A stretch of 64,000 nt of DNA, from assembly GCA_019894975.1 (NCBI GenBank), contig JAGXNO010000001.1, positions 128,001-192,000 on the forward strand. Reading direction: 5' to 3'. Below, in pieces: positions 1 to 64,000 of this stretch. The notes under the pieces were generated by a model that was given only the letters and a program-made list of their open reading frames with translations, was not told the origin of the DNA and did not search any database. This DNA comes from Promethearchaeota archaeon. Its GTDB lineage: Archaea; Asgardarchaeota; Lokiarchaeia; Sigyniarchaeales; SOKP01. The position numbers and the translations under genes were made by a program. The number at the start of each line of letters is the position of its first letter. The first letter of the stretch is position 1.

Positions 1-1
1 A

Positions 2-346
2 TTTATAATCTTAGGAATCGCATTATTGCTTTTCTTCTATAAAAATAATCATATTTATCAGAAATTATTATTGTACACTTCAATTGTTTTAGTCACCGGA
101 AACGTTTTAAGTTTTGTAAATTCTTCACTAGCGCGTTCATTAATACACTTTGATGTTTATACCTATCTTGATTTTGCAGATTATTTTTTAGCTTTAGATA
201 TAATTTCTTTATGTATTCAACTAGGTGCAATATTGATAATTCTACTATACTGTATTTACTTAAATAATAGAGGTTTTATGATTTTTAGCAGTTTATACTT
301 GGTTTACTTATTTTCTAGTTTAATCCCCTTACTTCCTTATATATAA
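2..346 (+). CDS. Membrane protein, 5'-partial (frame open to window edge)
   Basis: Frame is open from position 2 (FIILGIALLLFF...); several hydrophobic segments; TAA ends at 346. Confidence 0.6.
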   Translation, partial: FIILGIALLLFFYKNNHIYQKLLLYTSIVLVTGNVLSFVNSSLARSLIHFDVYTYLDFADYFLALDIISLCIQLGAILIILLYCIYLNNRGFMIFSSLYLVYLFSSLIPLLPYI

Positions 347-374
347 ATTACAAAAAAATATCAGGTGTATAAAT

Positions 375-1049
375 ATAGATAAAATAGAAAGAAGTTATAT
401 TTATGTTCTCCCGTTAATTGGTGGAGTTCTTTGTATAATTGCATTTTTTACACCCGCAATGTATACTTTTTTATATAGTGGGTATGGTAGTTATTGGTTT
501 TGGGGTTTGCACAACTTTGATGGATTATCATTTAACACTGAAAGGATTGATATTTTAATTGTAGGTATAATTATCGGGTTGTTGATTCTTATAAGTGGAA
601 TAAAATTGGTATATTCTGCCAATTTAGTGAGGGTAGAGAAGAATTCTTTTGAAGATCAAAAAAAAACTTGGTTAGTAGTTCCATCGCTTGCAATTTTGGG
701 AGCAATTACATGGTTTTTTTATATTTCAAATTCAGGAGATGGCTATTTCGTACCTCCTGGATATGATGTTTGGGACTTTTTTCGCATTGATTTTGGATTA
801 ATTGGTGCATTTTCCGGGGGAGCTTTATCCTTGTTAGGATATCTCTTTAATAAAGGTATTCGAGAGACAAACATTATGTCTTATTTCGTAATCAACCCAA
901 GAAAAGAAATCTCTGTTTCATACAAAAAATACCCTATTTCTGAAATACAAAAAAAGCAGCATTTAGAAACGCCTAATTACTGTCCTATGTGCGGATTTAA
1001 AACAGGAACAACACATAAATTCTGTCCTGGATGTGGATTTAAGTTTTAA
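375..1049 (+). CDS. Membrane protein with C-terminal double zinc ribbon; probable start upstream of ORF-track ATG 459 (ATA at 375)
   Basis: TM segments then CPMCG..CPGCG; in-frame upstream extension IDKIERSYIYVLPLIGGVLCIIAFFTPA adds a TM helix; AGGTG at 363-367. Confidence 0.75.
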   Translation: MDKIERSYIYVLPLIGGVLCIIAFFTPAMYTFLYSGYGSYWFWGLHNFDGLSFNTERIDILIVGIIIGLLILISGIKLVYSANLVRVEKNSFEDQKKTWLVVPSLAILGAITWFFYISNSGDGYFVPPGYDVWDFFRIDFGLIGAFSGGALSLLGYLFNKGIRETNIMSYFVINPRKEISVSYKKYPISEIQKKQHLETPNYCPMCGFKTGTTHKFCPGCGFKF

Positions 1050-1063
1050 AAATTAATGGTTTT

Positions 1064-2059
1064 TTATTTATCTGGATTCAAGTTCTCATTTCTTCTATCA
1101 ACCATCGCTTGCATTCTTTTCAAAATACGTTCCCTTATTTCAGGTTTCATATATTTTAGTTGTTCCATTGATTTCTGAGTACCTTCTTGAATTCTTTCAA
1201 TCATCATTTTTTGATCTTCTGGATCTAATTTTTGGAGTGCTTCATAAAAATTTTGTTGCCCTTCTTCTGGATCGTATGGTATTCTTCCAGATAACAATCC
1301 CCCATCAACTAGTAACGTTTCACCCGTTATAAAACTACTAGAATCACTAGCCAAAAATAAAGCAGCATTAGCGATATCTTCTGGTATTCCCGCGCGCCTT
1401 ATTGCTTGTCCATCCGCCATAAATACTTTCCTTAAATCTCCCCATTTTTCAGCAGTTTCACGTGAAAGACCAATACCCTGACCAAATATACCTGTAGCTA
1501 TACCTCCCGGTGCTATTGTATTTGCTCTAATTCCAAATATTCCTAACTCAACTGCAGCAATTCGAGCGAGGTGAATTAGTGCTGCTTTAGAGAGGGAATA
1601 AGCTAAACCGCCCATCCCTTGCTGAAATCCTGCAACAGAACCAGTAAATATAAAGCATCCGGAGCCTTGCTTTTTCATTAAAGGTATAGAATGCTTCATA
1701 CACAAGACTGCTCCTCGAAGATGGATTGCCATGGTATGATCGAAATCTTCAGTTTCAATTTCTTCGATTCCACTTCCAGCACCAGGATTACCCGCATTTG
1801 AAAACACAATATCGAGGCTGTCAAATTTCTCTACTGCGAGATCAATGGCTTTTTTTATATCAGACTCTTGAGATACATCCGTGTGAATATATAAAGCATT
1901 TGGTCCTAGTTCATTAGCAAATTCTTCACCCATTTCATCCCAAATGTCGACTAAAATAACTCCCTTTGTTCCTTCTTCAATGAAGAGCTTTGATGTTGCT
2001 CTCCCTATCCCACCAGCAGCACCCGTTATGAGTGCTACTTTTCCATTTAAAACTCCCAT
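1064..2059 (-). CDS. Short-chain dehydrogenase/reductase with C-terminal helical extension (paralog 1)
   Basis: TGAAGGIG, SNAG, YSLSK catalytic YxxxK, VDGG; start set at MGVLNGKV by alignment with neighbour. Confidence 0.93.
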   Translation of the reverse strand: MGVLNGKVALITGAAGGIGRATSKLFIEEGTKGVILVDIWDEMGEEFANELGPNALYIHTDVSQESDIKKAIDLAVEKFDSLDIVFSNAGNPGAGSGIEEIETEDFDHTMAIHLRGAVLCMKHSIPLMKKQGSGCFIFTGSVAGFQQGMGGLAYSLSKAALIHLARIAAVELGIFGIRANTIAPGGIATGIFGQGIGLSRETAEKWGDLRKVFMADGQAIRRAGIPEDIANAALFLASDSSSFITGETLLVDGGLLSGRIPYDPEEGQQNFYEALQKLDPEDQKMMIERIQEGTQKSMEQLKYMKPEIRERILKRMQAMVDRRNENLNPDK

Positions 2060-2094
2060 TTGTATCAATACAATTATTAAATTTGTTTTAAGGT

Positions 2095-3066
2095 TCACCC
2101 TTGGGGTGTCATTTTTTGCAATCTTTTTATAACCTTATCTCGAATTTCTGGTTTCATAAATTTCAAATCGTCCATGACTTTTTTAAATCCATCTTGTACT
2201 CTTTCAGTAACTATTTTTAGATCTTCAGGATCTAAAGCTTGCATCAAATTAGCGAATCTCTCCTGATTTTCTTCTGGATATTGCGGAATTCTTCCTGATA
2301 AAAGTCCTCCATCTACTTTAAGTGTTACTCCTGTAATGAAACTACTAGAATCAGATGCTAGAAATAATGCTGCATTAGCGATATCTTCTGGTAAACCCGC
2401 ACGTCTAATAGCTTGCATTTCAGCAAGTGTTTCTTTCATTAATTCCGAAACTTTTTCAGCTCCATTACGAGATATACCAAAAGCTTGGCCGAAGATTCCT
2501 GTAGCTATACCCCCAGGTGCTATTGCATTTGCTCTAATACCAAATATTCCTAATTCTACAGCCGCAATTCGAGTGAGTTGTATAATTCCCGCTTTGGAAA
2601 CAGAATAAGGTAATGTTCCCATTCCTTGTTGAAAACCTGCTACAGAACTCGTAGTTATAAAACATCCTGAGCCTTGTTTTTTCATTATTGGTATAGAATG
2701 TTTCATGTATAAAAAGGCAGCTCGGAGGTGAATTGCGACAGTATGATCAAATTCATCAGTAGGAACGTCATCAATACTTCCTCCGGGACCTGGATTACCA
2801 GCATTCGAAAAAACAATATCAAGTTGACCAAATTTTTCAATGGCTAATTCAATGGATTTTTTAATGTCAGCTTCTTCAGATACATCAGTATGGAGATAAA
2901 TTGCGTTTGGTCCCAGTTCTTCAGCAGTTTTTTCACCCATTTCATCCCAGATATCAGCCATCACAACTCCCTTAGCTCCTTCTTCAATAAAGAGTTTTGA
3001 AGTTGCTCTCCCTATCCCACCAGCAGCACCCGTTATGAGCCCTACTTTTCCTTCTAATTTTCCCAT
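2095..3066 (-). CDS. Short-chain dehydrogenase/reductase with C-terminal helical extension (paralog 2)
   Basis: TGAAGGIG, SNAG, YSVSK, VDGG; tandem duplicate of 1064..2059. Confidence 0.93.
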   Translation of the reverse strand: MGKLEGKVGLITGAAGGIGRATSKLFIEEGAKGVVMADIWDEMGEKTAEELGPNAIYLHTDVSEEADIKKSIELAIEKFGQLDIVFSNAGNPGPGGSIDDVPTDEFDHTVAIHLRAAFLYMKHSIPIMKKQGSGCFITTSSVAGFQQGMGTLPYSVSKAGIIQLTRIAAVELGIFGIRANAIAPGGIATGIFGQAFGISRNGAEKVSELMKETLAEMQAIRRAGLPEDIANAALFLASDSSSFITGVTLKVDGGLLSGRIPQYPEENQERFANLMQALDPEDLKIVTERVQDGFKKVMDDLKFMKPEIRDKVIKRLQKMTPQG

Positions 3067-3284
3067 GATTATTCGAAATTATTTTTCTTTTCGGTTGATC
3101 AAACAAATAATATAAAATTGAAAAGGATAATTGTTGAATTTTTTTAAATATACACTAATATAATGAGAGATTACAGTGACAGAAATGAAAAATATTTATT
3201 AATTATCTGATGAATCCATAGATTTTTAATACATAATAATTGTTTTTATTCTGAACTGTTATAAAAAGTCTGGAAAACTTGTTG

Positions 3285-3488
3285 TTAATAATTAAAATCG
3301 CAAAATTTCTGATGTATATCTATGCAATTTTTACAATAAGTCTCCCCACATAATGCACACACAATCTCTTCATCGTGATCAATGCGTAAATCATTCTCAC
3401 ATCTATTACAATGACGATATCGCTCAGCAAAAGAGATTTGTTCCTTATACATCCTTTTTTTCTTAATTCTGGTAATCAGTTCACTCAT
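3285..3488 (-). CDS. Small Cys/His-rich zinc-finger protein
   Basis: CNRC..CALC..YCKNC..H..C; clear paralog at 7375..7551. Confidence 0.8.
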   Translation of the reverse strand: MSELITRIKKKRMYKEQISFAERYRHCNRCENDLRIDHDEEIVCALCGETYCKNCIDIHQKFCDFNY

Positions 3489-3634
3489 GTATCATAGTTT
3501 AAAAATAATTATATAAAGTCAACTAATTCCCAAACAAAAGATTTTATCTAGGAATGGTTATAATCTATACCAGCCTATCTTTTTAAACAATTAAGTTTTA
3601 AACGTTTAGAAATAATCAAAATTTAGTGATTCTT

Positions 3635-4513
3635 ATGGTCAAAGTAGCTGTTATTTCTACAGATGATGCTGTTTATGGTGTAAATAAATCATTAGAATTA
3701 TTAGGAATTAACCCTGTTAAGGATAAAAATGTAATTTTCAAACCTAATTTTAACACTGCCGATCCTCCTCCTGCTTCCAGTTCAATGGAGACAGTAAAAC
3801 AACTAATAATTAAGTTAAAAGAAATGGGGGCGAGATCGATAACAGTTGCAGAACGAAGTGGGCCTGCCAGTACGGAAGAAACATTCAAGAAAAAAGGATT
3901 ATATTCCTTAGCGGAAGAATTAGATTTTAAAATAGTTGATTTAACTTCTATTTCTGACGACGAATATATTCTTAAAAGAACTGAAGATTGTCATTGGAAG
4001 GATGGATTTCTTTTTCCAAAAATTTATGATGATGCTAAGTGTATCATTGAAACTTGCTGTTTGAAAACTCATATGTATGGTGGACATTTCACTTTATCAC
4101 TTAAAAATGCAGTAGGGCTAGTAAATAAAAAGTATATGGGGGAATTACACTCTTCAAAACATCAACGAAAAATGATTGCAGAAATTAACGCGGTTTACAA
4201 ACCTGATTTAATTATCATGGATGGAATTATAACATTTGTTGATCGTGGGCCAATGGAAGGTACCCGTAAAGAAGCAAATGTCTTTATTGCTGGTACAGAT
4301 AAAGTAGCAATTGATGCTGTGGGTGTTGCGATATTGCGAATTCTTGGAACTACTCCAGAAGTAACAAAGGGTTCAATTTTTGATCAAGAACAAATTAAAA
4401 GGGCCGTAGAACTTGGTGTGGGAATCAAATCCTCTAATGAGATTGAATTTATAACCGATTCTAAAGAAGCTGAAAAATTAGTAGCTCAAATAAAAGAAAA
4501 ACTGGCAGAATAA
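3635..4513 (+). CDS. DUF362-family protein
   Basis: FKPN, LKTH..GGHFTLSLKNAVG, IMDG, DKVAIDA motifs; ATG at 3635. Confidence 0.85.
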   Translation: MVKVAVISTDDAVYGVNKSLELLGINPVKDKNVIFKPNFNTADPPPASSSMETVKQLIIKLKEMGARSITVAERSGPASTEETFKKKGLYSLAEELDFKIVDLTSISDDEYILKRTEDCHWKDGFLFPKIYDDAKCIIETCCLKTHMYGGHFTLSLKNAVGLVNKKYMGELHSSKHQRKMIAEINAVYKPDLIIMDGIITFVDRGPMEGTRKEANVFIAGTDKVAIDAVGVAILRILGTTPEVTKGSIFDQEQIKRAVELGVGIKSSNEIEFITDSKEAEKLVAQIKEKLAE

Positions 4514-4543
4514 AAATAAGCAGAAAAACCATTGAATTTTTTT

Positions 4544-5119
4544 TTATTCTATTATGTTTTTAAGTTCCCTAATTAACTTTTTTACTTCTTCTTTTTCTAA
4601 ACCAACTTTCACTTTGCCTCCTCCTGGATGGGCAATAGTAAGATTAATTTTATCACTATCTTTATCAACCAACCATTTTTTACTTTCAGGTAAACTGTAT
4701 GATGGTGATAACCAATCTGTGGCTTTAAATTGTCCTATCTGAAGTAGCACGCCAAATGCATCCTTTGGGTGAATGAAAAGTTCTTTCCAACGTTCACCGT
4801 AATTTTGATATCCAAAATAAGGGATATTATTTTTTTCAAGAATATCTTTTGTCATTTCAATGTCTGGTGTTTGTAAAACCAAGTGGTGAATTCCTCCCTC
4901 CCTATTTTTCAAAAAATTCTCAAGAAAACTCCCTTCTGCCGTAGGCTTTATTATTTCAAAACGAGAAAGATCTCCTAGCGCAAATGTTTCCCAATAATAT
5001 TTCATGTTATTATCCGTACCATTATATTGAGAGGTAGCCCCAAGAATTTTTGTAAAAAATTCCACAGCACCATCGTAATCTTTTACCGCTAATGAAACGT
5101 GATCAATTCTTAAAATCAT
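4544..5119 (-). CDS. VOC/glyoxalase family protein, methylmalonyl-CoA epimerase-like
   Basis: IDHVSLAV, FL..REGGIHHL, FIHPKDAFGVLLQ. Confidence 0.85.
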   Translation of the reverse strand: MILRIDHVSLAVKDYDGAVEFFTKILGATSQYNGTDNNMKYYWETFALGDLSRFEIIKPTAEGSFLENFLKNREGGIHHLVLQTPDIEMTKDILEKNNIPYFGYQNYGERWKELFIHPKDAFGVLLQIGQFKATDWLSPSYSLPESKKWLVDKDSDKINLTIAHPGGGKVKVGLEKEEVKKLIRELKNIIE

Positions 5120-5289
5120 AAGTGGTTTTGTCTTTCTAGTTTTATATGTTTTATCCTTAGCAGATAAACATTATCTCATAAAATCTAGGACTAAAATTTA
5201 TAGAAAATTTATATAAGATTATATCTAATATTATTGTATTCAATAGAAAATAGAAAATTATTATTGTAGTGTTTATAAGAGTTAGAATT

Positions 5290-7056
5290 ATGGAATATAA
5301 ACTAACGGTTAAAGAAGTAGAATATCTTGAAAGACAAAATCAACAAGTTGAACAGAGAGCTAATAATCCAAATCAAAGCCCAGGGATTTTAATCCAGCAA
5401 CATGCTAAAAATAATCCTAAAGGATCCGCTTTATTTTGGAAGAAAAGATCTTGGTCTTGGAAAGCATTTAATCAAGAAAGCAATAAAATCGCAAATTACT
5501 TACTCAAAATAGGAAATAAACCTGGTGAGACTATCGCCATGATGATAGAAAATTCTCCTGAATTTCTTTTCTTAATTACAGGCATTAATAAGATACAGGG
5601 AATAGTTTCCCTAATTAATGTTAATCTAAGAAAAAAAGCATTAATCCATGCTTTTAAGATAAGCGAGCCAAACAGAGTAATTATCGATGGAGATAGTCTG
5701 CCTGCTTTTAACGAAATATTTAAAGAGCTTACATTTAATGATAATAGTGTATTTGTTATTAACAATACTAATGAAGTTCAGCACCAGTTTATAGATATTA
5801 ATCGCGAATTAGAATCTGTTTCAAAATTAAACCCTAAAACAACATATAATTCTAATTTAAGTACCATGAGCATGTACATTTTCACTTCAGGAACAACAGG
5901 TCTTCCAAAAGCAGCCTTACAGAATAATTCTCGGCTTCTAAATCCTTTTGGTTATTTAGCATTTCAAATAAGACAAAAGGATATACTCTACAGTCCTTTA
6001 CCTTTATATCACTCGCATGCGATGGTAAATGGATGGGGAACTGTCATAAATGGGGGATGTGCCTTTGCGATAAGAAAACGTTTTTCAGCATCAAAATTCT
6101 GGAAAGATGTCAAAAAATTTGGAGCTACCTGCTGTCTTTATATAGGAGAGTTACCAAGATATCTCCTAAACCGATCAGAATCTGAATATATTAAAAACAC
6201 AACACTTAAAAAAATGTTAGGTTTAGGTCTCCGTAAAGATATCTGGGGTGAATTCAAATCTCGATTTCAGATTGATCATATCTTGGAATTCTATGGTGCT
6301 ACTGATGGGGCTGGGGGACTATTCAATATTGAAGAAGTTCCAGGTATGATTGGAAGAATTAATGTGCCTGAAAACATCGAAATTGTGAAAATTGACGAGA
6401 ATACCGACGAATTTTTTAAAGATGGGAAGAACAATTATGTACGGTGTAAACCTGGAGAAACAGGAATGATGATAGTTAAAATTAATCCCACTTCAAACTA
6501 TCTAGGTTATAAAGATAAAAATAAAACCAATAAAAGAGTTCTAAGGAATGTTTTTGAGCAAGATGATGCCTATTTCAATACAGGTGACCTAGTTACATTT
6601 CATGAAGATAATTGGGTTTCTTTTGCAGATAGATACGGTGATACCTTCAGATGGAAAGGAGAAAATGTTTCAACTCTGGAAGTTGAATCGATCATTAATA
6701 ACTTTGCTAATGTTGAAATGAGTACGGTATATGGTGTCGAAATACCAAATTCAGAAGGAAAAGCAGGTATGGTCTCAATCAAATTATACGAAAATCAGAA
6801 CCTTGATTTAACTCAATTTTCCCAATTTGTATCTGAAAATCTTCCAAAATATGCGATTCCAATTTTTGTTCGCATTAAGGAAGGTCTTGAATTTACAGGG
6901 ACTCATAAATTAAGAAAAGTTAATCTGAAAAAGCAAGGATATGATATTAACAAAATTAGTGACCATATTTACTTCTGGAATTCTGATTCTAATAGGTATG
7001 AAGTATTTGATGTTGAGAAATATTCTAATCTGATGGATAATACTTTGAAAATATAA
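5290..7056 (+). CDS. Long/very-long-chain acyl-CoA synthetase (FATP-like)
   Basis: YIFTSGTTGLPK, EFYGATD, FNTGD, DRYGDTFRWKGENVSTLEVE. Confidence 0.92.
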   Translation: MEYKLTVKEVEYLERQNQQVEQRANNPNQSPGILIQQHAKNNPKGSALFWKKRSWSWKAFNQESNKIANYLLKIGNKPGETIAMMIENSPEFLFLITGINKIQGIVSLINVNLRKKALIHAFKISEPNRVIIDGDSLPAFNEIFKELTFNDNSVFVINNTNEVQHQFIDINRELESVSKLNPKTTYNSNLSTMSMYIFTSGTTGLPKAALQNNSRLLNPFGYLAFQIRQKDILYSPLPLYHSHAMVNGWGTVINGGCAFAIRKRFSASKFWKDVKKFGATCCLYIGELPRYLLNRSESEYIKNTTLKKMLGLGLRKDIWGEFKSRFQIDHILEFYGATDGAGGLFNIEEVPGMIGRINVPENIEIVKIDENTDEFFKDGKNNYVRCKPGETGMMIVKINPTSNYLGYKDKNKTNKRVLRNVFEQDDAYFNTGDLVTFHEDNWVSFADRYGDTFRWKGENVSTLEVESIINNFANVEMSTVYGVEIPNSEGKAGMVSIKLYENQNLDLTQFSQFVSENLPKYAIPIFVRIKEGLEFTGTHKLRKVNLKKQGYDINKISDHIYFWNSDSNRYEVFDVEKYSNLMDNTLKI

Positions 7057-7143
7057 AAGATTAATAAGAAAATTTCAACTCCCACATTCTTTAATTACTT
7101 CTAAACAAACCCTATATAATATTATCATACCGAAAATTGACCT

Positions 7144-7368
7144 ATGGAGCAAACTAAAACAAAGAAATGTGGAGATTGTGGACAATTAATCCCCTTCCAT
7201 ATCTTCCTAAGAGATAACCCTACAATATCTAAGAGTCGAGCCCAAGAGCTGTGGAATGATCCATTTATCATCACCTATTGTCCTCAATGTTTTTTGAACA
7301 GACCTGAAAAACCTTATCGGCGCCGTAGAAGATACTATTATAACGATAGGCTGAAAATGAGAAGATAA
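7144..7368 (+). CDS. Small zinc-binding protein with Arg-rich C-terminus
   Basis: CGDC...CPQC; RRRRRYYY tail; TATA-like TATATAA at ~7113. Confidence 0.7.
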   Translation: MEQTKTKKCGDCGQLIPFHIFLRDNPTISKSRAQELWNDPFIITYCPQCFLNRPEKPYRRRRRYYYNDRLKMRR

Positions 7369-7374
7369 TAACTT

Positions 7375-7551
7375 CTATTTAATCTCACGGCAGTATATCT
7401 GATGTATATTAATACAATGATCACAAAAGGTTTCTCCACACAAAACACACACAATTTCCTCATCCTCGGAAATATTTAAATCTCCTTCGCATTGATTACA
7501 GTGACGATATCTACTTGCGAAAGATTCCTGAAGTGCACAATAATTTAACAT
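7375..7551 (-). CDS. Small zinc-finger protein, 58 aa (not in ORF track), paralog of 3285..3488
   Basis: Translates MLNYCALQESFASRYRHCNQCEGDLNISEDEEIVCVLCGETFCDHCINIHQIYCREIK; GGAGGGTGA just upstream of ATG. Confidence 0.85.
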   Translation of the reverse strand: MLNYCALQESFASRYRHCNQCEGDLNISEDEEIVCVLCGETFCDHCINIHQIYCREIK

Positions 7552-7579
7552 TTTTCACCCTCCTTTAACTATTTAATTA

Positions 7580-7993
7580 CTAGAACTGATACATAAACTT
7601 TAAAAGGCTTTTATCTAACTCAGCAAACTCCCGTGGAGTAATTCCATGCAATAATGCCGTATGAAATAATCTGATTTTCATTTCTACAGAAGTTGCTGAA
7701 CCTTTATTATTATGGATCTTACCCACTAAATCTTTAAACATCTCATAGATGGAATAGTCAGAATCTTTTAACATCCCTAAATATCCACCAAATGCTAAAA
7801 ACATATTAGACATAAGCTCAATTTCTTCCATTGTGTTATTTATGTAACATTCTGGGCAAACCAAACCAATTTTAAGACCCTCTTGAAAAGATGCGGCTTC
7901 TTGTTTGATTTCCTTATGACAGATTCCACATATAATAGATTCATGGAAACCATTATTCTTGAACTCTAACCTGACAACCATCTTTTTAATCAC
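7580..7993 (-). CDS. Hypothetical protein with N-terminal zinc finger
   Basis: CGIC...CPEC then helical region; co-oriented and 28 bp from 7375..7551. Confidence 0.7.
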   Translation of the reverse strand: MIKKMVVRLEFKNNGFHESIICGICHKEIKQEAASFQEGLKIGLVCPECYINNTMEEIELMSNMFLAFGGYLGMLKDSDYSIYEMFKDLVGKIHNNKGSATSVEMKIRLFHTALLHGITPREFAELDKSLLKFMYQF

Positions 7994-8131
7994 TTTATTC
8001 TATATTAAATAATGTTAGCACAGAGTTTCATATATAGTTTTATTTCGCGAACTTTCCTTAGACTTCGAGACTAGAACTAGATTCTTAATGAAAATTTATA
8101 TAAATTATTTAATCATTAGTGAAACTATTAT

Positions 8132-8770
8132 ATGGTGGTTAAAATGACTGATTATGAAGAATCCTCTATTAAAGATTTGACAGTAGAAATGATAAAGGAA
8201 TTAAGTTTCCAAGAAATTATGGACTTGTTTAAATCCTTAACATCAGCAGATTTTGAAGAAATGGATGGTGAATATGATAGTGCTATGGTTGGATTTATTT
8301 CAGAAAAAAGTGAAAAAGGTTCCAATTGGTGGCTTTATGATACGGAAAGAGGATATTGGATGGGTAAGGCATTTACCCCTTCAAAAAAATTGGAACTAAA
8401 AGGACAAGGATATAATCGCTGGAAGATCGACGGTAAGGAAGAACATCATATGAGATTCCTCACTGATATAAATGAGTCATTAATAGATGAAAAACCTACT
8501 TTTCGACTAAAGTATGCTTCTTTTAAGAATGATGGTGGCATCGTGGATATGACTGATGAAGTCAGAAGGATTCGTAAAGGTTTATATCTCTGTGCTGGTA
8601 TGGCGGGTGATGAAAAACTTCCTCCTGATTTTTTTTGCCTTTGTGGTCCTGTGAATGAATATCAACATCATTCAGAATGGATTTATGGTGATGAAGTTGA
8701 TAAGTTTTCAAAAAAAAGAGCATCCTATAAGAATTATCCTTTTCCTGAAGATCTACAACAAAATGAATAG
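8132..8770 (+). CDS. Hypothetical protein
   Basis: 212-aa ORF with normal composition; WMGKAF and DEVRRI..GLYL motifs; no function recognised. Confidence 0.75.
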   Translation: MVVKMTDYEESSIKDLTVEMIKELSFQEIMDLFKSLTSADFEEMDGEYDSAMVGFISEKSEKGSNWWLYDTERGYWMGKAFTPSKKLELKGQGYNRWKIDGKEEHHMRFLTDINESLIDEKPTFRLKYASFKNDGGIVDMTDEVRRIRKGLYLCAGMAGDEKLPPDFFCLCGPVNEYQHHSEWIYGDEVDKFSKKRASYKNYPFPEDLQQNE

Positions 8771-8791
8771 CTCCTTCTTAGTCTTTCAAAC

Positions 8792-9439
8792 TTAATTTAT
8801 TATTATCAGTCCAGCAAGAGTACCTTTGGGAATATCCTTTGCTTCAGCATTACTTCCGATAGGGTAAATATCCCATCCTGATTGGGCAACCATTTTATAT
8901 ACATCTATCCCGACAGCTTCCATTGAAGGACGTGCTCTTAGAGAAAACCTGCATCTTTTACCTTCTAGCGCTAAACAATTTTCCTCTAAACTACAATATA
9001 CGTGCCGGCATGAACCCGCCGCAAATCCAAATGATAGATAATATCCATCATAGAATGCTGCTGATTCTATTTCATTGACGACCTTATATACTTTCTGATA
9101 AGCAGCAATTCTCTCTTTTATTGTAGCCTTATCTCTCACAATAACCTCAGAAGGAAAGTCAATTGCAAAGAAGATTGCCCATTTGTAATTTTCTAGATGA
9201 GATCTTAACTCAGCAGGTTTTAACGTATTTGGTGGACAATGAGCGCAAACTCCGTACCCAAAACATCTCGGAACCTGACATTTTAATGTCACACGCTCAT
9301 CTACAGGGATTTCTTCTACTGTTATAACTCTTGCATTGGTAGCTCCTAGCTCAATAGCTCTTTCTCTGTATTTTTCAATATTATTTTTAAGAGTCGTCTC
9401 ACTTATGCCAAGGGTGATTTTTTTGATTTGTTTATTCAT
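8792..9439 (-). CDS. DUF2284-family Cys-rich metal-binding protein
   Basis: KC..PRC..YG..AHCPP, AGSCRHVYC, C....ARPSMEAVGIDV. Confidence 0.85.
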   Translation of the reverse strand: MNKQIKKITLGISETTLKNNIEKYRERAIELGATNARVITVEEIPVDERVTLKCQVPRCFGYGVCAHCPPNTLKPAELRSHLENYKWAIFFAIDFPSEVIVRDKATIKERIAAYQKVYKVVNEIESAAFYDGYYLSFGFAAGSCRHVYCSLEENCLALEGKRCRFSLRARPSMEAVGIDVYKMVAQSGWDIYPIGSNAEAKDIPKGTLAGLIIIN

Positions 9440-9571
9440 ACATCTATCTTATTCAGAAGAAAATTTAAAAATATATAAAATAAAATCATAAGTCAATTCA
9501 ATCAAATAATTTAATTTTATTCTAATATTTATATTATCAATTAGTATTTCAAATAGTATTAAGAATAGTCG

Positions 9572-10810
9572 GTGGAGTTAATGAGTAAAGATGGACATAT
9601 CAATTTTGAAGATCTTCATTTTCAATATGGAGAGAGTATGACATCAGGTAGTCTTTTTATGTTTACTGATGAAGAAAATGAATTTCGTCAAGAAATTAGA
9701 GAATATGCCAAAAATGAGATTGATCCTTATGTTGCTCAAATTGATCGAGAGCATAATGTAGAATTGACAGTAAAACTTGTACGCAAATTAGGAAAGAAAT
9801 ATTTTCCTTTGGCGTTTCCAAAAGAAATTGGAGGATTTGGAAAAGGAGCTGTATATAGAATGATTTTCGGGGAAGAACTATCCGCAGTACATTACCCGAC
9901 TGGTGTTATATATGGATGCAGCTGTAATCTTTTTGGAGTACCTATTATTCATTTTGGGACAAGTGAGCAACATGAAAAATTTCTAAAACCTATAATGGAT
10001 GGTTCTGCTCTGGGAGCTTTAGGTATTACAGAGCCAACTGCAGGAAGTGATGCAGTTGGGGGGATACGTACAACTGCAGTAAAAAAAAGCGATCATTATG
10101 TAATCAATGGGGAGAAGAGATTTATTACAAATGGGAGTATAGCAAATTATATTCTACTTTACTGTATTACAAATCCGAACGTTCATCCTAGAGAAGGTAT
10201 TAGTGCTATTGTTTTTCCAACCGATACCCCCGGATTTGAGGTAGTGAAAGATTTCGAATTGATGGGTCGCAGAGGTTGTGTGAATTCTCATTTAAAATTC
10301 CATAATTGTGAAGTTCCTGTGGAAAACTTAATTGGGAATGAAAATGAAGGCGTTAAAGTCATGTTATATGGGCTTGATGCTGAGCGTGTGTTTGTTGGGA
10401 GTCAGTATTTAGGAATTTCTCGTTCGGCTTTTGAAATTGCTGCTAGATACTCATCATTACGTGTACAATTTAAAAAAGAACTTAGAAGATTTGAAGGAAT
10501 CAGTTTTAAAATAGCAGAGATGTATATGAACATCGAAGCAGGGAGATTAATGCTATTAAGGGCAGGGAGAATGATTGACGAAAAATTACCGGCTACCAAG
10601 GAAGCAGCAGCAGCAAAATGTCTTGTTAGTGATAATGCCGTGAAAATTGTCAGCGATGCACTCCAAGTTGTTGGAGGAATAGGATACACTAAAGAGTTCC
10701 CCCTTGAAAGATATTATAGAGACGTAAGAATCGCTCAAATTGGGGGTGGAACCGCAGAAATTCTAAGATATCTTGTACAACGAGAAATTTATAATAAACT
10801 TGAATTCTAA
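9572..10810 (+). CDS. Acyl-CoA dehydrogenase
   Basis: ITEPTAGSD, INGEKRFITNG, QVVGGIGY..EFPLERYYRD, IGGGTAEI. Confidence 0.95.
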   Translation: MELMSKDGHINFEDLHFQYGESMTSGSLFMFTDEENEFRQEIREYAKNEIDPYVAQIDREHNVELTVKLVRKLGKKYFPLAFPKEIGGFGKGAVYRMIFGEELSAVHYPTGVIYGCSCNLFGVPIIHFGTSEQHEKFLKPIMDGSALGALGITEPTAGSDAVGGIRTTAVKKSDHYVINGEKRFITNGSIANYILLYCITNPNVHPREGISAIVFPTDTPGFEVVKDFELMGRRGCVNSHLKFHNCEVPVENLIGNENEGVKVMLYGLDAERVFVGSQYLGISRSAFEIAARYSSLRVQFKKELRRFEGISFKIAEMYMNIEAGRLMLLRAGRMIDEKLPATKEAAAAKCLVSDNAVKIVSDALQVVGGIGYTKEFPLERYYRDVRIAQIGGGTAEILRYLVQREIYNKLEF

Positions 10811-10823
10811 AATACCAGGAATT

Positions 10824-11309
10824 TTACTTCTTAAAAATCATAGTCTCCGGAATCTTAACCGTTATAACCTCTCCTTGAGCACATAATTGTTCAGCTGCAA
10901 ATAATTTCACTTCTGTTGTCACTTTTCGGCCTTTAATCTCTTTTACTTTCCCAATTAAAACTAATTCCTGATCAATTGGTGTTGGTTTTAGATAATCTAC
11001 ATGAAGTGATGCAGTAACATATCTTAATTCTGGTTCTGTTCCTATTTTACGTCCCTCGGCTTTATAAGCTGCAGCTGCAGCTGTTCCAGTGCCGTGACAA
11101 TCAATCAAAGAAGCTATTAATCCCCCATATACAAAACCAGGAAATGCCGTTTGATGTGCTTTAGGTATATATGTAGCAATACTTGATTCTTCCTCCTCAT
11201 TCCAATAGCTTTTTAATTTCATACCAAAATTATTTAATCTCCCACACCCATAACAATGACTCATCTGGTCTGAATAAAAATCTTGAATAGCTTTTTTCTC
11301 ATTCATCAT
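10824..11309 (-). CDS. PaaI/hot-dog fold thioesterase
   Basis: CYGCG, GFVYGGLIASLIDCHG, VTASLHVDYLKPTP. Confidence 0.9.
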   Translation of the reverse strand: MMNEKKAIQDFYSDQMSHCYGCGRLNNFGMKLKSYWNEEEESSIATYIPKAHQTAFPGFVYGGLIASLIDCHGTGTAAAAAYKAEGRKIGTEPELRYVTASLHVDYLKPTPIDQELVLIGKVKEIKGRKVTTEVKLFAAEQLCAQGEVITVKIPETMIFKK

Positions 11310-11516
11310 ACTTTTACCTTAACATTTGAAAAAATAAGTTTTCTCTGCTAAATTCTGTAATTATGCCTTTTATTATTATTTTTGCAAATCTTTCCCATAA
11401 AGAAATATTAGCTAATCCAATAGATCTATTTATTTACTCAAGAACCTTATTTTATTTTACGATTCAAATCCAAATTATATATATTATTACTTAATTTAAT
11501 TTAAGGGAAATATCTC

Positions 11517-11741
11517 ATGAAAAAAAAGAATATAGCTTTTATTTTGTTTGCAATCGCGGCATCTAATCTTCTTTCAATCCCAATCAGCCTAATGGTGTTC
11601 CCACCTCTTTGGGAACGTATGGAGATGCCTCTTATTGCAAGACGAATCAGTATCACTATTTCACTTGTAGTGGGACTCATTGCATCCATTGGTCTCTTCA
11701 TTGCTGGATTAATCGTTTATATAAAATTCAGAAAAGAATAA
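11517..11741 (+). CDS. Small two-TM membrane protein
   Basis: MKKK plus two hydrophobic helices; T-tract follows. Confidence 0.6.
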   Translation: MKKKNIAFILFAIAASNLLSIPISLMVFPPLWERMEMPLIARRISITISLVVGLIASIGLFIAGLIVYIKFRKE

Positions 11742-11986
11742 ATCATACTAATTTTTTATTTGCTCTTTATAAATTCAATAATTCAGGAAACACAAGTGAT
11801 ACATTTTAAAATATAAATTTAGGAAAATTTTTCATTATAATTTTAAATCCATGCAAAACACAAAAAAATGAATAAAAACTATGCTTAGAAATAAGGTTCC
11901 CTTATTTAATTAAGAATAACCTATTTTTCCACCAATTTTAATTCTATTAGCCGAACTAATAAATACCAAACTTAGCATAGATCATC

Positions 11987-12109
11987 ATGAAAGAACATAA
12001 ATTAATGAACTTTGTTAAACGAAACAGAAAAAATATTATTGGAGCTGTAAGTTTGCTTACTGTTTTTATCTTATTCGTGTGGATTGGTAGTGTCGGATTC
12101 TACTGGTAA
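11987..12109 (+). CDS. Putative 40-aa single-TM microprotein (not in ORF track)
   Basis: MKEHKLMNFVKRNRKNIIGAVSLLTVFILFVWIGSVGFYW; basic N-terminus then one TM helix; terminator-like hairpin downstream. Confidence 0.5.
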   Translation: MKEHKLMNFVKRNRKNIIGAVSLLTVFILFVWIGSVGFYW

Positions 12110-12166
12110 TTTGTTAAAAATTTTAACTAGCTCCAGTTTTAGATTTTCTGGATAACTCTAAAATTG

Positions 12167-12195
12167 CCTGCTGAAAGCCCGGCAGGAATTTTTTT
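12167..12195 (+). terminator. GC-rich hairpin followed by T7 (intrinsic terminator-like)
   Basis: CCTGCTG-AAAGCC-CGGCAGG-AA-TTTTTTT. Confidence 0.55.
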
Positions 12196-12368
12196 ATATT
12201 TTCTGCATTGAGAATTTTCTTACGATTGTTAAAAAAATTGAAATTGTGTTTGAATTTATAATAAAACTCAATATATTTAATAAACAATTTTTTGTTAATA
12301 CCTCATATAATACGAGTATACCCTCTTTTTCTCTTATTTTTCAAAATTGTTTTTTATTCAGTTTTATT

Positions 12369-12515
12369 CTAAACTGTTTCTATACCGATCAATTGTTTCT
12401 CTAATTCCTCTCTCTCTCCTTCATAGTCATAGGCATTATACCAATCCCATATTTTTAGAGCAAAATCTACAAACGCGTTTCCTTGAGCAGTAAGGATATT
12501 TTTCTCTTCATACAT
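12369..12515 (-). pseudogene. C-terminal remnant of a DJ-1/PfpI-family gene
   Basis: MYEEKNILTAQGNAFVDFALKIWDW... resembles the NIITAxGxA.xDFAL C-terminal motif; N-terminal part absent. Confidence 0.6.
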
Positions 12516-12640
12516 TTCTGTATAAAACAAAAATGTTAAATATAAGCTGTTGATTAAAGTTGATTAATTATTTTTATTTAATAAAAATACAGAAATCTAA
12601 ATTTAAAAAAAACAAATTAAAAGAATTAAATGTGAAAAAA

Positions 12641-15445
12641 ATGAAAAAAATTCGAATTTCGATTATTGTTCTCACTCTTTTAACTCTTTCAATGCTTTCT
12701 TATATTTCAACAGAAGTACTTGGTCAAACTCAAGATAATACCCAAATAACAACAAACCAAGCAGACCAGAAATTTCCGGCAATCTATGGTGATCGCATCG
12801 TATGGATGGACCGTAGGAACGGCAACTGGGATATCTATATGTACGATCTTTCAACGGGTACTGAAACCCAGATAACAACAAACCCATCAAGCCATGAGTA
12901 TCCGAAAATCCATGGTGATCGCATCGTATGGGAGGACTCGAGGAACGGCAACTGGGATATCTATATGTACGATCTTTCAACGGATACTGAAACCCAGATA
13001 ACAACAGATCCCGAAAGACAATGGTTTCCGGCAATCTATGGTGATCGCATCGTATGGGAGGACGGTAGGAATGGCAACTCGGATATCTATATGTACGATC
13101 TTTCAATGATTACTGAAACCCAGATAACAACAAACCTATCAAACCAATGGTCTCCGGCAATCTATGGTGATCGCATCGTATGGGGGGACCAAAGGAACGG
13201 CGACTATGATATCTATATGTACGATCTTTCAACGGGTACTGAAACCCAGATAACAACAGACACATTAAGCCAGGAGTCTCCGGCAATCTATGGTGATCGC
13301 ATCGTATGGGAGGACGGTAGGAACGACAACTGGGATATCTATATGTACGATCTTTCAACGGATACTGAAACCCAGATAACAACAGATCCCGCAATCCAGG
13401 CGGGACCGGCAATCTATGGTGATCGCATCGTATGGCATGATAATAGGAACGGCAACACGGATATCTATATGTACGATCTTTCAACGGATACTGAAACCCA
13501 GATAACAACACACCTATATTCCCAATGGTCTCCGGCAATCTATGGTGATCGCATCGTATGGTGGGACTATAGGAACGGCAACTGGGATATCTATATGCAC
13601 AAACTTCCTGAACTTGTTCAATTTATATATGGTACCAATTCTGGTCCGGTAGATCTAGATCCACATAATGCGTGGGATATTTCTTCATTTGATGTTATTG
13701 AGCAAGTTGTCGAAACGTTATATGCCTACGATTTACTCGATCCTGAACTTGCCCCCATCCCGAGATTAGCATCGGATTTTGGCACATGGTCAATAGATGG
13801 GTTAAGTTACACAGTTCCACTTAAAATGGGTGTCACATTTCATGATGGAACCCCGTTCGATGCTACAGCCGTTAAATGGAATTTTGATAGATTGGCATAT
13901 TTTATGAATTTAGAAAATCCAACTCATATATCCACATTGTATCTTTGGCATGATGGAACACCGATAATTAACGAGGTAGAGATCGTTGACGAATATACCG
14001 TAAAATTTGTGTTAAATAAACCATTTGCGCCATTTGAATCTTTATTATGTTTTAGTGGATCAGGAATTATGTCACCTACATCAACATCTCCAGAGAATTA
14101 TATTGATACGGCAACTGGAGATTTAGTTGGGACGGGTCCTTTTGTATATGATAATTATGAGGTAGGTGTTGAAGTCACCATGCACGCATATGAAAATTGC
14201 TGGGCGGGTGCTCCATATATTGACGAATTAACATTTTCAATTATTCCAGATATAAATGTGAGAAATCTGGCATTATTAGATGGAACTATTGACTTTTTAA
14301 AAACTCCTGACGATTCATTCTTCCAAACATTTAGAGATGATCCAGATATCACCCTTGTAGATGCTGGGCAAGACGCAACAATTCGATTTCTTGGGATGAA
14401 CAACAGGCTTATAAATGTTTCATTTCGAGAAGCGATTTCTTATGCCATTAATTATACATATATGATTGATGAGCTCTTAGGAGGAGAGGCTGTTAGATTG
14501 AAATCTCCAATTCCATTAGGTATAACGAACGCCAACTGGTCATTTAATGTTCCCATCCTAAATCTCACACGAGCAAGACAAGTCATGCAATCCATGGGAT
14601 TCGGCGTAGGGTTCGACGTGGATAAGGATGCTGAATGGACAACCCAAGCGACATTATCTCCTTTTAGGTCAATTAACTATACATATAATTGGGGTAATAA
14701 ATTCCGAGAAGATATGCTGCTATTATTACAAGATAATCTCGGAAAAATTGGAATCAAAGTGATAGATGCTGGTATGACATCGCGTGAGTATTTTGATAGG
14801 CTCCTTGATATACCACCATATAGTAGAAACCATTTAGAGCTTTTTTGGGTAGGTTGGGTTCCAGATTATAACGATCCGAGCAATATTATAAATTCAATGT
14901 TCTCCAAGAATTCTGTAAGTAATTTCGCGCAAGTAGATGATGATTTAGTACAGCAATGGATGGAAGAAGCCTTAATTACTATAAATCCAGCGGAAAGAAA
15001 AGTTTTATATGATAAGATTCAACAACGACTGATTGAAGTAGTCTTTCCATACGCTTGGGGTTATGTAAGAAGAAATTATGATGCGCACAGTAGCAAGTTC
15101 ACTGGTTTTCAATCAAATCCAATGGATAAAGTGTGGTTCTATACTGTTTCCAGCCAATCTCCAGACGTTAACGGTTATATACAAAACCTACCCGATGAGT
15201 TTTTTGTAAATAATGCTGAGCAACGTAAGAACGCATTATCGGAAAAATTCAATGACGTATTCGAACATATAAATAATGGTGAGTATGAAGAAGCGATAGA
15301 CAAATTAAAGCATGATATTCGTCCAAAATGTGATGGAAGTCTCGGTGGCAATCCTCGGAACGATTGGATAACCGATCCAGAAACACAGCAAGAGTTATGC
15401 GCGATGATTGATGCATTAATCGCATTTTTGGAAACATTGATTTGA
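12641..15445 (+). CDS. Secreted protein: signal peptide + 7-bladed beta-propeller + family-5 ABC solute-binding domain + C-terminal helical domain
   Basis: MKKIRISIIVL signal; 7x TQITT...PAIYGDRIVWxDxRNGNxDIYMYDL; FHDGTPFDA.AVKWNFDR, VGTGPF, GWVPDYNDP. Confidence 0.9.
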   Translation: MKKIRISIIVLTLLTLSMLSYISTEVLGQTQDNTQITTNQADQKFPAIYGDRIVWMDRRNGNWDIYMYDLSTGTETQITTNPSSHEYPKIHGDRIVWEDSRNGNWDIYMYDLSTDTETQITTDPERQWFPAIYGDRIVWEDGRNGNSDIYMYDLSMITETQITTNLSNQWSPAIYGDRIVWGDQRNGDYDIYMYDLSTGTETQITTDTLSQESPAIYGDRIVWEDGRNDNWDIYMYDLSTDTETQITTDPAIQAGPAIYGDRIVWHDNRNGNTDIYMYDLSTDTETQITTHLYSQWSPAIYGDRIVWWDYRNGNWDIYMHKLPELVQFIYGTNSGPVDLDPHNAWDISSFDVIEQVVETLYAYDLLDPELAPIPRLASDFGTWSIDGLSYTVPLKMGVTFHDGTPFDATAVKWNFDRLAYFMNLENPTHISTLYLWHDGTPIINEVEIVDEYTVKFVLNKPFAPFESLLCFSGSGIMSPTSTSPENYIDTATGDLVGTGPFVYDNYEVGVEVTMHAYENCWAGAPYIDELTFSIIPDINVRNLALLDGTIDFLKTPDDSFFQTFRDDPDITLVDAGQDATIRFLGMNNRLINVSFREAISYAINYTYMIDELLGGEAVRLKSPIPLGITNANWSFNVPILNLTRARQVMQSMGFGVGFDVDKDAEWTTQATLSPFRSINYTYNWGNKFREDMLLLLQDNLGKIGIKVIDAGMTSREYFDRLLDIPPYSRNHLELFWVGWVPDYNDPSNIINSMFSKNSVSNFAQVDDDLVQQWMEEALITINPAERKVLYDKIQQRLIEVVFPYAWGYVRRNYDAHSSKFTGFQSNPMDKVWFYTVSSQSPDVNGYIQNLPDEFFVNNAEQRKNALSEKFNDVFEHINNGEYEEAIDKLKHDIRPKCDGSLGGNPRNDWITDPETQQELCAMIDALIAFLETLI
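12740..13597 (+). repeat. Seven tandem 126-bp intragenic repeats (last one truncated)
   Basis: Units start at 12740, 12866, 12992, 13118, 13244, 13370, 13496; shared ggtgatcgcatcgtatgg and gatatctatatg cores. Confidence 0.97.
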
Positions 15446-15754
15446 TAGATGAATAAGTGTCGTTACCTATAAAATAACCCAAATTTTTTTTTTTCTTTTT
15501 GGATTCTTTTCCTTTAAAAGACTTTTTAGTTTTTTTCCTAATATTACTATTTCAGGTATAAAAATCCTTAAATTCCCAGAATTGATTAAAGAAGAAAAAA
15601 GAATCATTGATCCAATCGTAGCACCTACATCAAGTTTGAAAATTCAAGTATTAGATGTTGATTTTATCAGGGATGATTGCTAAACCTCCTGAACTAACAA
15701 CCGGTGATTTCTTTTAATATGTAATATAGACTATTTCGTGATCTTCTCCACTAT

Positions 15755-15916
15755 TCAAGCCAGAACAAGCAAGAACGGTTTCAAAATCTCAACTCTCACA
15801 ACACTATCGTCGCTTTTCTCGATCAATGAAATTAATGAATCTGAAAAAGTTGCTTGATCAAGAATTCCGCTTTGAAAATGCTCTAAAAGAACCTTCGGAT
15901 TTTTTTCTCCTTCCAC
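15755..15916 (-). pseudogene. Short ORF (53 aa), probable N-terminal remnant of a helical-repeat protein
   Basis: MEGEKNPKVLLEHFQSGILDQATFSDSLISLIEKSDDSVVRVEIL...; HEAT-like LISLIE.SDD..VR.E motif then early stop. Confidence 0.4.
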
Positions 15917-16128
15917 ACTAAATCAATACGCTTTTTTCATATTTAAATTTACCCAAATCAATGATTTTCTAATTTATCGAATAAGACTTTGAATATATCT
16001 CTTATTACTCGCAATTTCTCACCAACTAAAATACCCACTTTCTGATTATATTTAATAAAAAAATTTCGCGTTATTCCGATTTCACCACACCTTCCCCCCA
16101 TTTTCCCTTATTCTATAAAAACATAACC

Positions 16129-16220
16129 TTTAAATACTTGAGTTAATATTTATTTATTAAATTGTGTCAAGAAAGAATTGACAACAAACAATTCATTGTC
16201 AAGAAATAAAATTTGACCAA
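16129..16220 (+). promoter_or_regulatory. TATA box plus two downstream inverted repeats upstream of grpE
   Basis: TTTAAATA 16129-16136; TGTCAA-N7-TTGACA 16165-16183; TGTCAA-N10-TTGACC 16197-16218. Confidence 0.6.
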
Positions 16221-16249
16221 CCAAAAATAGTATTTTAAAAGCATAAAAA

Positions 16250-17017
16250 ATGATGAATATGTCAAGAAAAGGTAAGGGAGATGGAAGATCTATGATGTTT
16301 GATGATATTTTTGACAGCTTTCTTGGAGATCGCGGTTCTCAAACTCGTAAGAGCTCATCAGATAACATTTCAATATCAAAAAGAGAATATGAAATGCTCA
16401 AAGCTAAAGGAGAGAAGTTTGAGGCTTTAGTAGAAGAACATAAGAAAGTGAAAACATGGAATGATCAATTGATGAAAGAAATGGATGATTTGAAAGACGA
16501 TGCTCGAAATTTTAAGGAGTTAGAGGAAGAAAAGGAGAAATTCCTACATTCACTTTTACAGGTAAGGGCAGATTTCGAGAATTATAAAAAACGTCAAGAG
16601 CGTGAAAATTCCAATTACAAGCAATATGTTTTAGAAGGTGTTTTAGCAAAGCTAATCTGCCATTACGATGATCTCGTACGGGCGTTAAATCTGTTAAAGA
16701 TGCTTGAGGGTGCTGAAGGTATAACAAAGGGATTTGAATTAATACTTAAAAATTTTGAGAAGATCATGGAAGATGAAGGAATTCGATCCATGGAATCAGA
16801 AGGTCAGAAATTTGATCCCTATAAGCATGAGGCAATGATGGTTGAGGAGGGGCGAGATGATCTCCCTGAAAATACAATTATAGAAGTATTAGATAGAGGA
16901 TATTTTTTAAAGAGTAAAGTTTTAAGACCTGCGAAGGTCAAAATTTCAAAAAAATCAAAATTACCAACTTTAAATGAAAAAATAGAAAGCAATCAAGATT
17001 ACAAAATTAAAATTTAA
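16250..17017 (+). CDS. grpE: Nucleotide exchange factor GrpE
   Basis: ADFENYKKR, FDPYKHEAM, GYFLKSKVLRPAKV; upstream of dnaK. Confidence 0.95.
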   Translation: MMNMSRKGKGDGRSMMFDDIFDSFLGDRGSQTRKSSSDNISISKREYEMLKAKGEKFEALVEEHKKVKTWNDQLMKEMDDLKDDARNFKELEEEKEKFLHSLLQVRADFENYKKRQERENSNYKQYVLEGVLAKLICHYDDLVRALNLLKMLEGAEGITKGFELILKNFEKIMEDEGIRSMESEGQKFDPYKHEAMMVEEGRDDLPENTIIEVLDRGYFLKSKVLRPAKVKISKKSKLPTLNEKIESNQDYKIKI

Positions 17018-17036
17018 AAAAAAGGAGTGATATAAT

Positions 17037-18923
17037 ATGGGAAAAATAATAGGAATTGACTTAGGGACTTCAAACTCAGCAGCAGCGGTATTGGTGGGAG
17101 GGAAACCTACCATAATTCCGAGTGCTGAAGGTTTAACCCTAGGAGGAAAAGCGTTTCCATCTGTAGTTGCATTTACTAAGGATGGTCAAAGACTTGTTGG
17201 AGAGCCTGCAAGAAGGCAAGCAGTTTCAAATCCAGATCGCACAATAACAGCAATAAAGCGTAAAATGGGAACAAGTTATACTGTGAAATTAGATGGTAAA
17301 GATTATACACCTCAGGAGATTTCAGCAATGATTCTTAGAAAAATCAAAGAAGATGCGAGTGCCTATTTGGGTGAAGAGGTTACTGATGTGATAATCACGG
17401 TTCCAGCATATTTTAACGATAATCAAAGGCAAGCTACTAAAGATGCGGGAAGGATTGCGGGATTGAACGTAAAACGTTTGATTAACGAACCTACAGCTGC
17501 AGCAGTAGCCTATGGATTAGACAAGAAAAATGCGAGCTTAAAAATTGCTGTACTGGATTTAGGTGGAGGGACTTTTGACGTCACAATTATGGAGATGGAT
17601 AATCAAGTATTTGAAGTGATCTCAACTTCAGGTGATACACAATTAGGTGGTACCGATATGGATAAGTTATTAGTGGATTTCTTGGTGGCTGAGTTTCAGA
17701 AAAACGAAGGTGTTGATCTAAGATCTGATTCAATGGCACTACAGAGAGTTCGGGAAGCCGTTGAAAAAGCTAAAATTGAATTGTCAAATTCAGTGACAAC
17801 GGAGATTAATCTACCATATATAACTGCTACAAACGATGGACCAAAACATCTTAACATGAAGCTAACAAGAGCTAAACTAGAGCAATTAATTGATCCGGTA
17901 ATAAAGAGATTGGATTCACCAATCTTAAAGGCTTTGAGAGATGCAGGGATCGCAAGAGGAGAAATTGATAAAATTATTTTAGTAGGGGGACCAACTAGGA
18001 TGCCAATAATCCTGAAAAAATTCGAAGATTTATTAGGGAAAACTCCAGAGCGTAGCATTGATCCAATGGAATGTGTTGCGATGGGTGCTTCAGTCCAAGG
18101 TGGAGTGTTGACTGGTGAAGTGGAAGATTTACTATTACTTGATGTGACTCCATTATCATTAGGAGTTGAAACGTTAGGTTCAGTTTTTACTAAATTAATT
18201 GAGAGAAACTCTACGATTCCAACACACAAAACTCAGATATTTTCAACGGCTGCTGATAACCAACCCGCTGTAGAAATTCATGTATTACAAGGTGAAAGAC
18301 CTCGAGCAGGAGATAACATTACATTGGGTAAATTTCATTTGACAGGGATTCCACCTGCACCCAGAGGTATGCCACAGATAGAAGTGTCATTTGATATCGA
18401 TCAAAATGGAATTTTAAATGTGTCAGCTAAGGATAAAGGAACTGGTAAAAGTCAATCAATAACAATTACAGCCTCGACCAAGATGTCTGACGATGATATT
18501 GAGCAAAAAATTCGAGAAGCTGAAAGAAATGCTGAAGAAGATAGGAAGTTTGGAGAGCTTATTGAAGCAAAAAATCAAGGTGAAGCATTAATTTATCAAA
18601 CTGAAAAACTATTGAATGAGAATGAAGCTGTTATTGGAGACTTAAAATCGATGATTTTAGGTAAGATCTCTGAATTAAGGAGTGCTATGGAAACGGAAGA
18701 TGTAGGAAGAATGAAAAGTTCAAGTGAAGCCTTACAGAATTCATTACACGAAGTTTCAGCGAGAATTTATGGAAAACAGCAAGGAGCAACTCAAGGTGCC
18801 TACCAAGGAGCACCTCCTGGGGGTATGGGTGATATGCCTGGTCGATCACAGGATGAGATTGAAGAGGATCAATTCAGAAGAGCAACTGGTCAAGATGAAG
18901 TAGTAGATGCTGAGTATGAATAA
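17037..18923 (+). CDS. dnaK: Hsp70 chaperone DnaK
   Basis: [45 protein letters not shown]. Confidence 0.99.
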
Positions 18924-19001
18924 GTCTAATTTTTTTTTTATTTATTTTTTTTATTAATTTAGTAAAATTTTTACAAATAATATTAAAAAAGGGGTTAAAA
19001 G

Positions 19002-20030
19002 ATGGCTAAGGATTACTATAAAACATTAGGTATAACAAAGAATGCTTCAAAAGAAGAAATTAAAAGGGCTTTTCGGAAAATGGCGCGAAAATATCATCCA
19101 GACGTTAATCCCGATGAATCTAAATCAGGGGAGAAATTTAAAGAGATTAATGAAGCCTATAGTCTTCTGAGCGATGATAAAAAACGAGAGATGTATGACA
19201 AGTTTGGTGTCGTAGAAGGAGATCCTTCATCTTATCAACAAGGAAGTAGAAACACTGGAGGATTTGGTAGCAATGGAGGTGGAAGGGGTTACCGAAGCCC
19301 AGATGGAACAACTTACTATTATTCTACGTCAGGTTCACCTGGAGGTTTTGATTTTAACGATATTTTTGGAAATGCTAGGAATTCGAGAGGAGATACTGGC
19401 GGATCTGACTTTTTTAACGATTTGGGAGATATTTTTGATGTATTTAATCGAAAAGGAGGAGGCAGTTCAAGAGCAAGATCATCATCTCATAATAATTTCC
19501 CCCGAGACGGAGATGATTTAAGATATGATCTGGAAATTGATTTCATGGAAGCATTTCATGGGGGAAAGAAAAAAGTTCAATATAAAGATCCTGCATCTGG
19601 ACAAGTTCAAAATTTAAGTATAAAAATTCCGAGAGGAGTTATAGATGATCAAAAATTACGTCTGAAAGGAAAAGGAATGCCGGGAGAAAATGGAGGAAGT
19701 TCTGGAGATCTTTATATAGCTATACATATTAAAAAACATCCTAATTTTGAAAGAAAAAATGATGATATTCACATTCTACAAGAAGTTCCCTTTACTATTG
19801 CCGCGCTTGGTGGTAAAATTCAAGTTCAAGGGATTGAAAAAGCTTTGAATGTATCTATTCCTCCGGGAACTAATGATTCATCATTATTAAGATTAAAAAA
19901 TCAAGGATTTTATAAAATTAATTCAGAACATAGAGGTAATTTATTAGTTAAAATTAAAATAAAGGTTCCCAAAGAAATAAACGGGAACCAGAAAGAGTTA
20001 TTAGTAAAATTACAAGAGGTAGGTTTGTAA
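19002..20030 (+). CDS. dnaJ: DnaJ-family co-chaperone, class B (no zinc finger)
   Basis: J domain with HPD, G/F-rich linker, C-terminal domain; no CxxCxGxG repeats. Confidence 0.92.
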
Positions 20031-20063
20031 AAAAAATGAACGTTAAGGAGGTAAAATTATAGT

Positions 20064-20945
20064 ATGATTGCAAATATAAGTAAACAGTCGAATTTATGCC
20101 CAGAATGTGGAGGTTCAATCATCCTCATTGAGGAAAAGGGAGAAACTGTATGTGGGCAATGTGGGTTAATTATTAATGAGCGATCAATAGATTATTCTCG
20201 TAGTGGAAAACGAGCTTATACAAATCATGAGAAAAATAACCGAGAACAAACAGGTACTCCAATATCTATTATGTTGCCTGATATGGGATTAAGTACTGTA
20301 ATTGATAAGCAGAAAATTAACAATCCTGATTTAAAAAGAGCTGCCAAGTGGAATACAAGAATTACTTGGCAATCCCGTAATCTATTAATTGCGTCTACTG
20401 AATTAAAAAGAATAAGTAGTAATCTAAATTTACCCAATCATGTTAAAGAAGAAGCTATGCGCTTTTATAAAGAAGCCTTTAAGAGAAAATTACTTCGAGG
20501 AAGATCTATTAATGCGATGGTTGCTGCGTGTTTATATATAGCAACGAGACAAAAAGATATACCTAGAACACTTCAAGAAATATTGGAAGAATCCTCAGTT
20601 TCCGCCAAAGATGTAAGACGAAGTATAAGTATTATGGCACGAGAAATGAACCTAAAAACTCAATCAACCGATCCAGTAGCATTAGTTCCACGATATATAT
20701 CAGATTTAGAATTGGATTCAGATATTGAGGCTTTAACAAAAAAAATCTTAACAACCTACATTACCAATTTTTCAATAAGCGGGAAAGACCCAAAAGGTCT
20801 ATGTGCAGGAGCAATCTATTTAGCAAGTAGGATTAAAGACTTGGAACTCACGCAACAGCAAATAGTAAATATGGTAGGAGTGACTGAGGTTACACTGCGT
20901 TCAAGATATAAAGAATTGAAGAATAAGTTAAAAATTAAGGTTTAA
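20064..20945 (+). CDS. tfb: Transcription initiation factor IIB (TFB) paralog
   Basis: CPECGG..CGQCG zinc ribbon, LLRGRSI, PRTLQE, GKDPKGL, VTEVTLRSRYKEL. Confidence 0.95.
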   Translation: MIANISKQSNLCPECGGSIILIEEKGETVCGQCGLIINERSIDYSRSGKRAYTNHEKNNREQTGTPISIMLPDMGLSTVIDKQKINNPDLKRAAKWNTRITWQSRNLLIASTELKRISSNLNLPNHVKEEAMRFYKEAFKRKLLRGRSINAMVAACLYIATRQKDIPRTLQEILEESSVSAKDVRRSISIMAREMNLKTQSTDPVALVPRYISDLELDSDIEALTKKILTTYITNFSISGKDPKGLCAGAIYLASRIKDLELTQQQIVNMVGVTEVTLRSRYKELKNKLKIKV

Positions 20946-21058
20946 AAGAATCTACGCTTTTTTTATGTTTTATTTATCTTCTTTATTTATAGTAAAAAAT
21001 ATATCTTAGTATCATTGTTTTATTTATTTTAAGATAATTTACAATTCAATTGATATTT

Positions 21059-22039
21059 ATGGTATTTTATAAAGAAATTGGTTTAACTAATACACAAGAG
21101 ATGTTTAAAGTTGCCTTGGATAGAAAGTTTGCTATTCCGGGATATAATTACAGTAATTTAGAACAATTACAGGCAATTATTATAGGTTGTGGAGAAACTA
21201 ATTCACCAGTAATTCTTCAAAATAGTCCCGCAGCAGGAGAATATGCAAATCGAGCAATGGTTAGATATTTAGCAGAAGGAGCAGTTGCAATGGCAAAGGA
21301 GCTAGATTATAATATTCCAATTGCATTACATTTGGATCATGGGAATTCCTTTGAATTAGCTAAAATATGTATAGATAATGGTTTTTCAAGTGTAATGTTC
21401 GATGGCAGCCATTTAACATATGAAGAAAACATTAATATAACTAAACAAATTGTAACCTACGCTCATGAAAGGGAAGTAAGTGTTGAAGCAGAATTGGGGG
21501 TTATTGCTGGTGTTGAGGACCATGTAAAAGCAGAAAAAAACCTTTATACTGATCCAGAACAAGTAGAAGATTTTGTAAACCAGACAGGATGTGATTCATT
21601 GGCAATTGCAATAGGCACATCTCATGGTGCTCATAAATTTAAAGTAGAGAAAGAGGAGGATATTCCAGAATTACGATTTGATATTCTTCAAGAAGTGAGG
21701 AAGCGGTTAGGAAGGTTTCCAATTGTTTTACACGGTGCATCTTGCATACCCCAGAAATATGCTAAGATAATAAACGAGTATGGGGGATCATTAACTAAAG
21801 TATTTGGGATTCCAGAAGCTCAATTGAAAAAAGCAACTCAATATGGAATATGTAAAATCAATATTGCTACAGATAGCAGAATGGTTTTTACGGCAATGAT
21901 AAGAAAATATTTAGCTGAGAATCCCGATCAAATTGGTCCGAGAAAATACCTCGGTTTAGCTCGTCAAGAATTTGTAGATATGATTAAACTAAGGAACAAA
22001 GAAGTCCTCGGGTCAGCAGATCAAGCAAAATATATTTAA
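21059..22039 (+). CDS. fba: Fructose-bisphosphate aldolase class II
   Basis: LHLDHG, SSVMFDGSH, AIGTSHGAHK, IVLHGAS, KINIATD. Confidence 0.93.
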   Translation: MVFYKEIGLTNTQEMFKVALDRKFAIPGYNYSNLEQLQAIIIGCGETNSPVILQNSPAAGEYANRAMVRYLAEGAVAMAKELDYNIPIALHLDHGNSFELAKICIDNGFSSVMFDGSHLTYEENINITKQIVTYAHEREVSVEAELGVIAGVEDHVKAEKNLYTDPEQVEDFVNQTGCDSLAIAIGTSHGAHKFKVEKEEDIPELRFDILQEVRKRLGRFPIVLHGASCIPQKYAKIINEYGGSLTKVFGIPEAQLKKATQYGICKINIATDSRMVFTAMIRKYLAENPDQIGPRKYLGLARQEFVDMIKLRNKEVLGSADQAKYI

Positions 22040-22093
22040 CTTATTTATTAATAGAAATCTTAAAAAAAAAGAAAGAAGTGTTATTAATTCTGT

Positions 22094-22846
22094 TTAAACC
22101 TTACTGAATTTTTTATGGATTAAAATCCCTGCGACTACGATTATAATACTAATAATTGAAATGAACAAAAGATCCTTTAAAATATTAAGACTTGTTAAAG
22201 GGTCTCCATTAAATATTGACGTTAGAGCATCTGTAACATAATAGCTAGGTAGGAAGGATGCAATAATTTCTGTAGTGGGAGTTATTGCTATAAAAGTCCC
22301 GAAAAACATCTGGGGGAGTATGAAAATAAATGATATTCCCGTCGCAGCACCAGGGCTTTTTGCTATAGTGGCAGTTATGAGACCTAAACCAACAGAGCAT
22401 AATGAAAGGAAGAAAATTAGGGTAAACGCAAATAAGATTCCTAAGACACCAGTTTCGGGCCTAAATCCTAAGACGAATGATAAAACCATAACTATTATAA
22501 CTTGTAAAACAGAAATTAGCGAATTCGATATTAGGTGACTCCCCATAAATTCACTTGAGGATGTAGGTGTTGTATTTATTCTCTCTAATAATCCTTGTTC
22601 CCTATCAACACTAAAAGACTGAGCTACGGTCATTATTATAAAGATACAAGCATATGTATATAATCCTGGAACCATAACATTAAATTGACTTTCTCCAGGT
22701 ATTTCACTTGGCATGGAACTGAAGGATAGCCCAAACACTAAGGTCAGCACAGCAGGGAAAAGAATCATCATAAATAAATTAGCTGGTTCCCTAATCAACC
22801 TTTTTAACTCCATTTTAATAAGAGCAAATATTCTTTGACTATTCAT
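22094..22846 (-). CDS. ABC-2 type exporter permease
   Basis: About six TM segments, DREQGLLERINTTP; abuts ABC ATPase. Confidence 0.9.
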   Translation of the reverse strand: MNSQRIFALIKMELKRLIREPANLFMMILFPAVLTLVFGLSFSSMPSEIPGESQFNVMVPGLYTYACIFIIMTVAQSFSVDREQGLLERINTTPTSSSEFMGSHLISNSLISVLQVIIVMVLSFVLGFRPETGVLGILFAFTLIFFLSLCSVGLGLITATIAKSPGAATGISFIFILPQMFFGTFIAITPTTEIIASFLPSYYVTDALTSIFNGDPLTSLNILKDLLFISIISIIIVVAGILIHKKFSKV

Positions 22847-23632
22847 CTATATACCCTCCAAAATTCTTCTACCTGTTATTTTCAGAAATACTTCCTCTAG
22901 GTTTTGTGCATCATGTTTTTCCATCAATGTTTTAGGTGGACCTAAAGCTAATAATTCTCCGTAATCGATAATTGCCACATTATCGCTAAGTGCCTCTGCT
23001 TCTTCTATATAATGAGTAGTGAGGATCACCGTTTTGTTTTGTTCCTTAAGAGAGCCGATGAAACTCCAAGTAGCTCGACGGGCTCTAGGATCCATTCCAA
23101 CTGTAGGTTCATCTAAAAAAGCTATCCTTGGATTACTTATTAGAGCAATTAATAGATTTACTTGACGAAGCATTCCTCCACTATATCCTTTAGCCTTTCT
23201 TTTACTCGTTTCTGTAAAATTTAGTGCCTCTAATAGGCTTTTTGTTCGCTCTTTTAGCTCTTTCTTATTCATTGCATACAAATTTCCAAATAACTCGATG
23301 TTTTCTCTCCCCGTAAGAAATTTATAAATTGCAGCATGCTGAGGACACACACCAATTAACTCTTTTACCTTCTTAAGATCTTTTTTTATATCATACCCTC
23401 CAACTAGAGCAGTTCCACTTGTCGGACTTAATAAACCACTTAAAATCTTGATGGTGGTTGTTTTACCCGCTCCGTTGGGACCTAAAAGGCCGAAAATCTC
23501 ACCTTCTTTTACTTCAAAACTTAAATTGTTAACAGCAGTGACATCTTCAAACTTCTTTGTAAGATTTCTAACCGTAATAGCATTAACATCATTAGGATCA
23601 AAAACATCCTCTGGGTAGTTTGATATTGACAT
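22847..23632 (-). CDS. ABC exporter ATP-binding protein
   Basis: GPNGAGKT, YSGGM, FLDEPT, TTHY. Confidence 0.95.
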   Translation of the reverse strand: MSISNYPEDVFDPNDVNAITVRNLTKKFEDVTAVNNLSFEVKEGEIFGLLGPNGAGKTTTIKILSGLLSPTSGTALVGGYDIKKDLKKVKELIGVCPQHAAIYKFLTGRENIELFGNLYAMNKKELKERTKSLLEALNFTETSKRKAKGYSGGMLRQVNLLIALISNPRIAFLDEPTVGMDPRARRATWSFIGSLKEQNKTVILTTHYIEEAEALSDNVAIIDYGELLALGPPKTLMEKHDAQNLEEVFLKITGRRILEGI

Positions 23633-23780
23633 TTTTTTTTAACCTCTTATATTTTATTTCTCATTTTTTAAATTATTGAGAATTAATCTCTGAATAAGGG
23701 TTATCTTAAATGACTTATAATTTTGATGGAGTGCATTAGGGTGAAAAAAAGGGAAGAAAAAACCGGAAAGTGGGCGTTTT

Positions 23781-23798
23781 ATCACCTAGATGGGTGAT
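23781..23798. promoter_or_regulatory. Palindrome upstream of ABC exporter, candidate operator
   Basis: ATCACC-TAGATG-GGTGAT, between Lrp-type gene and ABC operon. Confidence 0.35.
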
Positions 23799-23936
23799 GA
23801 ATGACACCTTCCAAAACAGACGAATTGGGAAAATAGGCTTCGAAATGCTATAAGATAACTTTTAGCATTTTTTATGTATAAATCAATTTTTAGAAATTAG
23901 TGCCCATTTTTATCCTTAATAGGTAAAAAATTACCT

Positions 23937-24911
23937 TTAATCCTCTTTTATTTCTCTTACTTTTTCTTCTAAGTATGTATCCCGCCAAGATGGAAACATT
24001 AAACCATTTACCAATACGGTAACATTAACCGATTCAAAATTCATAGACATTAATGAAGCTTCCAAATTTTGAAGTTCTTTCATTGAGCTAGCCCAAACAC
24101 ACACAAGCATTAGATTCGGGAGATTACTTAAATTCCAAGAAAATAATACTGATTGACTGTGTTTCTTGCGAATTTCTTCTAATAATTGTGATTTATCGAC
24201 TTTAATACTTGTTTTCACTTTTAATATTACAATGGATATAATAACTGCCGATTTATCTGGATACCAATCTATAGAAAACTCAACAAGGTATTCTTTAATC
24301 ATTTTATCTAAATGTCGTCTTACAGTTTTAGTAGAAGCCCCAACTTCATCTGCTATATCAGATATTGGTTTTCGTGAATTATCCTTTAAGGCATTAACTA
24401 TTAAAAAATCTAATTTAGGAAGTTTTAGGTTACCTCTCTCTTCTGAATTATCTGTTTTAGATATTTGAGTTGTGTCTGAGGGAAAAGGTCCATTAGGAGA
24501 AGGAGCAAGACTAACTAAACCAACTTCAAGATCATTTATTCCGCCCTTTTCCCTTATAAAGGAAACTAATGGATCTAACTCATTATGATTCCTAAGGAGA
24601 GCGTGTATATAAAAAAGATGATCACTGGCTTGAGTGACATTAAAGATAGATTCATGTTTTCCGAGCTCTTGGAGTAATCCTGCCTTATTTTCTATTTGTG
24701 AATTCCCAAACATGATAATATGAACAGGATTAGAAAAAATAAGGAAACTCAGTTTTGTATTAAAATTTTGTATTATACGTAAATCCACCATTGACTTTAT
24801 ACGCTTATGTATGGAATTGACACTCATTTTGAACAATTCCGCCAGATCGTGATATGGAATTCGAGAATTTTGTACCAGCATCATACATATCCCGAAATCA
24901 ATTTCATCCAT
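23937..24911 (-). CDS. Lrp/AsnC-family regulator with duplicated HTH+effector modules
   Basis: MDEID..NSRIPY..LA...SVNSIHKRI and LD...LKDNSRKPISDIADEVGASTKTVRRHL. Confidence 0.88.
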   Translation of the reverse strand: MDEIDFGICMMLVQNSRIPYHDLAELFKMSVNSIHKRIKSMVDLRIIQNFNTKLSFLIFSNPVHIIMFGNSQIENKAGLLQELGKHESIFNVTQASDHLFYIHALLRNHNELDPLVSFIREKGGINDLEVGLVSLAPSPNGPFPSDTTQISKTDNSEERGNLKLPKLDFLIVNALKDNSRKPISDIADEVGASTKTVRRHLDKMIKEYLVEFSIDWYPDKSAVIISIVILKVKTSIKVDKSQLLEEIRKKHSQSVLFSWNLSNLPNLMLVCVWASSMKELQNLEASLMSMNFESVNVTVLVNGLMFPSWRDTYLEEKVREIKED

Positions 24912-24963
24912 ACTAATATAGTTGGTACTAGTTATGTTATCAATTTTTCTATTTATGCTATTT

Positions 24964-25233
24964 TTATCCTTTTTGAATAAGAATTCCGGTGCCACCCCGA
25001 GGATAATTGAATTCTATTGCACCAGCATCACAAACTTGAAAACAAGCCCCACATTCTAAACATTTAGATTGATAATCATCCACTAAATAAACTTTTCCTT
25101 CATTTTTGCGCCATAGATTCATAATACATATTATTAAACAGCGGTCACAGTTATTGCATTTTTCCTTATCAAGTGAGATAAAGTTTCCTGTTCCAGAAAT
25201 CCGTTTACTCAAACCTTCAAGCTCAATTTTCAT
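24964..25233 (-). CDS. Ferredoxin, FixX-like
   Basis: CNNCDRCLIIC, CLECGACFQVC, C-terminal YPRGGTG; overlaps FixC-like gene by 4 bp. Confidence 0.88.
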   Translation of the reverse strand: MKIELEGLSKRISGTGNFISLDKEKCNNCDRCLIICIMNLWRKNEGKVYLVDDYQSKCLECGACFQVCDAGAIEFNYPRGGTGILIQKG

Positions 25234-26639
25234 CTATCTCGATCACCTCTTCTTTTCTTTTTTTGAGGAAGCATATCTAAAAGTTTCGGTAGAACTGTCA
25301 TAATTTTCTTTGGATCCATAATTTTATCTAAATCATCTTCAAAAATCTTAGCAACAAGAGGAAAAACATTTTTCATAATAAAAGGTGTTGCTTTTGGCAT
25401 ATATGATTTCACTTGGCTTACTATTTGTCTGACCCGCTTAGCATGGGGTTGGGACCAATCAAATATCCCTCCAAGAAGTTCCATAATCATTGGTACAAAC
25501 CAAGACATTGTTTCTTTAGGATTAAATGGTAAAGCTTTCCAAATATTCCACAACTCACTTCCTGCTTCAAATTCCTCTCCTATACTTGTTTTCTTCCATC
25601 CTTCATCAAATTTTTTTAAAAACTCCTTAGAATAGTCTCCACTTGAAAAGGCTTCAGCTGCGACTTCTGCTGCAATCTTACCAGTAACCATAGCAGGATA
25701 AATACCTTCTGCTTCAAGAGGGCATGGAAAACCTCCTGCGTCACCTATCAATATAATACCATCAGTATGAGTATTATAAGGGTAATCTAACCAAGGAAGT
25801 AAATGGGCTTGAATCTCACGTGGTTTAGCCTCAAGTATTTTTAACAATCTTTGGTAATATTTTAAATTTATAACTTTATTTAAGTAGTACAATGGATTTT
25901 TATCCCACCAATTCATCCAATTTCCAAGTCCCTGATGGAAACCGTCATTAAAAAAGACTTGGTATGATGCTGGAAAATTTGCTCCCCACCAAACTGCTAA
26001 TGTTTCATCCCCCATAATATCATCAATTTTCTCTGGAGGTGCTTGAAAATCGTATTGAAGTGTAAGTGTTACTTGCTTTTGGGTCCATTTTGATCTTAAT
26101 CCTGATTTCTGAGCAACAGTCGAAACAACACCATCTGCACCGATAATTATAGGTGCTTTATACTTCTCACCTTTATCATCAATAACTCCAGATACCTTTC
26201 CATCTTCTTTCAATAGATCTACTATTAATGTAGAAGTTTTTAGTTTTGCTCCTGCATCAGTAGCACACTTCGCAATCCATGGGTCAAACTCACTACGATA
26301 CACATTCATCGTAATCCAACTTTTTGCTGGCTCATATGAGACAGATTCAGTTGGACGAGCCATAATATAACCCGCAACGATGTCCTCCTTGTTTACAAAA
26401 TAGTTTCGAGCAGCTGTTCCCGCTCTCATAGAAGGACATTTTTCTGGTGTTAAATCTTTCATCATTTCAGGAAAATCCCTGAACATTCGTGGTCCTAATC
26501 CACAACCTGAAGAATTCTTATCACCTGGTTTTCTACCACGCTCAAAAAATATGGTGTTTAATCCGTTTTCTGCTGCGACTTTTGCAGCAACAGAACCTCC
26601 CGGTCCCCCACCTACGATTATAATATCATAAGTATTCAT
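25230..26639 (-). CDS. FixC / geranylgeranyl-reductase family flavoprotein
   Basis: GGGPGG, ERGRKPGDKN, GADG, IGDAGG...EGIYPAM. Confidence 0.88.
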   Translation of the reverse strand: MNTYDIIIVGGGPGGSVAAKVAAENGLNTIFFERGRKPGDKNSSGCGLGPRMFRDFPEMMKDLTPEKCPSMRAGTAARNYFVNKEDIVAGYIMARPTESVSYEPAKSWITMNVYRSEFDPWIAKCATDAGAKLKTSTLIVDLLKEDGKVSGVIDDKGEKYKAPIIIGADGVVSTVAQKSGLRSKWTQKQVTLTLQYDFQAPPEKIDDIMGDETLAVWWGANFPASYQVFFNDGFHQGLGNWMNWWDKNPLYYLNKVINLKYYQRLLKILEAKPREIQAHLLPWLDYPYNTHTDGIILIGDAGGFPCPLEAEGIYPAMVTGKIAAEVAAEAFSSGDYSKEFLKKFDEGWKKTSIGEEFEAGSELWNIWKALPFNPKETMSWFVPMIMELLGGIFDWSQPHAKRVRQIVSQVKSYMPKATPFIMKNVFPLVAKIFEDDLDKIMDPKKIMTVLPKLLDMLPQKKKRRGDRDR

Positions 26640-26787
26640 TTGAATTTCAATTTTTAATTTTCTTTGTGGAAAATATAATTGTTTACTAGTGTCTTTCAAT
26701 TATATATAATTTAGTTTTTTTATGAAAATATCTTAATAGATGGAAATATTTTACCAAGCAAATGATTTTAATTAGAGAGAGTTACTC

Positions 26788-28242
26788 ATGAGTGAAGAAC
26801 ATATTTACCAAGAACTAGTTAAAATATGTGGATCGAAATTTGTATCATATCATCCAGAATTATTAGAGAGTTATTCGACAGATTTAAGTTTTATTGAAGG
26901 ATTCATCCCAAAATATGTGGTATGGTTAAAAAAAACGAAGCAAATCGAAAATATCTTAAAATTGGCTAACAATTCTGGATTCTCAGTTATTCCCATAAGC
27001 TCAAGTTCACCCCAACGTTATCATGGAGATACTATTCCCCTAACGGAAAACTCTATTATTGTTGATCTATCTCGAATGAATAAAATCCTAGATATTGATA
27101 GAGAAAATCGAGTAGTTATGGTGGAACCTGGGGTTACGTTTGGTCAATTGATACCAAACCTCCAAAAAAGAAATTTAAAGCTTCTACTCCCTCTTTACCC
27201 TCGAGACGGTAAATCTGTTTTGACAACCGCACTTGAAAGAGTACCAACTATAATCCCTCGATATCAGTGGGATAGTTCTGATCCTTTACTATGTACTGAA
27301 GTTATTTTTGGGACAGGGGACCTATTTAGAACTGGTACTGCTGCAGGTCCAGGTACAATTAAGCAACAAAAAAAATCAGGTCAAGCACAATTAAATCCCA
27401 TGGGCCCAACTCAATTTAGCCCTTTTAGATTAATACAAGGAGCTCAAGGTAGTCTGGGAATTGTGACCTGGGTTACTCTTAAATTAGAATTAATGCCTAC
27501 AGTTCAAAAGGTTTTCCATTTCCAATCTGAAAATATTCAAGATTTATTGAAACTTCAACAGAAGTTATTGAAATATCGATTAGGTAATGAAATGTTTATT
27601 TTAAATAACGTAAATTTAGCTTGTTTGGTTAAACTAGCACCTGAGGATATTGGTAAGTTAAGGAATTCATTAGCTAAGTGGAATTTAATATCAGTCTTAG
27701 CAGGTCGTGGTAAGTTAGCGAATGATAAAATAACATACCAAGAAGGAGATTTGAATGATATATTGAGGGATTTAAAACTTAATCATTTAAAAAAACAAGC
27801 TGTTGTGGGTGAAAATGAAATACTTGATGCGTTAAACAATTCAACTTCTTATCCCTGGAGAAATAGATTAAAGGGAAGCTTTCAAGATATTTTCTTCATT
27901 ACTAATTTTGAAGGGATACCGGAATTTATTACCATAGCAGAAAATGAGATTTCTGAAGATCTTGGAATCTATATTCAAGCTATTAATCAGGGGACCTCTT
28001 ACCACTGCGAGTTTGATATATATTATGACCCTAAAGAAGAGGAAAATGTAAATAAAAAATTTATGGAATTAAGTATTAAACTTATGGACAATGGTGCTTT
28101 CTTTAACAGGCCATATGGTCTATGGGCAAAGGAAGTCTTTAAAAGGCATTTAGATTCAACTCAAATGGCTTTAAAAAAAGTAAAAAAGATTTTTGATCCT
28201 AATAATGTTTTAAATCCTGGAGTTTTATGTTTTGATGATTGA
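26788..28242 (+). CDS. FAD-binding oxidoreductase (GlcD/VAO family)
   Basis: DLSRMNKI, VEPGV, QGSLGIVT, KKIFDPNNVLNPG. Confidence 0.9.
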   Translation: MSEEHIYQELVKICGSKFVSYHPELLESYSTDLSFIEGFIPKYVVWLKKTKQIENILKLANNSGFSVIPISSSSPQRYHGDTIPLTENSIIVDLSRMNKILDIDRENRVVMVEPGVTFGQLIPNLQKRNLKLLLPLYPRDGKSVLTTALERVPTIIPRYQWDSSDPLLCTEVIFGTGDLFRTGTAAGPGTIKQQKKSGQAQLNPMGPTQFSPFRLIQGAQGSLGIVTWVTLKLELMPTVQKVFHFQSENIQDLLKLQQKLLKYRLGNEMFILNNVNLACLVKLAPEDIGKLRNSLAKWNLISVLAGRGKLANDKITYQEGDLNDILRDLKLNHLKKQAVVGENEILDALNNSTSYPWRNRLKGSFQDIFFITNFEGIPEFITIAENEISEDLGIYIQAINQGTSYHCEFDIYYDPKEEENVNKKFMELSIKLMDNGAFFNRPYGLWAKEVFKRHLDSTQMALKKVKKIFDPNNVLNPGVLCFDD

Positions 28243-28372
28243 CCTGAAGAAGGGATTCAAAATTAAATGTTAAGGATTTAAAAGATTTTCATTTTCATAA
28301 ATGTTAAATATTCATTCTTTTATTATAGAGGAGTCTTAATATTGCAATTTTAAGTAATAAAGGCTTTTAATT

Positions 28373-29245
28373 ATGGATCCTACGATTTTTTTAATAGAAG
28401 ATGATGATGTGCTTGTCCAGAATTTAAAAATGTTCATGGAAATGCATAATTTTCAACTAATTTCAGCTTCCAATGGGAAAGAAGGATTAAAACTCCTTTC
28501 AAATCTTAAATAAAACCCAGATGTTATAATTAGTGACATACTAATGCCAGAAATGGATGGATATGACTTCTATATGAAGGTTGCAGAAAATTCAGAATGG
28601 TCAAGAATACCCTTTTTCTTTTTATCAGGAAAAGCTGAACCTGATGATGTAAGGTTTGGTGAAATACTTGGAGCAGATGATTACATCACTAAACCATTTA
28701 AATCTAAAGAATTATTGAAACGAATTAAAAAAACTATAAAAGAGCATAGTAAAATAAGTAAAGATTCCAAGGTCTTAGAAGAGGAATTAAAAGAAATCCT
28801 AAAATTTGAAGAACCATCTCTAAAAAAATATCGGAGAGCCGAATTCTTCTACATATACTATATGGTTTGGAATAATGAATCTGAACCAATACTGAAAGAA
28901 TATTTCCCTAGAAACGAAATTCCTTCACTTAATCTCAAAGATCTCACTTCTCAATTATATTCTACCTTAATTAAAATGTATAAATTCGAAGAACTGTCAG
29001 AATCAAGCCAATTTACTCTGAGAGTAGTAAAAGATTTAGTTGATGCTTATGCGTTAATAGATAAATTGGATACTAAATCCCAAAATGAGGAAGGAACATT
29101 CATGCTTTGTGCAATTACTCCCAATTCGCATTATTTACAATCCCAAATGATAAGAGCTGTGCTAAGTAAAATCGCATCTAAAATAAAGGCGCACAAGGAA
29201 TGGAATATAAAAGATTATTGGGAGTTATTATTAGATATAGAGTAA
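28373..29245 (+). pseudogene. Response regulator (REC + C-terminal domain) interrupted by in-frame TAA at 28511
   Basis: MDPTIFLIEDDD...ASNGKEGL...NLK*NPDVIISDILMPEMDG...GADDYITKPF in one frame; ORF track 28544 start lacks half the REC domain. Confidence 0.85.
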
Positions 29246-29411
29246 GGTATCAATGATATTTACCGTATCTTCTTTTAAATTAAGAATTATTTAAAAAATG
29301 TCCTTGAAATTAGTAATAGATATTATTTTATTCAATTAATAATTACTTTATTTCATTAGGATTAAATGAGTCTTAAAAAGATATTTAATTTTAAGAATTA
29401 CTAGGGGAATT

Positions 29412-30725
29412 TTGATCTCATTGAATGAACAAGAATATCAAGAAATGATAAAACGTTGCCTTCGATGTTCAATTTGTAAATGGATTCCACAACTACAAAT
29501 TAAAAGCCAAAAATATGCAACAATTTGTCCTTCTATAGATTTATTCAACTATCACGCATATAGTGGAGGAGGACGCATTATTATAGCCCTTGCCTTAGAA
29601 ATGGGAAGATTAAAGCCTTCTGAAGAAATTCGTGATATAGTATATAAATGTACTGAATGCGGGGGTTGTGCTGTATCATGTAAGTTTTTAAACACTTTAG
29701 AACCACTTGAAATTATAAGTACACTCAGAGAAAAGTTAGTTTCTTTGGGCTACGGACCAATGCCAAAACAACAACAATATATTGAAGCTATAAAAAATAA
29801 TCATAATCCATACAATGAACCTCATGAAAATAGATTAGAGTGGCTCCCAAAGGATATTAAGATGGATCCTAAGGCCAAAACACTATATTTTGTAGGATGT
29901 ACCTCTTCTTACAGGAGAAAGGAAATAGCAATTGCAACTGCTCGTGTTTTAAATGCTGCTAATTATCCATTTAGAATTCTGGATGGTAATGAATTTTGTT
30001 GCGGCAGCCCTGTTCTAAGAACTGGAGATAAAGATTCCTTTGTACAACAGTTACATAAAAATATGGATATTATTGAGAAGGAAGGAATTGAGAATGTCGT
30101 TTTTAGTTGTGCAGGGTGTTATAATACTTTTAAAGTAGATTATCCATTAGAAAGAGAATATTCATTCAATATACTTCACACTACTGAAGTGTTTAATGAG
30201 TTAATCGCAAACTCAGCATTACAATTAAATAACCAAATTTCAGGAACTGTGACCTATCACGATCCTTGTCATCTAGGACGTAATTCAGAACAATATGAGG
30301 AATGGGATGGGGATGTGCTAGAATTAATGCCTTTAGTATCTATTAATATGCCCGAGAAGCCTAAAAGATGTGGAACAAGCGGAATTTATGATGCGCCAAG
30401 AGAAGTACTAAGGAAAATACAGGGACTAAATTTTGTTGAAATGGAAAGGAATAAAGAATTTTCATATTGTTGCGGTGCTGGGGGGGGAGTAAAATCAGCT
30501 TTTCCGGAATTTGCAGTTAAAACTGCAAAAACTCGAATTGAAGAGGCCGAAGATACTGGAGCAGATATAATTTCCTCAGCATGCCCTTTCTGTTCAACAA
30601 ATTTAAAAGATGGAATTGATGAAAGTGGTTCAAATCTTAGATTTTATGATATAAGTGAAATATTATTAATGGCCCTAGATTCACCACCTAAGTCTGTTAA
30701 AGAATCATCCACGGAGGTTTCATAA
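29412..30725 (+). CDS. HdrD/GlpC/GlcF-like Fe-S oxidoreductase (4Fe-4S + two CCG domains)
   Basis: CLRCSIC, CTECGGCAVSC, CCGSP, YHDPCHL, CCGAGGG, ACPFC. Confidence 0.92.
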   Translation: MISLNEQEYQEMIKRCLRCSICKWIPQLQIKSQKYATICPSIDLFNYHAYSGGGRIIIALALEMGRLKPSEEIRDIVYKCTECGGCAVSCKFLNTLEPLEIISTLREKLVSLGYGPMPKQQQYIEAIKNNHNPYNEPHENRLEWLPKDIKMDPKAKTLYFVGCTSSYRRKEIAIATARVLNAANYPFRILDGNEFCCGSPVLRTGDKDSFVQQLHKNMDIIEKEGIENVVFSCAGCYNTFKVDYPLEREYSFNILHTTEVFNELIANSALQLNNQISGTVTYHDPCHLGRNSEQYEEWDGDVLELMPLVSINMPEKPKRCGTSGIYDAPREVLRKIQGLNFVEMERNKEFSYCCGAGGGVKSAFPEFAVKTAKTRIEEAEDTGADIISSACPFCSTNLKDGIDESGSNLRFYDISEILLMALDSPPKSVKESSTEVS

Positions 30726-32294
30726 ATGACACTGGAGAAGGAGATTCTTAAAGAATTTGAAGTAGTAGTGGGTGAAGAAAATGTTGATGATGGTGATGTT
30801 ATAACAAATGTGTATGCCTATAATTGGTGTATGGAAATTTTTAATTATATGGACGATAAAGAACCGATCCCGTTTTCTCCTACACCGAAAGCAGTTATTT
30901 TACCATCTTCAACCGAGGAAGTCCAAGATATAGTTAAATTATGTAATAAATATGGTATTTTATTCAAAGCACAATCTACAGGTTTAGGCCCCTGGAATCA
31001 ACCAACATCAGATAACTCTATTATTATAGATCTTCGTAGAATGAATAAAATTGTTAAAATAGATGAGAAAAACCTCTATGCTGTAATTGAACCGTATGTG
31101 AGTGGAGCCCAACTTCAAGTTGAAATAATGAAATTTGGTCTTAATTGTCATATGCCCGGGGCTGGTCCAATGGTCTCTCCATTAGCTAGCGCTACGAGTA
31201 TGAACGGTCCAGGATTTACATCCCCTTCTACAGGACATAGTGCAAGAAATGTGTTAGCTGTAGAATGGGTTTTACCCGATGGGGAAATTATGAAACTTGG
31301 GTCTTATGGACTAAAAAATAACCCTGATTGGTATCATGGGGACGGTCCTGGCCCGTCATTAAGAGGTATCATGCGAGGTTGGGCTGGTACAAAATCAGGA
31401 CTTGGTGTTTTCACGAAGGTTGCGGTAAAACTCTTTCCCTATCCCTGCAAAACAGATTATAATGTTAAAGGAAATTCTCCGAACTATGATTTTGAAATTC
31501 CAGATTTTATGAAATTGTATGTTATGGATTGTGGAAATTTCAAGAAATTGAAATCTACAATGTTAAAGGTCGAAGAACAAGAAATCTCATTCATGTGCAG
31601 TTTTTTGTCTGGATTTGCAGTGATGGCTATATTTTCCAATTCTATTGAAAGTTTAATGGATAAGATTGCTATTGGAAGGATGAAAGCTCCATTAGTAATA
31701 ATAATAGCCGCTCGTTCAAAACGAGAATTTGAATATAAACAAAAAGTAATGGATTATTTATTAACAAAACTAAAATTAAAGAATATAATTGGAAAGATCT
31801 ATAACCCTGATCCAATATTTTATGCTGAAGCACTTCGATCAAACTTGGGATTACACGGATTTATAGCGACTGGAGGATTTCAATCTTCTAAGGGAGTCGC
31901 AGACACAGCAGCAGTATGTCTTCGAAGTACAAAATCAAACATATCTTTAAAAAAGGATTATGCTAAGAAAGGGGTAATTGCGAACGATTTTGGTGAAGGT
32001 ACATGGATGTCTTCATATGAATCAGGACATTATTTTCATATGGAATCCCCCACTATGTTTGATCAGACGAAAGAGGATAGTGTGAAAGGAATGGCGGAGT
32101 ATATGGATAAGAGTAACCAATTAGATTTAGTAAAACATCTTGGTGCTCCTTTCTTCGTGGAAGGCAATCGTATGCATGAGTTATTTGGGCCTCACATGTC
32201 CAACTATCACATATGGTTAAGAAAAATTAAAGAAACGTTTGACCCAAATAATATATCCGATTCTGGATTTTATATTTCACCACAAAACAAATAA
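30726..32294 (+). CDS. FAD-binding oxidoreductase (GlcD/VAO family)
   Basis: PSSTEEV, DLRRMNKI, GLGVFTK, IKETFDPNNI; abuts Fe-S gene. Confidence 0.9.
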   Translation: MTLEKEILKEFEVVVGEENVDDGDVITNVYAYNWCMEIFNYMDDKEPIPFSPTPKAVILPSSTEEVQDIVKLCNKYGILFKAQSTGLGPWNQPTSDNSIIIDLRRMNKIVKIDEKNLYAVIEPYVSGAQLQVEIMKFGLNCHMPGAGPMVSPLASATSMNGPGFTSPSTGHSARNVLAVEWVLPDGEIMKLGSYGLKNNPDWYHGDGPGPSLRGIMRGWAGTKSGLGVFTKVAVKLFPYPCKTDYNVKGNSPNYDFEIPDFMKLYVMDCGNFKKLKSTMLKVEEQEISFMCSFLSGFAVMAIFSNSIESLMDKIAIGRMKAPLVIIIAARSKREFEYKQKVMDYLLTKLKLKNIIGKIYNPDPIFYAEALRSNLGLHGFIATGGFQSSKGVADTAAVCLRSTKSNISLKKDYAKKGVIANDFGEGTWMSSYESGHYFHMESPTMFDQTKEDSVKGMAEYMDKSNQLDLVKHLGAPFFVEGNRMHELFGPHMSNYHIWLRKIKETFDPNNISDSGFYISPQNK

Positions 32295-32318
32295 AATATT
32301 GAGTTTAGACACGATCTC

Positions 32319-32735
32319 ATGGTAGAATCCAACCAAGAAAATAAAAAAATACGGGGTTTCGCAGTCCTAATCAATAGTATCCTATTACCTCTAAATGAAA
32401 ATAGGAAATTTAAAGAAAAATTTGGCAAGTTCAATGTTAAAATTCTCTTAAATGCTTCAAACCTAAATTATGCAGCAATTATTATGGTCGATAAGGGTTT
32501 GGTGAGAGTTGAGAGCATCCCAAATAAACCTAAGGAAAATTTAAAAAAACGAAAGATAGGGTGGAACTCGTATTTGGAGATGGATTCTCAAACATTCCTT
32601 GCTATTGCTATGAATCGGCTCTCACTAGTTGGAGTAGCGAAGAAATGGTTAACACGTGAAATAAAAATGCGGGGAATTAGAAAGTTGATTATTTTGTTGA
32701 AGATTTTTAGGTTTTTAACAAATTATGAAGAATAA
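32319..32735 (+). CDS. SCP2-like lipid-binding protein (putative)
   Basis: Size and LEMDSQTFLAIAMNRLS....WLTREIKMRG pattern typical of the SCP2 C-terminal half. Confidence 0.55.
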   Translation: MVESNQENKKIRGFAVLINSILLPLNENRKFKEKFGKFNVKILLNASNLNYAAIIMVDKGLVRVESIPNKPKENLKKRKIGWNSYLEMDSQTFLAIAMNRLSLVGVAKKWLTREIKMRGIRKLIILLKIFRFLTNYEE

Positions 32736-32806
32736 ATACAATAAAAAAAATATAAAAAAGATTGATTATAAGTACAAGAATTAAAGAAACCCGGTGAGGA
32801 TGTTAT

Positions 32807-33790
32807 ATGGGAAGAAGAAGTAAACCTGAAGTATTTCAAGGAGATTTGAAGAAAAAATTCTATTTTGAAGGTTGGTATAACAAAATTGTAGATAAACCAA
32901 CAGATCATATCTATGCTATTATTCCAGCAATAGCATTGAACAGAAAGGAACAATCTTCACATGCATTTATCCAATTTTTAGATGGGGTTAATGCAACTGC
33001 CGAATATTTTAAATTTCCTTTAGAGGATTTTCAAAATCTTTCTACGGAGCAATTTGAAATTCAGATTGGTAAAAATTATTTCTCTTTGGATCGAATTCAA
33101 TTAGAAATAGACCAGGATAATTTTTCTATTAAGGGAAGTCTTGAATATGTTGATCCGGTTCCATGGCCTAAAAAATTCCTGCAACCTGGAGTAATGGGGT
33201 GGTTTTCTTACATGCCTTTTATGGAAACATATCATGGAATGGTGAGTATGAACCATGAAATTCAAGGAACACTTACAATTAATGGCAAGGAAATAAATTT
33301 TAACAATGGAAAAGGATATATTGAGAAAGATTGGGGAAAATCCTTCCCAAGTGCATGGATATGGACTCAGTCAAACCATTTTTCCAATCCTAACCTTTCA
33401 TTTATGTTTTCAATAGCCAAAATACCATTTCTTGGAATGAACTTTAACGGTTTTTTAAGCGCGTTATGGCATGAAGGGAATTTCTATAAATTTGCTACCT
33501 ATACAAGGGCGAAAGTTAAAACATTAGACATCGAACCAGATAATCTTCATATCATTGTAGAGGATAAGAAATATCGTCTTGATTTTGAGGTCGCAAAAAA
33601 GGGGATAGGCTCAGGACTTCTAAAGGCTCCACAAGAAGGAGTAATGACAGGTCATATAGCTGAAAGCATAAATTCTAAAATTAAATTACGACTTTTTGAT
33701 AAAAAGAATGAATCAATAATCATCGATGATTTAGGTGTAAATGCAGGATTAGAAATAAAAGATCCTGAATCACTCAAACCCAAAAAATAG
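32807..33790 (+). CDS. Tocopherol cyclase family protein
   Basis: YFEGWY, MGWFSYMPFMETYH, GYIEKDWGKSFPSAWIWTQSN. Confidence 0.85.
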   Translation: MGRRSKPEVFQGDLKKKFYFEGWYNKIVDKPTDHIYAIIPAIALNRKEQSSHAFIQFLDGVNATAEYFKFPLEDFQNLSTEQFEIQIGKNYFSLDRIQLEIDQDNFSIKGSLEYVDPVPWPKKFLQPGVMGWFSYMPFMETYHGMVSMNHEIQGTLTINGKEINFNNGKGYIEKDWGKSFPSAWIWTQSNHFSNPNLSFMFSIAKIPFLGMNFNGFLSALWHEGNFYKFATYTRAKVKTLDIEPDNLHIIVEDKKYRLDFEVAKKGIGSGLLKAPQEGVMTGHIAESINSKIKLRLFDKKNESIIIDDLGVNAGLEIKDPESLKPKK

Positions 33791-33801
33791 CAAATATTAA
33801 G

Positions 33802-34488
33802 CTATTTCTTTTCTTCTAACGCTTTTTTTGGGAATAACCGTTCTATCAATTTTACGCTATGGGTATCCATATCATATTCTACTAAACCTACTTTAGCAAG
33901 TTCCTGCACTGAATGTAACACAAACGCACCACCTATTCCTAGTGTTGTTTTTAACTCATCTCTAGTCATTACTTCTTTATCACCATGTAATGTAAGGAGT
34001 ATCCTGTAGTGCGCTTGACCGCTCCAGATCTCCGAAACTAATACAGAATAGATTGAAAGTAAGGCACGAACTCTCTCAAAATTATATTCTGCGTTCTCTG
34101 CTTCCTCAGCAACCTTCATGAATTTCGACAATTCTACTTTAACATTTTGATACTCATCAAGTAATTTCATTTGTTCTTCCGTCATTGAGCCAATTTTTTG
34201 GTCTTTTTCTTGTTTTTCAAGCTCAAGTTTCTTAGTTTCTTCTTCTAATTTTTTCTTATCTATTTCTAATTGTTGCTTTTCACTTTCTAGAGAATTTTTT
34301 TCTTGTTCAAGGAGCATTTTTTCTTTTTCTAATTTCTCTTTCTCACTACTAAGCTCCACTTTATCACTCTCGAGGGTTAATAACGCAGTTCTAGAGGTTT
34401 CTAATACCTCTATAAATTCTTTAAAACTAGATTCAGCAGCTTGAATAGTATTATCAAGAGCACTTAAGGTTTTTTCTTCATCTTCCAT
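33802..34488 (-). CDS. Coiled-coil (leucine zipper) protein with C-terminal winged helix
   Basis: Heptad LExEK repeats followed by ILLTLHG....TRDELK..LG......SVQELAKVGLVEY. Confidence 0.75.
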   Translation of the reverse strand: MEDEEKTLSALDNTIQAAESSFKEFIEVLETSRTALLTLESDKVELSSEKEKLEKEKMLLEQEKNSLESEKQQLEIDKKKLEEETKKLELEKQEKDQKIGSMTEEQMKLLDEYQNVKVELSKFMKVAEEAENAEYNFERVRALLSIYSVLVSEIWSGQAHYRILLTLHGDKEVMTRDELKTTLGIGGAFVLHSVQELAKVGLVEYDMDTHSVKLIERLFPKKALEEKK

Positions 34489-34670
34489 TGGAATCACAAT
34501 TTATTTTTATTAATTATTTCTAATATATTTATTTAATTTAAAGTCATTAAAAACAATATTATTTAACTAAATTATATTTTAATATTGAAGATTTAAACTT
34601 TGAATGATTCATCTTTAATAATTCATTATTATCGATTTTCGATATCAAAAAGGATGCTTAAAATAATATT

Positions 34671-35951
34671 ATGTCTATAACCCCTAATGAAGGAGAAAAG
34701 GAAACTTTTAAATGGATTAATAAGCAGGGGATAATGTGGAAGTTTAAATTCTACGGTTTCTTTAAGAATCTCAAGTTTTTTGAACCCTATTTGCTGTTAA
34801 TCTTTTTGGCATGGGAGATCAACCTATTCCAAATCGGGTTATTAATTGCGATTCAAGAAACATTTACTTTTATTTTCGAAGTCCCGTCAGGAATGATTGC
34901 TGATACAAGGGGTAAAAAGACCGAATTATTATTCTGTTTTGTTTTTTATATTCTCTCTTTTTTCTTTTATTTTATGGGACCTGATTACTTTATATTAATG
35001 ATGGGAGCTATGTTTTTCGGTTTAGGGGAGGCTTTCCGCTCAGGAACACATAAAGCGATGGAAATGCAGTGGATGGAAAGAAATGGAATCCTAAAATATA
35101 AATCGTATGTCTATGGCACTACAAGGTCCTATAGTCTATATGGTTCGGCTATTTCAAGTATTTTTGCTATAATCTTTATATTAAATATCCCCGAAAATAG
35201 ATGGATCTTCATTTTAACCATTATTCCTTATATTATTGATTTTATTCTTATTAGTACTTACCCAAATTATATGAATGAGCACTCACCTAAGAAGGAAAGC
35301 TATTGGAAAGACTTCATTGGAGCGTTTAAGGGCTTAAAGATTGTGATTACAGACCGTAAGCTTAGAAAGGGCTTATTATCGAATTCTACATATGATGGTA
35401 TTTTCAAATCTCTTAAAGATTATATACAACCTATAATGAAATTATTCATAGTTGTTTTATTAATTGATCTAGCAATACCTAGCTCACCCGAAGAGGAAGA
35501 ATTCTATTTAACCTTGATTCTTGGTTTAATTTATGCTTTATTTTATTTGGTTTCATCCTTTTCGTCGAAAAATGCCTATTTTGTATTAAAAAAAGTAAAA
35601 TCTTCTAAGTATGCGATGGATACTATATTTTTTATATTCGCAATTCTAATTCTTTTTGAAGCACTCTTACTTTGGTTTAAGATACCACTTTTAATAATAA
35701 TTATTTATTTAATTATTTATGTTATATATAATCTCAGAAGACCAATTGGTGTGGATTACTTAGGAGATGTGATGGAAAAAGATCAAAGAGCAACAATATT
35801 AAGTGTGGAAGTATTGCTAAGATCACTTATAATTATCGTTTTAGCCCCTCTATTCGGTTTTATAGCTGAAGTATTTTCACTTGAGGTATTATTTCTTTGG
35901 CTAGCCGTTTTTATGATATTAATAAATCTTGTAATTCTACAAGGTTCATAA
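34671..35951 (+). CDS. MFS transporter
   Basis: About 12 TM segments, FEVPSGMIADTRGKK, GEAFRSGT. Confidence 0.9.
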   Translation: MSITPNEGEKETFKWINKQGIMWKFKFYGFFKNLKFFEPYLLLIFLAWEINLFQIGLLIAIQETFTFIFEVPSGMIADTRGKKTELLFCFVFYILSFFFYFMGPDYFILMMGAMFFGLGEAFRSGTHKAMEMQWMERNGILKYKSYVYGTTRSYSLYGSAISSIFAIIFILNIPENRWIFILTIIPYIIDFILISTYPNYMNEHSPKKESYWKDFIGAFKGLKIVITDRKLRKGLLSNSTYDGIFKSLKDYIQPIMKLFIVVLLIDLAIPSSPEEEEFYLTLILGLIYALFYLVSSFSSKNAYFVLKKVKSSKYAMDTIFFIFAILILFEALLLWFKIPLLIIIIYLIIYVIYNLRRPIGVDYLGDVMEKDQRATILSVEVLLRSLIIIVLAPLFGFIAEVFSLEVLFLWLAVFMILINLVILQGS

Positions 35952-35968
35952 AAAGAAGAAGATATAAA

Positions 35969-37228
35969 TTAGTTATCAATCCATAGATGTGCTAAATGAA
36001 TAATAACTTCACTTGCTTTTTGTAATGCTAATGTTGGTATATGTTCCTTTCTTGAATGAATCAACATGCCTCCTGAAAATATATTCGGAGTAAGAATTCC
36101 TCTGGCACTTAATTTGGAGCCATCTGTACCACCCCTTATAGGATTTATAATAGGTTCTAAACCAGTTTCTTCTATGGCTTGTTTAGCTGTATCAATAATT
36201 ATTTGCTTTTTTTCTAAGAATTTAACCATGTTTTGATATTGATGTAAAAAATCTATTTCAATTTCTAATCCCGGATATCGCACTTCATAAGCATCTTTTA
36301 GTTTTTTAATATATTCGATCCGTCTCTGATTACCCTTTTCTTCAAAATCTCTAATTAACACTTTTGCTGTCGCTTCTTCTGGAATTCCTTGAAATTTTAA
36401 TAGATGATAAAACCCCTCTCTTTCTTCTGTATGTTGTGGTGATTCCGCTTCAGGGAGTTCACTAAAAAATCTACTTGCTATTTCTATAGCATTAATCATT
36501 TTATTTTTAGCAATTCCGGGGTGGACATTTAAACCTTTAAATGTAAATGTTGCTCGCCAGGCGTCGAAACATTCATATTCTAGTTGTCCCATTTCTCCAC
36601 CATCGACCGTATAACATATTTTCGGTAGTCTTTTCTCATCTACTTTAGTCATCCCTAAACCTGTCTCTTCATCTGGGGAAAAACATACGAATATCGGTCC
36701 ATGATCTAATTCAGGATATTTGTGCCAAGCAGCACAAGCAGCCATAATTTCTGCAATCCCTGCTTTATCATCGGCACCTAATAAGGTATCTCCCTCAGAT
36801 GTTATAATATCAAGACCGATATATTCTTCTAGTAGTGGAGAATCATCAAAATGTAATGTTAATCCTTTATCTTGGGCAAATTTTATCACACTCCCATCAT
36901 AATTTTGGTGAATTACAGGTTTTACATCTTTTCCACTTACAGCTTCAGAAGTGTCCAAATGAGCTAGTAACCCAATTGGTGTTTTCTTTTCAAATCCTTT
37001 ACTTGGAGGTAGATACGCATATAAAAACCCATATTCATCATGAACAATATTCTCAAGATTTAATGCTTTAAGTTCTCCAACCAATATTTTTCCTAAATCA
37101 AATTGGTTTTCTGTGGTGGGAACAGTGTCTCCACTTTCATCTGAAGTGGTCCACACTTTCACATATCTTAAAAATCGTTCTACAGCATCTTTTAGTAAAA
37201 ATTCCTGTATCTCTCTTGATAGTTCCAT
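35969..37228 (-). CDS. pepT: Peptidase T (M20 tripeptidase)
   Basis: ERFLRYV, AHLDTS, LLGADDKAG, PDEE, IRGGTDG. Confidence 0.93.
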   Translation of the reverse strand: MELSREIQEFLLKDAVERFLRYVKVWTTSDESGDTVPTTENQFDLGKILVGELKALNLENIVHDEYGFLYAYLPPSKGFEKKTPIGLLAHLDTSEAVSGKDVKPVIHQNYDGSVIKFAQDKGLTLHFDDSPLLEEYIGLDIITSEGDTLLGADDKAGIAEIMAACAAWHKYPELDHGPIFVCFSPDEETGLGMTKVDEKRLPKICYTVDGGEMGQLEYECFDAWRATFTFKGLNVHPGIAKNKMINAIEIASRFFSELPEAESPQHTEEREGFYHLLKFQGIPEEATAKVLIRDFEEKGNQRRIEYIKKLKDAYEVRYPGLEIEIDFLHQYQNMVKFLEKKQIIIDTAKQAIEETGLEPIINPIRGGTDGSKLSARGILTPNIFSGGMLIHSRKEHIPTLALQKASEVIIHLAHLWIDN

Positions 37229-37285
37229 ATTATTGAAAATTAATCCTAAATTTTAAACTTAAATATTATTTTAAGCTGTTTTATA

Positions 37286-38074
37286 TCATTTTCCCTTGAA
37301 TATTGGGTCTCTTTTTCCAAGAAATGATCTATTACCTTCTCTATAATCGTACGTCTTCATGTTTTCAGTAAATAAATGAAACTCATTTTGTAAAGAGCTT
37401 ATAAGATCGTTCTTTAAAGAATAGTTTAGCATAGATTTATTATAGCCCAGGCATTTTGTAGGCATTTTTGCTAAGTTTCTTATATATTCTTGTGACTTTT
37501 CTTCAAATTCTTTAAAGGGGTATACTTCATTTATCAATCCAATTTCTAATGCTTCTTTCGCATCAAGGTGGCGCCCAGTGAAAATAATGTCAGTAGCTCG
37601 TGCTAGTCCTATTAATCGGGGAAGAAACCAACTTGCTCCATGCAACATGCAAATTGCTCTGGATGTACGATGATCACCTATTTCTAGATTGTCAGCAGCT
37701 AGTCGAATATCACAAGCAAGTGCCAGTTCGTATCCCGCTCCTAAGCAATATCCATGTAATACAGCAACAACAGGTATTGGTATCGTTCTTATTAAATGGA
37801 TTAGTTTGTGGTGCGGTAATTTAAATCTTTCATCGAGAGGGGGAAAATCATCCACCATAATTTGAAAATCATCCCCAGAACAAAAACTTCTACCTGCTCC
37901 ATTAAAAACAATAACCCGAATAAGTTTATCTTTCAAAATAGATTCGAAAACCTCAAGAATTTCCCTTATTGTAGGATATTGAATAGCGTTTAGTTTTTCT
38001 GGACGATTGAGGGTAATAGTACAGACTCCTGATTCTACAGAGTAAATTATATCTTTAAACTCTTTTTCTGGAAT
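37286..38074 (-). CDS. Enoyl-CoA hydratase/isomerase; N-terminus extends 46 codons beyond ORF track, probable ATT start
   Basis: In-frame IPEKEFKDIIYSVESGVCTITLNRPEKLNA; GRSFCSGDD, LGAGYELALACD; AGGAGAG upstream. Confidence 0.88.
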   Translation of the reverse strand: MPEKEFKDIIYSVESGVCTITLNRPEKLNAIQYPTIREILEVFESILKDKLIRVIVFNGAGRSFCSGDDFQIMVDDFPPLDERFKLPHHKLIHLIRTIPIPVVAVLHGYCLGAGYELALACDIRLAADNLEIGDHRTSRAICMLHGASWFLPRLIGLARATDIIFTGRHLDAKEALEIGLINEVYPFKEFEEKSQEYIRNLAKMPTKCLGYNKSMLNYSLKNDLISSLQNEFHLFTENMKTYDYREGNRSFLGKRDPIFKGK

Positions 38075-38157
38075 AGTTAATCTCTCCTAAATTTATTAGT
38101 TTAATAAAACTAATTCTTTGAATAATATTGAATTAAAGAAAAAAAAAGAAAAAGACT

Positions 38158-38823
38158 TTACCAAAATCCAAACTTTTCATCTAATTTTGGCCCAAATACA
38201 AGGAAATATGGAACGGCAAGATCTAAAGCACCTGCATATAGATTAATTAATGGAGTAAAAATTAATACTGCGGATACACCAGTAATATCCCCTAATCCAA
38301 GAACTTCAAGATTAACATAAGGTAAATTTTCTATCCCCCAAACAGTAACAAAAAAGAGGAAATTCATACCAATCATTACCAAAATCCGGGCAATGATACT
38401 TATAATACCTGTAAGGGCAAAATTCCGAGGATTTCTTACTTTTGAGCTATTAGTTACATTTCTTTCCCATAATTTTAATATTAGAAAAGGAATAACTATT
38501 AACGGAACTGTAGCACTAAATTTAAATACGGGACCAATCCATCCACTTGGATCAATAAGTAATAGACCAAAAGAACCAGTTAGACAACTAATTAATCCTG
38601 CATAAGTACCAAAAACTAAAAAACAGATTATCCAAACCCAGGATGTTGGGTCAAATAAAGCTATCCCCCAACCAGTAATTCTAGATGCGTTAATGATCGG
38701 TGAGAGCACAACTGCCATAACAGTAGATAAAGCACCAAAAATAGCACCTCCTGCAAGTTGTATTATTAAATCTGATTTTTCTGATCTCACAACTTCTATT
38801 TCTCCAGCTTTAATTTCAGACAT
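38158..38823 (-). CDS. Membrane protein, ECF transporter S-component-like
   Basis: About six TM segments, AIFGALS N-terminal helix, FDPT...FGTYAG motif. Confidence 0.65.
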   Translation of the reverse strand: MSEIKAGEIEVVRSEKSDLIIQLAGGAIFGALSTVMAVVLSPIINASRITGWGIALFDPTSWVWIICFLVFGTYAGLISCLTGSFGLLLIDPSGWIGPVFKFSATVPLIVIPFLILKLWERNVTNSSKVRNPRNFALTGIISIIARILVMIGMNFLFFVTVWGIENLPYVNLEVLGLGDITGVSAVLIFTPLINLYAGALDLAVPYFLVFGPKLDEKFGFW

Positions 38824-39219
38824 GGTATACTGTTAATTATTTTGTATATTTTTAATTTGCAGAAATTAGAGATTTCTATTTAAATTTACGGGTAATGAAG
38901 ATCTTTAATCTAATGAAGTTTATAACATATTTTCTTGATAATTTAGAGATTATTCGAACTTTCCTTTAATTTAACATATTGAAATATATAAATTAGTGAT
39001 AAAGTGTTAAATTAAAACCTTTTCTTATTCCAGATTTTAATATTTAATCTACCCATTTTTGGAGATAGAAACAAAAATGAATATGGTAAGGAACGTATGA
39101 AAAAACTCTTAGCATATCCAGAAAAACATAAAATGCTTATTGACAAAGCTTATGATGAAGCTTGGCAAATTTATGTTGAACAGCTTTCTAAGTATCAAGC
39201 AAATTAAAAATTAGATAAT

Positions 39220-40581
39220 CTATTTCAACATTTTTTTTTGTTTTGCATCTAATTCCAGCCAATCACTAACATTCTTGAGTTGTTTTCTTGAAGATGTGCA
39301 CAATATCTTTAAAAATGGGAGTAAATTCCGGATAAAATCTACCTGGGAGATCTCATATTTTTTCTGTAACTTCTCAACAAAATCTTTTTGTGTACTATTT
39401 AAGGAAAAATAGCTACCCGTAGTATATCTTGGAAAAACTACCCTTCGAAACCCTTTTGCTTCTGGAGTTTCTTTCCTTGATAACGCAACCCCCCCCGCAA
39501 AGAGGTCGAAAAAGTATGGCAATAATCCCCAATATTGATTAGTTTGGATTCTACTAAATATTTCGTCTGCTAATGAGAGATTTTCAAACGCATTCGCAAG
39601 TTCCTCATTAGTTTTAATGAATGTTGGAAGGTTTTCATTGACCCATTTATACAAGAAATTATAATCAACATCAGATTTATCCGTTAAATTTCGAGCACCT
39701 CTTAAAGAACTTACCTGAAATAAGTCTCTTATAAGGGTAAAAATTTCTTCAAAAGAATCCCTCCGTAAACTAAGAATAAGTTCTCTAATATTACCATCCA
39801 TTTTACCTTGAGTTATTCCTTGGAGATCATTAATAACTCCTCTTAAATCTCCACTATTCTTATCAATTAATAATTCTAAGTCTTCTTCTTTCAGTTGGGT
39901 TATATTTTCTTTTTTAAGGATATTCTTAGCAATTATTAATACTTCTTCTTTAGGCAAAGAATGGACTTCAAATCTACGAATATTATTATACAAAGGTTGG
40001 AGATTTGACTTATATTCGTTTGAACACATAATAATTGGGAATTGAGTGTTCTGTACTAATTCAATAATAGTTGGAACTGCACCTCTATCTTGAACACCGT
40101 AAATTCCATCTACTTCATCAATAAGGATGAGTTTCTCTTTGGATTCGCTAATAAAATCCATGATTCCACGTGATTTAGATGTTTCTTTTAATCTGTCTTC
40201 TAAGGCTTTTCTTGTTCTTGTATCAGACGCATTTGTTTCTACAACTTCCATGCTAAAGTCATTTGCAAGCGCAAATACAATTGAAGTTTTTCCGATTCCT
40301 GGAGGACCCTCTAAAAGAACAGCTGCTTTATCTGTCTCAATTTGAATATAATCCTTTTGTTCCTTTTCAATAACGGTTTTATTCTGTTCTTTTATCTTAG
40401 CATTTTCTCTATTTATTCTTTTTCTTTCAATAAAAAAATTTGTAATAAAGCTGGTTAATTCTTCAGCAAGCTTCACTCTTTGACCATTTGCTCTTGCAGT
40501 AGGTAAAGCCATATCTTTCAAGCTTTTTGGTCGATACTTTTCCACCCATACCGTATCAGTTTTCTTAGAAATTTTATTCAC
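39220..40581 (-). CDS. rfcL: Replication factor C large subunit
   Basis: WVEKYRPK, GPPGIGKT, NASD, IDEVD, GDLR, WVNEN. Confidence 0.93.
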   Translation of the reverse strand: MNKISKKTDTVWVEKYRPKSLKDMALPTARANGQRVKLAEELTSFITNFFIERKRINRENAKIKEQNKTVIEKEQKDYIQIETDKAAVLLEGPPGIGKTSIVFALANDFSMEVVETNASDTRTRKALEDRLKETSKSRGIMDFISESKEKLILIDEVDGIYGVQDRGAVPTIIELVQNTQFPIIMCSNEYKSNLQPLYNNIRRFEVHSLPKEEVLIIAKNILKKENITQLKEEDLELLIDKNSGDLRGVINDLQGITQGKMDGNIRELILSLRRDSFEEIFTLIRDLFQVSSLRGARNLTDKSDVDYNFLYKWVNENLPTFIKTNEELANAFENLSLADEIFSRIQTNQYWGLLPYFFDLFAGGVALSRKETPEAKGFRRVVFPRYTTGSYFSLNSTQKDFVEKLQKKYEISQVDFIRNLLPFLKILCTSSRKQLKNVSDWLELDAKQKKMLK

Positions 40582-41628
40582 CTACAGATATTGACTGTAT
40601 AAACAAATTTTTGATAATAAAGCAGATATTTGTATGTCACTGTCTCGACTATTAATCGCTCTGAAATCAGCATCCGCTATTAAATTAATCATTTTACTTC
40701 TCACATGTTTACTTAGAGGCAATTTATTAATTTCCTTAAGTAAAAGATTGAATAATTCATTAGATGTATACTTATAATTGGTTATGATTTTACGGGCTAA
40801 CTCCCTTGATTTTGGAAAATCACCTTTTAGTGATATTAATAGAAGGCTCCTTATTAGGTCATTTTGAAATCTCTGAGCATTTTCATACAAAATATTTTTA
40901 TCGATCTTATCTCCAGGGATACTGCTTAACTGTAAAATATCGATCGCTTGAAAGATTTTTCCCTCAGAAATTTTAAATAATACTTCAATAGCATCAGAAG
41001 AAACCTCAATTGATTCATTTTCGGCAATATCGTTTATTAATTTACGAAAATGTTCAAATTTGACTCGAGGAATTAAAAATATTTGACACCTACTTATAAT
41101 AGGGTCAATTATACTCGAAATTTTTGGAGTAATTAAAATCATTCTACAATTTGAACCATATTTTTCCATTAATCTTCTGAATCCCTGTTGGTTGTTACCT
41201 ATAGCTTCAAAATTTTTCACAACTAAAATCTTAAAGGGAGCATCTCCTAACACTTTCAACTGAACAAAAGGTTTTACCTTAACTTGGATAAATGCAGGAG
41301 TTGTGATCCTTCTTCCCGCGATACTCCCAATTTTGCTTGTCGATACGTATGCCTCCGATCTAGCTAATTTTCTTTCTTCTTCACTTAACGGAACATTTGC
41401 ATAAACCAGTTTAAAGTTGGCATCAAATTCTCTACCTAAGAATTCTTTTGAAAACATTGAGGCTAGAGTTGTTTTCCCGATACCCTCAGCCCCAATTAAT
41501 AATAAATGTGGAAAATTTCTTCTTGTTATAAAATTCTTTAACGCTTCTTTAATTTCATGCCGACCACAAATTTGATCTAAACTCTTTGGATAATACTTAA
41601 TTCTCCATATGGGTATTTCTTCGCTCAA
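40582..41628 (-). CDS. Replication factor C small subunit paralog with degenerate Walker B
   Basis: WRIKYYPK, GAEGIGKT, VKNFE in place of LDEAD, PIISRC. Confidence 0.88.
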   Translation of the reverse strand: MSEEIPIWRIKYYPKSLDQICGRHEIKEALKNFITRRNFPHLLLIGAEGIGKTTLASMFSKEFLGREFDANFKLVYANVPLSEEERKLARSEAYVSTSKIGSIAGRRITTPAFIQVKVKPFVQLKVLGDAPFKILVVKNFEAIGNNQQGFRRLMEKYGSNCRMILITPKISSIIDPIISRCQIFLIPRVKFEHFRKLINDIAENESIEVSSDAIEVLFKISEGKIFQAIDILQLSSIPGDKIDKNILYENAQRFQNDLIRSLLLISLKGDFPKSRELARKIITNYKYTSNELFNLLLKEINKLPLSKHVRSKMINLIADADFRAINSRDSDIQISALLSKICLYSQYL

Positions 41629-41640
41629 ATTTTCAAATTC

Positions 41641-42612
41641 TCACTTTTTAATAGTATCTATAATTTGTGCTAAAAGGGCTGAAATTTGGATCTGTTCATT
41701 TGCACCTTGGCTTATCCTATAATCTATCTCTCCAATAAAAGACCTTAAAGAAGGCAGTTTATTTGGATCAATATCTATATTTGATAATTCTTCAATTAAC
41801 TGTCTAATAAAACTGCGACTGTCAAGGGTTTCTATTGAATCAAGAATTTCTTTTGATTTCGTGAAATCTTTATTCTTCAAAGCATTTACTAAATCCTCTA
41901 AAGTCTTCTCACCCAAGAATCCCGAAATCTTCAAAATCTCATTTAAATCTAAATTATCCACCAGTTCCAAAGCAACAGCCATCTGAAGAGTATTAATAGC
42001 TTTTCTCAAATCTCCCCCTGAAATAAAAAATAATAATTCATAAAATTTCTTTGATTGGTCCTTTGGTATTTCCAATTTTTCTTTAACAACAATATATTTC
42101 AATCTTTCTACAATCTTTTCCCTAGGTAAATTTACAAATCTAAATACAGCACATCGAGATATTATTGGATCTATAATTCGATTTATATAATTACAGAGTA
42201 AGATGAATTTTACATTAGTTGATGCTTTTTCTATGATTCTTCTGAGTGCTTGCTGAACTTGACCGGGAATATTATCTGCCTCATCCAGAATAACAAACTT
42301 TAAGGAACCATCTTTTAAAATATTCTGACCAACAAAATTTTTTAAAACATTTCTTACAAAATCCATTCTTACAGTATCGGAAGCGTTTACTTCTAAGAGA
42401 TTAGTCCTAAGTTCCTCCTTTTTGAGAAAATTCTTTACAATTATTAAAGCAGTGCTCGTTTTTCCAGTCCCTGCTGGGCCTGTAAAAATCATATGAGGCA
42501 TATCAGGATTCTTGATAAATTCCTTGATATTATTGATAGCAATATTTTGACTTATAATATCACTAAAGGTTTTTGGCCGATATTTCTCCACCCAGGGGAT
42601 TTCTATACTCAT
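41641..42612 (-). CDS. rfcS: Replication factor C small subunit
   Basis: PWVEKYRPK, GPAGTGKT, NASD, ILDEAD, ISRC, GDLRKAIN. Confidence 0.96.
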   Translation of the reverse strand: MSIEIPWVEKYRPKTFSDIISQNIAINNIKEFIKNPDMPHMIFTGPAGTGKTSTALIIVKNFLKKEELRTNLLEVNASDTVRMDFVRNVLKNFVGQNILKDGSLKFVILDEADNIPGQVQQALRRIIEKASTNVKFILLCNYINRIIDPIISRCAVFRFVNLPREKIVERLKYIVVKEKLEIPKDQSKKFYELLFFISGGDLRKAINTLQMAVALELVDNLDLNEILKISGFLGEKTLEDLVNALKNKDFTKSKEILDSIETLDSRSFIRQLIEELSNIDIDPNKLPSLRSFIGEIDYRISQGANEQIQISALLAQIIDTIKK

Positions 42613-42635
42613 TTTTCTATGTAAAAGTTATACTT

Positions 42636-43100
42636 TTAGCTCTCGGGTCTTAAATCTAATTCTAACACTTCATAGACTTTTTTAAATTTCATCTTTTCAT
42701 ACAAATTTAAGGCTTCCATAGCTTTTTCTTTTATATTCACTTTTACTTTTTCCACCTTGATTTTTTTTAGATGTTCCATAGCTTTTTCTAATAAAAGATG
42801 TCCAGTACCCCTGCTTCGATACTTTTCTTTCAAAAAAAATTGCCTAATATATCCCTCAGATGATCCTAAGGGGTCAATGCGAAGTTCAGCTACTATCATT
42901 CCTACTACGGAATTATTATCTTCATCAATAGCTATAAGTATCCCATGACGTTGAAGAGGATCAAAAAGCCGACGTCTAATACCCCAATCAAATCGTTTAG
43001 GATCAAATTTTTGCCCTAACCCTTCTACTAACTGTTTAGTCAAATCCTGCAAATCCTCAATTTGCTCCGGATTGGCTATTTCTACGCGAATTGAACTCAT
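42636..43100 (-). CDS. GNAT-family acetyltransferase
   Basis: YRSRGTG acetyl-CoA motif, ALNLYEKMKF. Confidence 0.88.
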   Translation of the reverse strand: MSSIRVEIANPEQIEDLQDLTKQLVEGLGQKFDPKRFDWGIRRRLFDPLQRHGILIAIDEDNNSVVGMIVAELRIDPLGSSEGYIRQFFLKEKYRSRGTGHLLLEKAMEHLKKIKVEKVKVNIKEKAMEALNLYEKMKFKKVYEVLELDLRPES

Positions 43101-43273
43101 ATTTCATCATCGTATGCTTTGTTATTACCATAATTATTGCAATTTTAAAATTTAAATTTTCTTAACTCAAATTTAATAAAACTACAAATGAGGTGTTTAT
43201 TAATACAGCTTTTAATTAAAACAATAGCATTTTAAAAAAATTAAAATAAATTTTGCGTTAGTGAAGAATACTT

Positions 43274-43561
43274 TTAAAAATGACGAGCAGACGTCCCATC
43301 CCAGACTTTTACAGTTTCATTTACCCATCCACATTTAGGACATTTGTCTGTAAGTTCCCAGCTCTCAAGAGCGGGGTGTATACGACAATATAAACCTCCA
43401 CAGTTAGAACACACTAGAAATTTAGCTCCACATCCCGCACACATTTTCAACTGACCTTGCTCCACAAACGGAAAAGCTCTCCGCATCCATTCGTCATGAG
43501 CAAGAGAAAATTGGTCTTTTCCACAAACAATACAATGAACTCCATCTTCTTGAAGAGCCAT
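43274..43561 (-). CDS. Multi-zinc-finger small protein
   Basis: CIVC, CAGC, CSNC, CRIH, CPKC in 95 aa. Confidence 0.8.
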   Translation of the reverse strand: MALQEDGVHCIVCGKDQFSLAHDEWMRRAFPFVEQGQLKMCAGCGAKFLVCSNCGGLYCRIHPALESWELTDKCPKCGWVNETVKVWDGTSARHF

Positions 43562-44219
43562 ATTATCACACTATATTTAATAATAATTGAATAAAAGTCT
43601 ATATCTTTAGAATTTTATACGTTTTTTTTATAATAATAATAAAATACTGAATTAAAAATTAAACGATTTCGAAAAGGGAATTATAACGAACTTCTATAAA
43701 TTCTCATTTTTTTTTAAGATATTATGTAAAATCAAGAAATGGGAAAAAAGTGGGAATATTGTGAAATGTATCAATAACATGTTTTCCCACAATATTTTGA
43801 TGTGAACTAAAATTATATTTTCATTACCCGTCAAACCGAAGATTTAAATTAATACTTTCAGTGATATAAAACATAGAATAAGTTAATCAAAAATTAAATT
43901 TTAAATTTACATTCAAATCCATTACACTCGAATTACGATATTATCTTTGAAGGGAGAGTTAAAAACGGCGTACTTAAGAGAAGTATATCTGTAGAAATCC
44001 GCGACAAAATCAATAACTTAGAAGATACTGGCTTATCTAAGGAATAATTAAGAATTATTAAATATATTAAGAAGATCATCGAAATTATCAAACTAATATT
44101 TAAAAAAATGAATTTTATAATCTTTGGCCAAATTGGTTTAATTGTTGTTCTTTTACGCGCATTTTTTTATCAATTCTGTTTTTTAATATCCATTTCCATA
44201 TTGAAAAACGTAGAATCGC

Positions 44220-44244
44220 CTCCTAGAAGTTATACTTCTAGGAG
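44220..44244. repeat. Perfect 11-bp inverted repeat
   Basis: CTCCTAGAAGT-TAT-ACTTCTAGGAG. Confidence 0.85.
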
Positions 44245-44276
44245 AATTCTATTTTTTCCAGAGTATTCTTTATTCA

Positions 44277-44382
44277 ATATCTCGACAAGTGGGAATAATG
44301 TGGGTGCGAGTCACAATTTTTTAATATCTTGAAATGTAGAAAAAATCAATTTTCTTGCGATATCTTGATATGTAGGAAAAAT
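44277..44382. repeat. Three imperfect 23-bp direct repeats
   Basis: ATATCTCGACAAGTGGGAATAAT (44277), ATATCTTGAAATGTAGAAAAAAT (44324), ATATCTTGATATGTAGGAAAAAT (44360). Confidence 0.65.
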
Positions 44383-44546
44383 TGGTCTTCATAGACTCTT
44401 AAAAAGAAAACTTAAATAAAGATTTTCTTGTTATTAATTACCCTAAATATAGATATATAAAAGAAGTAAAGTTAAGTAATATTTTACTTCAAAATAAAAC
44501 CAAAATTTATAAAAACAAATAATTAAGCAAACCAAGTGTAAAAAAT

Positions 44547-46325
44547 ATGGAACTTGAAAAGAAAAATTTAGCTATTATAATATTGTCAGTTGTACTTGTC
44601 GCTTCTGGAGTAGGTAATGTTATTCTCGCGATTACCAGTGGATTAATAGTTGAACCTGATCGTCGAAACACTATAATTGTAGGCGCCGGATCAAATCTAG
44701 CAGCAATAGATCCTCTCGATACATGGGATGTTCCTTCAAACGTTGCCGAACATCAAGTTGCTGAAGGATTGGTTGACTATGACTATACAGATCATCCTAA
44801 TTATAGGATAGTACCAAAACTCGCTGAATCTTGGATATGGAATGGTCCTCAAGAAATTTCATTTAAAATAAGAGAAAATGTATATTTCCATGACGGCAAT
44901 CTCCTTACTGCTAATGATGTAAAATGGAATTTTGACAGACTTATGTACTTCATCAATTGGACTGGAGATCTTGTTGCAAATGATACCTCATGGGAAGCGT
45001 TTCCATCAGCATTATACTTCTTCTCTGATGGTAGTCCAATTTTAAACAGAACTGAAGTATCAAGTGATTACAACTTTACTGTTTATTTAAACAAACCTTT
45101 TGGTGCATTTTTAGACTTGATGACATTTTCTGCGACTTATATTTTATCTCCAGCATCTACACCAAGATATAGATATCTTGATATGACTTCTGAGAAAATA
45201 GTTGGTACTGGACCCTTTCAATTTATCCGCTTTAAATATGATGTTGATGTTAGATTTGAAAGATGGGATAGATACTGGGCAACTGGACCATGGGCAGAAC
45301 TCCTAGTATTTAAAATACTTGAAGATGATACAGCAAGGATGACTGCTGGGTTGGCAGAGCAATTTGATTATATAGGAGGAGTACCAAAATCCTTTATTCC
45401 GAGTTATATCTCTGATCCAGATTTACATGTACAGGATGTTGGTGAAGATCTCTGTTATTTCTATTTAGAAATATATTGTGGTCCTCCCGAAGGGGAATCT
45501 CCTATTGTTGGTGGACAAGTTAATCAAAAAAATCCAGCAGAATTCAGAAAGGCTCTTGCTTTAGTGATAAACTACACCTATATTCTTGAAGAAATACAAA
45601 ATGGATATGCGTTTACCGGCTGTCCAGCTGTCCCACGAGCAATGCCGGGATACAATAGTTCACTTGAAGGTAAAATGGCAAGTGACAACCCATTTGGTGG
45701 AACATATGAGAGCAGTATCAAAAAGGCTAGAGAAATAATGATGTCCTTATATCCTACTAACACTTCAGGCCTTGATCCAAATTATCCTGGTACTACTGAA
45801 TCTGGTTGGTCGAGTTTATCAATTGATACATTAGAAGTTAATCAACATTTTGGAGATCTCACAAATCTAAGATTAAATCAATTAATGACGGCTAACTTTG
45901 ATCTAATTGGAATAGATATTGATATAACTACAAGAACCTGGGGAGAATATTTAGATACTGGTGAGCATACTCCTTGGGAAATGGATCTTGGATATATAGG
46001 TTGGTGTCCTGATTATCTTGATGCTTTTAATATGCTTGATCCACTATTCAATAATCTTTCGGGATCATGCTTTTCTCGAATCAGTGATCCTGATTTAATA
46101 ACGATGTTAGAAACAGCATCAGCATTGACTAACTCCACGGAAAGACAAGAAGTTTATATGGATATTCAATCTTATATCTATGATATCACCAGAACTACTC
46201 CCGCATCTTATACTCACATACCTGGTTGGGTGTTCTTAATACAACAAGTTCACAAAACCGATTTGAAGGGTGTTGGATATAATGTTATGGCTATGCTAGA
46301 TTGCTGGAATTGGTATAAGGAATAG
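44547..46325 (+). CDS. Family-5 ABC solute-binding protein (peptide/nickel type), N-terminal membrane anchor
   Basis: PKLAESW, FHDG..LTANDVKWNFDR, VGTGPF, GWCPDYLDA. Confidence 0.92.
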   Translation: MELEKKNLAIIILSVVLVASGVGNVILAITSGLIVEPDRRNTIIVGAGSNLAAIDPLDTWDVPSNVAEHQVAEGLVDYDYTDHPNYRIVPKLAESWIWNGPQEISFKIRENVYFHDGNLLTANDVKWNFDRLMYFINWTGDLVANDTSWEAFPSALYFFSDGSPILNRTEVSSDYNFTVYLNKPFGAFLDLMTFSATYILSPASTPRYRYLDMTSEKIVGTGPFQFIRFKYDVDVRFERWDRYWATGPWAELLVFKILEDDTARMTAGLAEQFDYIGGVPKSFIPSYISDPDLHVQDVGEDLCYFYLEIYCGPPEGESPIVGGQVNQKNPAEFRKALALVINYTYILEEIQNGYAFTGCPAVPRAMPGYNSSLEGKMASDNPFGGTYESSIKKAREIMMSLYPTNTSGLDPNYPGTTESGWSSLSIDTLEVNQHFGDLTNLRLNQLMTANFDLIGIDIDITTRTWGEYLDTGEHTPWEMDLGYIGWCPDYLDAFNMLDPLFNNLSGSCFSRISDPDLITMLETASALTNSTERQEVYMDIQSYIYDITRTTPASYTHIPGWVFLIQQVHKTDLKGVGYNVMAMLDCWNWYKE

Positions 46326-46418
46326 AAATCCTGAGTCTAATTAAAATAAAAATCTAAAATAAAAATTTTCTTTTTTTTTTATCTTTTAACTCTTAAATTG
46401 AAAAGAGTTTTATTTCAA

Positions 46419-47349
46419 CTAGGATTTAGTATATTCTTTTATCGCTCTTACAATATCTGCTTTTCGATAAGAAGAGAGGAATTTTATATTATTTTTCACG
46501 ACAATATTGTTTTAATTGTTTTACAGTCCATGTACTATACTCTACTTGACTGTTCTCTTTTTTTGGTTTAACAACAGGTAAGTCTTCTTCTAGAATTTCT
46601 ATAGCTTCAATTTCTTTATGTTTAAGATCTAAATAAATTCGGAGTTTCTGCCCATCAAGTTCAATTATTTGCTTTGGAAGATTAGAAATCAATTCCCATT
46701 CCTTTACTTCCACACTTTTATCAAAAATTTCTGCTTTCTTTGTAATTTGACCATAGAGAACATTATTTCCTATAAGTATACTCGTGCGTTTGAAATTTTC
46801 GGGGATTCTTTCTTTTAAAACTCGGTCAAGTATATTTCTTGAGCTTTGATTCTTTTTTAAATCCCGAAAAGACGGAGAAATTTCAGGTTTTTTACTCAAA
46901 TCTCTAACTTTTTCTATTTTATTTTCTTCGTACTTATCTTTCCACTCAAAATTAGACGAATTATTTTTTATTTCTAAATCGTTTGGGATGTTGGAATTAA
47001 CCACAAAAGGCATTTCTTTAAATCCAAAAGCACTGAGAAAATCCTCAGGTTCATCTCCTTGGTCTACTGAAATAATTTTGCATCGATGAAAATTAGATGA
47101 AACTATCAATCTCCTTTGCAAATCTGAGGCTACTCGAGACGCTATGAATTTTTTTCTGACTGAAGATGATATCCCTTTCCAGATATAAATCCTTCTAAGC
47201 GCTTCTTTAATTATTACCACTACTTGTAGGGGATTTAATATTATATTTCCATTGTTCTGTCTGAATGCCTCTTCTGTAATATTTATTTTATCCTCCTCAC
47301 CATTATCTTTAACCTCAAATAGCATAAAATCTGTATAAGTCTCTAACAT
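46419..47349 (-). CDS. Gelsolin-domain protein; stops at 46489 in frame 0, with the remainder of a HeH/Rho-N-like domain in the +1 frame to 46419
   Basis: IYIWKG..SSVRKKFIA and VDQGDEPEDFL gelsolin motifs; WTVKQLKQYCRE continues as NNIKFLSSYRKADIVRAIKEYTKS if one A is skipped. Confidence 0.82.
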
Positions 47350-47470
47350 TTTAATTCTATATGTATGTAGTTCTTTCGTGATTTAATTAAATAGAGAGAA
47401 AATAAAAGGATAGAGAGTAGTAAATTATTATAAATTAAAAAGAAGTAAAATAATAGTTAATTTTTTTTTT

Positions 47471-47794
47471 TTACATTTCCAATTTTTTTGCTTTTGCATT
47501 CCCAGATACTTCGGGATTTACTTTTTCTAATTCACCAATTAATTGGAATGTCTTATCATCATTTAATGCTTCACTAAATTTAATGAGAAATTCTTTACTC
47601 CCAACAAACAGACCTTTTCTCTTTAATGGCTTGCCATCCTCTTTAAGAGGGTTTATCTCTAAGAAAAGAAGTGCTGGTCTTGTTTTTGTAGCGGGAACTT
47701 TGACAACGTTCACACCATCAACGGGAGTTTCCATTTTTTCCCAATCAGCAGCATTTTTTAAATGAGCTTTTAATTGTTCTTCTATGCTTGACAT
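47471..47794 (-). CDS. Conserved-looking archaeal hypothetical protein
   Basis: DWEK..TPVDGV.VVKVP..K.RPA.L.LEINP...G.P.KRKGL; ATG at 47794. Confidence 0.75.
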   Translation of the reverse strand: MSSIEEQLKAHLKNAADWEKMETPVDGVNVVKVPATKTRPALLFLEINPLKEDGKPLKRKGLFVGSKEFLIKFSEALNDDKTFQLIGELEKVNPEVSGNAKAKKLEM

Positions 47795-48066
47795 AATATG
47801 TAACATGTAACACCTATGTCTTATAAATTTTAGTAAAAATAATATGAGTCACTTTTTTGAAATAAACTGTGATATCAAAACAGTCTAAAATTCTTGAAAT
47901 TTTTGTCTATTAAAAGTAATATTCTATGTTATACCTTGAATTATATAATAAAGAAAAATTATTTATTCTGTCGGATTTCTTGGGGTCAACTTCCACTAAA
48001 TCTTTAAATATATCACTCTCGTATATATCTGTATTAATTAAAACTAAAAAATTTAAGGTGATTTTT

Positions 48067-48288
48067 ATAAAATTAATTTCTGTTAATCTTCCTGAATCTT
48101 ATCTGAAAGTTTTGGAGGTCCTCGTCGCTGAGGGCAAATTCCCGAATAGGAGTGAAGCAATTCGAGTTTCAATTAGAGATTTAATCAAAACTGAATATTT
48201 AATTGAAGAATCAATTGAGAGAAATACTCGTCATCCCATTTTAGAGCCTGAAATTGTAAATAAAGTAGAAGAAAAATTATTTACATAA
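48067..48288 (+). CDS. Ribbon-helix-helix regulator (CdrS/CopG-like), probable ATA start
   Basis: (M)KLISVNLPESYL..LEVLV.EGKFPNRSEAIRVSIRDLI; AGGTGA 5 nt upstream of ATA 48067. Confidence 0.8.
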   Translation: MKLISVNLPESYLKVLEVLVAEGKFPNRSEAIRVSIRDLIKTEYLIEESIERNTRHPILEPEIVNKVEEKLFT

Positions 48289-48329
48289 AAAGAGATTCAT
48301 AATTCCTGATAATATAATTTATTTCCTTC

Positions 48330-51300
48330 CTATTTTTTTTTTAATAAATCTAAGACTTTTTTCCTTCTTTCTTCTCTTCTAGCAGCAATTCGAGCTTTCA
48401 ACATTTCTGAATCACTTGGTTGTTCTTGGTCAGTGATTTCTATTTTTTTACCTAACTTCTTCTGAAATTCTATGATTTTACCATCAATTTCAGCAATTAT
48501 TTCTTCGTTAATATTGAGTTTTTCAAGGTGAAACTTAGATTCATTTAATTCGGAAATTACTTTCATGAAGCGATTATTTAGTATTGAGTCTTGTGCTCTA
48601 TCTAAGGCTTTATATGCGGCTTCTACTTGTGTTCTGCTTCCTAAATTATCTGTTGGTAGTAAGGTAATAATTGGGACATTTGTTTCTTCTTTTACTTTTA
48701 AGATCAATTTATCTATCCTGTTCACTTCATCTTTTCTTCCTGATTTTTCTAATTTTCCACGCTCTATTATAAGGATTTTTATTCCTTCATTATATTTATA
48801 ATTTTCAATTAATTTTTCAGCCCTGTCTACTTCTTTGATACCTTTTCTTTCAGATTTTTCTTTTTCTAATTTTCGTTTTTCTGCTTTCTGTTGCGTTGCA
48901 TATTCACGGCGTTCTTTTTCTGTTTCTTCCTTTAACACTTCCCTTTTCTTTACTTCATCTGCTCTTTTCTTCTTAATATCTTCAAGAACGTCGTGGGCTT
49001 TCCTCTCTCTTTGCAATTTGAACAGAAGATCGTTATTTATACGAGATACTTCTCGTTTCCATGAAATTTTGTTAAATAATTTACGTGCTTCCATATATTT
49101 GGCATAACCCTCATCAAATTTCTTACTATCGACTAAAGAAGTACCTTGCTTTAGAAGTTCATAGGCTTCTTCTGAGATTTCTCTTTCCCATTGCTTTTCA
49201 CTCTGTAATTTTAAAAATTCCTTTCTTTTTTCTTCTTGTTGACGTTTTTGTAATTCTTCTGCTTTCATAAACTTTTCTTCTAATCTTTCTTCAATTTTCA
49301 ATTTTTCAGCTCTTTTATCTACTATAGTCTGTTGTTCATGTTCAAACATTTTCTGCTTCCTCTTAATCATAGCAACAGAATCTCTAACCATGTTAATACC
49401 CTCCTGCCAGCTGATTTGAATAAAGATTTCCTCACTATTTTTATATAGTTCTATTGCTTTTTCGAAGTTATTCTGCTTTAATTCATTTTTTGCATGATCC
49501 ATTAGCTGAAATGCTCTATCTTTTGTAGTTTCAAAATCCCTTGCTTTTTCTTCCCTCTCAATTAAAGATTCTTTTCGTTTTTTGATTATCCTTTCTTGTT
49601 CTTCTTTTGCATTTGCTTGCCTTTTTTTCTGTTTCAATTGTTCCTCTTCTTGCTTTTTTACTTTTTCAAATTCTAAAGACCTTAACCTTTTATCTTTCTC
49701 TAATTTATCCTTGTAAAATTGAATAGTATTTAAGAGTTTCATCGATTCTTCCATCCATCCAATTTCCTCGAATTTTTTTCTTGCTTCACGATAAATTTTG
49801 AGTATTTCTTCATAAGGGGGTTCATGATCAAAGTTTTTTTCTCTGATTTTTGATTCATATGCTTGTGCCATCCTCTCAGCATCATGGATTTCATTAAAAA
49901 TAGTTTCTGCGATATTAGCTCGATCTTTCTTCTTTTTCTCAATCTCCAAAATCTTCTTTTCTTTTTCAAATAAATCTTTTTCAGTATGAGTTTTGGCAGC
50001 TAATAATTCTTGTTCTGGTTCTTCTAACTTCTTTCTTTCAATTTCTCTTAGTTTTTCGTCTTTTTCTTTCTTATCTGTATAGAATTTAATAGTATTAATT
50101 AAACGACCGGCTTCATCGTTCCACCCAATTTTTTGCAATAACTTTTTAGCTTCATTATAATACGAAATAGCTTTTTCATACGGGCTCTCATATAAAAGGA
50201 CATCCGTTTTTATACTTATTTCATAATTTTTTACTAATTTCTCCGCTTGGTCGATGAGATTCATAGCTTTATCTAATAATATATCTTCTTCTTTAGCACT
50301 TGTATCAATTTCTTTTATTTTATCAGATTTGGCTGGTTTGAATTCATCTTTAACTCTATGCATTTCTTCAATATCCTGTATTCTTTTTGCTTTTTTAGCT
50401 TCTACCTCACGTAAAATTTCGTTTTTCTTCAATTTTTCTTGGTAAATTTTAATTTGGTTAAAGTAAATTTTTGATTGATCAACCCAACCTCTCTCAAGCA
50501 ATTCATTTTGGATTTGTCTATAAATTTCAATGATTTCAAGATAAGGTGTTTGTTCAATGAATTCTCCCTTTTTTAAAGCCTTTTTCAGTGCAGAGTCATA
50601 TTCTCGTTCAAGCTTCTCTGCGTTGTTGATTATTTCTAAAATATAATTTTGGAATTCATTTTCCTCCTTTTTACTTGCTAATCTTTTCATTTTGCTTAGA
50701 TCTAATTCAGTAGTAGCTTCAGCTTTATGCAAATCTTCAATGTCTTTTTCTCTTTGAAATTTTTGAGCTTCTACTTCAAGTAGTTTGATGTGCCTTTCCA
50801 ATTTATCCTGATATATTTTGATCTGATTTGCATATACCTGTGCTTGTTCTTTCCACCCTCTAGCATAAACTTTTTCACGAATTTGATGATAACTTTCAAT
50901 CACTTCTTCATAAGGTGTACTCTCCAAAATCTCTCCTTTTCTCATGGCTTTTCTCATTGCGATTTCATGTTCTCGTACTAATTTTTCTGCTTTATTAACC
51001 ATATCTGTAATAAAACTTTCAAAATCCTCTTCTTCCTTTTTTTTCTCAAGGAGTTCTAATCTACCCTTATCAATCTCAACTTTTCTTCCACCTTTATGCA
51101 TTTCTTCAATTTCAGTTTGCTTTTGGATTTTTTGAGCTTCAACTTCGCGTAAGTTGTTATCTTTCTCCCACTGTTGAGCATAATAACTAATTTGATTATC
51201 AAAAGTTGATATGTCTTCCGTTCTTCCTTTAGTAAGGCCTATCTGCCTTGCTCGTTCATAAATCTTGATAATATCCTCAAATGGAGGATTTTCTCCTAAT

Positions 51301-53231
51301 TTACCTCTTCTTACAGCTGTTTTCATATCTGTATCATATTCTCTTGCCAATCTTTCAGCTTTGTTAATCATGTCATTAATTAACTGTTTAAAATCCTCCT
51401 CTTCCTGCTGTTGTTGCCTTTGTTCTGTAATCTTCGTCAATTTTTCATCTTCAATACCAATTTTTTTCTCTTCTTTTTGTATTTTTAATATATCTTCTAC
51501 TTGTTTCTGTTTTAACTCCTTTTCCGCTTCAATCTGTCTTAATTTTTTATCTTTTCCTAGTTTTTCTGTATAAGCTTGAACTTGGCTCAAATATATCGCA
51601 GCATCTGTTTCCCAACCTCTCTCAAGGGATCGTTCTCTTGCTGTTTTGAAAATATTGATAATTTCGGGATAAGGGCATTCTAATTCAAATTTTCCTTTTC
51701 GGAGAGCGACTTCATATTCTCTGGCTAGTCTTTCAGCTTTATTAGTCATTTCTTCATTTTCAGTTCTAATTTTTTGGTTTTCTATTTCTTTACTGAATTT
51801 TTCATCCGATACTTGTGGACCTTTTTCTTTTAGAGCAGGTATTTCTTCCACTCTCGTAACTTTTAAGAAATCCTCTGCTTCTTTTTGTTTTATAACTTTT
51901 TCAGCTTCAATCTGTCTAATTTTTTTATCTTGTTCAAATTTCTGAATATAGACATTGATGGTATCATCATAAATTGCTGCTTCACTTCTCCATCCTTTAT
52001 CAATTAAAAGCTCCTTTATTTTCTTATAGATTTCAATAACTTGAGGATAAGTACAATCTTCAATTAACTCCCCTTTTTTAATTGCTTTTTGCATTGCTAA
52101 TTCATATTCACGAGCCATGCGAGACGCTTCGGTGACCATATTATCAATTTGGGCTTTAAAAAACTCAGTCTCCATCTTTTGAAGCTCAATTCCTCTAAAC
52201 CTCTCCAATTTTTCAATTCTTACGTCTGACGCTATTTCCTTTACTTGTTGTTCAAGAGAATCTACTTGATCCTTTTGAGTTTCAATCTCCATTTCCGGCC
52301 CTACTTCTTTTTTCTCCAACTCTTCTACATAAGTTAGGTGTTCTGCATTCAATTGAGCGAGAGTTTCGTCTATTTTCTTTACCTCATATTCCCAACCTAG
52401 CTCTTGAAATAATTTACGCCCTTCACCATATAGTTGTAACGCCTCCTTATACTGTTTATACCTGGATAATTCCGCTGCTTGTCCTAATAGGTCGTATGCC
52501 TGTGTTGAGAGTTCCTCCTCCTTTTTTTTAGAACTAAGGTATTGTGTTAATTTATCATCTTTTAATTGACCTTCGGCAGGAGTTTCTCTTAGTTCTGGTT
52601 CAACTTGAGTCTCAGACGTACCGACTTTTACGCTCCGCAGAAATTCTGCTTTTTTAATGTAACATTCTTCAATTAGTTTAAAAACGCGATCAACTTCGTC
52701 TGGTTTATTCATACTTTCGAAAATCTCAATAGCCTCATCATATTTATCTAAAGCTTCTTCGAAACTATTATTTTGCAGCAAATTATTACCATCATTGATT
52801 AAATCGACTGCTTTTGCTAATAAATCTACTATAAATTCCTCTTGAGCTAATTCAAGTTGGAGATCAGAAGCAAGAGGTTCATCAGGAATATCCACCACAA
52901 TGGCTTTTTCAGCATCTTGATCTTGTTTAATTTCATCTTCTCGAAATGCTTGCTCCTTTAATAAATAGACTTCAGAGATTTTATCGTTAATGGCTTTAAT
53001 CTCTTCTTCTCTATTAATTTGGGCATAGAGTCCAATAGCCTGGCGTAAAACCTCTATACTGTCATCATAATATTTGGTTTTTATAAGATTTAATGCATGT
53101 TCAACCCGTTCATACGCTTCAGAAGCAATATCCTCTTCCATTCCAATTAAATCTGAAAAAAACGCTTCTTTTGTTGGATCAAATCCATCCTCATCATCTT
53201 CTTCAAACTCATCTTCTTCATGCTCATCCAT
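48330..53231 (-). CDS. Giant (~1630 aa) all-helical repeat protein with ~14 MIT/TPR-like modules and charged linkers
   Basis: Recurrent AE.L.REY....PY.EII.IY......GW......N.I..Y..K.EKD..LR.IE motif; E/K-rich. Confidence 0.85.
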   Translation of the reverse strand: MDEHEEDEFEEDDEDGFDPTKEAFFSDLIGMEEDIASEAYERVEHALNLIKTKYYDDSIEVLRQAIGLYAQINREEEIKAINDKISEVYLLKEQAFREDEIKQDQDAEKAIVVDIPDEPLASDLQLELAQEEFIVDLLAKAVDLINDGNNLLQNNSFEEALDKYDEAIEIFESMNKPDEVDRVFKLIEECYIKKAEFLRSVKVGTSETQVEPELRETPAEGQLKDDKLTQYLSSKKKEEELSTQAYDLLGQAAELSRYKQYKEALQLYGEGRKLFQELGWEYEVKKIDETLAQLNAEHLTYVEELEKKEVGPEMEIETQKDQVDSLEQQVKEIASDVRIEKLERFRGIELQKMETEFFKAQIDNMVTEASRMAREYELAMQKAIKKGELIEDCTYPQVIEIYKKIKELLIDKGWRSEAAIYDDTINVYIQKFEQDKKIRQIEAEKVIKQKEAEDFLKVTRVEEIPALKEKGPQVSDEKFSKEIENQKIRTENEEMTNKAERLAREYEVALRKGKFELECPYPEIINIFKTARERSLERGWETDAAIYLSQVQAYTEKLGKDKKLRQIEAEKELKQKQVEDILKIQKEEKKIGIEDEKLTKITEQRQQQQEEEDFKQLINDMINKAERLAREYDTDMKTAVRRGKLGENPPFEDIIKIYERARQIGLTKGRTEDISTFDNQISYYAQQWEKDNNLREVEAQKIQKQTEIEEMHKGGRKVEIDKGRLELLEKKKEEEDFESFITDMVNKAEKLVREHEIAMRKAMRKGEILESTPYEEVIESYHQIREKVYARGWKEQAQVYANQIKIYQDKLERHIKLLEVEAQKFQREKDIEDLHKAEATTELDLSKMKRLASKKEENEFQNYILEIINNAEKLEREYDSALKKALKKGEFIEQTPYLEIIEIYRQIQNELLERGWVDQSKIYFNQIKIYQEKLKKNEILREVEAKKAKRIQDIEEMHRVKDEFKPAKSDKIKEIDTSAKEEDILLDKAMNLIDQAEKLVKNYEISIKTDVLLYESPYEKAISYYNEAKKLLQKIGWNDEAGRLINTIKFYTDKKEKDEKLREIERKKLEEPEQELLAAKTHTEKDLFEKEKKILEIEKKKKDRANIAETIFNEIHDAERMAQAYESKIREKNFDHEPPYEEILKIYREARKKFEEIGWMEESMKLLNTIQFYKDKLEKDKRLRSLEFEKVKKQEEEQLKQKKRQANAKEEQERIIKKRKESLIEREEKARDFETTKDRAFQLMDHAKNELKQNNFEKAIELYKNSEEIFIQISWQEGINMVRDSVAMIKRKQKMFEHEQQTIVDKRAEKLKIEERLEEKFMKAEELQKRQQEEKRKEFLKLQSEKQWEREISEEAYELLKQGTSLVDSKKFDEGYAKYMEARKLFNKISWKREVSRINNDLLFKLQRERKAHDVLEDIKKKRADEVKKREVLKEETEKERREYATQQKAEKRKLEKEKSERKGIKEVDRAEKLIENYKYNEGIKILIIERGKLEKSGRKDEVNRIDKLILKVKEETNVPIITLLPTDNLGSRTQVEAAYKALDRAQDSILNNRFMKVISELNESKFHLEKLNINEEIIAEIDGKIIEFQKKLGKKIEITDQEQPSDSEMLKARIAARREERRKKVLDLLKKK

Positions 53232-53353
53232 ACGAATCACCAAAATTCATGGTAAATAATTTGTAAAATAATCGATAATGATTATTGTCTAAAAAAAATG
53301 TAATAATTCTACTATTACTATTATTCATAAATCAAAAATAAAAATTTAATTAA

Positions 53354-53746
53354 TTACAGTTCAAACTTTCCCAATTTACTATTAAGAAATTCATCACAAA
53401 TTTTCCCTCCCTCGTTTGTCAAAGACCACCCATTTGAATCTCTTCTAACCAAATTTAGTCTTTCTACTTCTGTTAAAATGTCATGAACTTCCGCTTCAGT
53501 TTTACGGATATTAAAATCTACTCTAAGACTAAATGCAATCTCATCGATTGGGACCGCACCTCCAAGTTCATCCTCCATTACCCCAAGAGCAGCAATGATA
53601 CGATTTTGTTCAGTCATTCCTGCGTCCATGGAACTTGAAATCTCGCTTTGTAGCCAAGGATTTTTCTCAAGCATCTTTTTTATTTTTTTCTCATCACCAT
53701 TCTTAAACGCGCCATCAAATTCTTCTCTAATCTTCTTCTTTGCCAT
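53354..53746 (-). CDS. Small protein with C-terminal winged helix
   Basis: VPIDEI....EVHDIL..VERLNLV.....WSLT.EG wHTH pattern. Confidence 0.75.
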   Translation of the reverse strand: MAKKKIREEFDGAFKNGDEKKIKKMLEKNPWLQSEISSSMDAGMTEQNRIIAALGVMEDELGGAVPIDEIAFSLRVDFNIRKTEAEVHDILTEVERLNLVRRDSNGWSLTNEGGKICDEFLNSKLGKFEL

Positions 53747-53864
53747 AATAGATGCCTGTCCTAATTTAATTATCTGAAAAAATTTGAAATTATTTATTAC
53801 TATCTATATAATAAATTTAGATAATAAAATCTTTTATGATAACTAAAACTAATAAAAAAGAGAT

Positions 53865-54584
53865 TTATACTAATTTTTTCAGAAATCCTTCGACTTCTAC
53901 CTTATCAGCCATATGAAATTTCTTATCTTCACCCTTAATATAAGCCAACCGGATGTTATCCTTGGTTGCCTCCTCATCTATTGAATCTTTTAGGGCATTT
54001 AAGGTTGCACTTACTAACTCATCAAAGGTCATTCCTGCATTCCAATTGTCAATAAGATATTGTCGGGCATTAGCTTCACCGTTACCTAGCGCGTATGCTT
54101 TAAAAGGACGGTAAATCCCACTTGGAGATGTAGTGTATATTTGAGTACCCATAGCATCAATTCCGATAAAGAAAAGTGCGCAACCCCATGGTCTTACGCC
54201 TCCAAACTGCGTATACTGTTGTTTTAAGTCTGCAACTGCCTTTGCTAACATATTTAACCGAACTGGCTCATCATAAGTTAATCTAAACGATTGAGCTTGT
54301 ACTCGTGCATAATTAATTAGTGATCGAGAATCAGCGTGTAATCCAGATATAGCAACTCCAATATGTTCGTCTACTTGAAAAATCTTATCTATCGAGTTAG
54401 CATCCATCAAACTAGAAGAGATCTTTATCTGGGCAGCTATGCATACATCCTCCTTAGATTTTACCGCTACGGCGAGTGTTCCTCTTCTAACTGCTTCTAG
54501 CGCATACTCAACTTGAAATAGGCGCCCCTCGGGGCTAAATACTGTCAAAGCCCGGTCATATGCTCTACCTTGTCCACCAAACAT
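53865..54584 (-). CDS. psmA: Proteasome alpha subunit
   Basis: YDRALTVFSPEGRLFQVEYALEAV, YTQFGGVRPWG. Confidence 0.97.
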   Translation of the reverse strand: MFGGQGRAYDRALTVFSPEGRLFQVEYALEAVRRGTLAVAVKSKEDVCIAAQIKISSSLMDANSIDKIFQVDEHIGVAISGLHADSRSLINYARVQAQSFRLTYDEPVRLNMLAKAVADLKQQYTQFGGVRPWGCALFFIGIDAMGTQIYTTSPSGIYRPFKAYALGNGEANARQYLIDNWNAGMTFDELVSATLNALKDSIDEEATKDNIRLAYIKGEDKKFHMADKVEVEGFLKKLV

Positions 54585-54678
54585 ACAGTTTCCAACCTTC
54601 TTTATATAATATTAGTATGAATTTAGTATCTAAAATAATTTAAATAATTTTAACTTAATGTTTATACTACATAAAAAG

Positions 54679-55242
54679 TTATTTCTTCTGGGTGTTATTC
54701 AAAATAGCGAGGGTTACTTCTTTAAAAATATCTTCAACTTGAAAGTTTTGCTTCGCACTCGCCTCATAATAAGAGATCGAATTCATTTCCTCCTTGAGTG
54801 CTTCCCCATCTGTTGCTCCTACTTCTCTAGTCCCTTGATCTGCTAAATCCATTTTGTTTCCTACTAAAATACTTGGTCGACTGTTACCAATAACTTTTTC
54901 AACCTCATCTTTCCATTCTAGCATATTTTGAAACGAGCTCCTTCGCGTAAGGTCGAAGACGTATACAATAGCAGTCGCTCCTCTATAAAAAGGAGGCCGT
55001 ACGAAGCTAAAATGCTTCTGTCCTGCGAGATCCCAGATTTGTAGCTTAACGAGATAATTTGGGTACTCTTCTAAATTAATTTGTTTAGTAGAGAAATTAG
55101 ATCCAATTGTCATGATATAGTTATCTTTAAAAGTGTTTTCACAGTAGCGAAGAACCATGGAAGTTTTACCTACTCCACCATCACCAACAACACATACTTT
55201 ATAAATAAAAGATCGGACAGAGCTATCTGGAATTTTACCCAC
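54679..55242 (-). CDS. Rab-like small GTPase
   Basis: GDGGVGKTS, MTIG, KLQIWDLAGQ, FYRGA, NKMD, SAK; no C-terminal Cys. Confidence 0.95.
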   Translation of the reverse strand: MGKIPDSSVRSFIYKVCVVGDGGVGKTSMVLRYCENTFKDNYIMTIGSNFSTKQINLEEYPNYLVKLQIWDLAGQKHFSFVRPPFYRGATAIVYVFDLTRRSSFQNMLEWKDEVEKVIGNSRPSILVGNKMDLADQGTREVGATDGEALKEEMNSISYYEASAKQNFQVEDIFKEVTLAILNNTQKK

Positions 55243-55566
55243 TCACCTTTCTAATTAATCTAAATAATACGATACAAGTCTAAATCCAAGAATTTAATAT
55301 AGACTAATTTATCTAAAATTATTGAATTTTTCATGCTTGAGTAATACTATTAATATATTTGATTAATAAAAATTCTTTTATTAAATTTTTATGTTTTATA
55401 AGGAATTTTCTTGAGCATCTTATAATTTTATATCGAACAAATTTAGCTGCTGTAATTCCTCTAATTGAAATATTTTAAGGTTGCGTATTTGGGAAGTGAT
55501 TTAGGTTCGTAATTTACGATTTGCAAATATTTAAAAATTCGAACTAGATTATTCATATGAAAAGCT

Positions 55567-56196
55567 GTGATTGGGACTGAGGAAACTGCATTAGTAAATA
55601 TGATATGCCCTTACTGTAAGGAGAGTTTTAGAAAGCAGGTTGAGTTTCAAAAAAAAACTGGGCTTTTTACAATATCAATTAAAAACCATCCAAATAGCGA
55701 AAATTGTCCTCCGTTTATAGCTTTTATAGATAACAACGGAAGACACAGAGGATCTCAGAAAATTGATGATGTAGAAGAGGATGCTTCCATTAATGAGCAA
55801 CTCCTTGAAAATGCACGGGCAAACATAGGTGAATTAGAGAGCACTTTGAGATTTTACCATTTGAAAGTACCTAGGAAAGGAGGAAGAGGATTTGATCATA
55901 AAGTCGCCAGTGTCAAAGATAGACCCTTCCTAAGTTCAAAATTTTATAATCAGCTTATTGATTTTTTAACTGAAACTGAAGATGACAACTCTTTTGGTGT
56001 AATAACAACAGAAGGTATATCAAATTTCGAAGGAGGGCTCATCATCTACGGAAAGTATCTTGGTATGATATTTACCATGTTCTGGGATGATCAAAAAGGA
56101 GTTCAAAATAAGACTCTCGACGACATAAAAGGTTACTCCTATCTTACAGTAGAAAAATTATTAGACCTCTATGATTTGATGGATTTCTTCTTTTAG
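55567..56196 (+). CDS. Hypothetical protein, N-terminal zinc ribbon + alpha/beta C-terminal domain
   Basis: CPYC...H....C..FIAFIDNNG; divergent from the GTPase. Confidence 0.75.
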   Translation: MIGTEETALVNMICPYCKESFRKQVEFQKKTGLFTISIKNHPNSENCPPFIAFIDNNGRHRGSQKIDDVEEDASINEQLLENARANIGELESTLRFYHLKVPRKGGRGFDHKVASVKDRPFLSSKFYNQLIDFLTETEDDNSFGVITTEGISNFEGGLIIYGKYLGMIFTMFWDDQKGVQNKTLDDIKGYSYLTVEKLLDLYDLMDFFF

Positions 56197-56287
56197 AATG
56201 GATATTTAGGAGTTTTTATTTAAATCTTCTCATCTCGATATTTCTTTATTATAGTTATGTCACTATTTAATCAAAATTTGGTGATAA

Positions 56288-56677
56288 ATGTTGAAAAGAG
56301 GAAATCAATATTATAGTGTAGAAGTAGACAAAGAAAAAAACAGAGTTAACTTCTCAATGACAGGATCTATTCCTGATGTACCATCTGTAAGTAATTTTGA
56401 ATCAGATTGGCATGCTACAGTTGGTGAATTAAATTCTGGTTTTACAATCATTGGTGATTTAAGCAAGTGCGATCCACTTTCCCCTGATGTAGAAGCTCTT
56501 AATACAAAAGTTCAAGGCTGGATAATGGGTCAAGGGTGTAGTAAGGTTGCTCAATTAGTCGGGGATTTAAACACGATGAGTCAAGTCAATGCTTTTGCTG
56601 AGAAATCTGGGATGAGAGAAATTTTAAGAGCTTTTAATATCGAGAGAACCGCTGTAATGTGGCTCGATATGAAATAA
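56288..56677 (+). CDS. STAS/SEC14 (SpoIIAA-like) domain protein
   Basis: FTIIGDLS....SP, G.SKVAQLV, RAF....A..WL pattern. Confidence 0.6.
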   Translation: MLKRGNQYYSVEVDKEKNRVNFSMTGSIPDVPSVSNFESDWHATVGELNSGFTIIGDLSKCDPLSPDVEALNTKVQGWIMGQGCSKVAQLVGDLNTMSQVNAFAEKSGMREILRAFNIERTAVMWLDMK

Positions 56678-56838
56678 ATTTCAATTTTTCTCTAGAATAC
56701 AAATTAAGAATTTTGGTTGTACACCAAAATCTATTTCTTTTTTGTTTTATCTTAAATATGTTATAATTAGTCTAAACTAAAGTTTAAAACTCATTCTCAT
56801 ATATATTAATTTATTTAGAAATGATCTAGATATACAAT

Positions 56839-57606
56839 ATGTTTATAGATGTCAATGGAATTAAAATAAATACCGTTTCTTTTGGTTCAGGAGAAGATAC
56901 ATTTCTTGGGATCAGTGGATTTGTTGCGGATTGGCGTGTTTGGTCGTTCGTTTTTGAGGAATTGAGTACTAGAATGCGATGTGTGGGCTTTGATCATCGT
57001 GGTTCAGGAGAAAGTACTGCGCCTCTTGAAACTATTTCAAAACAGTCTTATGTTGACGATTTGTTTAGTGTTATGGATAAGCTTGGGATTGACAAGTGTT
57101 ATTTAGGAGGAGAATCTTTTGGTGGAGCTATAGCTTTGCTTGCTGCATTAAAACAACCTGAACGTTTTAAGGGGCTCATCTTAATTGACACAAACTTACC
57201 AGATGCTAAACCGATTGATGAAAATAGAAAACAGTTTATCGATTTCTTGAGATCAGATCATAGAGGCGCAATAGAAGCTTTCATCGAATCTGTCATGCCA
57301 GAACCTAATATAGAGCATCTGAAACAAATGGGGGTTCATATTTGCTTGCGATCTGATATTGAGACAACTATTAAAATACTTGAAATGGTTACTGAGGGAG
57401 AAGCGGATTATCCACTCAATGAGATTAAGACCCCAACGCTTATAGTTTATGGAGATAAGGATGGTGAAGATATTATAGGAAACTCTCATTATCTTGAAAA
57501 AATACTACCTTATTCTGAATTGGTCGTTATTAAAGGTGCAGGGCATGTTCCTATAATTACTCGATCCCAAGAAGTTTTAGCTGCGATTAAAAGGAATTTT
57601 TTTTAA
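56839..57606 (+). CDS. Alpha/beta hydrolase
   Basis: DHRGSGES, GESFGG nucleophile elbow, YGDKD, GAGH. Confidence 0.92.
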   Translation: MFIDVNGIKINTVSFGSGEDTFLGISGFVADWRVWSFVFEELSTRMRCVGFDHRGSGESTAPLETISKQSYVDDLFSVMDKLGIDKCYLGGESFGGAIALLAALKQPERFKGLILIDTNLPDAKPIDENRKQFIDFLRSDHRGAIEAFIESVMPEPNIEHLKQMGVHICLRSDIETTIKILEMVTEGEADYPLNEIKTPTLIVYGDKDGEDIIGNSHYLEKILPYSELVVIKGAGHVPIITRSQEVLAAIKRNFF

Positions 57607-57704
57607 AATTTATTAATTATCGGATAAGTTTCTTTTAATTAGCTTCACACAATTTCATTAAATCGCTGAGGAAATCATCTAAAGTAATGAAAAAAGAAAA
57701 ATTA

Positions 57705-59420
57705 TTAGTTGTTTCTTAATAGTTTCTTATCAACTTTCCCGATAACTGTTAAAGGGAGCTCCTCAGAGATCTCTAGGAGTTTTGGAACTTCATAGGCAGC
57801 ACAATTTTCTTTCGCAAATGCTATTATATCTTCTTTCAAAGCTTCTTCATTTCCATCATACTCAAAGTTAGGATCTAGTTGAAAAAATGCCTTCACAATT
57901 TCAGAGCCAGGTCTGTCTGGATTTGGGATACCGATAGTAGCAACCGTTTCAATCGCAGGATGCTTGGTAAGAGTATCTTCTAATTTAGCCGAAAACACTT
58001 TGAAACCACCAACTATAATCATGTCTTTGGTTCTATCAACGATTCTCAAATAACCTTCTTCATCCATGATTGCGACATCCCCTGTATGCATATAACCATC
58101 TTTATCAATTGCTTTTTTCGTTTCTTCTGGTTTATTATAATAGCCTTTCATTATTTGAGGGCCTTTAACACATATTTCCCCTGGTTCACCAAGAGGAACT
58201 TCTTTGTCTGTCTCTGGATCTACAAGTTTTAATTCGGTATTTAATAAAGGTAGTCCTATTGATCCCAATTTCCGTTGACCTTTATAAGGATTCATCGTAG
58301 TTAAGGGAGAAGTTTCAGTCATACCGTAAACTTCTAATAATTTGCCCTCTCCAACCATACTCTCCAACTGTTTTTGAGATTCAACCGGAAAGGGAGATGC
58401 AGCAGAAATACAAATTTCTAATTTGGAGTGATCTAATCTTTTGAATTTTCGTGTATTGATTAGTATTTGAAATAATGAAGGTACGTTTACAAGTGCAGTT
58501 GGTTGATATTTTTTCATCTCATTACAAATCTGTTGGGTATCCCTTGGATTAGGTATTAGAACTTGACCCCAACCAAGCCAAAAACAGTTCTCACAGAAAA
58601 ATGTGCCTGCTATGTGGAAAAAAGGAAATCCTGAAAGAGCTATTTTTGCTCCTTTTTCCCAACTGAGCCATTTTTGCACAATTAATATATCCGATACACA
58701 ATTTCTGTGCGTTAACATAGCACCTTTAGGTGGACCTGTAGTTCCTCCAGTATATTGGATAAATGCTAGATCCTCAGGGGAAACCTTAACATTCGGTAAA
58801 TCTTTGGAGTATTTTGCTAAAACTTCATCATGAAAATCGAGAACCGTTTTTCCTACTAACGGAGTTACCTCCCCTGATGGGACTTCTGTAACTGCTTTGA
58901 TTTTTTCTTGTTGTTCTTTCGGGAAAGAACCTACTACACTCGTCCAAACTACTAGCTTTAATTGTGGTAAATCTGATTCAATTTTTTTTAGCCTGGCTTC
59001 AAAAATTGCATCTAATGTAACTAATGCTACATTTTTCTTTCCCGCTCCTAAATCTTTCAACTGATAATGCATTTGAATATCAGACATGAGAGGACTTACA
59101 CCAGATACCACACATCCTGCTTTTAAAGTTCCTACAAGGGATATTGGGTATTCTGGTATATTAGGTAAGTTGATTCCAACGACATCACCTTTCTTAAATC
59201 CATTTTCAACTAACATATTCGCAAACTGATTTGAGTATTCATCGATTTGAGAAAATGTGATTTCTAATCCTTGATATGTAAATGCTATTTTATCAGGGAA
59301 TTCGTCAAAAGTACTTCGGATTGCTTCGGTATAAGAGATCTCCCAAATGCTAGGGTCAAGATCCGTTAATCCTTTGTCCCAACTCTTACGCCAAAATCTA
59401 TTTGCATATGGACTTTCCAT
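57705..59420 (-). CDS. Long-chain fatty acid-CoA ligase (paralog 1)
   Basis: QYTGGTTGPPKG, YGMTETSP, HTGD, DRTKDMI, GKVDKK. Confidence 0.93.
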   Translation of the reverse strand: MESPYANRFWRKSWDKGLTDLDPSIWEISYTEAIRSTFDEFPDKIAFTYQGLEITFSQIDEYSNQFANMLVENGFKKGDVVGINLPNIPEYPISLVGTLKAGCVVSGVSPLMSDIQMHYQLKDLGAGKKNVALVTLDAIFEARLKKIESDLPQLKLVVWTSVVGSFPKEQQEKIKAVTEVPSGEVTPLVGKTVLDFHDEVLAKYSKDLPNVKVSPEDLAFIQYTGGTTGPPKGAMLTHRNCVSDILIVQKWLSWEKGAKIALSGFPFFHIAGTFFCENCFWLGWGQVLIPNPRDTQQICNEMKKYQPTALVNVPSLFQILINTRKFKRLDHSKLEICISAASPFPVESQKQLESMVGEGKLLEVYGMTETSPLTTMNPYKGQRKLGSIGLPLLNTELKLVDPETDKEVPLGEPGEICVKGPQIMKGYYNKPEETKKAIDKDGYMHTGDVAIMDEEGYLRIVDRTKDMIIVGGFKVFSAKLEDTLTKHPAIETVATIGIPNPDRPGSEIVKAFFQLDPNFEYDGNEEALKEDIIAFAKENCAAYEVPKLLEISEELPLTVIGKVDKKLLRNN

Positions 59421-59647
59421 TTTAGATTCCTTTTTAACTTCATTTGGATTGAATTTTTATATAAAAGTGTTAATATTAATTATAGCTCTAATCAGTTAAA
59501 AAGTTTTAATTAATAGTTAGATGTAATAAAAAAAGAGAAAATGAAAAAAATGCTTTTATCGATATATCTCTATTATTTAGTTTTATTCACGAGTATTAAT
59601 TAAACTGTTGAGGAAAACATCTAAAATAAAGAAAAAGAAAAATGTAT

Positions 59648-61366
59648 TTAATTTTTACGTAATAACTTCTTATCTACTTTTCCAACACTCGTAACTGGCA
59701 TTTCATCGATAATTTCAAACGATTTTGGCACTTCATATGAAGCACAATTCTCTTTAGCAAATGCTATAATATCATCTTTTAATGCTTCCTCATTACCATC
59801 ATATTTAAAATCAGGATCCAGTTGAATAAACGCTTTTACAGTTTCAGAGCCAGGTCTGTCGGGATTTGGAATTCCTATAGTAGCAACCATTTCAATAGCA
59901 GGGTGCCCGGTTAAAGTATCTTCTAATTTTGCGGAGAAAACCTTATACCCTCCAACAATAATCATATCCTTGGTTCTGTCTACAATTTTTACGTATCCTT
60001 CATCATCCATGACGCCCATATCCCCTGTATGCATGAATCCATTAGAATCTACAGCTTTTTTAGTTTCTTCCGGCTTGTTATAGTATTCTTTCATAACCAT
60101 CGGTCCTTTGATACAAATTTCTCCTGGTTCACCAATTGGTACCTCTTTCCCCGTTTCAGGATCAAGTAATTTGAAATCTACATTTGGGAATGGAAGACCG
60201 ACATGTCCAAGCTTCTTTTTGCCTTTCGAAGGATTTCCAATGGTTAAAGGTGAAGTTTCAGTCATACCATATAATTCTATTAACTTTCCTTCTCCAATAA
60301 CACTTTCTAATATCTCTTGTGACTCTTTTGGGAAAGGTGCTGCTGCTGAAATTACAAAATCAATCATTTCCTTATCGATTTTTTTGAATTTTGGATTCTT
60401 TAGGAGCATTTGATATAATGTTGGAACATTCGCTAATATACTTGGTCGATATTTCAACATTTCTTTTATGATGTGACCAGTATCTCGTGGATTTGGGATT
60501 AAGATTTGACTCCAGCCTAACATTATTACATTTGCACAAGTGAATAATCCCGCGATGTGAAAAAATGGAAATCCTGATAAACCAAAACCCTTACCAAACT
60601 CCCAGCTAAGCCAATATTGGAATATAATTACATCAGATACAAAATTTCTGTGACTAAGCATGGCTCCTTTAGGCGGCCCTGTTGTCCCTCCAGTGTACTG
60701 GATAAAAGCAATATCGTCTGGTCCAATTTTTGTTTTTGGTAATTCTCCAGAAAATTTTCCTTTAATATGTTTGTGATATTCAAGAACAGTTATTCCTTTG
60801 AGTGGAGTAACTTTTCCTTTGGGAATTTTCCCTACTAACTTTCCCATCGTTGCTAAGAACTTCGGCATGAACCCACCTACACTACTAGTAACCACTAATT
60901 TTAGTGCGGGAATCTGAGTATAAATCTTCGTTATATGACCAGCAAACACGGCATCCAAACACAGAAGTGCTACTTTTTTTCCACCAGATCCTAAATCGTT
61001 CAATTGATATTGGATTTGAACTGCTGAAAGAAGTGGAGAAACTCCAGAAATTATTAATCCCGCCTTTAATCCTGCTAACACACCAATTACATACTCTGGT
61101 ATGTTTACAAGACATATTGCCAAAACATCTCCCTTTTTAAAACCATTTTCAATTAACATATTAGAAAATTCATTTGAGAGCTTATCCAATTCAGCATATG
61201 ATATTTCTTCTCCGTAGAAAAAGAAAGCTGCTTTTTCGGGAACTTCTTCAAATGTTCTTCTTATCGCTTGAGTAAAAGATGTTTCAAATTCCTTAGGATC
61301 TACATCGCTTATGCCCTTGTCGTAGCTTTTAGCTTGCCAGAAGCGATCTTCATATTTTTTTGACAT
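59648..61366 (-). CDS. Long-chain fatty acid-CoA ligase (paralog 2)
   Basis: Same adenylation motifs; tandem duplicate. Confidence 0.93.
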   Translation of the reverse strand: MSKKYEDRFWQAKSYDKGISDVDPKEFETSFTQAIRRTFEEVPEKAAFFFYGEEISYAELDKLSNEFSNMLIENGFKKGDVLAICLVNIPEYVIGVLAGLKAGLIISGVSPLLSAVQIQYQLNDLGSGGKKVALLCLDAVFAGHITKIYTQIPALKLVVTSSVGGFMPKFLATMGKLVGKIPKGKVTPLKGITVLEYHKHIKGKFSGELPKTKIGPDDIAFIQYTGGTTGPPKGAMLSHRNFVSDVIIFQYWLSWEFGKGFGLSGFPFFHIAGLFTCANVIMLGWSQILIPNPRDTGHIIKEMLKYRPSILANVPTLYQMLLKNPKFKKIDKEMIDFVISAAAPFPKESQEILESVIGEGKLIELYGMTETSPLTIGNPSKGKKKLGHVGLPFPNVDFKLLDPETGKEVPIGEPGEICIKGPMVMKEYYNKPEETKKAVDSNGFMHTGDMGVMDDEGYVKIVDRTKDMIIVGGYKVFSAKLEDTLTGHPAIEMVATIGIPNPDRPGSETVKAFIQLDPDFKYDGNEEALKDDIIAFAKENCASYEVPKSFEIIDEMPVTSVGKVDKKLLRKN

Positions 61367-61588
61367 TTTTTTTCTCTAATTATTTGTTTTAAAATTGATA
61401 ATATATTATTTGACGTGACTTATTATAAAGTTTGATTAATACAGATGGATGGAAGAAATTCGCTAATTAATGAATTGATAAACCGTGAAGTAGAAGTTCT
61501 TTAGAACTAAAAATACAGAACTAAATTATAAAAAAAAAAAAATTAATTATTCAAGATCCTGTTTTAATAATTTACCTTTTTTACCATT

Positions 61589-61822
61589 TTAGCGTGGATG
61601 ACCTAAGCTATAATAAGATCTTAAGGCATCTAAATTAACTGTGTATGATTCTTTTTCCTCCTTATATCTCGGATTATATAACATATTTAATTGAAGTTCT
61701 CTAAATTTGCGATTTTGCTTCTCTTCTTTTATACTATCTTCTTTATCATCTTGATAAATTTCAACTACAACAGAACCTTCTTCTTTTGCCCATTCTTTTA
61801 ACTTTAACAAATTTTTCACCAT
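61589..61822 (-). CDS. Small hypothetical protein
   Basis: 77-aa ORF; AAGGT upstream of ATG. Confidence 0.6.
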   Translation of the reverse strand: MVKNLLKLKEWAKEEGSVVVEIYQDDKEDSIKEEKQNRKFRELQLNMLYNPRYKEEKESYTVNLDALRSYYSLGHPR

Positions 61823-62520
61823 AATTTTTTACCTTTTTTTTTAATTTACTTTTATTTTTAAATAAACATATTTAATTATTCAATTTTGGAGCTTAAGAGC
61901 ATCAGAGCTATTACTGTGTAGAAGAACAGTAAGATATTTGAGTAAAACAATTGTAGCAGTACTAAAATTTCTCAAATTGTTTAGAACACATAAACAATCA
62001 TACTTTTCGAATAAAATCTTCTAATCATAATTCATCAAATTTTAGTTAGTGATTTATGAAATCTAGTTGGATCGACAATTCTAAAAAAGAAATTTAGCTA
62101 TTTATGTCTTATAATTTTCCAAGATATTACGCCAATGACCGGTAACTTTGCTCAAAAAAGCAAAGATATATATTCGAAGCGATCTTATTGTCACATGAGC
62201 TAAACCAAAAAAGCAAAACTTTATATACATAAGTGTCTTAAAATATATTATAAATCCTAAAATCATTTATTTCATTTTTTTGTAAAAATTTTGAGAATAA
62301 ACCAGAGTATTTTTGTCGGATATCTCTCATCTTTTTAACCTTTACCTCGTTTTATTTTTACTTCTACTCTCCTCTCCCTGTCTCCATATAACAATTATTC
62401 TTTTAAAGATAAAACTATTCCTAAGAAAAGGAATGATATTTCTGAATCTTGGATAAAACCCGTATATTTCAGAAAATTGTCGGTGTATTCTTGTTTTATT
62501 TTGAAAAATCGTTATGATAT

Positions 62521-63270
62521 ATGATGAGTTACAGATCAGGATATGCGGTGTTCAAGAAGAACAGCCATTCTCCACCCATTTCAAGCGGAGATAAAACCCT
62601 TGATGAGTTGCTTTCTGGAGGATTCCATCAAGACTTAGTTTATTTGCTTTATGGAGATAAAAAATTAACCACTAATATTTTGTTAACAACTTCCGTCATT
62701 GTCCAAAAAGCATTTAACAACGGAGGGTTGGGTGAGGGTATCAGAGTGGCCTTTGTTGATGGGAATAATCGCTTTAATCCCTACAACGTAAGCAAATATG
62801 CGGTTTCACAAAATTTATCCCCTCAGAAAGTCTTGGAAAATATCTTGATCTCACGAGCGTTTACATTCGACCAAATCATTGAAATTCTGGAAAATAGGCT
62901 TTCAATGCTTGAAGATGTGAAAGTTGTGTTAATCTCTGGAATTACCACTATGTTCGAAGGATATGAAAAGCAGACTTTCGAAGAACTCCTAAGAGCAATA
63001 GATGGAATCAAACAAATGCTCTGGAAGACAAAACCCCTCATTATAATAACTGCCCCTTTGCATGAGCATTCTCTTTTCAGACCAAAAGGGGGAAAAATTC
63101 TTTCGCATTTTGGGAGTGTGTTGGTGATGATAAATGATGATGAAAGATACGATGAATATGTTCTCGTACAACACCCTTATCTTCCGGAGAACCGGTTACT
63201 AAAATGGAAACCTCGAACTTCTAAGAAGAAAGTCCCGTTAAAGAATGCGACGATAGATTGCTGGATTTAG
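62521..63270 (+). CDS. RadA/RadB-like recombinase paralog with degenerate Walker A
   Basis: SSGDKTLDELLSGG, LLYGDKKLTT, FVDGNNRFNPY, NILISRAFT..Q, GGKILSH. Confidence 0.85.
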   Translation: MMSYRSGYAVFKKNSHSPPISSGDKTLDELLSGGFHQDLVYLLYGDKKLTTNILLTTSVIVQKAFNNGGLGEGIRVAFVDGNNRFNPYNVSKYAVSQNLSPQKVLENILISRAFTFDQIIEILENRLSMLEDVKVVLISGITTMFEGYEKQTFEELLRAIDGIKQMLWKTKPLIIITAPLHEHSLFRPKGGKILSHFGSVLVMINDDERYDEYVLVQHPYLPENRLLKWKPRTSKKKVPLKNATIDCWI

Positions 63271-63470
63271 AGATATCACCAAAAAGCTTTCTCGAATTTA
63301 TCTATAGTGTCCAGCAAACTATCTTTAATTCATAACCTTGAGCTTTTTAATGACTTACTTGTCAAAAATCACATTTGTTAAGAAAATGTGAGTTTGTATA
63401 AGCTTTTAAATAATATGCAATAATTTTCAGTATTATCTAAGAAAAATAATTTGTATGGATGTGAATAAAA

Positions 63471-63998
63471 TTGGACATGAAAACATTTAAAAAGACATTT
63501 ATATTTGTCTGTGATGATTGTGGAGAATTTGCACCTGCAAAACTGGAATATTGCGAAAATTGCGGGGAAAAGACTTTAAGGAAGGCAACAAATGAGGATT
63601 ATACGAGATATGAAATGGAAACAAAAAGAGACGATAAAGAACAGCGGATAGAATTTGAGAAAGCTGATGAAATTAGGATGGTTGCTGAGAGGGCTGAGAA
63701 CGTAGTTGAGAAAGCTAAGAACGTAGTTGAGAAGGCTGAGAAAAAAGCTAAGAAAGCGTCTGAGAAGCCAGTCAAGACAACTGAGAATGCTGAAAATATA
63801 GCTAAGAAGGCGTCTGAGAAGGCTGAGAAGGCAGCTGAAAAAGCTGAGAAGGCAATTAAGCAGGCCGCTGAAAAAGCTAAGAGGAAAGCAGAGAAAACTA
63901 AGCAGACCGCTGAGAACGCTAAGAAAGAGGCTGAGAACGCTAAGAAGAAAGTTGAGAGAACTAAACAGGAAGCTAAGACGAAAACAGAAAAGTCATAG
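63471..63998 (+). CDS. Zinc-ribbon protein with Lys/Ala/Glu-rich repetitive tail
   Basis: CDDC..CENC; AEKA/AKKA repeats encoded by gctgagaa/gctaagaa units. Confidence 0.75.
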   Translation: MDMKTFKKTFIFVCDDCGEFAPAKLEYCENCGEKTLRKATNEDYTRYEMETKRDDKEQRIEFEKADEIRMVAERAENVVEKAKNVVEKAEKKAKKASEKPVKTTENAENIAKKASEKAEKAAEKAEKAIKQAAEKAKRKAEKTKQTAENAKKEAENAKKKVERTKQEAKTKTEKS

Positions 63999-64000
63999 CT

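Follow-up and report, generated by a model that had tools for sequence, protein, structure and literature searches.

The window analysed here, a stretch of 64,000 nucleotides from a Promethearchaeota (Lokiarchaeota) archaeon, contains a gene in which a 42-codon unit is repeated seven times with very few changes over most of its length and extensive change at some ten codons. An earlier note on this DNA took the contrast as the mark of a diversified, antibody-like binding scaffold. We asked what these repeats are, where they came from, and which processes keep one part of each unit uniform while another part varies. The gene is organised as follows.

12632-12736, forward strand: start codon (GTG at 12632 or ATG at 12641), hydrophobic signal peptide followed by a short linker, from the translation
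12737-13606, forward strand: in-frame insert of 870 bp corresponding to the whole seven-bladed propeller (residues 33-322), from comparison with a propeller-less orthologue
12740-13597, forward strand: seven blade units of 126 bp (42 codons), from Tandem Repeats Finder, the per-codon table, TIGR04275 and the AF2 model
12740, 12866, 12992, 13118, 13244, 13370 and 13496, forward strand: blade starts, from the per-codon table
12755-12775, forward strand: codons 6-12 of blade 1, hypervariable, covering the D-A loop and the first part of strand A, from the per-codon table, the model and codon statistics
12949-13013, forward strand: 65-nt stretch identical to 13327-13391, crossover of the 378-bp deletion of blades 3-5 in L121, from assembly comparison
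13144-13183, forward strand: 40-nt stretch identical to 13522-13561, crossover of the 378-bp deletion in L120, from assembly comparison
13754-14917, forward strand: SBP_bac_5 (family-5 extracellular solute-binding) domain, residues 372-759 (Pfam PF00496, E = 6.5e-67)
15146-15445, forward strand: helical tail at the C-terminus (residues 836-934) with the stop codon, from structural neighbours

The encoded protein (P0001, 934 aa) thus consists of a signal peptide, a seven-bladed propeller, an SBP_bac_5 domain and a helical tail. The tail had no significant match in a Pfam search and resembles a FIMAH-type helical bundle by structure alone (Atlas structural neighbours with TM 0.73-0.80, FIMAH clusters included). 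Nearby genes encode an acyl-CoA dehydrogenase, a thioesterase, GrpE-DnaK-DnaJ and TFB, and the neighbours examined in the window include neither a permease nor an ATPase gene. Judged within this neighbourhood, the propeller is hosted by an orphan family-5 solute-binding gene, whose product appears to be secreted and is probably surface-exposed, with a predicted binding role.

Tandem Repeats Finder detected a period of 126 bp (6.5 copies, 84% matches, span 12740/12775-13597) and an additional higher-order period of 378 bp within the blade array. The per-codon table reproduced exactly the seven 42-codon repeats, the nearly invariant framework and the variable residues that the earlier note had listed. 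Across the seven units, the framework displays three silent and about six replacement changes in total. Silent changes affect codon 2 in blade 1 (CAA/CAG), codon 24 in blade 6 (GAC/GAT) and codon 27 in blade 3 (AAC/AAT), and replacements were found at codons 14 and 16 (blade 2), 28 (blade 5) and 29 (blade 4). Codons 39-40 are variable too, and blade 7 departs from the repeat past codon 34-36. The hypervariable codons comprise the 21-nt segment of codons 6-12, which recurs every 126 bp in blades 2-7, and the single codons 23, 25 and 30, located at +51, +57 and +72 nt; codon 24 and codons 26-29 form framework islands of 3 and 12 nt amid variable codons.

Variable nucleotide columns amount to 27 out of 30 in the hypervariable codons versus 11 out of 96 elsewhere (Fisher p = 1.5e-15), and at least 46 substitutions per 30 nt are required there versus 12 per 96 nt, i.e. 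a contrast of about 12-fold. At the protein level, pairs of blades share about 75% identity overall, with 0.94 for the framework and 0.26 for the variable positions; the 70 residues occupying the ten hypervariable positions include 14 W, Y or F and 41 polar or charged ones. Codon identity among positions sharing the same amino acid is 420/438 in the framework versus 20/35 in codons 6-12. Crude NG86 estimates gave dN 0.025 and dS 0.06 for the framework, dN 0.66 and dS 0.91 for codons 6-12, and dN 1.19 for codons 23, 25 and 30.

The repeats are blades of a known propeller family, TIGR04275 / PF26549 (Tricorn_N, TolB-like). The propeller scored 493.2 bits against TIGR04275 over seven stretches, the curated cut-off being 85 bits, and the same gene is annotated PF26549 (Tricorn_N) in other assemblies. 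The AF2 model (pLDDT 95.5, pTM 0.92) consists of seven blades of four strands each, with an N-terminal strand closing blade 7 into a confident closed ring, and the nearest solved folds, according to Foldseek and HMM matches, are TolB, the propellers of S9 peptidases and tricorn. All hypervariable codons are located either in the D-A loop and the start of strand A, or at the end of strand B and in the B-C loop. Strand topology in the model places these loops on one face of the propeller ring, as the earlier note had anticipated, and this predicted face is likely the ligand-binding one.

Such variation is shared by the family: the 658 blades of 79 other genes vary most at the seven positions 11, 25, 12, 9, 30, 23 and 7. 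Within-gene homogeneity is also a continuum across TIGR04275, and no mutational signature of a dedicated mechanism was found, so that the proposal of a special, antibody-like scaffold was not upheld. On this continuum, the present gene ranks at the top of 81 family genes, with a same-amino-acid codon identity of 0.97 (0.40-0.88 in the 80 relatives). The nearest neighbour in framework DNA lies inside the same gene for all seven blades, versus 128 out of 506 blades family-wide; the closest foreign framework consensus shares 79% DNA identity, and the homogenised relatives each bear their own framework signature. The framework has thus been homogenised or recently amplified, as had been suggested.

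Searches for alleles or closer relatives among 1.84 billion representatives and by word index, with queries that included short fragments and the N-terminal 118 residues, returned nothing above about 73% identity. The databases offer no orthologous loops, because alignments of the relatives score equally in register or shifted by one blade. P0231, another fusion of a propeller with SBP_bac_5, was rejected as an orthologue: its SBP part is unrelated, indicating an independent fusion.

The propeller is a recent in-frame foreign insert from a GC-richer source. The closest orthologue, in a sister species (G043), is propeller-less: in this protein of 653 aa (L019, 1498-3459, reverse strand) the signal peptide is fused straight to the SBP domain. 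The GC content of the repeats is 45% versus 31.6% for the genome, and GC3 is 0.50 in the insert versus 0.29 in the rest of the gene and 0.19-0.29 in neighbouring genes, in agreement with the earlier remark that the repeats are GC-richer than their flanks. A strong TIGR04275 match was absent from 24 genus relatives and 154 genomes of the order. No flanking repeats of a mobile element were found around the insert. The signal-peptide stretch (12632-12736) shares 99% DNA identity with both the G043 orthologue and L107, a JGI metagenome contig from another species; the gene moves between species, and hyperdivergent patches are present between it and its orthologue. Viral contigs gave no sign of a viral carrier: the one match fell by chance in GC-rich DNA outside any propeller, and the signal-peptide DNA had no match.

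Three assemblies of the same strain contain seven, four and four blades, and differ in blade number and order. The two shorter forms have flanks 100% identical to those of the window and clean deletions of 378 bp (three blades): the blade order is 1-2-6-7 in L121, and blades 1-2-3 are followed by a blade 4/7 chimera in L120. For each blade present, the loop sequences are identical in the three assemblies and match the window base for base, and no within-strain loop variation was seen among them. The comparison across lineages involved one allele, L107, which was the sole matching contig in a scan of metagenome DNA for the framework: relative to blade 1, 0/24 framework codons and 7/10 hypervariable codons differ. 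A sub-motif at codons 10-12 is common to blades 3, 4, 7 and L107, and sub-motifs of loops recur between non-adjacent blades. Exchange of repeats within the gene is suggested by the deletion recombinants and the common loop sub-motifs; between lineages, the L107 framework is the sole hint. We read the differences between assemblies as probable ongoing recombination.

Taken together, we find it fairly probable that the locus reflects recent amplification and recombinational homogenisation, loop differences being kept by selection, with no dedicated mutator. The signal peptide and the family-5 solute-binding domain were separated by the in-frame insertion of a propeller of the TolB/Tricorn_N type, whose blades would go back to a single blade unit, or to a few, of very recent age. 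The 126-bp units would be kept alike by gene conversion or unequal recombination among them (concerted evolution). The lasting differences would mark positions that are free, or specificity-determining, across the whole family, and selection for seven distinct sub-sites, together with an exchange of loop segments between blades and alleles, may preserve the differing loop codons. Homogenisation would thus be ongoing, and the loops presumably under selection.

Several observations count against this reading. Loop codons, about 12-fold more substituted than the framework, differ at silent sites as well as by replacement. A recent burst plus selection alone can hardly account for this: either the loops would have to be older, with only the framework being homogenised, or mutation would have to be raised locally. 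Conversion tracts, moreover, cannot neatly spare islands of 3 and 12 nt unless selection assists. Finally, there is a single seven-blade gene in the genome, and the large repeat pool of the fungal case discussed below is missing.

A single recent burst of amplification from one blade, followed by very intense positive selection at the loop codons and by no later homogenisation, would account for the low framework dS and for a propeller whose GC3 has not ameliorated to the host composition. It has a precedent in the WRAP of Nostoc, where 14 near-identical blades differ by replacement changes only, none silent (PMC6805158; PMC9218822). However, a clock set by framework dS implies a dN/dS of roughly 10-20 for the loop codons; the silent sites within codons 6-12 have diverged, in contrast to those of the framework; and neither the 378-bp higher-order period nor the loop sub-motifs common to non-adjacent blades fit such a burst. 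We therefore regard it as unlikely.

It is also quite improbable that short-read metagenome assembly, confronted with a tandem repeat, created an artificially uniform framework, an artificial blade order or both. The discordant blade numbers of the same-strain assemblies would be expected in this case, and the most homogenised family members are all MAGs. Yet the blades of the other two assemblies match the window base for base, the same framework DNA occurs on the independent JGI contig from another species, and singleton framework differences were retained. In addition, Methanosarcina MAGs are not homogenised (codon identity of about 0.5), the longest exact repeat (65 nt) does not reach the length of the assembler's upper k-mers, and seven blades plus the closing N-terminal strand are predicted to form a confident closed ring.

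The assembly was considered for diversification machinery. In line with the earlier note, which had seen no reverse transcriptase or template repeat, no RVT_1 reverse transcriptase was found in the 3.9-Mb assembly (95% complete). Framework copies that could act as donor or template were sought by blastn and exact motifs over this whole assembly, and this gene alone was recovered; likewise, a profile search of the assembly for a second TIGR04275 locus returned these seven blades only. At the variable columns, the consensus base is G in 10 cases, A in 6, C in 6 and T in 5, and substitutions comprise 31 transitions and 39 transversions, i.e. no adenine-specific or transition-biased signature was found at the variable sites. 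The gene was thus rejected as a target of a diversity-generating retroelement (DGR), given the lack of RVT_1, template repeat and adenine bias. Cassette-based antigenic variation (pilE/pilS, vlsE or tprK type) was set aside as well, silent framework donor cassettes not being found in the 95%-complete assembly. Nothing indicates a dedicated diversity generator.

We see little chance that the gene encodes a horizontally mobile surface receptor of Lokiarchaeota-type archaea, the propeller face of which is diversified on purpose, with the framework as substrate for short-patch recombination or for an unknown loop-targeted mutator. If this were true, cells and species would vary in their number of blades and their sets of loops, and an adaptive recognition repertoire would exist in the archaeal lineage closest to eukaryotes. 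Least probable of all is the proposal of targeted loop diversification, corresponding to the antibody-like scaffold of the earlier note, by for instance an unrecognised mutator or programmed short-patch recombination using the identical framework for recognition or recombination: the extreme contrast in substitutions, the raised silent divergence of the loop segment, the hyperdivergent patches relative to the orthologue and the L107 allele, with its 100% identical framework and changes at hypervariable codons only, would fit it, but there is no RVT_1 and no framework template or donor elsewhere in the assembly or in viral contigs, the substitutions are unbiased in the above respects, the variable positions are those of the family as a whole, the loops of other homogenised family members are without excess silent divergence, and the three same-strain assemblies agree on the loop sequence of each blade present.

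Under the favoured reading, i.e. amplification and homogenisation with selection on the loops, the locus reveals no new diversification mechanism. It adds an archaeal case of TolB/Tricorn type to the propellers that appear to be built and homogenised now, and the starting state (propeller-less orthologue), the foreign origin and the recombinant blade-number forms are all visible at one locus. An Asgard archaeon is seen acquiring and remodelling a surface module with a predicted binding role, and, given long reads, the locus could serve the study of new-propeller origin and binding-face diversification.

The pattern is real, and has already been described for WRAP propellers (PMC9218822, PMC6805158) and for fungal HET/NWD WD40 repeats (PMC1805685). 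Members of TIGR04275 / PF26549 ('beta_prop_Msarc') share with the present gene the blade of 40-42 residues, the conserved framework consensus, the variable positions, the seven blades and the secreted context. Elsewhere, they are archaeal and bacterial cell-surface proteins, such as the 'cell surface protein' of Methanosarcina, usually with PKD or PGF-pre-PGF, whereas the partner is SBP_bac_5 rather than PKD here and the relatives of the Asgard host are without a strong match. The blades of most members, those of Methanosarcina in particular, are old and differentiated (codon identity of about 0.5) and show blade-to-blade orthology between genes, in contrast to the DNA-homogeneous blades found here.

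WRAP, i.e. Nostoc punctiforme Npun_R6612 and relatives (Afanasieva et al. 2019, PMC6805158; Pereira and Lupas 2022, PMC9218822), resembles this locus by its near-identical blades, the near absence of silent substitutions and a blade number that varies between otherwise identical genes. Gene-specific nucleotide signatures imply within-gene amplification in WRAP (Pereira and Lupas, PMC9218822). Highly repetitive propellers were defined by an internal blade identity of at least 60% (Pereira and Lupas 2022), and here blades of about 75% identity are combined with three silent framework changes and gene-private nucleotide states. WRAP is, however, a WD40 propeller with just 13 replacement changes in 14 blades, while the present one belongs to a TolB/PD40-like family and has 10-12 codons per blade, about a quarter of the unit, close to saturation; PD40, TolB and Tricorn do not occur in the text of PMC9218822.

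The WD40 repeats of HET-D/HET-E/NWD, in Podospora anserina and other fungal NLRs, display high internal conservation (Paoletti et al. 2007, PMC1805685; PMC4986451; PMC12222747). They are likewise homogenised at the DNA level by concerted evolution, with a few hypervariable codons on the interaction face of the propeller and a repeat number polymorphic through recombination between repeats. In contrast, they pool repeats over a ten-gene family, with mutations possibly added by RIP, and vary at four codons per blade, versus one seven-blade gene and about ten codons here; they also belong to intracellular STAND/NLR proteins, whereas the archaeal protein is secreted and lacks an NTPase. Finally, DGR targets similarly combine a fixed scaffold with variation confined to the ligand-binding surface of a secreted protein, this face being predicted in our case, but they use a C-type-lectin or Ig variable region together with a reverse transcriptase and a template repeat, where the present gene has a propeller and neither of these was found in the assembly.

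The repeats sit within a single gene on the plus strand, which starts at GTG 12632 or ATG 12641 and stops at 15443-15445. The features of its product, P0001 (934 aa counted from the ATG), and of its neighbourhood are as follows.

N-terminus of P0001, plus strand: hydrophobic signal peptide
12740-13597, plus strand: seven 42-residue repeats
Residues 372-759: SBP_bac_5 domain (Pfam, E = 6.5e-67)
15146-15442, residues 836-934: helical tail of ~100 residues, no Pfam match
Upstream neighbours: acyl-CoA dehydrogenase and thioesterase genes
Downstream neighbours: grpE-dnaK-dnaJ-tfb

No transporter genes were found among these neighbours. The DnaK cluster (90% identity) bears the names Promethearchaeota and Candidatus Lokiarchaeota, which makes the host an Asgard archaeon. 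In genus relatives, SBP_bac_5 domains sharing 42-56% identity with that of P0001 are frequently found within open frames 1,200-2,800 aa long (e.g. G046:C96:2757-9761, G061:C157 and G002:C12), some of which carry up to four tandem copies; giant extracellular proteins of this Lokiarchaeota genus apparently employ the domain as a module, beyond its role as a transporter component. The Atlas model of the tail resembles FIMAH-type bundles (TM 0.73-0.80); weaker structural neighbours are bAvd-like four-helix bundles (TM 0.68), a likeness to Avd that is probably generic for helical bundles. FIMAH (PF22888) and a TIGR04275-family propeller were found together in other proteins too. Two antisense ORFs of 144 and 142 aa (12672-13106 and 13110-13538, minus strand) cross the array and are most likely by-products of periodic sequence, not genes.

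The array has a period of 126 bp, i.e. one 42-codon blade, plus a weaker period of 378 bp (TRF). An earlier note had contrasted ten hypervariable codons (6-12, 23, 25 and 30) with a nearly frozen framework, and our per-codon table reproduced all of its variable residues and framework codons. Framework changes comprised three silent ones (codons 2, 24 and 27, one blade each) and few replacements (codons 14, 16, 28 and 29); codons 39-40 likewise varied between blades, and blade 7 abandoned the pattern past codon 34-36. Nucleotide columns varied in 27 of 30 cases within the hypervariable codons versus 11 of 96 elsewhere (Fisher p = 1.5e-15), with minimum substitution counts of at least 46 and of 12, respectively. 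Substitution rates by codon class were as follows.

Mean Nei-Gojobori dS and dN across blade pairs
Framework codons: dS 0.06, dN 0.025
Codons 6-12: dS 0.91, dN 0.66
Codons 23, 25 and 30: dS unreliable (1.4 silent sites), dN 1.19

Pairs with the same residue used an identical codon in 20/35 cases in codons 6-12 versus 420/438 in the framework, and about 4 silent events were counted in 49 loop codons versus 3 in 210 framework codons. Among the 70 residues at hypervariable positions, 14 were W, Y or F and 41 were polar or charged.

The repeats matched NCBIfam TIGR04275 (beta_prop_Msarc) in seven stretches at 493 bits (cut-off 85), and in other assemblies the gene carries the precomputed Pfam label PF26549, Tricorn_N. 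Among 1.84 billion representatives, 25,080 propeller relatives were retrieved at E <= 0.001; those with names are chiefly Methanosarcina cell-surface proteins with PKD domains, and others belong to Thermoplasmata, Woesearchaeota, Nitrospirae, Planctomycetota and further groups. The best propeller identities reached 60-71% and were equal in register and after a one-blade shift, so the similarity is that of the framework only; none of these database proteins had orthologous loops. Using an HMM built on the window blades, we pulled 658 blades from 79 loci, in which the seven positions of highest entropy were 11, 25, 12, 9, 30, 23 and 7. All belong to the ten hypervariable codons, of which 6, 8 and 10 vary moderately across the family. 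A JGI metagenome protein of 1224 aa (P0231) also joins a propeller of this family to SBP_bac_5; its binding-protein part is unrelated to that of P0001 (E = 0.009), and the fusion of propeller and family-5 binding protein therefore arose at least twice.

The AlphaFold2 model of the propeller, built with a 37-sequence alignment (pLDDT 95.5, pTM 0.92), consists of seven blades of four strands, which in repeat numbering are placed as follows.

Codons 10-16: strand A
Codons 19-24: strand B
Codons 31-36: strand C
Codons 41-42 and codons 1-2 of the following unit: strand D

Blade 7 is completed by a short N-terminal strand ("velcro" closure), which is why the array starts in strand D and ends past strand C; this predicted closure speaks for seven as the functional number of blades. 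Antiparallel blades of four strands have their D-A and B-C connections on one face of the propeller, and their A-B and C-D turns on the opposite one. The D-A loop and the beginning of strand A are made up of codons 6-12, strand B closes with codon 23, and the B-C loop is flanked by codons 25 and 30; all these codons would therefore share a face, as the earlier note had proposed, a placement deduced from the strand topology of the model and not from its coordinates. The same deduction puts codons 39-40, in the C-D turn, on the other face. The closest solved structures were TolB, S9-peptidase propellers and tricorn protease, with none found for any TIGR04275-family member.

The closest orthologue of the gene (653 aa; L019 1498-3459, minus strand) was found in the sister-species genome G043. 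It shares the signal peptide and, at 84% identity, the SBP-plus-tail part, and lacks the propeller, which appears in the window gene as an in-frame insert of 870 bp (12737-13606). GC3 is 0.50 in the insert versus 0.29 in the rest of the gene and 0.19-0.29 in neighbouring genes (genome GC 31.6%), and the insert framework uses codons rare in this genome. No strong TIGR04275 match was found in 24 genus relatives, nor was the framework DNA found in 154 genomes of the order. GC3, codon usage and absence from relatives mark the propeller as a foreign insert of recent date. Recent movement between species is also deduced for the gene as a whole, from its low divergence from the G043 copy (dS 0.083 and dN 0.05 over 544 codons outside divergent patches), set against 76% identity of grpE-dnaK-dnaJ DNA between the two genomes, and from its different genomic contexts. 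The divergent patches, which contain indels (110 codons in ~6 patches, dS 0.61), have the appearance of stretches acquired by recombination with other alleles or paralogues. AT-rich flanks at 12391-12501 and 15662-15789, where the ENA assemblies annotate one short ORF per flank (47-48 aa, minus strand), match G043:C7:6255-6773 at 70-75% identity and are separated there by ~280 nt; the stretch could represent an empty site or else a small-gene element that recurs. A search for terminal repeats around the gene found none.

In metagenomes, the framework DNA was found on a single contig, L107 (Ga0114925_10060438), whose neighbouring gene encodes a protein 66% identical to that of a gene elsewhere in the window genome, hence a different species. 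Its signal-peptide DNA is the same and is followed by a different linker (+24 nt) and the first blade, at which the contig ends. None of 24 comparable framework codons differs from window blade 1, while codons 7, 10, 11, 12, 23, 25 and 30 all do; codons 10-12 equal those of window blades 4 and 7, blade 4 being closest overall (90%). On the evidence of this one partial allele, the frozen-framework pattern extends to another lineage, and the loop segments look reassorted. A comparison of L107 2078-2311 with window 13598-13640 places a P-E-L-x-Q motif before the propeller in the L107 linker and directly after it in the window gene; the lineages may differ slightly in insertion point, or the insert may have the motif at either end.

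Uniformity was compared across genes with at least five blades as the share of framework blade pairs with the same amino acid that also share the codon. The family forms a continuum of 0.40-0.88, with Methanosarcina copies not homogenised (~0.5) and the window gene extreme at 0.97. The next most uniform genes (0.81-0.88), from Nitrospirae, Altiarchaeales, Woesearchaeota, Thermoplasmatales and Saccharibacteria MAGs (loci L098, L080, L029, L039, L036 and L065), each have a private framework signature common to all their blades. The nearest framework-DNA neighbour lay in the same gene for 128 of 506 blades family-wide; this held for most blades in 15 of 81 genes, and for 7/7 in the window gene. 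The family is thus a mixture of old, differentiated propellers and of repeatedly, independently amplified or homogenised ones, and seems to have been re-amplified repeatedly upon reaching new hosts. Old and freshly amplified propellers have likewise been described by Pereira and Lupas in WRAP and other lineages (PMC9218822, PMC6805158).

Concerted evolution plus selection is the best-supported account of the array, and we consider it fairly probable. A young array of foreign origin would be kept uniform by recombination between units, differences would survive at the family's free positions on a binding face assigned by topology, and selection would favour seven non-identical sub-sites. Two observations are awkward for it. 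The raised silent divergence in the loops suggests a greater age or a higher mutability of the loop segments compared with the framework, and no such excess was found in other homogenised family members; the variable codons are interrupted by islands of identity at codons 24 and 26-29, which conversion tracts alone cannot leave without selection. A single burst followed by selection would require a dN/dS of 10-20 and is unlikely.

Assembly effects, which the earlier note had envisaged as a source of the uniform framework, are very improbable. Over 3.6 and 5 kb of flanking sequence, L120 and L121, both ENA MEGAHIT assemblies from the same strain, match the window at 100% identity; both reproduce the loops and the uniform framework in retained blades that are all identical to the window, but not the blade number and order. 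Relative to the window, each lacks 378 bp in one clean deletion and has four blades instead of seven: L121 lacks blades 3-5 (crossover in a 65-nt identity, 12949-13013 / 13327-13391) and L120 has a blade 4/7 chimera (crossover in a 40-nt identity, 13144-13183 / 13522-13561). The longest exact repeat of the array, 65 nt, is below the assembler's upper k-mers. The four-blade forms are either real recombinants dominant in other samples or assembler shortcuts; arrays of this sort are known to vary in repeat number (PMC9218822; PMC1805685).

A targeted process acting on the loop codons is the least probable explanation, with no silent cassettes found elsewhere in the genome and nothing relevant on viral contigs. 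Within the reach of the data, a diversity-generating retroelement is excluded: the absence of reverse transcriptase and template repeat, noted earlier for the window, extends to the whole assembly (no RVT_1, no framework copy elsewhere), and the variable sites show no adenine bias.

Curated score and fold both place the region in TIGR04275 / PF26549, and its internal identity and near lack of silent changes put it among the highly repetitive, recently amplified propellers. It resembles fungal HET/NWD WD40 repeats in its homogenised DNA, hypervariable codons on a putative interaction face and apparent changes in repeat number (PMC1805685), but has no NLR architecture, occurs at one locus only and is not a member of that group. 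The feature is real and its pattern is already known in kind. What is new is a family not named in the text of PMC9218822 (where none of PD40, TolB and Tricorn occurs), its Asgard archaeal host, and the fact that its insertion can be seen, in an orphan solute-binding gene mobile between species.
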